From: Eledone cirrhosa | Lineage: Eukaryota | Assembly: GCA_964016885.1 (NCBI GenBank) | Contig: OZ024740.1 | Coordinates: 23,188,001 to 23,252,000 of the forward strand | DNA length: 64,000 nucleotides | Direction: 5' to 3' | In this document: piece by piece, positions 1 to 64,000 of the stretch | Position numbering within the stretch: position 1 is the stretch's first letter | How the letters are laid out: each line of letters begins with the position of its first letter | Position numbers and translations under genes: made by a program | Notes under the pieces: generated by a model | The model's input: the letters and a program-made list of their open reading frames with translations, nothing else | What the model was told of the DNA's origin: nothing | The model's database searches: none

Positions 1-2840
<2,840 letters not shown>

Positions 2841-3069
2841 CATATCGTATTCTGTATGTTTAAGTGTCCGCGTGTAGGTGCGCAACCATGAATTACCGTA
2901 CGCGACCTTACACATGTTTTAATAGCTTGCTTGCGTGATTATAGTTGATTCAATATGTTAGCACACCCTTTGTGTTTATTTTGTAGTTTTGTTCTTATGT
3001 TGTTGTCTTGCTCTGTTTTTCCTGATTGCATGCTTCTTCCAAACTTTTACCAGTTTTGGAGTCATACCA

Positions 3070-3784
3070 TTATTACAAACACAACACCTCCTCCACGAAA
3101 ACATATTAGCAGCCGCACCAGCACAACCACCAACACCACCACTACTGCTGCTACTATCTCCAACATTACTACCACCACCACCACCACAACCACCACTACT
3201 ACTACTATCTCCACCAATACCGTCACCACCACTACTGCTATCTCCAACATTACCACCACCACTGTCTCCACCATTACCAACATCGTCACCACCACCGCCT
3301 CCACCACTACTGCTATTTCCCACCACCATTACCACCGCCACCACAACTACTGCTATCTCCCACCACCATTACCACAACCACCGCCACCACCATCGCTACC
3401 ACAACCACCACCACCACCACCACCACCACCACCACCACCATCAACAACAACAACAACAACAATACCACCACAATCACCACCACCACCAATACCACCACCA
3501 TTACCACCACTACCACCACAACTATCATCATAAACTTCACTACAAGAACCATTCTCAAGACCCCCTCCCTCTCTACAGTAATTTACATTTATCATCATCA
3601 TCAGCATAATCGGTGAAATCACGAGAACAATTACCCCCGCCTCCTCCACCTTGTCTTGCAAATTATCAACGACATATAGGGTCACACTCCTTCTTACCTT
3701 TTACTAATACTACCACCATTACTACTACTCCTACTACTACTACTACTTTTACTACTATTACTACTACTACTACTACTACTACTA

Positions 3785-3833
<49 letters not shown>
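3070..3833. repeat. Degenerate (ACC)n/(ACT)n/(AAC)n trinucleotide repeats
   Basis: Directly visible; poly-T/P/H ORFs are by-products. Confidence 0.9.
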
Positions 3834-3944
3834 GAACATTCGAGCAAGACTCGACGTGATAGAATTAGCAACCAGCTCTCCCTCATACCACACCCCTTTA
3901 TCCAGCAAAAGAGAGCCTTTTTATACAAGGATTAACAGTTACTT

Positions 3945-3978
<34 letters not shown>

Positions 3979-4325
3979 CCACCCTCTCTCTCTTTCTGTT
4001 TCTGTCTCCCTATCTCTCTCTCCTCTCTCTCTGTATTTCTGTTCTGTCTCTGTCCCACCCCCTCTCTCTCCTTCTCTTCTACTTTCCCCTTTTCTCTTTC
4101 TCTCTCTCTCTGTTAGAAAGACTAAATGTATTGTTTTGTACATCACATTGGCTTCCTGAAAGAATAGATGTAATAATAAAAAAACAAAATCGAAAGGAAG
4201 AGGAGGAGCAAAATATGACTAAAATCATTGAGAAGGTCAGAGTATATGTGGCGAAAGATCTTTGACAATTAAATAACTATCCGTTTACTAAATCAACCGA
4301 TGAATGGATAAATTACTTGATTGAT

Positions 4326-4500
4326 AATTGTTTCTACTTTTTGGCACAAGGCAAACAATTTGGAGAGGAAACAATGGGGAGAGGAAAGTGGAATAAATTC
4401 ACCCTATTGCACTATTGGTACTTCATTTTATACACGCCGCAAGGATCAGAGGCAGAGCTAACCTCAACGGGATATGAACTGGGAACATAAAGGGTCATAT
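4326..4500 (-). mobile_element. Diverged copy of tRNA-derived SINE family A
   Basis: tgtttctacttttggcacaagg tail and a degraded core aligning to the 6717-6908 copy. Confidence 0.7.
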
Positions 4501-4656
4501 TTGTATATATATATCTGTTCAGGAATAGGACACGAATTTACCGAGTCTGCTTAAATGTGTTAGTAAATATACTCATATTTGTATCAAGTTATTGTTTAAC
4601 CTATTTTTCCTTGGAGAAATAAAGACAGGATGTTCTGATTCACCTTTCGACTCTAG

Positions 4657-4874
4657 TTGGAGTTTTTCTTAGAGATCGTGTATACCTTTCTCTGTCCAAA
4701 GAGAAATACGTATTCCGTATCATATCCCTGCTCACTGCTATCGGAGTGAAGTTGGCTGTCCGCATGTACGATCCCCACGATCTGGAGTGGTTGTTCCATT
4801 GCGTCTCCCTCGCCGTCTTTCAGAGTATTGTCTTCATCTTGTCGGTTGGGACCAAGAGACTGATGACATATTAA
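4657..4874 (+). CDS. Candidate host coding exon with stop codon (membrane-protein C-terminus)
   Basis: Non-repetitive island; acceptor ttctgattcacctttcgactctAG (4655-56); frame GVFLRDRVYLSLSKEKYVFRIISLLTAIGVKLAVRMYDPHDLEWLFHCVSLAVFQSIVFILSVGTKRLMTY* (TAA 4872-74) with two hydrophobic stretches; gene not recognised. Confidence 0.5.
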
Positions 4875-4902
4875 GGCAGGGTGGCAGTGTTCAGGTTTGT
4901 GA

Positions 4903-5100
4903 TTTAGGCACAAGCCTAGCAATTTTGGGAAAAGATGGGAAAGTCGATTAAATCGAACCCAGTGCTTTACTTTATCGACCCCGTAATGATGAAATGCAAA
5001 GCTAACCTCAGCGGGATTTGATCTCAAAACATAAAGGGCCGTAACTCCATGCTGCAAAGCATGGTGTCCGACGCTCTACCGATTCTGTCAATCCATTGCC
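4903..5100 (-). mobile_element. SINE family A copy
   Basis: Reverse complement of tRNA-like head and core (tttatcgaccccgtaatgatgaaatgcaaagctaacctcagcggg). Confidence 0.85.
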
Positions 5101-5392
5101 TTGAGATACACACACATACACACCTACACACACTCACACTTCATATAAGATGGTAGAATGACAGAAACTACCGTTTTCATTAAAATTCTTGTGTACCCGG
5201 CTATTTCACTCGCTTGTTTTACCATGCTGAAAAATATCGAAGTATTGGTGAATTGGAAATTCCCAATTATATTATATTAATACCTACACTGATAAATAAT
5301 TCCATTGGATATTAAATTGCGCAATAATCGGATAAGTTATACGATAAATATATGATTGGATTCCATTTCGATTTGTCTAAGAATGTATAATC

Positions 5393-5495
5393 TGTATATA
5401 GCAAGTGTATATATCAAGTGTATATATCAAGTATATATATCAATTGTATATATCAAGTGTATATATCAAGTGTATATATCAAGTGTATATACCAA
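5393..5495. repeat. 13-bp tandem repeat (gtgtatatatcaa), about 8 copies
   Basis: Directly visible. Confidence 0.9.
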
Positions 5496-5871
5496 GGAGT
5501 CGTCTCCATATGGGAACTGCATTCTCTGAGTAGAGTTTACTGCTCGGAAATGTAGTCTCGATGTATTTATTAAACATTTCCATATATAAGTCTTCTATTT
5601 CAGGATTAAGATGGTTTCCTTTTTAAATCAAAAGAAGATTAGTGCTGTTACAAAGATTGTACAAGGTAGAGGCGATTTCTACTAAAATTACAGTTTTAAA
5701 TCTCGTGTGTTGTTTGTGGTATTACCAAGGAAATATAAGGAACATTCGAATAAATATTCCACTTATCTTCCAGATGATTCTTATACCATATGTGTTATTT
5801 TATATATAGGCACCTTTAAGGGAAACAGGTCTGAATCCCGGGTTAATATATATGTGATATATTTTTATATG

Positions 5872-6541
5872 TACGAAGGAGGCTGAAAAGTCCATAAACT
5901 GACTATGAAGGATTGATGCTAGAGCTGTGAAATCTTACATGCATTAATTTCAACTTTTCTTACTAATAACTACATTGCGCCTTTCCAGCGTCTATGTTGA
6001 AAAATAAATCTCATTTCCATGAGAATATCTTGGTCAGCCTATCAACTTTTCAGCCGATCATCGTGGAGCGATGCTAGAGCTGTGAAGTCTTGCATGCATT
6101 AATTTCAACTCTTCTTACTAATAACTACTTTCTCCTTTCGACGACTATGTTGAAGAATAAACCTCATTTGGTCATTCCATGAGAGTATCTTGGTCAGCCT
6201 ATCAACTTTTCAGCCGATCCTCGTGGAGCGATATTAGAGCTGTGAAATCTTGTATTAATTTCAACTCTTCTTACTAATAATTACATTGTTTCTTTCCAGG
6301 GACCATGTTGAAAAATAAACCTCATTTGGCCATTCCATGAGAGTATCTTGGTCAGCCTATGAAGGAGTGATGCTAGAGCTGTGAAATCGTACATGTATTA
6401 ATTTCAACACTTCTTACTAATAACTTTATTGCTCCTTTACAGGGACCATGTTGAAAAATAAACCTCATTTGGCCATTCCATGAGAGTATCTTGGTCACCC
6501 ATGAACCTTTTAGCCTATGAACTTTTCAACCGAATCTCGTA
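5872..6541. mobile_element. Tc1/mariner-type MITE whose body is tandemly repeated 4 times
   Basis: Imperfect terminal inverted ends TAcgaaggaggctgaaaagtccata ... tatgaacttttcaaccgaatctcgTA with TA flanks; unit starts (atgctagagctgtgaa-like) at about 5916, 6071, 6231, 6370. Confidence 0.75.
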
Positions 6542-6716
6542 TGTTTTAATTGGATTTTGGATTGACTGCTTTTTTTGCATAAAACTAGTCGGCGAAATAG
6601 CAGTCATATGTAAGGACGGCAAAAAACTCTACAGTAGACGATCGTGCTTTCCTTCTGTACTCCAAATATTGCCATAGTCATGGCCAACTTTGATTGTCAT
6701 TATTTCAAGGTCAATG

Positions 6717-6908
6717 GGCGGTGGATTGGCAGTATCGGTAGAGGGTCGGACACTATGCTTTGCAGCATAGAGTTACGGCCCTTTAAGATCTGAGTCCAAG
6801 TCCCGCCGAGGTTAACTTTACCTTTCATCCTTACGGGGTCGATAAAATAAGGTACCAGTAATGTACTGGTGTTATTGCTGGCCTTGTGCCAAAAGTAGAA
6901 ACAATTAT
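6717..6908 (+). mobile_element. Full-length SINE family A (tRNA-derived) with 14-bp TSD
   Basis: A-box-like tggcagtatcggtag, B-box-like gagtccaagtccc, core gccgaggttaactttacctttcatccttacggggtcgataaaataag; TSD attatttcaaggtc at 6699-6712 and 6904-6917. Confidence 0.92.
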
Positions 6909-7246
6909 TTCAAGGTCGATAAGTTAAAAGTACTGGCAGTCAGTTTATCCTCTATATTACTTGCTCACCCCTCTCTTTCTCTCTCAGACGCACTCCTTTT
7001 AACGTTCTCTCTCTGCCCACCTCTCTCTCTCCACCACTCTCTCTCTCTCTGCCTCACTCTTTCTCACGCTTTCTCCACTCCTCTCTCTCTCTCTTTCTCT
7101 CTCTGCCTCACTCCTTTTTTACGTTCTCTCTCTCCCCACCACTCTCTCTCTCTCCGCCTCACTTATATATATATAAAAAAAAATATATATATATATATGC
7201 ACAGATACACTACCAAAAATACACACACACACACAGACACACACAG

Positions 7247-7277
<31 letters not shown>

Positions 7278-7279
<2 letters not shown>

Positions 7280-7446
7280 ATTGTTTTTACTTTTGACACA
7301 AGGCCAGCAATTATCCAGTGCATTACTGGTACTTTATTTTATCGACCCCGTAAGGATGAAAGGCAAAGTTAACCTCGGTGGGATATGAACTGAGAATGGC
7401 AAGGGCCGTTACTCTATGCGTCAAAGCATGGCACACGACCCTCTAT
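7278..7446 (-). mobile_element. SINE family A copy, head truncated
   Basis: Reverse-complement match to 6717-6908. Confidence 0.88.
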
Positions 7447-7774
7447 ATATAATGTATGCGAACAATTGATATCCGTTTTCCTAGTAATATTATATGATGA
7501 TACCAAGAAGGCAGGAACGGAGATAGAATAGTCGATCGTTAATCTGGTATACGTGTTCTTTTTTTAATTTACAATAATTGAAGTTAGAATATATATGAAG
7601 AGACACAATTTGAACGTAAAAATTAAACCGAGGACCTTATATATATATATGTAGGAGGTGAGTTTTATTGTAGTACAATAAAGCAATGCAAATATCGGAT
7701 AAGTAGCACTCTACAGTTTGTAGGACTGGAGTATAAATAATGTAAGATCAAAAGATGGTTAAAAGAGTTCCAAG

Positions 7775-7845
7775 TATTTTATTATGCGCATTTCAAAAAC
7801 AAATATCATCATGGGATGATATCTGCGTTCTCATCAGATAAAATA
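7775..7845 (-). ncRNA. Type I hammerhead ribozyme (inverted pLTR copy)
   Basis: Reverse complement of 9798-9868. Confidence 0.85.
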
Positions 7846-8379
7846 GGGAGACATGATATGAAGCTTAAAAAACAATTGTGAACAGTGAAGTTTTAAATCA
7901 ACATATGAAAAATAAACTAAGATGGATATATGAGATTGAGGAAAAAACGAGGGGGGGGGGGTAGGAAAAGGTAAGGAAGAGGAAGAAAGAAAAATAAAGG
8001 ATGGTGGGCGAGGAGTATAAGAAGGAAGGATGAGAGAGGAGGAGAAATTAGTGATATAGAGAGAGGAATAGCCTTTACAACTGAGAAAACATTGTCTCAC
8101 AGAGAAATTTAAAAACCGTTGGAAGATAATAGATAATTTAAAAGATTTTGAAATTAAAAGTTAATGAGGTTTATGCATGAAGAAAAAGGAATTAAGAATA
8201 GTATTGTTAGTTGAACATACAACGAAGTTACGTTTGTTAAACGTAACTGCATTGTATGTTCACAATACCAATCTAAATCAGAAAACTATAGTTCCTATCG
8301 TAAATAACTTCTCCAATCCAATTCCTTCTGTAAATAATACTAGGTCACTTGTTAATAACTCTATTAATTTCTCTAATCG

Positions 8380-8812
8380 TAATTGTAATGGCCCTGTTAG
8401 AACTAAATGTCCTCTTAATAACCAATATCTTGATAAAAACTTAGTGTATGAAGGTATGGTTATAACTGATACTAATTCTTTTACCTATTTCGGTTCCACT
8501 TCCACTTCCTTTAAAGTTAGATTTTATAATCACAAATCGTCTCTTAAATACCAACTTAAAAGAACTAACACGGTACTCTCGGAACTCATATGGTCTTTAA
8601 AAGACAAAAATATTAACTATAACATCTCTTGGAGGAAGGTTTGCACCGCTTTTCCTTACCTAAATTCTTCCCTATCCAGAACATGTAATCTCTGCCTAGC
8701 CGAGAAATTTACCATTATATCTAATTTCGATTCTATAATAAATAGACGCACGGATTTATTTTCGCTCTGCTTGCATACATCCCATAGACCATTCCATAAA
8801 GTATACAACTAA
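8380..8812 (+). pseudogene. PLE GIY-YIG endonuclease C-terminal fragment
   Basis: CPLNNQYLDKNLVY...YFGSTSTSFKVRFYNHKSS...LSELIWSLK...CNLCLAEK...INRRTD; the ORF-track start at 8177 lies in the inverted pLTR and is not genuine. Confidence 0.88.
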
Positions 8813-9797
8813 TATCTCAATACCTAGTTAGTTTAAAATCTTCTTTTTCTCAAAGGCTTTTGCATCTTTTACAAATATACCCATCTTTCTACCTTATTTC
8901 AGTATTATATATTATATAATACAATTTACTAATTCTATGTCGTTATGATCCCCTATCTTTCTTCTTTATCATTTTCCTTTCTTCCTTTTTTCTTTTTTAA
9001 TTTCTAATCTCTAATCTGTACTTTTTCTTCCCAATTACTTCTCATTTCATATTATTACTTACTACAGCATTATCCATTTTTCCATTTTTCCTCATATTAT
9101 TGGCCATTAAAACTATATTTTTTAAATATATTATAATATTACCATTAGAAGATTTCCGTAAACATATATACTTTTTGACGTTAGATATTTTTTTTCTTCC
9201 TTAAACTTTTCTTTTTTCTTCTCTCCTTCCGTGCTCGTTTTAAACAAACAATTTACGTTTACATATTACAATACATAAAAACAAACTTAAACCCTAACTA
9301 ATTCCTCTAAGTTCATAATTCATTTATTCTTCTCCTTCTTTCACATTATATCCTTAATATCCTTAATATTTTTATTTTAATAATACATATTAATAAATTC
9401 TTTTTTTCGCACATATTATTAAACCCTTCAATATACAAACCTTAATTTAATACTATTCTTAGTTCCTTTTTCTTCATGCATAAACCACATTAACTTTTAA
9501 TTTCAAAATCTTTTAAATTATCTATTATCTTCCAACAGTTTTTAATTTCTCTCTGTGAGACAATGTTTTCTCAGTTGTAAAGGCTATTCCTCTCTCTCTA
9601 TCACTCATTTCTCCTCCTCTCTCATCCTTCCTTCTTATACTCCTCGCCCACCATCCTTTATTTTTCTTTCTTCCTCTTCCTTACCCCCCCCCCTCATTTT
9701 TTTCCCAATCTCATATATCCATCTTAGTTTATTTTTCATATGTTGATTTAAACTTCACTGCTCACAAGTGTTTTTTAAGCTTCATATGATGTCTCCC

Positions 9798-9868
9798 TAT
9801 TTTATCTGATGAGAACGCAGATATCATCCCATGATGATATTTGTTTTTGAAATGCGCATAATAAAATA
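9798..9868 (+). ncRNA. Type I hammerhead ribozyme, minimal palindromic stem III
   Basis: tattttat-CTGATGA-stem II (gatatcatc/gatgatatt)-GAAA-TGCGCA-TA-ataaaata. Confidence 0.88.
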
Positions 9869-9899
9869 CTTAGAACTCTTTTAACCATCTTTTGATCTT

Positions 9900-9985
<86 letters not shown>

Positions 9986-10533
9986 ATAATAATAAATTTA
10001 AAGACTAAAATCCAAAGAGGGCTCGATAAGGATAAATATATATTAAATATATATGAACCGTAATTTATTTATATACGTTTATTTAATTATTTGTATACAC
10101 GCACACACACACACATATTTATATGTGCGTGTTTTTGTATACCTATGGCGTATTTTTTCGCGTATGCTTGTGTATGTACGTATTTGGATGCGTGTATGTA
10201 TTTATTTAATTTCAATTACCTCTGTATTTCATTTACTTTATTCTTAACTCTGAAGCGGAGAATCATTGGGTTTCCTAGTTAGAATTTTAGTCTACGACTT
10301 CAGTTATTCCATTTACGTGGTTTTTTCTTTGCGTGCAATTGTTCTCCACGGTCCACGTATGACGTATTATCTTCGTTTTTTTCGTTCATTGCCAGAGAAC
10401 GTCTCTATGAACCACCTAAGAGAATATTAGTCTACGACTTCTTTTATACCATAAACGTGGTTCTGTCTTTGCGTCAAATAGAAAAGTTTTCTATTTGATT
10501 TAGAAGTAGAAGTGAGGAGTATACTAATTTCAA

Positions 10534-10614
10534 CACCCACTGATGAGCCTGGAATTTGGTATTTCTCTTCACAAATAATATTGCGAAACGGTTATATCAA
10601 AGACCGTCTGGGTG
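10534..10614 (+). ncRNA. Type I hammerhead ribozyme
   Basis: caccca-CTGATGA-gc...gc-GAAA-CGGT tatatcaaag ACCG-TC-tgggtg; stems I and III perfect, stem II weak. Confidence 0.85.
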
Positions 10615-10763
10615 ATGGTAGTTACCACAATACTGGTTTGTATTTATTTTTCTTAATTTGTTCTTAAATTGAGTCCAGCAAACCTTATTTTTCTGTAGTT
10701 AGTAATTTTTTCACTATCAAAATAAAGATCCGAAGGCACGGTATAAATTTCCAATCATTTTAA

Positions 10764-10837
10764 TCACGGCACATGTTTCAATAAGAGATAGATCGATCGT
10801 CCGGCCATGATCGATTATCACCGATCTCGTCAGGTGA
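10764..10837 (-). ncRNA. Hammerhead ribozyme, decayed cleavage triplet
   Basis: tcac-CTGACGA-long stem II-GAAA-CATGTG-CC-gtga (GCC instead of GUC). Confidence 0.65.
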
Positions 10838-11632
10838 AATTGAATTGTATTCAAATCCTTGATAAGAGGGAAAAATTTATCGATTTTCACTCACCAGAGT
10901 TTTGTCCCCCATATGAAGATTAAGCAGCCAAACACGTCGGCTGCTATCGTCCTAAGTTAGGGTCATAAAACTATCAAGTCTCTATCTCTCAATAGCTGTA
11001 AAAGACGCTGGATGGGTCTAATCTCAACATCATATCTTTAGAATTACAGTCGGTCACAGTTAGCGTGAGTGAGTACACGCACACTCACACATACAGACGC
11101 GAGGTCGAAGTAAAAAAAAAAATGAACTCCAACCAAAATTAAATAGAAAACATGAATGGAACAGCAACATCACAACTTACAATTAAAGACAATATGAAAA
11201 AACACACACATAGAACAAACAACCAACCAGTAACATGTAAATAAACAAATAAATAAACAAATACAAACACACACAGACAGCCGGATGTAACACATGCGCA
11301 AACTAAGCACACAATACATACAAAAACAAGATGGCGTAGGACAGAACAAAGGAGAGGCACAAAAACAAAGAAAAGAATCCCAGTCACTGAAGAGGTCACA
11401 GAATGTGTGACGAAAGAACTTTGACAATATATGAACAATCATCTGGTTGTGGAACCAACCAACCGGAAATTTATAAATTCCTAAATTTATAAATTAATTT
11501 ATAATAAATTGAAGTGAAAGCAACTGGTGCGTGTGTTTCTTATTGGCAACATGACCCTCCCAAAGTATAACAATATCGGTTTCAACACACGTTTTCAGAT
11601 AAAGAATCTTGCTAAACAAATTCAGAAACGAA

Positions 11633-11816
<184 letters not shown>

Positions 11817-11880
11817 AGTCCTGACCGACATGGGCTGGTGTTTGGATTCTGTCGATCGATTGGTTATTGATTAGGCGATA

Positions 11881-11990
11881 CCAGCTGATGAAGCTGCATA
11901 AGCCGATTGTGGATTGATGTATAATATATGCAGACAGATGGTGCAGTGCACATTACTGCTGCATTAGTGTGGCAGAAACTCGAGTCCGGG
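11881..11990 (+). ncRNA. Hammerhead ribozyme with long branched stem II
   Basis: ccag-CTGATGA (11885)...GAAA-CTCGAG-TC-cggg; palindromic stem III; one stem I mismatch. Confidence 0.7.
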
Positions 11991-12128
11991 AACCTTATAG
12001 GCTCCTGTTTTACGTGTGTTGTGTTGAGGCAAATAACTGTATACTCTGGTAATGTATTTTACATTGCCCATTGAGTGCGCTGAGATAAAACCGATACCGG
12101 CATTGATAAATATGCTGGGTCCGTCAAC

Positions 12129-12195
<67 letters not shown>

Positions 12196-12340
12196 TATAA
12201 ATATAAATATAAATATATATATATATATGTATACTTATATGTTGATGCTGCTGCTTCTACTACTACTGCTACTATAACTATTACTATTACTACTACATCT
12301 ACCACCACGACCACCACCACCACCACTATTACTAATATTG

Positions 12341-12390
<50 letters not shown>

Positions 12391-12434
12391 GCTATCACCA
12401 CTAACACGTTCAATAACAATTTCATTATTATCTT

Positions 12435-12623
12435 CGGTGGATTGGCAGTATCGGTAGAGGGTCGGACGCCATGCTTTGACGCATAGAGTTACGGCCCTTG
12501 CCATTCTGAGTTCAAATCCCGCCGAGGTTAACTTTGCCTTTCATCCATACGGGGTCGATAAAATAAAGTACCAGTAATATACTGAATATTGCTGGCCTTG
12601 TGCCAAAAAGTAGAAACAATTAT
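12435..12623 (+). mobile_element. SINE family A with 12-bp TSD
   Basis: B-box gagttcaaatccc; TSD attattatcttc at 12424-12435 and 12619-12630. Confidence 0.92.
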
Positions 12624-12828
12624 TATCTTCAACGTCTATGAGGAGAAGGAGAAGAAGATGAAGAAGAAGAAGAAGAAGAAGAGGTGGTATTCCATCTTAA
12701 TTTCCATTAGAAAGTCAATGTTCCTAGAAGTAGTTCAAATTTCAGTGACCTCTGCTGACATTTCACTTAGAAATCTTTAAATATTTACATACATATTGAT
12801 ACAATACCATACCCCGTACTTTCTAGTC

Positions 12829-15241
12829 TCCACCACACCACCACACCACTACACCACCACATCACTACACCACCACACCACATAACCACCACACCACTAC
12901 ACCACCACACCACTACACCACCACACCACCTAACCAGCACACCACCACACCACTACACCACCACACCACCTAACCACAAAACCACCTAACCACCACACCA
13001 CCTAACCACCACACCACTACACCACCACAGCACCACACCACTACACCACCACACCACCACACCACCACACCACTACACCACCACATCACCTAACCACCAC
13101 ACCACCTAACCACCACACCACCACACCACTACACCACCACACCACCACACCACTACACCACCACACCACCACATCACTACACCACCACCCCACCATACCA
13201 CCACATAACCACACTACCACACCACCAGACCACTACACCACCACACCACTACCCCACTACACCACTACACCACAACACCACTACACCACTACACCACCAC
13301 GCCACCACGCCACCACACCACTACACCACTACACCACCACACCACTACACCACCACACCACTACACCACCACACCACTACACCACTACACCATCACACCA
13401 CCACTACACTACACCACTACACCACCACACCACCACACCACCACACTACCACACCACTACACCACCACACAACCACACCACTACACCACTACACCGCCAC
13501 ACCTTCATCCCCCCCCCCCCCCACACACGTCCCCCACACACCACTACACCCCACACCTCACCCCCCATATCCCACACCCACACCACCACACAACCACACC
13601 ACCACACCACTACACCACTACACCACCACACCACCACACCACCACACCACTACACCACTACACCACCACACCACCACATCACTACACCACCACCCCACCA
13701 TACCACCACATAACCACACTACCACACCCCCATACCACTACACCCCCACACCCCACACCCCATACCCCACCCCCACACCTCTACACCACTACACCACTAC
13801 ACCACAACACCACTACACCACTACACCACCACGCCACCACACCTCTACACCACTACACCAGCACACCACTACACCACCACACCACTACAGCACCACACCA
13901 CTACACCACTACACCACTACACCACCACACCACCACTACACTACACCACTACACCACTACACAAACCACACAACCACACCACCACACTACCACACCACTA
14001 CACCACCACACAACCACACCACTACACCACTACACCGCCACACCATCACACCACCACACCACCACAACACCACACCGCCACACCACCCCACCACCACACC
14101 CCTACACCACTACACCCCCTCACCCTCATACACCCACACACCCACACCACTACACCGCCACACCATCACACCACCACAACAATACACCACCACACCACTA
14201 CACCACTACACCACGACACCACTACACCACCACACCACCACACCGCCACCTCCACCACACCACCATAACACCACACCACCACACCACTACACCACCACAC
14301 CACTACACCCCTACACCACTACACCCCCTCACCCCCACACCCCCACACCACTACAAAACCACACCATCACACCACCACACCACTACCCCCCCCCCCCCCC
14401 CTCCTTCACACCCCACACCCCCCACCAATACACCCCCCTCACACCACCACACCACCACCTCCACCACACCACCACAACAACCCCCTACCCCTACACCACT
14501 ACCCCACCCCTACCCCCATACCACTACACCGCCACACCATCACACCACCACAACAATACACCACCACACCACTACACTACTACACCACCACACCACTACA
14601 CCACCACACCACCACACCACCACAGCACCACACCACTACACCACCACACCACTACACCCCTACACCACTACACCCCTCACCCCACACCCCACACCACCAC
14701 ACGGCCATACCACCACACCACTACACCACCACACCGCCACACCACCACTCCATCACACCACTACACCGTCACAGCACCACAACACCACACCACCACACCA
14801 CTACACCACTACACTGTCACACCACCAAACGACTACACCGCTACACCACCACACCGCACCACCACTACACCACTACACCGTCACAGCACCACACCACCAC
14901 ACCAGCACACTACTACACCACCACAGCGCTACACCACACCACCACCACACCACTACACCACCACACCGCCACACCACCACTCCATCACACCACTACACCG
15001 TCACAGCACCACAACACCACACCACCACACCACTACACCACTACACTGTCACACCACCAAACGACTACACCGCCACACCACCACACCGCACCACCACTAC
15101 ACCACTACACCGTCACAGCACCACACCACCACACCAGCACACTACTACACCACCACAGCGCTACACCACACCACCACCACACCACTACACCACCACACCA
15201 CCACCCCACTACACCGTCACACCACCACACCACCACCCACC
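12829..15241. repeat. Degenerate (accacacc/actacacc) low-complexity array with larger internal duplications
   Basis: Directly visible; ccaccactccatcacacca recurs about 232 bp apart near the 3' end. Confidence 0.9.
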
Positions 15242-15319
15242 TTGTTGTAGGACTTCATTACACCGTGTAATATATTTTTGTTCCCCGCTTCTAAGCGTAA
15301 TTTCATGGTTTGTTATATC

Positions 15320-15510
15320 CGGTGAATTGGCAGTATCGGTAGAGGATCAGACGCCATGCTTTCTAGCATAGTTATGTCCCTTTATGATCTGAGTTCAAAT
15401 CCCGCCGAGGTTAACTTTGCCTTTCATCCTTACGGGGTCGACAAAATAAAGTACCAGTAATATACTGAGTAATTGCTGGCCTTGTGCCAAAAAGTAGAAA
15501 TAATTATTAT
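15320..15510 (+). mobile_element. SINE family A nested in the DNA transposon
   Basis: Match to 6717-6908. Confidence 0.9.
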
Positions 15511-15716
15511 AAAAAAACACTATAATCAGAAGTTTGGGTTTGTGGTCAGGACTTTGATATTTCGAAATTTTCATATTTCTCAAGAAAAAACACATTTTTT
15601 TAAAATTTATCAGTTCATATAATTAAATAAACAGAGTATATATTTATTTTATTACACAAGCTTATCAAAAGCAAACAAGTAAAAACAAATAACACTTATA
15701 AAGCAACTTATACACG

Positions 15717-16810
15717 TCAGAAATGACTGGATTTCCTGGATTTGCAGTTGTAGTTCAGGTTGCATTCTCGCTCTAGCCCCCAGATATAGTCCCCCATCAT
15801 TTTTTCATTGTAGTGGCCCTGGTACCTCCGTTCTATCTCTTTCACATCTTGATGGAATCGTTCGCCTTGTTCTTCTGTGTCGGCGCCCATATTGTCCTTG
15901 AATTTTTCCAGGTGAGCGTCTAGCATATGGAGTTTAAGCGACATCCTGCATCCCATGGCGCCAAAAGCCTTTATCAGATCCTGCACCAGTTGCTGGTAGT
16001 TTTCAGCTCTGTAGTTGCCCAGGAAGCCCTTAACAACTTCCTTGAAACAGTTCCATGCTGTTCTCTCAATCCCATTGAGCTTATTGGAGAACTCGGTAGA
16101 CTAAAACACCTTCTTTATCTGAGGTCCAACAAAAATTCCACCTTTGATTTTGGCCTCAGATAACTTGGGGAAGAACTCAAGAAGGTACTTAAAAGCGATT
16201 AATTCTTGGTTGAGAGCCTTCACAATCTGCTTCATCAACCCAAACTTTATGTGCAGTGGCGGCATGAGCACAATCCTGGGATCAACCAATGGCTTCCACA
16301 TGACGTTCCGGGTCCCAACTACAAATTCTGTTCGCTGCTCCCAGTTCTTTCTTTTGTAGTGGTAAGAGGTGGCTCTGCTGTCCCAAAGGCAGAGGAAGCA
16401 TTGGAATTTGATAAAGCCTCCTTGGAGTCCAAGCAGGAAATCCACCATCTTGAAGTCTCCAATGGTTTCCCAATTGTACTGGTTGTATTGCAGAGCTTCC
16501 AAGATGACTTTCACACTGTAGTAATCTTCCTTCAGGCAGACTGAATGAGTTAGGGGCAGTGTCGGGAACTTGTTTCCATCGTGGAGGAAGGCAGCCTTCA
16601 AACTTGTGGTGGAGCTGTCTATAAATAGCCGCCACTCCTTGGGCACAAACAGCACCCCAGTAACGTCAAACAGTCCAGGCACATCATGGCAGAAGCAGAG
16701 GCCATCCCTAAGAGTGTAAAAGCCTGAGAAAGGTTCGTGTCAACTTCTCTGACTTGTCACCTGCACTTCCTCCTTGACCAAGTTCCACTGCTTCATCCTG
16801 GAGACGAATG
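15717..16810 (-). pseudogene. Disrupted transposase (C-terminal half)
   Basis: EWRLFIDSS...GDFKMV...CFLCLWDSRA...PPLHIKFGLMKQ...LSEAKIKGGIFVGPQI, then GCRMSLKLH...EEQGERFHQD...MMGDYIW; in-frame stop at about 16101. Confidence 0.85.
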
Positions 16811-17174
16811 CTTAAAACACAACTTACCCTTTATTCAGGGTGCGAAAATCGAGTATCAATAAATCTCTTTAATCCACTTTTTAACAATTTTATACTTTAT
16901 TGCACTTTTATAATTTTTTTTAGGTATTACTCTTTATTTTATAATTTTAATTTAACCTGAAACATATATAAAAAAAATCATTTAACATAAGTAAATTAAA
17001 CTTACATACAACGTAAAATCCAGCATACAAATAATTCTAGTGAATAGCTTCGAATTTTTACAAACCCAAACTTTTAACTGTTTAATAGCAGTTTTTTATT
17101 TATTTGGAATCTAAGCAACACAAAAAAGTGATTACAAGCCAGGAACAGAGAAACATTTTTTTTGTTACACTGTG

Positions 17175-17830
17175 TTATTGTTGTTGTTAGGTCTGTTGTT
17201 GTTCTTGTTATTGCTGTTGTTAGGACTGTTGTTGTTGTTAGGACTGTGGTTGGTATTGTTATTGTTGTTGTTGTGATTTTGTTGTTTTTATTGTTGTTAT
17301 TGTTGTTGTTACTACAGTTGTTGTTGATATTGTGATTTTGTTGTTGTTACTACAGTTGTAGTTGTTGTTGTTGATATTGTGATTTTGTTGTTGTTACTAC
17401 AGTTGTTTTTATTGTTGTTGTTGATATTGTGATTTTGTTGTTACTACAGTTGTTGTAGTTGTTGTTGTTGATATTGTGATTTTGTTGTTGTTACTACAGT
17501 TGTTGTAGTTGTTGCTGTAGTAGTTGTTGTTGTTATTGTTGTTGTTGATATTGTGATTTTGTTGTTGTTACTACAGTTGTTGTTATTGTTGTTGTTGATA
17601 TTTTTATTTCGTTGTGTTACTACAGTTGTTGTAGTTGTTGCTGTAGTAGTTGTTGTTGTTATTGTTGCTATTGCTTCTGCTATTACCATTGTTTTTGCTG
17701 TTGTTGTTGTAATTGTGGCTATTGCTTTTACTACTGCCATTGTTGTTGCTGTTGTTGTTGATGTTGTCATTGACGTAAGAGCTGTCCTTTAAAGTCCTTT
17801 ATTTATTGTTATAGTTGTTGTTACTGTTTC
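17175..17830. repeat. (TTG)n-derived degenerate repeat
   Basis: Directly visible. Confidence 0.9.
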
Positions 17831-18094
17831 TTTCAGTTCTATCACAAGTGTCATTCCATCATCTAGATATATATATATATACATAGATATCTTTTTACGT
17901 CTCCAGGGTTTCCATATAACTGACAATGGAATTGCCGTTGTGCCTCCAACTCTATCTTTCTCTCGCAGCATCACTGTATGTCTCTGTCTGTCAGTCTGTC
18001 TGTCAGATAGTCTCTCTATCAGTCAGTCTGTCTGTCTGTATCTATCTATCTATCTAACTATCTATCTATCTATCTATTTCCCTATCTATCTATA

Positions 18095-20885
18095 ATCGCA
18101 GCGGAACATCTAGATCGTACCTAGATAGGGTTCTAGTTAGAAAGAAGGATAGGAACATGTTAAGCTGTCCACAAATGTTCATGGTTGCCTATTCAGATCA
18201 CAAATTAGTGACCTGCTTAGTCAACATTGACAAAACCCATAGACAGGGACCCGGCTACTGGAAGCTAAACTAGTCGTTACCGACATGCAAAACCTACAGT
18301 AGACGGGTTAGCACTTTAGTTAAGCAGCACTTCATGGGGGCCATTGACAACAACAGATGGTGGTACACTCTCAAGAGGGCAGTTAGATTAGACTCGATAG
18401 GTTTTAGTAAATAATTAGTGTTAGATAGAAATAAGATCGAAAAGGAACTGCTAGATAAAGTAGAAGAGGCACTTAGGAGTGGCAACGTAGCCAGCGTGCT
18501 AGCGACGAGAACGGCCTTGGACCAGTTCTTCGACGCAAAGCATGAAGGCTGCGTTGTCAGAAGCAAAATACGTGCTCTGGGAAACGAAGGAGCCAAAGCT
18601 GTTAACTGGGCCCGAGTGACGGAGGCGAAAAATAGCAACAAGTCCACAATTCGGTCTTTGAAGGACCAAGACGGATGCGTGTACGTGAGCCGAAGCAGAT
18701 GTGCGGGGCCTTTCAACGGCACCTTGCTCAACTGTTCGGGTAGGGCGGCGCGCCGTGAGGGGTTATGGATTTCGCTCCATACCTCTAAGGCCTACCGCGA
18801 CTCTCGGACAGCAAGGCGAAGTTCTGAGAAAGGCCGATTTCGGCCGCTGAGATAGGGGGCGCGCTGAGCCAATGCGGCAAACTCATATCTCCAGGTCTCG
18901 ACTGTCTACCCTACGAATTTTACGTAGCAATGCCGGACTTCTTCTCCGGTCTCCTGGAATCGGTCTACTGCAAGTGGCAGCAGAACGGGAGAATTCCCAG
19001 TTCTGAGACCAAGGGCGTAATCACGTTAGTCAGGAAGGACGAGAACAAGGGGGATGACATAGGCAACTTCCGGTTCATAACTCTGCTCAACACAGAGTTA
19101 CAGATTTTGGCGAAGGTGTTGGCAAAGAGGCTGGCGCTTGTCGTCGAAAACCTGTTGGGAGAGGCGCAGACATGCGCAATCCCGACCAGGTCCATACACG
19201 ACAACCTCAACCTCATGCGATAATCATAGAGAGGGTAGGGTGTAAACCCGGCATCGGTGGGGCCCTGATCAACTTGGATCAGTCTAAGGCTTTCGATAGG
19301 GTTGACCATCGTTACTTGGATGCGGTGCTCGAGGCGGCAGGCTTCGGACCCGTGTTCAGGGGCTGGATTGTTGCAATGCACAGTAGCAACATCTGTTCAA
19401 GGGTCAAGGTGAACGGCTACCTCTCGGAGCCGTTCCATATCACGCGATCCATCCGACAGGGATGCCCCTCTCCTCCCTTCTGTACGTACTGACTCTCGAG
19501 CCACTACTGCAGAAGTTGGAGCTATTGCAGGGCATCCCTTTGGAACCGGGACTGTGAAAAGCGGCGTCGACCTACGCCGACGACGTGACAGTAATGGTGT
19601 CAAGCACCTCGCAAATCAGGGAGATCGGCACTTTACTGGGGGAATACGAAAGGTTCACAGGAGCGAAGCTGAACCGGGACAAATCCGTCGGTTTGCAACT
19701 CAGAACGTGGAGAGGCAAACCGATGCCGTTCGATGGCGTCGTCGGACGCTGGACGGAAGGACCGGTAAAGCTGCTCGGGGTCTGGTTTGGTCCGGACCTC
19801 CAGGTGGAGAAGAACTGGAACGAGGTGACGGCCAAGGTCTTTGCGCTCACCCAGATGTGGGGCGAGTGCAAACTATCCTTGAAAGGTCGAGCGGAGGTGG
19901 CGAACACTTTTATAGCGTCCGTCATCTACTAGCGCTTGACCGTCGTGCCTTGTCTAGCCAAAACGCTTACCAAAATGGAGCGCGCGCTCTTCCAATTCCT
20001 CTGGAAGAAACGGGCTCCTTTGGTGAGAAGATCCATCTGCTGCCAACACCCTTCAAACGGAAGACTGCAGATGCCGTGGCTGACGATGTGCAAACACGCG
20101 CTCAGGCTGCGGTACCTCCACGTATTCCTCACCAGACAACCGGTGTGAGCCCCGTTCGTGAGGCGAGCCTACCCACGACTCGTCTCGCTAACCGAGCTGC
20201 AGTCCTTGGTCAAGCAAAGACCGAGGAAAATGGGCGATTTGCACATCGGATGTGCTCAGGCGCTCACAGTCCTCTGGCAAACGGACCCGGCGATCAGGGG
20301 AGACTCCACTTCGACATTCTATAGAGGGTTGGTCCGCAGCAAGTGCGACGACACGCTCGGTGAAACTCTAGGCGTAGAGGAGGACGAATGGCCACCAATG
20401 GACAACTTCCAAACGTCCCTGTCCTGGCAGTGCTACCGAGGAGCTCTACCAGTTCGAGACAAAGATCTGTCCGAGATGCGTGCGCGACTAGGAAACCGTC
20501 GCGCACGCATTTGTACACTGCAATCCAGTTGACCACCGAGTCCATTGTCATGATTAAACCGCCACCCTCCTTCAAAAACGAGGGAGAGGCGGTTTTCCTT
20601 TCTGTGATAGTTATGGTGAAAGAGGTTATATGGTGGACGAGGTTGAAAGGGCTGAGGTCAGACACCTTTCTTTCCGGCGAGCAACTGATTCGTTTTTTCA
20701 AATATCATTTTGGGAGAAGAATCAGGATGGAGAGAGAGGTGCTGTACCCCAGCAAATTTTATAAAAGGTGGGAAAGATGGCCGAGTGGTTGGGCCTTCTC
20801 TCTATATAAGCCTGTAGGTTGAGGAAAAAGAGGAGGAGAGGAAGGGAGTACTCACTCTTGGTGCTCCTGGAGATGAGGGTTGTAC
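18095..20885 (+). mobile_element. 5'-truncated decayed L1/Tx1-clade LINE (APE tail, RT, C-terminus)
   Basis: YLDRVLV, SDH, GPGYWKLN, SPGLDCLPYEFY, ITLLNTELQILAKVLAKRL, LDQSKAFDRVDH, RSIRQGCP, YADDV (19573-87); multiple stops and frameshifts. Confidence 0.92.
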
Positions 20886-20889
20886 ATAC

Positions 20890-21214
20890 TTTCGGGGTGT
20901 TTCTCACTCTTAGCACGGCTGTTACTTAAATATAAGTATGTATAGGTACATACATATATGTATACCGACGTACAGTAGTATGTATATATATATACATACA
21001 TGCTCACATATATACATGTACGTATGGATTCACCGAACATTTATTACATAGTATTACTAGTACAGCATTCCTTTGTCAGTGTTGAACAAAAGAGCAACTA
21101 TGGTTGCTAGACACTGTACGGCATAATTCGGGATGTTTGATTACAAACACACCGATCATTATAATAAATGTTCGGTGAATCCATCCGTACATATATATAT
21201 ATGTGTGCATGTAC

Positions 21215-21261
<47 letters not shown>

Positions 21262-21578
21262 GATACTACTGTACGTCTGTATACATATATGTATGTACGT
21301 ATACATACTTATATTTAAGTAACAGCCGTACTAAGAGTGAGAAATGAAATTTCGATTCATTTTTTCCGTTTATCGTTTTCGGTGCGCCCAGCCGATTAAC
21401 TCACTCGATATGCAAATTAAGCTGCTCAGCCGTTAATATGCATAAGGAAAGTATATATTTTCAGACGTTCAATCATCTGGCAGGAAGGTATACGTTGCTG
21501 ACGATAGATAATAAGCTTGAAACTAGTACAGCGTTCCTTTGTCAGTGTTGAACAAATGAGCAACGATGGTTGCTAGAC
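20890..21578 (+). mobile_element. Non-coding HHR element family R1 (retrozyme-like; about 466-bp unit, terminally redundant, inverted 5' piece)
   Basis: actagtacagc-ttcctttgtcagtgttgaac at 21056 and 21522; 20890-21046 is inverted relative to about 21163-21344; homologue at 29874-30588. Confidence 0.8.
21493..21533 (+). ncRNA. Minimal type I hammerhead (R1)
   Basis: cgttg-CTGACGA-tagataataagctt-GAAA-CTAG-TA-cagcg. Confidence 0.82.
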
Positions 21579-21929
21579 TCCCCCGATATAATATTCACGA
21601 ATGGTTGTAACTGTAGAAACAAAAGAAATTGCCCATTAAAGGGAAATTGTCTTATTAATAACATAGTCTATAAATGTAAAATTAGCACTAAGGACTCCAC
21701 TTATTCATATATAGGAGCTACGTTAACCAATTTAAAGTAAGATTTAATACCCACAAACATAGTTTTAAAAATTCCGCATGAGCTAATACAACATCCTTGG
21801 CTGAAACAATAAATAATTATAGAAAATAGAATATCGATTACAACCTGACCTGGAGTGTGCTCAAAAGGGCCACCCCTTATCAACATAACAGATACGAGTG
21901 TAGATTATGTTCCCAGGAACTTTTTGAAA

Positions 21930-22110
21930 TAATTGTTTCTACTTTAGGCACAAGGCCAGTAATTACCCAGTGCATTACTGGTACTTTATTTTATCGACCC
22001 CGTAAGGATGAAAGGCAAAGTCAACCTCGGCGGGATTTGAACTCAGATCGTAAAGGGACGTAACTATGCTGGAAAGCATGGCGTCCGACCCTCTACCGAT
22101 ACTGCCAATT
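21930..22110 (-). mobile_element. SINE family A with 13-bp TSD, inside the PLE endonuclease
   Basis: TSD tttttgaaataat at 21921-33 and 22109-21. Confidence 0.92.
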
Positions 22111-22917
22111 TTTGAAATAATGAAATCTAAGTATATCCTATTAAATAAGCGAAAAGAATTAATTATATCTTGCAATCATAGAATTAGAAAAACTTTCAAA
22201 TATTATAAACCTATTTAATATACACCTTACACTTATATTTTACATATTATTATAATTAGTTATTTTAATTTAGTTAACTTATAATTAGTACTTTACTACA
22301 GAGAAATTCATAATTTTATTTCCCTCTTACAGCTCTTTTCCTAAAATTAATACCTAAAAGTATACATATAAATTAATTTAATTTCCTGTTATGAATCTAG
22401 ATTCCTTGTAGTTTATATAAGATTGGTATTTCTAACTACTACCCTTATCCCAAAATTTTATTTTCCTTCGTTTTTAACAACATTCTTTAATAACATCTAA
22501 TTCTTATTCATCACATCCATATGAAATAATATAAATTTATCCCTATAAGTATAACTATCAATTAATTTAATTTCTTGTTATAGATCGAGACTCCTTGTGG
22601 TTTAAATAAAATTTGTATTTCTCACTTACCCTAAAATTTTACTTTCCTTCGTTTTTAACACTATTCTTTAATAACATCAAATTTTCGTGAACCCTTCACC
22701 CGCTTGACCTCTTTTCATCCCCAAAGTATTCTTTTCATTCAAAGTATTCTTTCTATTCAAACATAAGTCTGCACCCCTCTACCCCTAAATTAAATTTTTA
22801 CTACTACTATTCTATCAACTTGACCTCTTACTACTTTTCTATTGGTCAATTCAAAACCTGTTCCCAAACAGAGGTATTATATTAAATCTTTGTTGTTTTT
22901 TTTTCAATAAACAAATC

Positions 22918-23053
22918 TCATCATTTCTGAAGACAGCATATATATGTGAAGGTATGTATATTTCCTCTGATTGTTTGTAATATTTTTACATAGATCTATA
23001 TGATATACATACCAACACACATATATATCCTAGTAACGATCGTAAAATGATGA
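22918..23053 (+). ncRNA. Hammerhead with about 100-nt stem II and a GAAA-to-GTAA core mutation
   Basis: tcatcattt-CTGAAGA-[atatatatgtg/cacatatatat; ggtatgtata/tatacatacc]-GTAA-CGATCG-TA-aaatgatga. Confidence 0.75.
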
Positions 23054-23953
23054 TTTTTTTTAATAGAAGGAACTTGTTCTTTGTTTTTATTCACACTTCA
23101 ACTCGCTGACGGTAACATTTTTTTTTCTAGACAGTACCTTCTGCTCCATCCATCTTGCTACCGTTAACTCATGGCAAACAATCCCCCGCACCCCCCAAAA
23201 AACTCCTCTAACCTCTTACCTATCACAACCACATTACACTCACGCATTGATAAATAAATAAACAAACTCCACCACAATTTTAAAATAGCTAGGGAGCCAT
23301 TTTGGCAAGAGACAGAATTACAGCCCATAAAAGTCAACAACACAAGCCCTACACATACATACAGCAGTAAATACGTTCAATAAAATAATTATAGATGTAT
23401 ACAAAAAGGAAAATATCCCAGAAGGCAACATAAAATGTACAACTCTAATTACGTAACTGAAATAGCCAAGTGATAAAAAGGACAACCTGAAACACAACAT
23501 AACAACATCAAACACAACATAAATACGGCATAATACCAACAATATACATAACATATCATATATAAAACTTAACTTAACACACCTGCACAACATAAAATAT
23601 AGCACACACAACATATATATAATTTAACACAACTACACAAGATATACAACATAAAATATAACACACACACAACATATATATAACTTAACACACCAATACA
23701 TGACATACAACATACATAAAACAACAAACACAACAACAACACACATACAACATATATAAAACAACAAACACCAACAATACACATCATATATAAAATATAA
23801 CACACCAACAACACACAGCATGTATAAAACTTAATAAAACACAATATCATAACACTCAACATAAGTTAAATTCAACATCAAACAACCGAAACTAAAAAAT
23901 CAAGATATAAAAAAAAAACTTGAAATATACTCATCGAATATTAAAAAAAGGGC

Positions 23954-26900
23954 TAGCTGTAAACCCTATACCCTAAAAATAACTGTAAAACCCTATACCC
24001 TAAATATAACTGAAAAACTCTATACCCTAAATATGGCTGTAAAACCCTATACCCTAAATATAACTGTAAAACCCTATACCATAAATATAACTGTAAGACC
24101 CTATACCCTAAATGTAGTTGTAAAACCCTATACCCTAAATATAACTGTAAAACCCTATACCCTAAATATAACTGTAAAACCCTATACCCTAAATGTAGCT
24201 GTAAAACCCTATACCCTAAATATAACTGTAAAACCCTATCGCCTAAATATAGCTGTAAAACTCTATACCCTAAATATAACTGTAAAACCCTATACCCTAA
24301 ATATAACTGTAAAACCCTATACCCTGAATATAGCTGTAAAACTCTATACCCTAAATATAACTGTAAAACCCTATACCCTAAATATAACTGTAAAACCCTA
24401 TACCCTAAATATAACTGCAAAACCCTATACCCTAAATATAACTGTAAAACCCTATACCCTAAATATAGCTGTAAAACTCTATACCCTAAATATAACTGTA
24501 AAACCCTATACCCTAAATATAACTGTAAAACCCTATACCCTAAATATAACTGCAAAACCCTATACCCTAAATATAACTGTAAAACCCTATACCCTAAATA
24601 TATCTGTAAAACTCTATACCCTAAATATAACTGTAAAACCCTATACCCTAAATATAACTGTAAAACCCTATACCCTAAATATAACTGCAAAACCCTATAC
24701 CATAAATATAACTGTAAAACCCTATACCCTAAATATATCTGTAAAACTCTATACCCTAAATATAACTGTAAAACCCTATACGCTAAATATAACTGTAAAA
24801 CCCTATACCCTAAATATAACTGCAAAACCCTATACCATAAATATAACTGTAAAACCCTATACCCTAAATATAACTGCAAAACCCTATACCCTAAATATAA
24901 CTGTAAAACCCTATACCCTAAATATAACTGCAAAACCCTATACCCTAAATATAGCTGTAAAACCCTATACCCTAAATATAGCTGTAAAACCCTATACCCT
25001 AAATATAACTGTAAAACCCTATACCCTAAATATAGCTGTAAAACCCTATACCCTAAATATAGCTGTAAAACCCTATACCCTAAATATAACTGTAAAACCC
25101 TATACCCTAAATATAACTGTAACACCCTATACCCTAAATATAACTGCAAAACCCTATACCCTAAATATAACTGTAAAACCCTATACCCTAAATATAGCTG
25201 TAAAACCCTATACCCTAAATATAACTGTAAAACCCTATACCCTAAATATAACTGTAAAACCCTATACCCTAAATATAACTGTAAAACCCTATACCCTAAA
25301 TATAACTGCAAAACCCTATACCCTAAATATAACTGTAAAACCCTATACCCTAAATATAACTGCAAAACCCTATACCCTAAATATAACTGTAAAACCCTAT
25401 ACCCTAAATATAACTGCAAAACCCTATACCCTAAATATAGCTGTAAAACCCTATACCCTAAATATAACTGTAAAACCCTATACCCTAAATATAACTGCAA
25501 AACCCTATACCCTAAATATAGCTGTAAAACCCTATACCCTAAATATAGCTGTAAAACCCTATACCCTAAATATAACTGTAAAACCCTATACCCTAAATAT
25601 AACTGTAAAACCCTATACCCTAAATATAACTGTAAAACCCTATACCCTAAATATAGCTGTAAAACCCTATACCCTAAATATAACTGTAAAACCCTATACC
25701 CGAAATATAACTGTAAAACCCTATACCCTAAATATAACTGTAAAACCCTATACCCTAAATATAACTGTAAAACCCTATACCCTAACTATAACTGTAAAAC
25801 CCTATACCCTAAATATAGCTGTAAAACCCTATACCCTAAATATAACTGTAAAACCCTATACCCTAAATATAACTGTAAAACCCTATACCCTAAATATAGC
25901 TGTAAAACCCTATACCCGAAATATAACTGTAAAACCCTATACCCTAAATATAACTGTAAAACCCTATACCCTAAATATAACTGTAAAACCCTATACCCTA
26001 AATATAGCTGTAAAACCCTATACCCTAAATATAACTGTAAAACCCTATACCCTAAATATAACTGTAAAACCCTATACCCTAAATATAACTGTAAAACCCT
26101 ATACCCTAAATATAACTGTAAAACCCTATTCCCTAAATATAACTGTAAAACCCTATACCCTAAATATAACTGTAAAACCCTATACCCTAAATATAGCTGT
26201 AAAACCCTATACCCTAAATATAACTGTAAAACCCTATACCCTAAATATAACTGTAAAACCCTATACCCTAAATGTAGCTGTAAAACCCTATACCCTAAAT
26301 ATAACTGTAAAACCCTATCGCCTAAATATAGCTGTAAAACTCTATACCCTAAATATAACTGTAAAACCCTATACCCTAAATATAACTGTAAAACCCTATA
26401 CCCTGAATATAGCTGTAAAACTCTATACCCTAAATATAACTGTAAAACCCTATACCCTAAATATAACTGTAAAACCCTATACCCTAAATATAACTGTAAA
26501 ACCCTATACCCTAAATATAACTGCAAAACCCTATACCCTAAATATAACTGTAAAACCCTATACCCTAAATATAGCTGTAAAACTCTATACCCTAAATATA
26601 ACTGTAAAACCCTATACCCTAAATATAACTGTAAAACCCTATACCCTAAATATAACTGCAAAACCCTATACCCTAAATATAACTGTAAAACCCTATACCC
26701 TAAATATATCTGTAAAACTCTATACCCTAAATATAACTGTAAAACCCTATACCCTAAATATAACTGTAAAACCCTATACCCTAAATATAACTGCAAAACC
26801 CTATACCATAAATATAACTGTAAAACCCTATACCCTAAATATATCTGTAAAACTCTATACCCTAAATATAACTGTAAAACCCTATACGCTAAATATAACT

Positions 26901-28517
26901 GTAAAACCCTATACCCTAAATATAACTGCAAAACCCTATACCATAAATATAACTGTAAAACCCTATACCCTAAATATAACTGCAAAACCCTATACCCTAA
27001 ATATAACTGTAAAACCCTATACCCTAAATATAACTGCAAAACCCTATACCCTAAATATAGCTGTAAAACCCTATACCCTAAATATAGCTGTAAAACCCTA
27101 TACCCTAAATATAACTGTAAAACCCTATACCCTAAATATAGCTGTAAAACCCTATACCCTAAATATAGCTGTAAAACCCTATACCCTAAATATAACTGTA
27201 AAACCCTATACCCTAAATATAACTGTAACACCCTATACCCTAAATATAACTGCAAAACCCTATACCCTAAATATAACTGTAAAACCCTATACCCTAAATA
27301 TAGCTGTAAAACCCTATACCCTAAATATAACTGTAAAACCCTATACCCTAAATATAACTGTAAAACCCTATACCCTAAATATAACTGCAAAACCCTATAC
27401 CCTAAATATAACTGTAAAACCCTATACCCTAAATATAACTGCAAAACCCTATACCCTAAATATAACTGTAAAACCCTATACCCTAAATATAACTGCAAAA
27501 CCCTATACCCTAAATATAGCTGTAAAACCCTATACCCTAAATATAACTGTAAAACCCTATACCCTAAATATAACTGCAAAACCCTATACCCTAAATATAG
27601 CTGTAAAACCCTATACCCTAAATATAGCTGTAAAACCCTATACCCTAAATATAACTGTAAAACCCTATACCCTAAATATAACTGTAAAACCCTATACCCT
27701 AAATATAACTGTAAAACCCTATACCCTAAATATAGCTGTAAAACCCTATACCCTAAATATAACTGTAAAACCCTATACCCGAAATATAACTGTAAAACCC
27801 TATACCCTAAATATAACTGTAAAACCCTATACCCTAAATATAACTGTAAAACCCTATACCCTAACTATAACTGTAAAACCCTATACCCTAAATATAGCTG
27901 TAAAACCCTATACCCTAAATATAACTGTAAAACCCTATACCCTAAATATAACTGTAAAACCCTATACCCTAAATATAGCTGTAAAACCCTATACCCGAAA
28001 TATAACTGTAAAACCCTATACCCTAAATATAACTGTAAAACCCTATACCCTAAATATAACTGTAAAACCCTATACCCTAAATATAGCTGTAAAACCCTAT
28101 ACCCTAAATATAACTGTAAAACCCTATACCCTAAATATAACTGTAAAACCCTATACCCTAAATATAACTGTAAAACCCTATACCCTAAATATAACTGTAA
28201 AACCCTATTCCCTAAATATAACTGTAAAACCCTATACCCTAAATATAACTTTTAAACCCTATACCCTAAATATAACTGTAAAACCCTATACCCTAAATAT
28301 AACTGTAAAACCCTATACCCTAAATATAACTGTAAAACCCTATACCCTAAATATAACTGTAAAACCCTATACCCTAAATATAACTGTAAAACCCTATACC
28401 CTAAATATAACTGTAAAACCCTATTCCCTAAATATAACTGTAAAACCCTATACCCTAAATATAACTGTAAAACCCTATACCCTAAATATAACTGTAAAAC
28501 CCTATACCCTAAATATA
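23954..28517. repeat. 27-bp satellite (aactgtaaaaccctataccctaaatat), about 169 copies
   Basis: Directly visible; the 1501-, 515- and 597-aa ORFs are its translations. Confidence 0.98.
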
Positions 28518-28850
28518 ATTATCAACATCAACTCCTAAAAAGACCACACTGTACCTTACAATAACAACCTCAGATAAAATGCACACATATAGTATTATCA
28601 TACACTCCTCTAACATTAACCAGCAAAACCACACACACATACACACACATACATACACATACACACACAGACACACACATACACACACACACAAAGTTAA
28701 TAGCACACATACAACATTATCAAACATTTTCTAAAATCATCCAGCAACACCACACACACACACATATACACACACACTCATACGCACACAGAGATACACA
28801 CACACAGATACACACACACACACAATTGTGAAATGAATGTTCCACATTAG

Positions 28851-28966
28851 AAAAGACCCCGTCCATAACACAGGGGAAAACCACGGCAAAACGGAAAGTC
28901 GAGATTAAAAGTCCTATTGATTTGCTTAGTAATACGGAACATCTAGCTGACATATTTGGATACAGA
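28851..28966 (+). CDS. Possible small internal host exon
   Basis: Unique island; AG at 28849-50, GTGAGC at 28967; open frame KTPSITQGKTTAKRKVEIKSPIDLLSNTEHLADIFGYR. Confidence 0.3.
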
Positions 28967-28990
28967 GTGAGCATGATATCCATAAGAAAC

Positions 28991-29873
28991 ATATTCAGTC
29001 AGTCATATCTTCAGTCAGTCATATCTTCAGTCAGTCATATATTCAGACAGTCATATCTTCAGTCAGTCATATCTTCAGTCAGTGACATATTCAGTCAGTC
29101 ATATCTTCAGTCAGTCATATCTTCAGCCAGTCACATATTCAGTCAGTCACATATTCAGTCAGTCATATCTTCAGTCAGTGATATCTTCAGTCAGTCACAT
29201 ATTCAGTCAGTCATATCTTCAGTCAGTCAGATATTCAGTGAGTCATATCTTCAGTCAGTCATATCTTCAGTCAGTCAGATATTCAGCGAGTCATATCTTC
29301 AGTCAGTCATATCTTCAGTCAGTCATATCTTCAGTCAGTCACATATTCAGTCAGTCATATCTTCAGTCAGTGATATCTTCAGTCAGTCAGATATTCAGTA
29401 AGTCATATCTTCAGTCAGTCATATCTTCAGTCAGTCACATATTCACTCAGTCATATCTTCAGCCAGTCACATATTCAGTCAGTCACATATTCAGTCAGTC
29501 ATATCTTCAGTCAGTGATATCTTCAGTCAGTCATATCTTCAGTCAGTCATATCTTCAGTCAGTCAGATATTCAGTGAGTCATATCTTCAGTCAGTCATAT
29601 CTTCAGTCAGTCAGATATTCAGTCAGTCATATCTTCAGTGAGTAATATCATCAGTCAGTCACATATTCAGTCAGTCATATCTTCAGTCAGTCACATATTC
29701 AGTCAGTCGAATATTCAGTCAGCCATATCTTCAGTCAGTCATATCTACAGTCAGTCACATCTTCAGTCAGTCACATCTTCAGTCAGTCACATATTCAGTC
29801 AGCCATATCTTCAGTCAGCCATATCTTCAGTCAGCCATATCTTCAGTCAGTCATATCTTCAGTCAGTCAAATA
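28991..29873. repeat. 16-bp minisatellite (tcagtcagtcatatct), about 55 copies
   Basis: Directly visible. Confidence 0.95.
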
Positions 29874-30686
<813 letters not shown>

Positions 30687-30694
30687 TATTAATA

Positions 30695-30747
30695 CATGGT
30701 CCCTGCGCAAGGATGACACGCAAATTCGTGAAGCGTTCCAAATTTCT
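30695..30747 (+). pseudogene. RNU6: U6 snRNA 3'-half retrocopy
   Basis: catggtccctgcgcaaggatgacacgcaaattcgtgaagcgttccaaatttct matches metazoan U6 from the internal stem-loop to the oligo-U end; 5' half (ACAGAGA box) absent. Confidence 0.95.
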
Positions 30748-30904
30748 ATACTTTATGTACATTATGAAACTTTTTTTTAAAAGAATTCTCCCTCTGATTT
30801 TTTTCAATGTCATCTTTTCAATAATGTCACTTTGACGAATCAAAAAAAGGATAACAAAATAAAAACAGACCCTTAAATATATTTTTCGTGCTATTTCCAA
30901 CTTC
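30748..30904 (+). mobile_element. Post-hammerhead 3' tail of an HHR element, fused to U6
   Basis: Colinear homology with 56539-56687 (atactttat...aatgtcactttgacga...gtgctatttcca-cttc). Confidence 0.85.
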
Positions 30905-30923
30905 ACCTTTTATCGATCTCTAT

Positions 30924-31074
30924 ATATAATTAAATATAATAAAGAGAGATAAACAGGGATATATACATATATGTGTTCAAATCATAAGGGACCCTAATGA
31001 ATCTGGTCCCTTATGATTTGAACACATATATGTATATATCCCTGTTTATCTCTCTTTATTATGTTTAATTATAT
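30924..31074. repeat. 70-bp near-perfect inverted repeat with 11-nt spacer
   Basis: Arms 30924-30993 and 31005-31074, one mismatch. Confidence 0.95.
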
Positions 31075-31269
31075 TACACAGCCCGGAAAATTTTTTTTCC
31101 TTGATCTATTTTAATTGTAAGAGACTACTTTGAGTTTCTAACTCAATATATACTCTTGATAAATTCGGCTCCTTGAATTTGTAGAGCGTTTTTAAATGTC
31201 GAGTAAATTGGCTGCTATTTTTAGTAGCATACGTTTTACGAGACACGCCAGGCATCTCGATTCTTCGAA

Positions 31270-31358
31270 AAATCTGAGGATCTTGCGATTTCAGAGTCAG
31301 GTTAGATCATTACATCGATCGTGCCTCGAGCTGGTCGCCAGAGAAACGATTGTAATAT
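31270..31358 (+). ncRNA. Hammerhead (family shared with the 55.1-55.35 kb copies)
   Basis: CTGAGGA (31274)-tcttgcga...tcgccaga-GAAA-CGATTG-TA-atat; stem I partly decayed. Confidence 0.7.
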
Positions 31359-31554
31359 GTCTAATACATTTTATTCGTCGCACCACACATTCTCCGCTTC
31401 TTATGTGATATTATACTCTGCTCTGTAAGAGCATCGAGTGCTCAAACGGCCTACCGCTTACGGACGCATATACATACATATATATAATTGGTGTGGGATG
31501 CTTAAAGCGTCCGTCTGCGGTAGGCCGTTTGGAATTTGTTGTATTTGAGGTAGT

Positions 31555-32490
31555 GGCGTTTGATGTTGTTGTTAGTAGAGGTGGTGGTGGTGTTGTTGTT
31601 GTTGTTGGTGGTGTTGTTGCTGTTGTTGGTGGTGTTGTTGTTGTTGGTGGTGGTGTTGTTGGTGGGGTTGTTGTTGGTGGGGTTGTTGTTGTTGGTGTTG
31701 TTGGTGGTGTTGGTATTGTTGTTGGTAGTGGTGGTAGGGTGTTGGTGGGGGTGTTGGTGGTGGTGTTATTGTTGTTGGTGGTGTTGTTGTTGTTGTTTTT
31801 GTTGTTGTTATTGTTGTTGTTGGTGGTGGTGGTGGTGGTGTTCGTGGTTGTGTTGGTGGTGTTGTTGGTTTTGGTGGTGGTGGTGGTGGTGGTGTTGGTG
31901 GTAGGGTTAGTGGTGGGGTTGGTGGTGTTGTTGTTGTTTATGTTGTTGGTGGTGGTGGTAGTGGTGGTAGTGATGGTAGTGGTGGTAGTGGTGTTAGTAG
32001 TGGTGTTGGTGGTGGTGGTGGTGGTGGTGGTGGTGGTGGTGTTGGTGGTGTTGTTGTTGGTGGTGGTAGTGGTGGTAGTGGTGGTGGTGGTGGTGGTGGT
32101 GTTAGTGGTGGTAGTGGTGTTGTTGGTGTTGGTGATGGTGGTAGTGGTGTTGTTGGTGTTGGTGATGGTGGTGTTGTTGGTGGTGGTGGTTATGGGTGTT
32201 GTGGTGGTCGTGGTGGTCGTGGTAGTGGTGGTGTGGTGGGGTTGGTGTTGTTGTTGTTGTTGGTGGTGGTGGTGACGGTGTTGGTGGTGCTTGTGGTGGT
32301 GGTGTTGGTGGTGCTGATGGTGGTGGTGGTGGTGTTGTTAGTGTTGTTGTTGGTGATGTTGTTGTTGTTGGTGGTGGTGGTGGTGGTGTTGGTGGTTGTG
32401 GTGGTGGTGGTGTTGGTGTTGGTGGTGTTGGTGGTGTTGGTGGTGGTGGTGGTGGTGGTGGCAGGGATGGTGGTGGTGTTGTTTCTTTTG

Positions 32491-32524
<34 letters not shown>

Positions 32525-33370
32525 TGTTGGTGGTGGTGGGTGCTCTGGTGTTGGTGATGGTGGTGGTGGTGTTGTTGGTGGTGGTGGTAGTGGTGGTGGT
32601 GGTTATGGGTGTTGTGGTGGTCGTGGTGGTCGTGGTAGTGGTGGTGTGGTGGGGTTGGTGTTGTTGTTGTTGTTGGTGGTGGTGGTGACGGTGTTGGTGG
32701 TGCTTGTGGTGGTGGTGTTGGTGGTGCTGATGGTGGTGGTGGTGGTGTTGTTAGTGTTGTTGTTGTTGGTGTTGTTGTTGTTGGTGGTGGTGGTGGTGGT
32801 GTTGGTGGTTGTGGTGGTGGTGGTGTTGGTGTTGGTGGTGTTGTTGGTGTTGATGGTGGTGGTGGTGGTGGTGGTGGTGGTGGTGGTGGTGGTGGTGGTG
32901 TTGGTGGTGTTGTTGTTGGTGGTGGTAGTGGTGGTAGTGGTGGTGGTGGTGGTGGTGGTGTTAGTGGTGGTAGTGGTGTTGTTGGTGTTGGTGATGGTGG
33001 TAGTGGTGTTGTTGGTGTTGGTGATGGTGGTGGTGGTGTTGTTGGTGGTGGTGGTAGTGGTGGTGGTGGTTATGGGTGTTGTGGTGGTCGTGGTGGTCGT
33101 GGTAGTGGTGGTGTGGTGGGGTTGGTGTTGTTGTTGTTGTTGGTGGTGGTGGTGACGGTGTTGGTGGTGCTTGTGGTGGTGGTGTTGGTGGTGCTGATGG
33201 TGGTGGTGGTGGTGTTGTTAGTGTTGTTGTTGGTGGTGTTGTTGTTGTTGGTGGTGGTGGTGGTGGTGTTGGTGGTTGTGGTGGTGGTGGTGTTGGTGTT
33301 GGTGGTGTTGGTGGTGTTGGTGGTGGTGGTGGTGGTGGTGGCAGGGATGGTGGTGGTGTTGTTTCTTTTG

Positions 33371-33404
<34 letters not shown>

Positions 33405-33500
33405 TGTTGGTGGTGGTGGGTGCTATGGTGGTGGTGATGGTGGTGGTGGTTGTGTTGGTGGTGTTGGGGGAGATGGTGGTGGTGGTGGTCGTGGTGGTGG
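31555..33500. repeat. (GGT/GTT)n array with about 410-470-bp segmental repeats
   Basis: Directly visible; identical ORF starts at 32233, 32646, 33113. Confidence 0.92.
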
Positions 33501-33757
33501 TAACAGTTGTACCGTCGCCTTAAATCAATTTTCAGACTCCAAATCACAGTTCGACGAAAACATCGATGGAATTCTTTTCATCTTTGTCTGATCCTTTACA
33601 TACCTCTTTAAGCCCCCACCACGTCCCTCCCTTTCTCCTGCCCCACCACACCCCTCCTCATTTTCCCCACCACCTCACCTACTCGCAAACGTTGCTCCTT
33701 GCCATCAAAGATAGTCCCTTACCACCTCACCTACAGCCATGTCTAGAATAGTCCTAT

Positions 33758-33861
<104 letters not shown>

Positions 33862-34056
33862 ATATATCTATCTATCTCTCCCGCTCTCTATCTATCTCTC
33901 TCGCTCTCTATCCGTCTCCCCCCTCTCGCTCTCCCCCTTTCTCTCTGTCTCTCCCTTTCCCGTCGTTTACACATATAACAACCTAACCACCATCACTTGG
34001 AAGTACCATTCACACATACATGTGCGTGTGTATATATACCTATATATATATATGTA

Positions 34057-34153
<97 letters not shown>

Positions 34154-34239
34154 ATATACATATGTTTGTATGTGTGTGTGTGTGTACAGACACATAATGG
34201 ACTATGATTGTTGTGATTGATTACATTCCGCAACGTCAA

Positions 34240-34545
34240 CCCTCTCCACTACCACTACCACCACCACTACCATCATCAACACCACTACCACCACCATCAC
34301 CACCCCACCACTACCACTACCACCACTACCACCATCAACACCCCCACCACTACCACCACCATCACCACCACCACAACTACCACCACCATCACCACTACCA
34401 CAACCACCACCGCCACCACTACCACTACTACCACCATCAACACCACCAGCACTACGACCACCATCACCACTACCACTACCAACACCATGACTACTACCAC
34501 CACCTCCACCAGCACCACTACCACAACTACCACCATCACCACACA
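34240..34545. repeat. (ACC/ACT)n repeat
   Basis: Directly visible. Confidence 0.9.
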
Positions 34546-35012
34546 CGCCACTATAACGGAGGATCAAAGTAGTGCTGTAGTAGAATTCAATGATGATACA
34601 GTGGTGCTGAAACGATATTGCAGTGGCATCCTAGTGGTATTGCTGTGGTATTCTAGTGGTGTTCTAGTGGCATCACAGTGGTATTGTAGTGGTATTCTAG
34701 TGGCATCACAGTGATATTCTAGTTGTATTACAGTGGTATTACGCAAGCCTCCTAGTATTATTCTAGTGGTATTTCAGCGACGCCCCTAGTGGTATTGCAG
34801 TAGTTTCTAGTGGTGTTCTGGTGGTGTCGTAGTGGGTAAGGGGAAGGAAAATGAGCCTTCGTTGGCCTCGACGATCACTATTTCACTTGTTCGATCAACA
34901 GAATGGCCAGCTTAAGAAATTCACATGATAGTACCTGAGCCTTAAACACGTGTATCCATAACGATGTTTTCAGGGAGAATCGTCGGGACACTTTGAATTT
35001 CAGCTACACTCC

Positions 35013-35230
35013 TTTGGACAGACTCCCAAACAGTTCTCGTGGGTTTCACAGGTTCCCAGACATTTCTCGTGGGTTTGACAGGTTCCCAGATAATTCTCGT
35101 GGGTTTGACATGTTCCCAAACAGTTATCGTGGGTTTGATAGGTTCCCAGACTGTACTCATGGGTTTGACAGGTTCCCAAACAGTTCTCGTGGGTTTGACA
35201 GGTTCCCAGACAGTTTTCGTGGGTTGACCA
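35013..35230. repeat. 30-bp minisatellite (ttctcgtgggtttgacaggttcccagacag), about 7 copies
   Basis: Directly visible. Confidence 0.92.
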
Positions 35231-35393
35231 GTGGCTATACTAAATGACACATACCCAATATATCACTCTTTGAGATCCAAAAACGGATATTATGATTGCA
35301 AAGTGAATTTCTTAACCATTAGTCCATTGTGAGTCCTGTCCGCCGGGGACCGTGTGGCAGTCTGTACGTGGGCTCCCATTTCCATATAATAGT

Positions 35394-35574
35394 GTTTCTA
35401 CTTTTGGCACAAGGCCAGCGATTACACCAGTGCATCACTGGTACTTTATTTTATCGACCTCGTAAGGATGAAAGGCAAAGTTAACCTCAGCGGATTTGAA
35501 CTCAGAACGCAAAGGGTCATAACTATGCTACAAAGCATGGTGTCTGATGCTCTACCGATACTGCCAAACCAGCT
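35394..35574 (-). mobile_element. SINE family A with 19-bp TSD
   Basis: TSD ccatttccatataatagtg at 35376-94 and 35575-93. Confidence 0.92.
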
Positions 35575-35653
35575 CCATTTCCATATAATAGTGAGAGGTA
35601 GATAGATAGATAGATGGATAGAGAGAGATAGAGAGATAGAGAGATAGAGATAG

Positions 35654-35696
<43 letters not shown>

Positions 35697-35879
35697 CGGA
35701 GGAAGTGAATGAAAGAGAGGGAACACACACATGTACTTGTCATATCTTTTGTCATGTTCAATAGGGAGAAATACATAGATATAGCTATATACATACGAGA
35801 CACAATCACATACGTATGTGTGCACATTAATCCGTATGGTGAGCAAATGGAGTACCACGTGCTGGCCTCCCCACCACCC

Positions 35880-36046
35880 CGGAAGGATGGAGAAGGCGTC
35901 TCCTCGGAGGATGGTAAGGGATATGTGCTGGAAGAGCCATTTCAACTCGCGAGGCTCACACCTGCGGCTGCCCAGCTCAGCGCCTATGGTGGGGAATAGG
36001 GAGGTAGCCCTAGTGCCAAGGATACCAGAAGTCTCCACCGGTACCA
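35880..36046 (-). mobile_element. 3' fragment of a CRE-like non-LTR retrotransposon (REL-domain C-terminus)
   Basis: VPVETSGILG...EPRELKWLFQHISLTILRGDAFSIL resembles the VETxGxxG...RExxxLxQRxSxxxQRGNA terminal motif. Confidence 0.7.
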
Positions 36047-36051
36047 AGCAA

Positions 36052-36087
<36 letters not shown>

Positions 36088-36189
36088 ACACATACACACG
36101 CATTTGGTCTTTTGAAGAAACAGATCAGCAAACTATTTTTTCAGTATGTGACATTGAAGACTTTCATATTCACGATAGAGAGAACAATG

Positions 36190-36385
36190 AGGGGCCTCGA
36201 AGTGATCACATGAGATGCTAGTAATAGCAACCAAGTTTCCTCAAACCACACCCTACCGTAAAAAAACAAAGAAAGGACTCATTAGATTAATATTATTAAG
36301 ACAATAGCAAGATAGCCACCGTTGTAATGTATTTGATCATATATCTGTTCGATCAGATCTAAGCTGGAACTGAACTACAATATCA
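36190..36385 (+). mobile_element. Old SINE-like body/tail (family C); weaker relative at about 40660-40850
   Basis: tcacatgagatgctag...ctcaaaccacaccctaccgt...ttgatcat...gatcag; loosely colinear with 40660-40850. Confidence 0.45.
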
Positions 36386-36822
36386 ATAGAAATTATTGAT
36401 CACAGAACTTTAATGGGTGGGACAGGTGCAGCTGTTTATTTATTCCCAGGATGAAACAAACCAATCAGTGCAATAATAGAATGCATTCAAGCCGTGACCA
36501 TTTTGTTTTTTTTCTCATATACAGCTTTAATTTTCTAAGGCCCCTATGGTGCAAATTAAAAGATTCGACTGCTATTACTATGATATTGAGTTACCACATA
36601 GAGGTTCTCTGTATTGGCTCGAAAAGGATAGAGTTCAGTAAAGTGGTGCTATGAGATAAGAAATAAACGTATGTAAATTAAACGCCATCTCTGTAAATTA
36701 AACTCCATCTCAACGGCCTGTTACCCTGAAAATCTGTCTTTCGTTTGTAATTTTATTTTCAAAAAGTAATTTTTTAAAGTTTCCTCGTAAAAAATTGGTT
36801 TTCGCTTTGCCTTCATATTTGT

Positions 36823-36860
<38 letters not shown>

Positions 36861-36864
<4 letters not shown>

Positions 36865-37479
36865 CTGAGTTTTTCGAATATTAATACTAACATTCGATTC
36901 GTTTGCAATTATGCAAACAAGCCTCAATTTTATAGCCATGTCAGTAGAATGAACCCTTCATTCTTGCTCTTGTGTTGGCATAATTGCAAACGAATTGAAT
37001 GTTATTATTAATATTCGAAAAACTCAGATTACATTTAGTGTATTCAGCCATCTAGAGCGAACATTTTTTATTTTATTTGAATTTGGCAAAGACGACCATT
37101 TATCACTCGTATACAGGAAACTGACTGGCCAGTCTGCTGATATGCAAATCTGGCTGATCAGTGGATCTGCTAATGTGCAGATGTGACAGATCAGCCAGAC
37201 TGCTAATATGCAAATCAGGCCGATCAGTCACTGTGTATTTTTGAAAATAGCATATATTTTCACTAGCTCTGACAGTTTGGCAGGTGAACTGTGAGCTGTA
37301 CTGATGAAAGGTAATACCCAGAAACATTAGTGTCTGCAGTTCTGTTCACATGCCAACACAAGTGCAAGAATGAAGGGTTCCTTCTACTGTTTGCATAATT
37401 GCAAACGAATCGAATGTTACTATTAATATTCGAAAAACAGATTAAATTTATTGTATTCAGCCATGTAGAGCGAACATTT

Positions 37480-37482
<3 letters not shown>
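36861..37482 (+). mobile_element. Non-coding HHR element family R2 (about 415-bp terminally redundant unit, inverted 5' piece)
   Basis: gcataattgcaaacgaat...tattcagccat-tagagcgaacatttt at about 36978-37068 and 37393-37480; 36861-36980 inverted; embedded in (TA)n. Confidence 0.8.
37293..37342 (+). ncRNA. Type I hammerhead (R2)
   Basis: gagctgta-CTGATGA-aaggtaataccca-GAAA-CATTAGTG-TC-tgcagttc. Confidence 0.85.
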
Positions 37483-37563
<81 letters not shown>

Positions 37564-37792
37564 GTGTGTGTGTGTTTGTGTGTGTGATTGTGTGTTTATG
37601 TTTGTGTCAGTCTGTGCTTATGACCCATAATACAAAAGGTTCGGCCAAAAAGAGATCGGTAACATAAGTATCTCAAAGAAAAAAAAAACTAGTTCTGGGG
37701 TCGATACCATCAACTAAACCAAGGAGGTGTTCAGCGTAGTTGTAGCAGCTGACTGAAACAAGATATACAGTCAACGAATTATATATATATAT

Positions 37793-38557
37793 TGATTGGG
37801 AGAGGAAATACTGTATATATTTTATCTAATGATTCTTTGGACTTACATTTTTATATATAGCTCTTATTAATAATTATTTAATTAATTATTCACTGAGCCA
37901 CACCATGAATGGTTGCCACACTCATATATGTATCTGTGACTTTGTCTACTTTTATATATATACCCTTTGAATTTAATATATACTCCCGTAAGGTTGAGTA
38001 AAACTTTAGGCAGTATTCGGCTGCGCTTTCTAGCAACCAGCCTACTCGCCGACAAGCACCAATCACAAACTTTCTGCCTTGACCACTGGCCACGTGATGG
38101 TTCTTAGCCATTTTGAATTCATTTCTGGCGGGGATCATGGTAGAAGAATCTTAGTCCAGTCTGGGGTATCTCCTGATGAGTTCCGAGCCTCGTGGATTTA
38201 TCCAAGACCGGGTATATCCAAAAAGTGGAACGAAACCACCGGTTGGTAGAGACTAGGAGAATTTCGGTAAAATTTTAAGTGGATTCTTTCTTCAAACTTC
38301 TATTTTGTAGCTAATTCCGTGTAGTTAACTATTTGTCTGGTCAATTTCTACAGGCTAGAAGAAATAATTAGATAAGTATCATATGGCTGTACATCGCGGA
38401 AAAGAATCTGTATTATTTGTCTATTATTTCTTCATAAGTACATTGTAAACTTATAGCCTCGTTTAAATGATTTTTATGAGGTTAATTTATACTGATTGGG
38501 AGAGGAAATACTGTATATATTTTATCTAATGATACTTTGGACATACATTTTTATATA
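37793..38557 (+). mobile_element. Non-coding 700-bp unit with about 65-bp terminal direct repeat and central HHR (R3)
   Basis: tgattgggagaggaaatactg at 37793 and 38493; flanked by (TA)n. Confidence 0.8.
38169..38252 (+). ncRNA. Intact canonical type I hammerhead
   Basis: tctc-CTGATGA-gttcc...ggaac-GAAA-CCA ccggt TGG-TA-gaga. Confidence 0.92.
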
Positions 38558-38780
38558 GATATATATATATATATTTGTTTTGCAAGGTTTTTGATATATT
38601 CTCTCTATTTATTTATATCTCTCTTTTTAACCGTTAGTCAATCAATGAGAAACATTGATTACCAGATAAATTATCGATGGAGATATAAAATATACAGAAG
38701 TGAAAACCAATCCAAACCAAACTGTGTTTTATTATTATTTCTTGCAATGTATAACAATATGACCCTCCTCAAATATAACA

Positions 38781-38853
<73 letters not shown>

Positions 38854-38854
38854 T

Positions 38855-39290
38855 AATCTGAGATTTTCGAATATTAATTATAATATTCGATTCGTTTGCA
38901 ATTATGCAAACAAGCCTCATTTTTGATACCATGTCAGTAGAATGAACACCTTGTGTTGGCATGTAAACAGAACTGCAGAGACTAATGTTTCTGGGTGTTA
39001 CTCTTCATCAGTACAGTTCACTGTTCACCTGCCAACTGTCAGATATATGCTATTTTGTAAAATATACAGTCACTGATCGGCCTGATTTGCATATTAACAG
39101 AATGGCTGATCAGTCAGATCTGCATATTAGCAGATCCACTGATCACCAGACTGGCCATTCAGCGATAAATGGCCGGCTTTGCCATATTAAAAAAATAAAA
39201 TAATCATAATTTCGCTCTACATGGCTGAATACAATAAATGTAATCGGAGTATTTCGAATATTATTAATAATTCAGCCACGCAGAGCGAAT
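38855..39290 (-). mobile_element. Family R2 element (about 386-bp unit)
   Basis: Reverse-complement homologue of 36861-37482; taatc-gag--tttcgaatatta at 38855 and 39241. Confidence 0.8.
38970..39019 (-). ncRNA. Type I hammerhead (R2), stem III point mutation
   Basis: gaactgta-CTGATGA-agagtaacaccca-GAAA-CATTAGTC-TC-tgcagttc. Confidence 0.75.
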
Positions 39291-39292
39291 TT

Positions 39293-39323
<31 letters not shown>

Positions 39324-39350
39324 TATATATATAGAGAGAGAGAGAAAGCA

Positions 39351-39386
<36 letters not shown>

Positions 39387-39603
39387 AGCAAATAATACAC
39401 GCTGCCCAGAGTAGCGCGAAATCACGTGTTATTTGCATCAAATAACGGCTCTCATGGATTGGGGAAAATGCTAGAAAGTCCAGCCCAACCATTCGAATTT
39501 ATTAGCTCAACTATTTGGAGCTCGTTAAGTATACTCTGGGCAGCGTGTATTATTTGCTTTCTCTCTATCCATGAGGTTAGATGTATCGTGAACAGAATCC
39601 ACA

Positions 39604-39679
39604 CTTACTGACTGAGGAACCTGTGTGCTGTTGCACTACACATTTCTGTGGCGAAACGAAATAGATTCGTATCAGCAAG
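39604..39679 (+). ncRNA. Type I hammerhead
   Basis: cttactga-CTGAGGA-acc tgtgt..acaca..ggc-GAAA-CGAA ataga TTCG-TA-tcagcaag. Confidence 0.85.
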
Positions 39680-39980
39680 CTTATAGTTATAAGGTTGGTA
39701 AGTTAAAACTCTACTTCAGAGATTTGATTCTGACGTAGTTTTTTTCTATTTAATTGCTAACCTATAGATATTGTTCTCCATACAGTAACGGTTAAACTCA
39801 CATGTAATAATTCTTTACACACATCTCACTGTGTAACACACTTCTCTCTGTGTAATTTGTATTTGAGCTCAGATGAAAATTCTCTATTCTTCTTTGAGTT
39901 AATATTATTATATTATTATTACTGTGAATTGCGGAATACTCTTAATTCCGATCCTTGTATACTATATATATATATATATA

Positions 39981-40071
<91 letters not shown>

Positions 40072-40362
40072 CTTTGGTTCAGACTCATTCAGACGTTTGA
40101 GTGAAACGAAAGAAATGTGGCGTGATTCGTAAGACCCTGTTTGTAAATGACATTTCGTTTTTCGACGTCTTATCTAGTTTTCAATGGATGTTCAATGGAA
40201 GAAACCGATGCGCAAATGTTCGCCTTTGTCTATATACCAAATCTTATTATAGGTAGGCTTACCTGGATTATTAAGATAGGGGGCATACATATGTATTGTG
40301 GGTATTATATTTTGGAGAGAAAAAGAGAGAGGATGAATTAGAAAGAGTGGGAGAAAGAAAGA

Positions 40363-40403
<41 letters not shown>

Positions 40404-40457
40404 ATAGGTTGAAAGAAGGAGGAAGAGAAAAAGAGAGAAAGACAGAGAGAATGAGAC

Positions 40458-40644
40458 AATAATTGTTTGTACTTTTGGCACAAGACCAGTAATTACCCAG
40501 TACTTGACTGGTACTTTATTTTATCGACCCCGTAAGGATGAAAGGCAAAGTTAACCTCGGCGGGATTTTAACTCTGTCCGTAAAGGGACGTAACTGTGCT
40601 GCAAAGTATGGCGTCCGACCCTCTACCGATACTGCAAATCCACC
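40458..40644 (-). mobile_element. SINE family A copy
   Basis: Reverse-complement match to 6717-6908. Confidence 0.9.
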
Positions 40645-40935
40645 AAATAATGGAACCGATATCTGGTCACACAACTTCGAAGAAATATCAGACATAATAC
40701 ACTTAAATCACATCTCACTGCTTTCAAAAATGGGAAATACATCCTGGATAATGTAAACACCATTATATATATTTTGTCTCACCTCTCCCGTGATGGTCAA
40801 AGCAAGGAGGTTCTTTAATGTGCTAGAGATTGGTCAACCTAGGGGCTTTTACTCTAAGGCGATCGAAGGAAACTATCTATGATTACAATACTGATAAAAT
40901 ATGACGTGTGCAACAGTTTGCAAATACCTTCCGTT

Positions 40936-41032
40936 CCTCCTTCAACCTGGAGTTGCGACCGATAGATAGTATTAGCAATTGGAAAGAGCATTTTACCATT
41001 GTCTCCTTGCCCCGATTTGACGAAAGTCGATC
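40936..41032 (+). mobile_element. 3' half of SINE family B
   Basis: ctccttcaacctggagttgcgaccga...ccgatttgacgaaagtcgatc matches 47015-47112. Confidence 0.8.
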
Positions 41033-41258
41033 AACTTTCGATATATATATATAAAATAATATATGTAGTAATAAACACAGTAAATTGGGTGTTTAAAATT
41101 ACGAGGGTTGAGATACAACGTTGGTTAATTAGAGGGTATTAATATGGATTTTTAACCCTGCCTTTTATTTGTGTATATATATATATATACATATGCACGT
41201 GTTTCCAAGCAGATCTATATATATATATATATAAATAGATCTGCTTGGAAACACGTGC

Positions 41259-41392
<134 letters not shown>

Positions 41393-41609
41393 ATATCTAT
41401 ATATATATATTTATATTTATATGTGTGTGTATGTGTGTGTGCTTGTGTGTGCTTGTGTGTGAGTATGTGTGCTTGTGTGTGTGTATGTGTGTGTGTGTGT
41501 GAGTGCTCATATAGGGCGATGGCAGCTGTGAGAAAGAAATGTGAATATGAAGATGAGAAGAAATGATATGAACATTACAGCAGGGAATATATGTTGAGAA
41601 AGTACGACA

Positions 41610-42335
41610 CAGATAACATAACAATAACAACAACAACAATAATAACAAGTTGAACAACAACAATAACAAAAACAATAACAAGAACAACAATAACAACAAC
41701 AATAATAACAAGTTGAACAACAACAATAACAACAACAATAATAACAACAACTATGACAAACAGAAGAACAACAATAACACAGAAGCAAACATCAATATCC
41801 AGCAACAAAAAGCGAGTAAAACATCAACAACAACAACATCAATAATAAAAACAATGACAGTAACAATAACAACAAGACCAAACCAACAACTCCAACAACA
41901 ACAACAGCAACAGCAACAGCAACAGCAACAGTAACAGTAACAGCATCAACAACAACAACAGTAACAGTAACAACAACAACAACAACAGCAACAGTAACAA
42001 CAACAACAGCAACAGCAACAACAAAAACAGTAACAGTAACAACAACAACAGCAACAGCAACAGTAACAACAACAGTAACAGTAACAACAACAACAGCAAC
42101 AACAACAGTAACAACAGTAACAACAGCAACAGTAACAACAACAGCAACAGTAACACCAACAACAACAGCAACAGTAACAACAACAGCAACAGTAACAACA
42201 ACAGCAACAACAACAGCAACAACAACAGCAACAGTAACAACAACAGCAACAGTGACAACAATAACAGTAACAACAACAACAACAACAACAGCAACAGTGA
42301 AAACAACAACAGTAATAACAACAACATAACAGCAA
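41610..42335. repeat. (AAC/AGC/AGT)n trinucleotide array
   Basis: Directly visible. Confidence 0.92.
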
Positions 42336-42419
42336 TAGAAATATGGTAAAAACAAAAGGGAAAAACTAAAATATATTAAACTTAAAAAGGAAAACAGTTA
42401 TTATATTCGTACACACACA

Positions 42420-42468
<49 letters not shown>

Positions 42469-42555
42469 GTATAACTGAAAGGGCCTGAAAAACAACGACA
42501 TAAACGTCAATCAGAAAACTCCTAAAACATAATTCCCAACAACATGAACGAACGA

Positions 42556-42586
<31 letters not shown>

Positions 42587-42602
42587 TATATATATATATA
42601 TA

Positions 42603-42709
<107 letters not shown>

Positions 42710-42928
42710 TATATATATATAAAGCAGGAAATGTGGTAAGGAACCAGATGGACCATAACACACCGAAGTACTTAATACTTAGGGTAGTAGAGTGGGTAAT
42801 AGGAACGAGTAGGACCCCGACGGCTGAGCTCAAGCCGTTTCGACGCCTAATTCTGGACTAAATTTAGTCCATAATTAGCCGTCGAAACGGCAATATATAT
42901 ATATATATATATAGAGATATATATATAT

Positions 42929-42967
<39 letters not shown>

Positions 42968-43281
42968 AGCAAATTATAAATGTAAACATGTAAGTATGTT
43001 TTTGAAACGGTGCGCGAGTTTGAAATTAGAAATAAGAAATTATAAGCTTTCACAGTATTTTAGACTAAAGAAATTTCTAGCCTGATAGTGGGGTTTATAA
43101 CCCTCGGAGAAATGGAAAAAGATGAGTGTTGCCGTACATGGGAGTCGAACCCACATAGGGTAAACATTGATGCAATTCAATTGAAGCACTCAACGTACTT
43201 TTTCCACATAGGAGTGACGGAGTAAATATCGAATAAGGAAAAGCGAAGTAGTTTCAGATGTTCAAGTCCTTTAATAATAAT

Positions 43282-43355
43282 GCTGTGATATATATTTCAA
43301 TGATGACACTGGCCACACTATTCTGTGTGCGAGTGTCGTGACATCATCAGACAGC
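43282..43355 (-). ncRNA. Hammerhead (inverted copy of 45215-45288)
   Basis: Reverse complement of 45215-45288. Confidence 0.75.
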
Positions 43356-45214
43356 TTGTTACATAATAAGGTTATGTTTCCGAGGCAATCCAAATTGAAT
43401 CGACATGGGAACGGATTAAGTGCGTGTTTTGGGGTTTTTCATCCGTTGCCCTGTGAGTACCAATTCACCCCCACCGGTCTGCGCAGGCGCATGTCCGAAG
43501 GAAGTTGACCATTAGCTACCGCAGATTTCAACGAAATTCGCTTAGTCAGTTCACCCTCTCAGCCAAACAATGGCCCACCTAGGCCCGTACCATAGTTTAC
43601 TCCTACCCATCCCGACTGTGGCAGTCAGCCGAAAGCCAGAGGGGATGGGAGAGTGTTAGTTTTTACAGGTCATAATACTACCTCTCACCAAGCGTGGACA
43701 GTACGACTGACCATCAACTCATAAGGGAAAATAAACTTAATTCTAGGTATCATGGTTTTACATTGGAAGTTAAGAGTGAGAGTTGAGAGTAAAAATTAAA
43801 ATCCTAAATCAAATATCAGAAATTATAAATTAAACAATTAAAAAATTAACAATTGGAAATTAAAAAAATTTTCAAGTGAGAATCCGGATTGAGGTGAAAA
43901 ATATATAGTAAAAAAATATATAGATTGAAGTGAGTAAATAATAGTCAATCTGGTACACAGTCATAATTTCCATCACATGGAACAAAACCAAAGAAAAACA
44001 GACATAAAGGACTTGAACATCTGAAAATACTTCGCTTTTACTTATTCGATATTTACTCCGTCACTCCTATGTGGAAAAAGTACGTTGAGAGCTTGAATTG
44101 AATTGCATCAATGTTTACCCTAATAATTTAGCTCCAATTAGTTGAGCGCTCTATGATGTAACCTATATGGTGGAGAAGAGAGGAACCCACCATGAGCTAC
44201 CCCGGAAATTCCCTCTACCATGGGGATGGAAGCCCCTGACACGGACATAATAGTAACTTTCGGCAGGATAAATACGCGGAAACAAAAAATAAGATAAACC
44301 CCTATTTCCTGCATCAAATCACATTTGAACAGAAGCCCCCTCAATTCAATCTATACATTGACAGATTGATAATCATATGGATCATTTTGCATATATGTAC
44401 TCTGTGTTTTTGCATTTACTCGTTATTGGTTCTTTTCTTTTGTGTACTTTATGTCTGTTTTTCTTTGGTTTTGTTCCATGTGATGGAAATTATGACTGTG
44501 TACCAGATTGACTAATGCCTGAATACTGTAGTTTACCCTCCGTTCTAATGTATGGCACTGTCGTTCAATTTATGGATAGAGTAACTGTGACACTAGAACC
44601 CCCTCTCAGAACTTCTTACTTAAACATCTCTCTCCATATCATTTACTCACTTCAATCTATATATTTTTTTACTCACCTCAATCCGGAGTCTCACTTGAAA
44701 CATTTTTTAATTTCTAATTGTTAATTTTTTAATTGTTTAATTTATAATTTCTGATATTTGATTTAGGATTTTTATTTTTATTTTCAACTCTCACTCTTAA
44801 CTTCCAATGTAAAACCATGATACCTAGAATTAAGTTTATTTTCCCTTATGAGTTGATGGTCAGTCGTACTGTCCACGCTTGGTGAGAGGTAGTATTATGA
44901 CCTGTAAAAACTAACACTCTCCCATCCCCTCTGGCTTTCGGCTGACTGCCACAGTCGGGATGGGTAGGAGTAAACTATGGTACGGGCCTAGGTGGGCCAT
45001 TGTTTGGCTGAGAGGGTGAACTGACTAAGCGAATTTCGTTGAAATCTGCGGTAGCTAATGGTCAACTTCCTTCGGACATGCGCCTGCGCAGATCGGTGGG
45101 GGTGAATTGGTACTCACAGGGGAACGGATGAAAAACCCCAAAACACGCACTTAATCCGTTCCCATGTCGATTCAATTTGGATTGCCTCGGAAACATAACC
45201 TTATTATGTAACAA

Positions 45215-45288
45215 GCTGTCTGATGATGTCACGACACTCGCACACAGAACAGTGTGGCCAGTGTCATCATTGAAATATATATCACAGC
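45215..45288 (+). ncRNA. Type I hammerhead, palindromic stem III
   Basis: gctgt-CTGATGA-[gacact/agtgtc, cacac/gtgtg]-GAAA-TATATA-TC-acagc; base of stem II irregular. Confidence 0.78.
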
Positions 45289-45331
45289 ATTATTATTAAA
45301 GGACTTGAACATCTGAAACTACTTCGCTTTT

Positions 45332-45378
<47 letters not shown>

Positions 45379-45390
45379 TATATAATATAT

Positions 45391-45481
<91 letters not shown>

Positions 45482-45488
<7 letters not shown>

Positions 45489-46145
45489 GACGTAAAATAA
45501 GAACATTTTAAAAATTAAAAATTAACTTACTAAAATTTTCACTCCAACTAATTAGTTTCTGTAAGGGGATAAATATAGTTACGTAACATAACTATAGAGT
45601 ATTCCTTACGTCATCAGGGAGTCTATCCTCAGCTAAGTTCCCAGGCAATGCGCTGACACTAGGAACCCATATAAAAATAATAATTCAGTGGATGGAATAA
45701 AGCTAGCGGGGACTAAATTCCAAAGCACTGAAAAAATTCATTGCCTCTTTGGTCAGTGGCAGATTCTAAAGAATCAATCACGTGACACTGAGGTTAATCA
45801 GTGAGGAGTGGGGTGGTATTATGAAAAGAGCCTACTACTACCATGAATCACAGCAGTAAATGTTGGCAAGTTTTACTCAACAAATTATTTGGAGATAAAT
45901 ATAGAGAATTAGTATATCTACCAACATATGTATACAGATGTAAACCCATGCTAGCAAATATATATGTTATGTCTTAGTACTTTTGTGGTTCTATGCAGGG
46001 GGATGCAGAACAATTATATGAAAGACGTAAAAGAAAAAAATTTTAAAAATTAAAAATTAACTTACTTACTAAAATGTTCACTCCAACTAATTAGTTTCTG
46101 TAAGGGGATAAATATAGTTACGTAACATAACTATAGAGAATTCCT

Positions 46146-46148
<3 letters not shown>
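45482..46148 (-). mobile_element. Non-coding about 535-bp unit with about 130-bp terminal direct repeat carrying an HHR (R4)
   Basis: 45482-45609 repeated at 46017-46148; flanked by (TA)n. Confidence 0.8.
45541..45622 (-). ncRNA. Type I hammerhead
   Basis: actcc-CTGATGA-cgtaagg...ccttaca-GAAA-CTAATTAG-TT-ggagt. Confidence 0.85.
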
Positions 46149-46222
<74 letters not shown>

Positions 46223-46261
46223 ATATTAAATAAATGGAAACTATATTTATAAAACCATATT

Positions 46262-46322
46262 TATTCTATTATATATATTTCATGGGTACCAAAACTTTGG
46301 TACGCTTTCATCAGATAAAATA
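46262..46322 (-). ncRNA. Type I hammerhead in solo pLTR fragment (about 46217-46400); same family as 60162
   Basis: tattttat-CTGATGA-aagcgtaccaaagttttggtacccat-GAAA-TATATA-TA-atagaata. Confidence 0.82.
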
Positions 46323-46415
46323 AAATAGGAAGTGTATTTTATAAATTTGGAGATAATCAAGAAAAATACCTTAACAACTCAAGTTTTGCTTGGATAATAT
46401 CAAATATATATATAC

Positions 46416-46901
<486 letters not shown>

Positions 46902-47112
46902 AAGGCGTGTGGCTGAGTGGTTAGAGAATTGGACTCGCAATCGTAAGGTTGTGAGTTCGATTCCTGGACCAGGCGACGTGTTATGTCCTTGAGCAAGACA
47001 CTTTATTTCACGTTGCTCCTTCAACCTGGAGTTGCGACCGACAGATAGTATTAGCAATTGGAAAGACCAACGGAAACATTGTTCCTTCGGTCCGATTTGA
47101 CGAAAGTCGATC
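46902..47112 (+). mobile_element. Full-length tRNA-derived SINE family B (CORE-like central motif)
   Basis: A-box tggctgagtgg, B-box gagttcgattcc, then tgtccttgagcaagacactt. Confidence 0.85.
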
Positions 47113-47302
47113 GTTCCTATATATATATATATATATATAGTATTAAGGACACTATTTATGGTTATGTATATACTAAAACCTTTTATAGTTATATATATTT
47201 TAAACCCTAAACAGTGAAAGATAGTAATTTATTACTACCTTATTACCAGTAAGATAAATAGCTCGATGTAATAACATCGGTTGTTCTACAGAGCAGTTAT
47301 AA

Positions 47303-48906
47303 AGAAATTACATGAATCAAAGTTCTGTTCAAACCATTTATTAGCTTACAATTGTTTCTTCCAGACCGAGGTTTGGAGTCTTCGGAGCAATTTTTCAATG
47401 ATTGTTTACATACATGACCTCCTTTCCAACACAAGAGACATACAGAATCATATGTATATTTATCGATGCACAGTGGGGTGACATCCATTATAATATTTTA
47501 GCATGGCAATTTACATTCAAAGATTAAAGTCATATTAAAAGAAAACAAAATGAAAGTTAAAATACAACATTGGCAGTTTACGAAGATAATGCAATGCAAG
47601 AGGATAGTTTGAAGTAGTTAGTGTATGCAATAGTTACACGTGGGTCATGCACGTGTGTCTTATTTATATAAGATTATAGTGTGGCAAGGTGTTATATGGA
47701 ATACAAGCACTTTAAGCGGGCAAACAAGATTATTATGGGGGTTGTATTGGTAAAGTATTTTTTATGTATGATATAGAAGCTTGTGTGCAGAGAAATATTA
47801 AAAGTGAGAAGCAAAATAATGTTATGGTTTTCGTATACACCACCATTTTCACAATCCAGGAAACGTAATATATAGATTATATGTCCTTCACATAATCGAC
47901 GATGATTCAATATAGGATGCTTGATGAATTAGGTTAGATTATTACAGCTTGTTGTTCTTTAATCCAATTTTATAGAGCAGGTTGTTTTTGCTGCGAGAAT
48001 TAACATCGTTTTATTTTCCGGAAGTGTCTGTGTGATTAAGGGGAGTTAATGCGTGAGGGGATGTAACTAGCTGATTTCTATAACTAAATTTATTATCTCA
48101 ATGTACATTAAATGGTGTCCCAAATGAGTCCCTATCATATAAGGTTATAAAAAGTATCTAAATTTAAGTATCCTATCTATACATTACAGTCTAGTCTATC
48201 AAGAAGTACTAAAGGTGTTCATATTAGGATGACTACCCTCTATCATAGAGTGCCACAACTGAATATTCCACATGAAGAGTCAGATGCCCAAATGAATGAT
48301 CTTTGTAAGTGTAGTCTACCCACAGAACCTGGCAGGGTTTTATTAGAATCACTTCTATATATAACCCCTGGTAAGCTCCGGGTCAGTGCATGTCTGATTG
48401 TATGGCAAAGTTAAATATCACTAGGGTAGACCAGAATGTCACTAATCTGACCATCAAGACATACATGTATGTATAACTCATATATCACTTGTACATAATT
48501 CATTGCACTCAGCATATAGGTTATATAGCTCTTTTATATTAATAAATTAATCTTCCATTTATCCAATGATGGCACTGTCTACACAGAACAACATTAGCAC
48601 AAACAATTCAGTGTTTAAAGTTTACATTTAATTATATAGTGGTGTAATGTAGTCTAAGTAATTGAAGGCAATTATACCAAAAGTAGGTGGGGATATCTCT
48701 AGGGTAAAAGTTTCTAGAAGGATGTCACTATTTGTGTTAAGATAAGGTGGATCATTGAGTGTGGAGATGTGGTGCAAGGTGTGCCCTTGAGGTCTGTTGC
48801 TAGAGGTGGTGACGGGTTTTTGGTCGGCCTATATTTACTTAACGAAATCCATAACAATTGTAAGCTAATAAATGGTTTGAACAGAACTTTGATTCATGTA
48901 ATTTCT
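47303..48906 (-). mobile_element. PLE-derived non-coding relic with short inverted pLTR piece
   Basis: 47303-47356 inverted at 48853-48906; 47300-47700 homologous to about 59570-59915. Confidence 0.75.
47344..47388 (-). ncRNA. Hammerhead, CCGAAGA (C4) core variant
   Basis: gct-CCGAAGA-ctccaaacctcggtctggaa-GAAA-CAATTG-TA-agc. Confidence 0.72.
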
Positions 48907-48927
48907 ATATATATATTTATATATATT

Positions 48928-49031
<104 letters not shown>

Positions 49032-49071
49032 TATGAAAAAGAACACAAGAGCGTCTACAACATCAAAAGAT

Positions 49072-49133
49072 TTTTATTGGCTAACAATGTTTCTTCCTTA
49101 CGTGTAACCGTAGGATTCATCAGAGCTATAAAA
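49072..49133 (-). ncRNA. Type I hammerhead
   Basis: gct-CTGATGA-atcctacg gttaca cgtaaggaa-GAAA-CATTG-TT-agc. Confidence 0.78.
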
Positions 49134-49350
49134 GGGGTTTCATTGGTGTTATGGACCCTACCAACCAAACACCCAAGAACAAAGAGTAAAGAGAGTAAAG
49201 AGCAAAAAGTAGGGACGATAAGTCTAATTTTGGTGCGGGAGGGTGTGGTGTTGGTCCTTTTTTACTAGCTGCGGTCATACTCATTCCCGGGAGTCGGGTG
49301 GTTAGCTGAACCATAGATGGGGTGGCGTCGATATATATATATATATATAT

Positions 49351-49455
<105 letters not shown>

Positions 49456-51101
49456 TAAATATATATATTTCCAGCATGGGATTAACTGATCTACTTACCA
49501 TCCGGATTTTGGCTGCTCTGTGCTTTATCCACCGCCACCTGATACTATTTCCTTGTCGGGATGATTCCGATTCCGACAAAACTCTACGTATAAACATTGA
49601 CTGAATTCTTGACTCTATACCTCAGGACTTTTTGTGACTCACACTGAATTCGGAGACCCGAACTTTACACTAGGTACAACCTGTTACCATTCCATCTCCT
49701 CCATCCTCTATATCTATATGTACAACCTCTATTATCTTACTACAATTTGATCTATATTGTATTTCCCCTACACTGTGATTCCTCCGATACGTTCTTATAT
49801 ACTGCCGTCTTTCTACATCCCTAGTTATTTACCTTTATTAATTTTTTATTATTTTATTAATGTATTCTCATCAATGTATTCTATCCTTATATTTGTATTT
49901 TATCTTTGTATCCTGCTTTTATTATTTTTTTGTAACTTTCCTTACTCATGTCATTATGCACCTTTCATAGCCCCCTACCCACCTAAGAACCACACTACTT
50001 ATAACCCGGACTAACTGGGACTTTGAAATAATTATGGTCTATTTGCACTTTTCATTGGCTTGCTGCTTCGACTTATGTGGTGGCTTTTCCCGGCTGCGCG
50101 CTGGGCACTGGGATAGTTCAGCCTTCCTTGAGTGCTCGGAAAAATAAATTTCTCTTCTTTCGGTAAACGAAATTACTCGGAGCGGGTGCTTTGCCCCGGT
50201 CCCACCGCGCCGCCTGTTTTGGCCGCCATATTATACTTATACCTATAAACTCCAGGTTTAGGCATAACTATTAGCTGTATCATGCCTCTACTGGCACGTA
50301 AATAAACCCCTCATGTGTGATTTAGTAATATTCGTTTGGTATAGACGATGGCCTGTCGAAATTGTGGAGTTTCCGCTGGCGCTCCCAGGGCCTAAGGTAG
50401 CTACGTTCCTAGAGTACTCGGAAAAATTAATTTCCATTTCTATCGCTGGACGATACCACTCGAGACTGGCTGACTCATGGTGGTGGTGGTGGTGGTGGAT
50501 TTTTTTTTTTGGGGGGGGGGGTGCTGGCTGGGTCTCGCGATCGAAATCTTTACTCTATATCCCATCCTAATATCTTATCGAGATAAATTTTTTCATATAA
50601 GACTCTCTCCGTAAGTACATTAAAGAAATCTCGCTAACTTAACCTTTAATTTTCTAATAATTTATTTTTCAATTTATCATTTTGCAATTTAATATTTTTA
50701 ATTTAATTTAATTTCATCCTATAACTCGCAACATAAGTTTAACGTTCCAATCTTCGGTTCACACATTAGACCATGCAGACACCATTTATAGATTCTTTGG
50801 AGTAGCATTTTTTTCGCGGCATTTTCTAGCATGAATGCAGTGTGACCCTTACGCTGACTTCTTTCTCCCTTTTTTCTTTTTTCTTCTTTCTTCCTTTCTT
50901 TCTTCCCCTTTTTCTTTGAATGAGAGGTGGTAGTGCATTATAAGCCTTCGCCCATTCACCAGATGGTCATAGTAGATTCAGTTGCCACCACTTTGAGGGC
51001 GACTGGCCGAGGTAAAGGCAGCTAGTTGGTCAGTCGTCCTCTTTGTCTCTGTCTCTGATTTTTCGGACCCATGGTTTTTTACATATTCCTTTGTTATATT
51101 C

Positions 51102-51146
51102 CAATACCTGATGATATCACTGGATCCATATTGAAACCGGTCATTG
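51102..51146 (+). ncRNA. Decayed minimal hammerhead at the 3' end of a long non-coding segment (about 49470-51215)
   Basis: caatac-CTGATGA-...-GAAA-CCGG-TC-attg; stems I and II imperfect. Confidence 0.6.
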
Positions 51147-51282
51147 AAGTGATCATAGTATAATAAACCTTTCAAGGATTTACACCAGTCCAGCCTCCTA
51201 TTATTTTATCTCATTTATATATGTATATATATATAAATACAAAGTGTTAAAACGATCAAATTTTAGTTTAGAACATTTATTT

Positions 51283-51328
51283 GGTGAGAATTGTTTCTTC
51301 CAGAGGGAAGTCTGGAATCAACGGAGCA
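51283..51328 (-). ncRNA. Decayed hammerhead related to the 47.3/59.8 kb family
   Basis: tgct-CCGTTGA-ttccaga...tctggaa-GAAA-CAATTC-TC. Confidence 0.5.
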
Positions 51329-51331
51329 TAA

Positions 51332-51376
<45 letters not shown>

Positions 51377-51437
51377 ATATATATTTATCATTATCGAGGC
51401 CTCTTTTGATTTTAGTCTTCACATTTATTATTATTAC

Positions 51438-51472
<35 letters not shown>

Positions 51473-51696
51473 AAATAAATATATTCATATATTTATATAT
51501 AAATAAACACACATATATATATATGTACACACACATATATATATGTACATATATATATATATATATATATATAGTCCAGAAATAGCCGTCGAAACGGCTT
51601 GAGCTCTACCGTCGGGGTCATACCTTTTCCTATATATATTTATATATATATATATGAATATATATATATATATATATATATAAATATACATACAGC

Positions 51697-51767
<71 letters not shown>

Positions 51768-51768
51768 C

Positions 51769-51870
<102 letters not shown>

Positions 51871-52164
51871 TTAAAAAAAAAATGAAAAATTCCAAAAAGA
51901 TAAAAGTTCAAAATGAAAGACAACAGCAAGAAAATGAAAGGAAAAAGACGAAGGGGGAGAGAAGTGATCCCTACGGCAGTAAGCCCTATAGATACAGAAA
52001 GAGAGAATATAGGGAAAGAATGGTTGTGTAGATGTGGAAAGGCAGAAGGAAATGGGTATAGGCGGGGGGATATATCGTTAGAATATTTATAAGTGTCATA
52101 AAGACCAGGAACTAAACCTTTATTTTAGGGTTCTACATACACTATATCACTGCTTCATATATAC

Positions 52165-52212
<48 letters not shown>

Positions 52213-52254
52213 GTGGTGATGATGATGATGATGATGATGATGGTGGTGATGATG

Positions 52255-52286
<32 letters not shown>

Positions 52287-52410
52287 GATGACGATGATGA
52301 TCATAATAATAATGATAACAATGAGAATGATGATGATGATGATGATAAGAAGAATGATAATTATAATAATATTAATAATGATAATAAAGTTAATGACGGT
52401 AATGATGATA
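52165..52410. repeat. (ATG)n/(ATA)n repeat
   Basis: Directly visible. Confidence 0.92.
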
Positions 52411-52521
52411 AATTGACGCATTCATACATATTATATATATATACAGTATATACATATATATATGTGCGGGTGTGTGTATACATATATTGATATATATATA
52501 TATATATACATATACACACAC

Positions 52522-52585
<64 letters not shown>

Positions 52586-52656
52586 GTATACATATATATA
52601 TATATATAATATATATACGTATATATGTATATCACACATGTACACATATACGTACC

Positions 52657-52719
<63 letters not shown>

Positions 52720-53650
52720 TGGAGCGTGCAGCTAGACAATATGTCGGAGAGAGAGAACAAGCCCATTACACGTTGGATTCCACTCCGCCATTGATCAGCT
52801 GAGGAATGTTTCCTAACTTGATGTATTCACTGGTCTTTATTATTGATGTTGTTTTTGTTATTGTTGTTGTTATTGATGTTGTTGTTGTTGTTCATTGTTG
52901 TTGTTTTTGATGTTGTTATTGTTATTGTTGTTATTGTAGTTGTTATTGATGCTGTTGTTGTTGTTCTTGTTACTTGTTGGTGTTCTTATTGTTGTTGTTG
53001 TTGTTGTTGTTGTTGTTATTGTAGTTGTTATTGATGTTGTTGTTGTTGTTATCGTAGTTGTTATTGTTGTTGTTGTTGTTGTCGGTATTGTAGTGGTAAT
53101 GGGTGGATGTATATATATATATATTTATGTATGTGTTTATGTATCTTTATGTGTATATGTGTATATGTGTCTATGAGTATGTGTGTATATGTGTATGTGT
53201 ATGTGTTTGTGTATGGGTATATGTGTATGTATGTGTATGTGTCTGTGTATGTGTATATATATATGTGTATGTATATATTTGTATATGTTTGTGTATGTGT
53301 ATGTGTATGTGTATATCTATATGTATATCTATGTGTATATGTGTACGTGTATATGTATTAATGTGTGTATATGGTTCTATATATAAGTATATATATGTGT
53401 GTATATATCTATGTGTATATGTATATATAATAATGTGTGAGTATGTATATGTATATGTATTAATGTGTGTATATGTGTATATCTACATGTATTAATGTGT
53501 GTGTATGTGTATATGTATTAATGTGTGTGCGTATGTATATGTACGTATATGTGTATATGTATAGGTATTAATGTGTGTGTATGTGTATATGTATATGTAT
53601 TAATGTGTGTTTATGTGTATCTGTATATGTATTACTGTGTGTGTATATGT

Positions 53651-53850
53651 GCGGCTGGTTTTGATTGAAGGACCCCATCAAAATGGCTGCCACTGCACTC
53701 TTCGCTCTTTGATCTCCTCACTGTTAATGTTCTTGGAATTGCAATGAGTATAGCTTTAATATAGGTGGCGCTGGCGTTCCTATTGGGGGAGACGGCAAGA
53801 GGCTGGTGCTATTGTTCTCTACAACGGCCATTGCTCTATGAATGAATTCG
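53651..53850. promoter_or_regulatory. Unique island with YY1-like and CTCF-like motifs
   Basis: CAAAATGGCTGCC at 53679-91 and AGGTGGCGCT at 53763-72 within about 200 bp of unique DNA amid (TG)n. Confidence 0.3.
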
Positions 53851-54823
53851 TGTGCATGTAAGCGTGCGCATGCGTACATGTGTTTGATTAAATGTGTGTG
53901 TTTGTATGTGTATATTTTTGTGTGCATCTATATTGAGTTGGATTAAATGTATGTGTGTGTATTTGTGTTTATTTGCGTGTGTGTGTGTGTGCATTTATAT
54001 TTATGTGTGTAACTATATTTGTGTTTATTTGTGTGTGTGTTTGTGTGAGTATATTTGTGTGTGTATGTATACTTTTGTGTGTGTGCGTGTATAAATGTGA
54101 GCGTGGGATATCTGAGTTTCTACATGTGGTGAGGGCGGAGGATATTCGAATTCAATTCTGCATGTGTGTGTGTATGTGTATGTATGTGTGTGTGTGTGTC
54201 GTATTTTAATTTATGTATGTGTGCTTCTTCATGTGTGCGTGTATGTGTATGTGTGTGTGTATTTGTATATTAATTTGTGTATGGGTGATTCTTTATGTGT
54301 GTGTGTATGTGTGTGTCGTATTATAATTTGTGTATATGTGTGTATGTGTGTATTTGTATATTAATTTGTGTATGGGTGCTTCTTTATGTGTGTGTGTATG
54401 CGTGTGTCGTTGTATTATAATGTGTGTATGTGTGCTTCTTCATGTGTGTGTACATGTTTTTGTCTGTGTGTATATGTATATTAATTTGTGTGTGTGCTTC
54501 GTCATGTGTGTGTATATGTGTATTTGTATTTGAATTCACGTGTTTGTGTTTATGTGTAGCCGTGGGATGCTTTATATGTGTGTGATAGTGTTTATCTCTC
54601 AGTTCATGTTTATATGTGTTTCTTTGTGTGTGTTATGTATTTGTGCTTCAGTTGATATGTGTGTGTGTGTCTGTATTGGAGTACATGTGTGTGTGTGTTT
54701 GTACATGTGTGTATCTGTATGCGCCATTGTCTGTTTCTGTAATTGAATATTTGTGTCAATATATATGTATGTTTGGTTATTTTCCCGGCACACACACACA
54801 CAAACAAATACACACACACACAA

Positions 54824-54883
<60 letters not shown>

Positions 54884-54885
<2 letters not shown>

Positions 54886-55065
54886 ATAATTGTTTCTACT
54901 TTTGGTACAAGGCCAGCAAATACCCAGCTCATTACTGGTACTTTATTTTATCGACCCCGTAAGGATGAAAGGCAAAGTTAACCTCGGCAGGATTTGAACT
55001 CAGACCGAAAAGGGACGTAACTCTATGCTGCAAAGCATGGCGCTCGACCCTCTACCGACACTGCC
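54884..55065 (-). mobile_element. SINE family A copy
   Basis: Reverse-complement match to 6717-6908. Confidence 0.9.
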
Positions 55066-55106
55066 GTGGAGGAAAGAGGTGTCAAAATATCGCCATTGCG
55101 TTTATT

Positions 55107-55350
55107 CATGTGTGACGCACGTTTCGCTATCGATCAACTCAAGCTACACTCAGTATCGATCGTGACTGACTCTGGAATCCTTAACTCATCAGGCTCGTGG
55201 TTTTCTTAGTGTGGGTGTATGGGGGGGGGGGGGGGGTTACGTTCATCAAAGAAACAACATATCTGATGATCTATGAATTCCAGAGTCAGGTACGATCGAT
55301 AGTGATTGTACCTTGAACTGATCGATCACGAACCACATTAGGCCACATAT
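55107..55350. ncRNA. Divergent inverted pair of related hammerheads (55107-55199 minus; 55256-55350 plus, decayed)
   Basis: Minus: CTGATGA-gtta...tagc-GAAA-CGTGCG-TC; plus: CTGATGA (55263)...GAAC; shared stem II attccagagtcag..acgatcgat, also seen at 31.3 kb. Confidence 0.65.
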
Positions 55351-56162
55351 CCTCTCTGAACAACAATGACAGGTATCCAAAAAGATGACCAAGTCAACAT
55401 TTTCGCTGTCCTCAAGTCCCAGATTTTACATAAGAGTTTTCCTTTCTCCTAGAATGATGTTCTAACAAGAATTAGCGGTCTTTCACTTCTGGTCTAACCG
55501 CGCTCGGGAAACCAAACCGAGTACTTCCATGTCCTCGCACATATACACACGGATATATTACAGTATATTTATATACGAATGTATAAGCAGGGCCGGATTT
55601 AATAGGAGGCAAATGGGGCATCCGGACCCTCAATAGTAGGGGGTCACACCAGTGACATCCGCCTAATTCATATGGGCCCTCAACTTGGCTTTTTAGTTTT
55701 AGGATGGTTAGGATTATTTAATTCAATACCTGTATGTATAACTTTTAAATTCCAATTACTTGCGCGAAGCTAACTTTGATATGAAAAAATGTGTGTTTGT
55801 GTGTGTATGTGTGTGTGGGGGGTGGGGGTGGGGGTGGGGGTGCTGTGTATTATAATTTCTTGTGTATGAGGTGCCCTCAAAATATGAAGTATCAGTCATT
55901 TGTATAGTGGTAGGTTTGAATCTACAATATTACTGTGGCCACAAGTATATATATAAATATTTTCCTGAGTTCAGTTTTTTTCGTCGCTATGGTCACTGCG
56001 GCCCGTCTATCGGTCGCTGTATTCAATTTGCAAAGCTGTCTAAACGTAATGTTATAACTCTAGGGTAATATACCCTATTGAGTGCTTAGCTGCACACCGA
56101 GATTGCATTCGTGAGCTTGGCTGCAACCAGAGCTTCGATGATGCTGTACTAAATTTTGTATT

Positions 56163-56272
<110 letters not shown>

Positions 56273-56495
56273 ATGTAAAAGGTAAACAGATATAACAGCA
56301 CAATCGATCCCGGATTCAATCGGGGGGTAACCACAGTAAGTAAGGTACTCAATATATAGCAGAGTATAAATATCCATTCAGTTCTCGTCCTGTAGAAGCC
56401 ATTTCTCTATTAAATATATATATATTTAAATCTATATAATATTAATTTTTAATCTAAAATCTTTAGTTTTTAATTCTTCTTAATTCTTTTTAATT

Positions 56496-56547
56496 AACAT
56501 TTGATAAGATGCATTTTACTAATACATCGAAACCGGTTATACTTTAT
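56496..56547 (+). ncRNA. Hammerhead with U3-A8 core; 3' tail runs to 56687
   Basis: TTGATAA (56501-07)-gatgcatt ttact aatacatc-GAAA-CCGG-TT|atactttat; stem I poorly paired in this copy. Confidence 0.7.
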
Positions 56548-56686
56548 ATACGTTATCTACATTATAAAACACTTTTTTAAAAAACAATTGCCCCTCTCAA
56601 TTTTTTTCAATAATGTCACTTTGACGACAGGAAAATAAAAAAGAAAAACAAACCCTAAAATATATTTCCTGTGCTATTTCCAGCTT

Positions 56687-56774
<88 letters not shown>

Positions 56775-56779
56775 TCTCT

Positions 56780-56847
<68 letters not shown>

Positions 56848-56881
56848 ATAAATATATATATATATAACAACTTAAACTAAA

Positions 56882-58640
56882 TAAATACGCTTTTAGCCTC
56901 GACGTTGTCTCCCTCTACACTACAGTCCCCGCTCACCCAGCTGTCGATTTATTGACGGACTGCGTGGTCGCAGAGAACATCCACTGCTACGGCCTCCACC
57001 CGACGGACATACACCAGCTTTTGTCCTTCACAGTAGACAACACGTACTTCACCTTCCACCACCACACAAACAGACAGACAACAGGATTACCCATGGGATC
57101 CAGCCTTTCGGGCCTGCTGGCCATCACCTACATGAACCAGCTAGAATGCCGAGCCCTCAACCACCTGCCATTCCCATGCCTTCTTCACCCGATATGTAGA
57201 TGACATACTCATCCTTACATCATCCCGTGAGGAGGCAGAGAAAATATACACAACATTCTCCAGCATGGACGCCAGTATAAAGTTCAGCATGGAACACCCC
57301 GATGACCGCGGATCCCTATCCCTACTGGACTTCCAACTCAGGGTAACAGAGGAAGGCAACATCCACACCTGCTTCTATAAAAAATCCGCCAGCAGGCACC
57401 TGTTCGTACATTTCAGATCGGCCCTCCCACTCGGTGCCAAGTTCGGATACATAAAGAACGAACTGGCACGTATCAAGAACAAATGCACCGACGCCAGAGA
57501 CCGAGACACACACACCACACATTTCCTGGAAGTACTCAAACTGAACGGGATACACGACATCCACCACAAACCGTGCCAGAAAGAACAGAGGACACCACAC
57601 CCGAGGCACTAACACTTGCTTCCTGAAGCTCCCACACTTCAGTGAAGAAACAACAACAGCCATCCGCAGAGCATCAGACGAGAGGGACTGGATATCCAAC
57701 TGGCCCACTCGGGTCCTTCTCTGCGCTGACGGCTAGCCAAGAGACACTCCACCAGACATGACAACTGCTGCAGACTAGCCAACTGCCCCATCAACGACAC
57801 AGACCTATGCCACCAGGCTTACGTAGTATACAGACTAGAGTGTGACAAATGCAACAACTTCTACGTAGGTAGCACCACCAGACCACTCCACATAAGAATA
57901 AAAGAACACCTCAATACTAAGGCTTCCTCATTTAAGAAACACCTAGTTAAATGCAAAAACACCGATAAAAACATAACAGTTAGGATAGAAACTAAGGAAA
58001 GAAACCTCGGCCATCTTAGAATTAAGGAAGCACTTATTATAGATAAAACACATCCACCAATCAATAATAGACTAGAACTCAACACCCAATTTATAACCTG
58101 ATAGGGCCTCTAGCCCCATATTTACACACCCCACACACACGCACGCGCACACACACACGCTTACACCTCCACTTATTCTCTCTCACACATACACACACAA
58201 AACCAGTTCTAACACCAGATAACACCTACCCCCCACTTTTACGATTAGACCTATCTTCCCACACTCACACACACACACCGACATACCTACACCTTCATGC
58301 ATTCTCCCACACACATATACAGGCACGTATATAAAATAAAAAATAAAAAAAATAAAAAAACCCTAAACAAACCCCTCTTAAAGGGAGACTACTCTTTATC
58401 CACCTAATTTTAATTCTTTGATATTAGAGTTAGAACAGATACTCTATACTATTTCCGGTCAGCATGGCTTGGCTAGAGATTTAAGACGCTGGTTTGAGAC
58501 CTTTATTTCCCTCCGAAGAAGAGATATTATCTCGAAAATTAAGGACATTTAAATAAATTCAAGGTGAAAGACGAATTCTCAACAATATCTTTTACTATTG
58601 CATTCTTTTTTCTATGCCCATACCTGCATTGTTTGGGCCT
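56882..58640 (+). mobile_element. 5'-truncated Penelope-like element: RT plus C-terminal GIY-YIG pseudogene (to 58101) and 3' UTR
   Basis: FSLDVVSLYT, QTTGLPMGSSLSGLLA, RYVDDI, IKFSMEHP, LSLLD, FYKK, CRLANCPINDTDLC, VVYRLECDKCNNFYVGSTTRPLHIRIKEH, IKEALII..HPPIN; frameshifts and a stop. Confidence 0.93.
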
Positions 58641-58658
58641 TATTACACATATTCAAAC

Positions 58659-58712
<54 letters not shown>

Positions 58713-58796
58713 CATTTCATTTCATTTCATTTTATGTCCGCTTTCTCCCTGCTTGCAAGGGTATTTATTTATATGTATGTATGTATATATATATAT

Positions 58797-59210
58797 ATAT
58801 GAATGCGTATATATAGTGTATTTTGCAATACACTGTATGCTTAATTAAAAGCATTTCGAAGACCTTATGCTATTGTAAGTGACAGTCTCACTTACTTTAA
58901 TTTTCAGCAAACAGGGGAGATAAAGCTGACAGAGCTCTGTTTCGTCTGCTCTGTATAATAAGTTCCTGATTATTATTAGAATTCTATAAGAATCAAACAT
59001 TCATGATTTTCAGCAAACAGGCGGAGTACTTAGCTTTGATAAGCACCAAAAAGTGCGAAACAGAGCTTTGTCAGCTTTATCTCCCCGGTTTGCTGAAAAT
59101 TAAAGTATGTGAGACTGTCACTACTCTAAAACACTAGCGCATGGTCTTCGAAATACTTTTAATTAAGCATACAGTGTATTGCTAAATACACTATATATAT
59201 ACATTCATAT
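58797..59210 (+). mobile_element. Short fold-back HHR element
   Basis: 58797-58944 is an inverted copy of about 59056-59210. Confidence 0.85.
59032..59076 (+). ncRNA. Type I hammerhead with U3-A8 core and extended stem I
   Basis: agct-TTGATAA-gcac caaaaa gtgc-GAAA-CAGAGCTTTG-TC-agct; distal stem ttttcagcaaac/gtttgctgaaaa. Confidence 0.88.
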
Positions 59211-59302
59211 ATATATCGCTATTTCAGAGCACCAATTCTAATTTATATATATATATATATATTTAGATATTTATATATATTTATTTATATATATTTATAT
59301 AA

Positions 59303-59417
<115 letters not shown>

Positions 59418-59829
59418 TTAATTGTACTATTTATGGTTATGTAAATACAAAATTTTAATGCTTATATCATTTCTCCACACACAGACTATAACAATCATAT
59501 AAAGAATTTGCCACCAGATCAACCAACCTAACACACTTGTTTACCTACCTAAGTGCTCCTACTACACGCATCTCTCTGCCACACTATATAAACAAGACGC
59601 ACGTGCTTGCCACACATATAACATTTGCACTATATAACCGCTTATCTTCATGTTGTATTCTAACCTGTATTTTTGATTTTTGATTGTACCTTTTATTATG
59701 AATGTAATCTCGAAGTGTGTACTGTCACTCTAAATGCTGTAATGAATGTTGACCCACAATATTTGCACATGTATCGGTATGTCTCTTGGCTGAAAAGGAG
59801 GTCATATAACTGTCCATTCATGAATAAGT

Positions 59830-59876
59830 TGCTCCGAAGAATCCAAACCTCGGTTTGGAGGAAACAGCTGTAAGCA
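59830..59876 (+). ncRNA. Hammerhead, CCGAAGA (C4) core, in pLTR fragment about 59414-59915
   Basis: tgct-CCGAAGA-atccaaacc tc ggtttggag-GAAA-CAGCTG-TA-agca. Confidence 0.75.
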
Positions 59877-59914
59877 CAATAATGTTTTGAACAGTTCTTT
59901 GATTCTTATATTTC

Positions 59915-59948
<34 letters not shown>

Positions 59949-60161
59949 ATATTTATATATATTTAAATTCCTAATTATTTAAATTCTGCATAGAGTCTAA
60001 AATAACGTTTTTTCAGCCCTGTACCTCAACCTCATTGGCATACTCATCTTAATAATTTGAAATATCTGACTTTTCTTCTCTGTTCCTTCACTATCCAAGA
60101 ACAAATTGAACCGTTAAGGCATCTTTTCTTGGTTATGTCAAAATTTATAAAAGAATCTTTG

Positions 60162-60222
60162 TATTTTATCTGATGAAAGCGTACGAAAGTTTTGGTATCC
60201 TTGAAATATATATAATAAAATA
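60162..60222 (+). ncRNA. Type I hammerhead
   Basis: tattttat-CTGATGA-aagcgtac...gtatcctt-GAAA-TATATA-TA-ataaaata. Confidence 0.85.
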
Positions 60223-60394
60223 AATATGGTTTTATAAATATACTTTCCATTTATTTAATATCATTGAATATTATACTCCAGAAAACTTGTCGAGTGCTGT
60301 GAATCAGTTATAAACATTTATATTTGTTGAATTACCCAACAATTGATTATCCTGTTTGCTTATATTTATATGTATGTATATATAGATATGTATA

Positions 60395-60452
<58 letters not shown>

Positions 60453-60454
60453 TT

Positions 60455-60623
60455 TAATATAGAAAAGGCTTCTACAGTACTAGAACTGTTTCATTTCCTG
60501 CTGATTTCTCCAAAATGAAACAGATCTAGTCCTGTATAAGCCTTTCTATATTAACTATTTATACTCTGCATTGTATTGAGTACCTTACTTACTGTGGTTA
60601 CCCCCGATTGAACCCGGGATAAA

Positions 60624-60625
<2 letters not shown>
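60455..60625 (+). mobile_element. Fold-back pLTR 3' fragment; inverted relative at about 56300-56420
   Basis: aggcttctacagtactagaactgtttcattt / aaatgaaacagatctagtcctgtataagcct; contains a GAAA-C...GTC half-hammerhead. Confidence 0.65.
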
Positions 60626-60659
<34 letters not shown>

Positions 60660-60987
60660 TATGTACTATTTACTCTTCCCGATTCATGGTATCTTAATAC
60701 ATTACTTTGAGTTTAATTTTTACATCCACTAGATCTTTACATATAAGTTCACCGTAAGGTCCGGGCTCATAAAGAAAGGACTATTATGAACATATTCCAC
60801 ATTATCGCTATTGTGTCTGGACTATAAACATTGATAGGCCTCCACATAGTTTTCCTCGTCCTAACAAAAGGTTCTGTGGAAGTTTGGGAAATTTAAATTC
60901 CCAACAGTAGAATCTAGTGAATGGATAACTTTTGTTGATAGATGAAACTTTACAAGATTTAGGTTCTTATACACACACACACACACA

Positions 60988-61112
<125 letters not shown>

Positions 61113-61252
61113 ATCTACATATGTATGTATATATATATGTATATATCTCTCTCTCTATATATACATACATGTACATACACACACACACACACACACACAT
61201 ATATATGTATATATATATATATATGTATATGTATATATATATATCCATCTCC

Positions 61253-61304
<52 letters not shown>

Positions 61305-61869
61305 ATATATATATGTATATATTTATATATATATATTACTACAACACATTTTTAATGGGATGACCACATCCGGTAGCAATTGGAAAAGGATGAATGTGGA
61401 TTTGTGAAGAAGTGAAAGATTTATAGTGAGTCGTCAGGAAAATAGCGTCTCACATATCAGGGCATTGTATGGGGTTACATTAGTGCTAATGACAAAAGAA
61501 TTGCAGCTTAACAGACAATATCAACTACCCCGACAACAACAACAACAGTAAGAAGAACAACAATAGCTTAAACATTGACAATAACAGGAAGGACAACAAC
61601 TGTAACAACTGCAAGAATTGCAAGAATTGCAAGAACTGTATTAATAATGATGAAAACGGGGAGGAGGAAATAAATAATAGGACGTAAAAAGCATTTTGAG
61701 GGAAATGATGGCGGAGAGGAAGTAGTATGTAACAGGGGAAAATAGCTGGAAGTACGAACAACAAACCTGACGATGTAACTGTCGATTTATATTATAACTG
61801 TTGTGGACATAAATACATCTTTAGGAATGACTGCCTTTTGACATCATGAATGGTGTCAGCGTGTTGTAC

Positions 61870-64000
<2,131 letters not shown>

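Follow-up and report, generated by a model that had tools for sequence, protein, structure and literature searches.

The 3-Gb genome of the animal Eledone cirrhosa contains about 28 apparent genomic fossils in which the 3' end of a small nuclear RNA (snRNA), U6 or U6atac, is joined to a Penelope-like repeat at, or close to, the predicted cut of a hammerhead ribozyme. Judging from the junctions, the RNA of these elements was very likely cleaved in vivo, and the fossils probably record a hammerhead cut, followed by RtcB-type ligation of the product to the snRNA and then by reverse transcription. At the sequence level, support for this scenario comes from the positions of the junctions, the number of terminal T residues, the lack of added bases, the specificity for certain snRNAs, the inverted duplications and the presence of an RtcB gene.

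One of these loci lies in the stretch of 64,000 nucleotides analysed here (contig OZ024740.1, positions 23,188,001 to 23,252,000 of the forward strand; hereafter, the window), where an earlier note, made from the letters alone, had recognised the 3' half of U6, ending at 30747 and inserted beside a (TA/CA)n tract. Both observations hold. The Rfam model of U6 (RF00026) matches 30644-30747 with 52 bits, against a gathering score of 44; alignment to a U6 gene from the tandem array (L002) places the actual homology, nucleotides 55-107 of U6, at 30695-30747 on the plus strand; and a (TC)n(TA)n(CA)n microsatellite (30587-30687, no strand assigned) occupies the 5' side of the insertion. This 5'-truncated retrocopy differs from the array gene by 2 mismatches in 51 aligned positions and one T-to-C change in the T end, and its 3' end is complete, with five T positions including the one mutated to C. 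Directly after U6 follows a tail of ~160 nt (30748-30907, plus strand), a segment of the terminal repeat of one element family (A) downstream of its hammerhead cut; this tail is a one-unit variant from a subfamily with an internal duplication and is 89-91% identical to the 19 nearest fetched family copies, which carry 1-5 copies of a 9-nt unit. The chimera is directly followed by a perfect palindrome (30905-31070, ~80 nt per arm) that is probably an inverted insertion of another element.

A second family A copy in the window consists of a minimal hammerhead core at 56501-56538 (plus strand; U3-A8 variant with a stem II of 4 bp, a palindromic stem III and a stem I of 2 bp; predicted cut 56538|56539) and a two-unit segment downstream of the cut at 56539-56690 (plus strand). 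The core at this site had been correctly described as lying directly upstream of the tail, whereas the remark that its stem I is decayed was mistaken, a stem I of 2 bp being the family state in 30 aligned copies, in most of which the hammerhead core is conserved. The proposed colinearity of the chimera tail with 56539-56687 is borne out by a match at 75% identity (30743-30907 versus 56543-56690), but the 56.5-kb copy does not belong to the parent subfamily, and the ungapped alignment to it is shifted in register, with the join 9 nt downstream of the cut, because in family A the cut is followed by repeats of the 9-nt unit, of which the chimera has one fewer. Offsets 0 and +9 (cut+1 and cut+10) score alike at the window join (10/11 each); thus, the initial description of a join exactly at the cut, with only a 1-nt T ambiguity, survives as a fit to cut+1 but not as the only fit, and because of the 9-nt repeat, this junction by itself is insufficient for the claim. 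A join at cut+1 would fit the existence of one-unit family A variants, of which a genome pattern search detected 84 exact copies, and this is the likely position for the window locus. Alternatively, the class may be genuine with the window locus as an off-cut exception, in which U6 was ligated to a trimmed fragment, or a template switch took place, 9 nt downstream of the cut. Most two-unit copies, when aligned without gaps, indeed give +9, and only four of the 19 nearest relatives carry a single unit right after an intact core, but these one-unit variants are present in the chimera's own subfamily, three further family A chimeras (L246, L249 and the U6atac locus L372) begin at the identical unit boundary, and the loci without repeat ties are all at cut+1 except for L243, so that off-cut joining at the window locus appears unlikely.

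Family A includes ~1,800 first-look candidates genome-wide, and its 5'-truncated and inverted forms, variable 3' tails and AT-rich targets are those of a Penelope-like element. At one locus (L216), two inverted family A repeats flank frameshifted ORF pieces in which what we take to be RT-like and GIY-YIG-like motifs were discerned by eye; none of the three pieces produced a Pfam match at E<=0.01, and two tandem family A copies on C18 contain no ORF of at least 120 amino acids. Rfam reported no hammerhead at family A among the best 150 of the 235 window matches. Elsewhere, the window contains a GIY-YIG-like ORF (8168-8812) with a Pfam E of 0.007 and a fragment of an RT (57145-57612, E 0.003), neither of them tied to family A; family D fragments at 56307-56410 and 60424-60620, with a family D cut site (56394|56395) that precedes the family A core by ~140 nt; many additional hammerhead-like cores, which belong to other families, at 4228, 7791-7837, 9806, 10540, 11387, 21498, 30277, 37301, 39011, 51108, 59036 and 60170; and a tandem array of a 27-nt unit that spans ~4.5 kb with 95% matches (23957-28518).

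Dispersed U6 ends and their partners were collected genome-wide by an exact-pattern census. By T number, this census comprises 35 five-T matches at 34 loci, 6 matches with no more than four T, 15 six-T matches and 7 with at least seven T and a base other than A after them; copies with seven T and then A fall outside it. The loci were fetched in full, and removal of an array copy (L119) and the gene-like L124 and L125 left 59; looser patterns, applied to five-T copies only, yielded 38 more regions, and a probable non-U6 sequence (L248) and a LINE-tail copy with an internal join (L087) were excluded from the counts. Four kinds of partners were found: the last 70 nt of a LINE, the 5' starts of SINEs, internal LINE or SINE positions, and Penelope-like repeats. 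The LINE tail is the commonest partner (L071, L074, L076 and ~20 more; L134-L163), with variable T and extra bases; it has 2,374 exact copies genome-wide, and about one-third of 30 sampled copies are truncated at the spot of the U6 joins, which suggests a hot spot for reverse transcriptase stops or RNA cuts. A single internal LINE junction is common to three U6 chimeras (L075, L224 and L232, with L220, L223 and L231 nearby) and possibly marks a second site-specific RNA cut. The 5' starts of tRNA-type SINEs are fused, often with extra bases, to U6 (L079, L083, L094, L096, L099, L102, L105, L113, L117 and L120) and, once, to a full-length U2 (L358); these chimeras probably reflect a second, ligase-independent route in this genome. 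The U6 genes form a tandem array on C19 (31.78-31.84 Mb, period ~1.8-2.0 kb), and the U2 genes form another one on C3 (307.34-307.46 Mb, period ~2.2 kb).

With Penelope-like partners, 25 U6 loci (the window locus included) were placed against an intact copy of the respective family, 12 families altogether: A (the window locus, L246, L249), B (L072, L078), C (L077, L244), D (L080, L093, L098), E (L084), F (L089/90, L091, L226, L252), G (L100), H (L230, L234, L250), I (L228, L239), J (L133, L243), K (L132) and M (L082, in an inverted arm), with the placements in families G and M each relying on a single reference copy. The best ungapped offset is 0, that is, the first base after the cut, for 24 of the 25 loci, uniquely so in 19 and tied with +8 or +9 by tandem repeats in five; at the remaining locus (L243), the join is at -1 or, alternatively, a single C was added. 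The test suggested at the outset, namely multiple loci and families with junctions clustering at N-U-H|+1, therefore came out in favour of the proposal, and its opposite, joins scattered along the elements, was not seen among the 25 placed loci of the 12 families. Several Penelope-like-looking tails (L219, L227, L247 and L251) were left unplaced, as were ~eight other tails without a match, so that off-cut partners from unsampled families may be hidden among them. The variety of the partner families and the differing 5' truncations of U6 indicate that the loci do not derive by amplification from one chimera, and at L072, L089/90, L091, L228 and L230, inverted duplications, a trait of Penelope-type insertion, take in the U6 part.

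The elements of the minimal type I hammerhead core (C3-G8 or U3-A8, G12-A15.1, U16.1-H17) are found in these families, with U3-A8 in families A, B, D, F, G, H, I, J, K and M, and C3-G8 combined with a long stem II in family E. In family C, six of six local copies (L031/L098, L283, L042, L045, L208) carry a C where the core has A at position 13, and, despite this C13 core, two U6 captures are at the predicted cut of this family. Stem I ranges over 2-9 bp, from 2 bp in families A, G and K to as many as 9 bp, covarying between copies, in family E; from sequence, ribozyme activity is not obvious for the C13 core or for the 2-bp stems I. For B, E, H and M, recognition of the U6 join preceded that of the full core, which emerged only once long stems II or III were allowed; at family H, Rfam gives a hammerhead with E=4 only. 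The family E hammerhead is present in the window at 22920-23060 (cut 23044|23045) and also at L316 and L052, with a stem II of ~100-110 nt that has intron-like GT...AG ends.

The concentration of joins at the cut is not a general property of the copies of these families. Among 136 incidental copies without U6, 116 read through the cut, 19 start downstream and a single one breaks within -4..+3 of it, compared with the U6 loci (Fisher p 2.5e-26; the background count is approximate, with palindrome arms counted apart and with the rows for A (5, two inside chimera L249), D2 (63, microsatellite-swamped) and I (0) left out). Such read-through argues against the view that no cleavage occurred and that the reverse transcriptase stalled at the folded hammerhead and switched to U6 via T-rich microhomology, the match to the cut being a by-product of RNA structure. 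The joins in families H and I do share two T with the U6 end, and minimal ribozymes are weak in vitro, according to PMC4209133, but no T is shared where the cut follows A or C (families B, C, D, E, F, G, J, K and M), and the single-base precision extends over 12 families with a stem I of 2-9 bp and a stem III that varies from a 4-nt palindrome to ~60 nt; stalling and switching is, thus, very unlikely. Juxtaposition at the DNA level, by a transposon targeting U6 genes or by chance insertion beside a U6 pseudogene, is even less probable. Transposons that target snRNA genes exist (PMC8869645), but this explanation is already contradicted by the U6 copies, which are dispersed, often 5'-truncated, always in one sense and devoid of the 3' flank of the gene, and by the elements, which are cut at the ribozyme site rather than at their terminus, in 12 families and with two snRNAs.

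The joined ends differ from those of other U6 chimeras. In the exact-pattern census, all 13 hammerhead partners follow five T, compared with 20 of 41 other resolved partners (p 7e-4); put differently, the hammerhead class makes up 13 of the 34 five-T loci and 0 of the 25 other loci (p 3e-4), a contrast with a blind spot because many cut products begin with A and copies with seven T and then A are outside the census. With LINE tails, the T number varies from 2 to 17. Extra bases at the join occur in one of the 25 hammerhead chimeras as against 14 of 22 LINE-tail chimeras (p 1.5e-5), the latter scored with the template of one LINE copy. U6atac behaves similarly: the 15 matches include two gene-like ones (L370, L375), and among the 13 dispersed copies, three are at cut+1, in families A (L372, with four T and a C), B and H; in another copy, truncated at the 3' end, the join to family H lies ~14 nt away from the cut and shows microhomology. 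By comparison, none of the 22 dispersed U2 copies is at a cut (25 loci with the gene-like L345, L346 and L360 removed; p 0.044 versus U6atac and 0.016 versus U6), a control that is weakened by the presence of only three dispersed U2 copies with a complete 3' end, one of them fused, via 6 extra bases, to the start of a SINE and another located upstream of a hammerhead core.

The same observations bear on an alternative in which the RNA is cut in vivo but not ligated; instead, on reaching the 5' end left by the cut, the reverse transcriptase would continue by an end-to-end jump to U6 or U6atac, whose 3' ends are free and single-stranded, a jump of which R2 reverse transcriptase is capable. Such a jump predicts an identical junction position. 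Family F copies without an snRNA break at cut+1 in ~10 of 30 and in 8 of 13 sites chosen for non-A at -1, by eye, so that run-off of the reverse transcriptase at the cut end may occur as well, although, lacking counts at neighbouring positions, these breaks show neither enrichment nor mechanism. Furthermore, the SINE 5' starts and the LINE truncation hot spot serve as partners of U6 and U2, often with extra bases, and the 3' end of U2, which is Sm-bound and structured, may just be a poor acceptor. At one family F cut+1 (L343, G000:C1:300261100-300262300, minus strand 233-395), the directly joined sequence is ~160 nt of 18S rRNA (E 2.7e-5, below gathering), another type of captured RNA, which fits either a jump or ligation of any cyclic-phosphate end. 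Against jumping stand the capture at cuts of U6atac, a scarce RNA, and not of U2, the T number fixed at five with hammerhead partners but variable with LINE tails, the rarity of non-U6 copies that end at the cut and the near absence of extra bases. Run-off of R2 usually adds untemplated bases, as reported in PMC3774820. End-to-end template jumping is, accordingly, disfavoured and rather improbable, and ligation is the probable mode of joining. The earlier idea that U6 was ligated to self-cleaved RNA gains from the clustering at cut sites and from the like behaviour of U6atac but not U2, whereas the ligation itself, RtcB as the joining enzyme and a cyclic phosphate on U6 of this animal are what we infer.

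According to the ligation scenario, the element RNA would be cleaved by its hammerhead in cells of the germ line, an RtcB-type ligase would join the cyclic-phosphate end of the snRNA to the 5'-OH of the element, the element reverse transcriptase, starting in the tail, would cross the join and run into U6, often truncating, and the fused RNA would be copied into AT-rich DNA. Human mature U6 is described as ending in five U and a cyclic phosphate, the U6atac 3' end bears one too, and ends of this kind are joined by RtcB to a 5'-OH (PMC6789731); hammerhead products are RtcB substrates in vitro (PMC7229834); and in the one active element studied, from Anolis, reverse transcription begins at an internal position of the RNA that lies downstream of the hammerhead, cleavage is not required in vitro, and none of the reads ended at the cut site (PMC11167929). 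In E. cirrhosa, an RtcB gene is present on C6, with five exon matches over the cut-off; a search for Usb1 (PF09749) gave no match, but the controls were equally unmatched. Since most ordinary copies extend across the cut, the templates of these would have been uncut or re-closed. PMC4209133 proposed, without in-vivo evidence, ligation into circles; the captures would be compatible with such a circular template but are no proof of it. There is perhaps an even chance that Penelope-like elements normally use the hammerhead to cut their RNA in vivo and that RtcB, the tRNA ligase of the host, re-closes or circularises the template, the U6 and U6atac captures being a by-product that arises when the cyclic phosphate of an snRNA wins the 5'-OH; in that case, snRNA joins would be a general, base-level assay of in-vivo cuts that needs genome sequence alone.

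The chimeras combine features of several known systems. They resemble the RtcB-dependent U6/LINE-1 chimeras of mammals (PMC6789731) in the complete 3' end of U6, the short T run, the absence of added bases, the 3' part of a retroelement as the partner and the additional use of U6atac; joining in mammals needs a cyclic phosphate and a 5'-OH. The junctions of mammalian L1 chimeras are scattered, with no specific sequence, whereas those of E. cirrhosa pin the end of the partner to a single base, at the predicted cut of the element's own ribozyme; further differences are a Penelope-like partner, a non-mammalian host and a ligation that is inferred rather than demonstrated. The ribozymes are akin to the minimal hammerheads of Penelope-like elements (PMC4209133, PMC11167929), with a type I core in the terminal repeat, U3-A8, a palindromic stem III, a short stem I (PMC4209133 gives 2 bp for the D. 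virilis element, the length also seen in family A) and many families per genome; unlike those, several families described here have long stems II or III, and one has C13. The available text of these two papers reports no evidence of in-vivo cleavage and no snRNA chimeras. As in non-LTR retrozymes (PMC7229834), the hammerhead-cut ends would serve as RtcB substrates, which was shown in vitro for retrozymes, but retrozymes are tandem non-autonomous repeats that self-circularise, whereas here a host snRNA is captured; there is no tandem retrozyme array at the window locus. In R2 (PMC3774820, PMC4494074), a ribozyme sets the template's 5' end, as here, but R2 junctions often contain untemplated bases. 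The SINEU elements (same sources) likewise have snRNA sequence at the 5' end of a retroelement but are amplified families headed by U1 or U2, whereas the chimeras described here are independent one-off events with differing partners.

Full-text literature searches, most subscription papers and supplements aside, turned up papers on each half of the observation but no account of snRNAs joined at Penelope-like hammerhead cuts. Retro-chimeras of U6 are thus familiar, and what would be new is the site-specific form at the hammerhead cuts of Penelope-like elements. The finding bears on whether and why the weak hammerheads of animal Penelope-like elements cut in vivo: the joins are probably a heritable record of cut ends that were present in the germ line and available to a ligase, in 12 families. 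Capture of U6 by ligation would thereby be extended beyond mammalian L1 and made site-specific, and the 3' flanks of U6 and U6atac copies offer a cheap screen of any animal genome for ribozyme cut sites. If this interpretation is true, snRNA joins reveal ribozymes that are missed by descriptors, such as those with long stems II or III, a 2-bp stem I or a C13 core.
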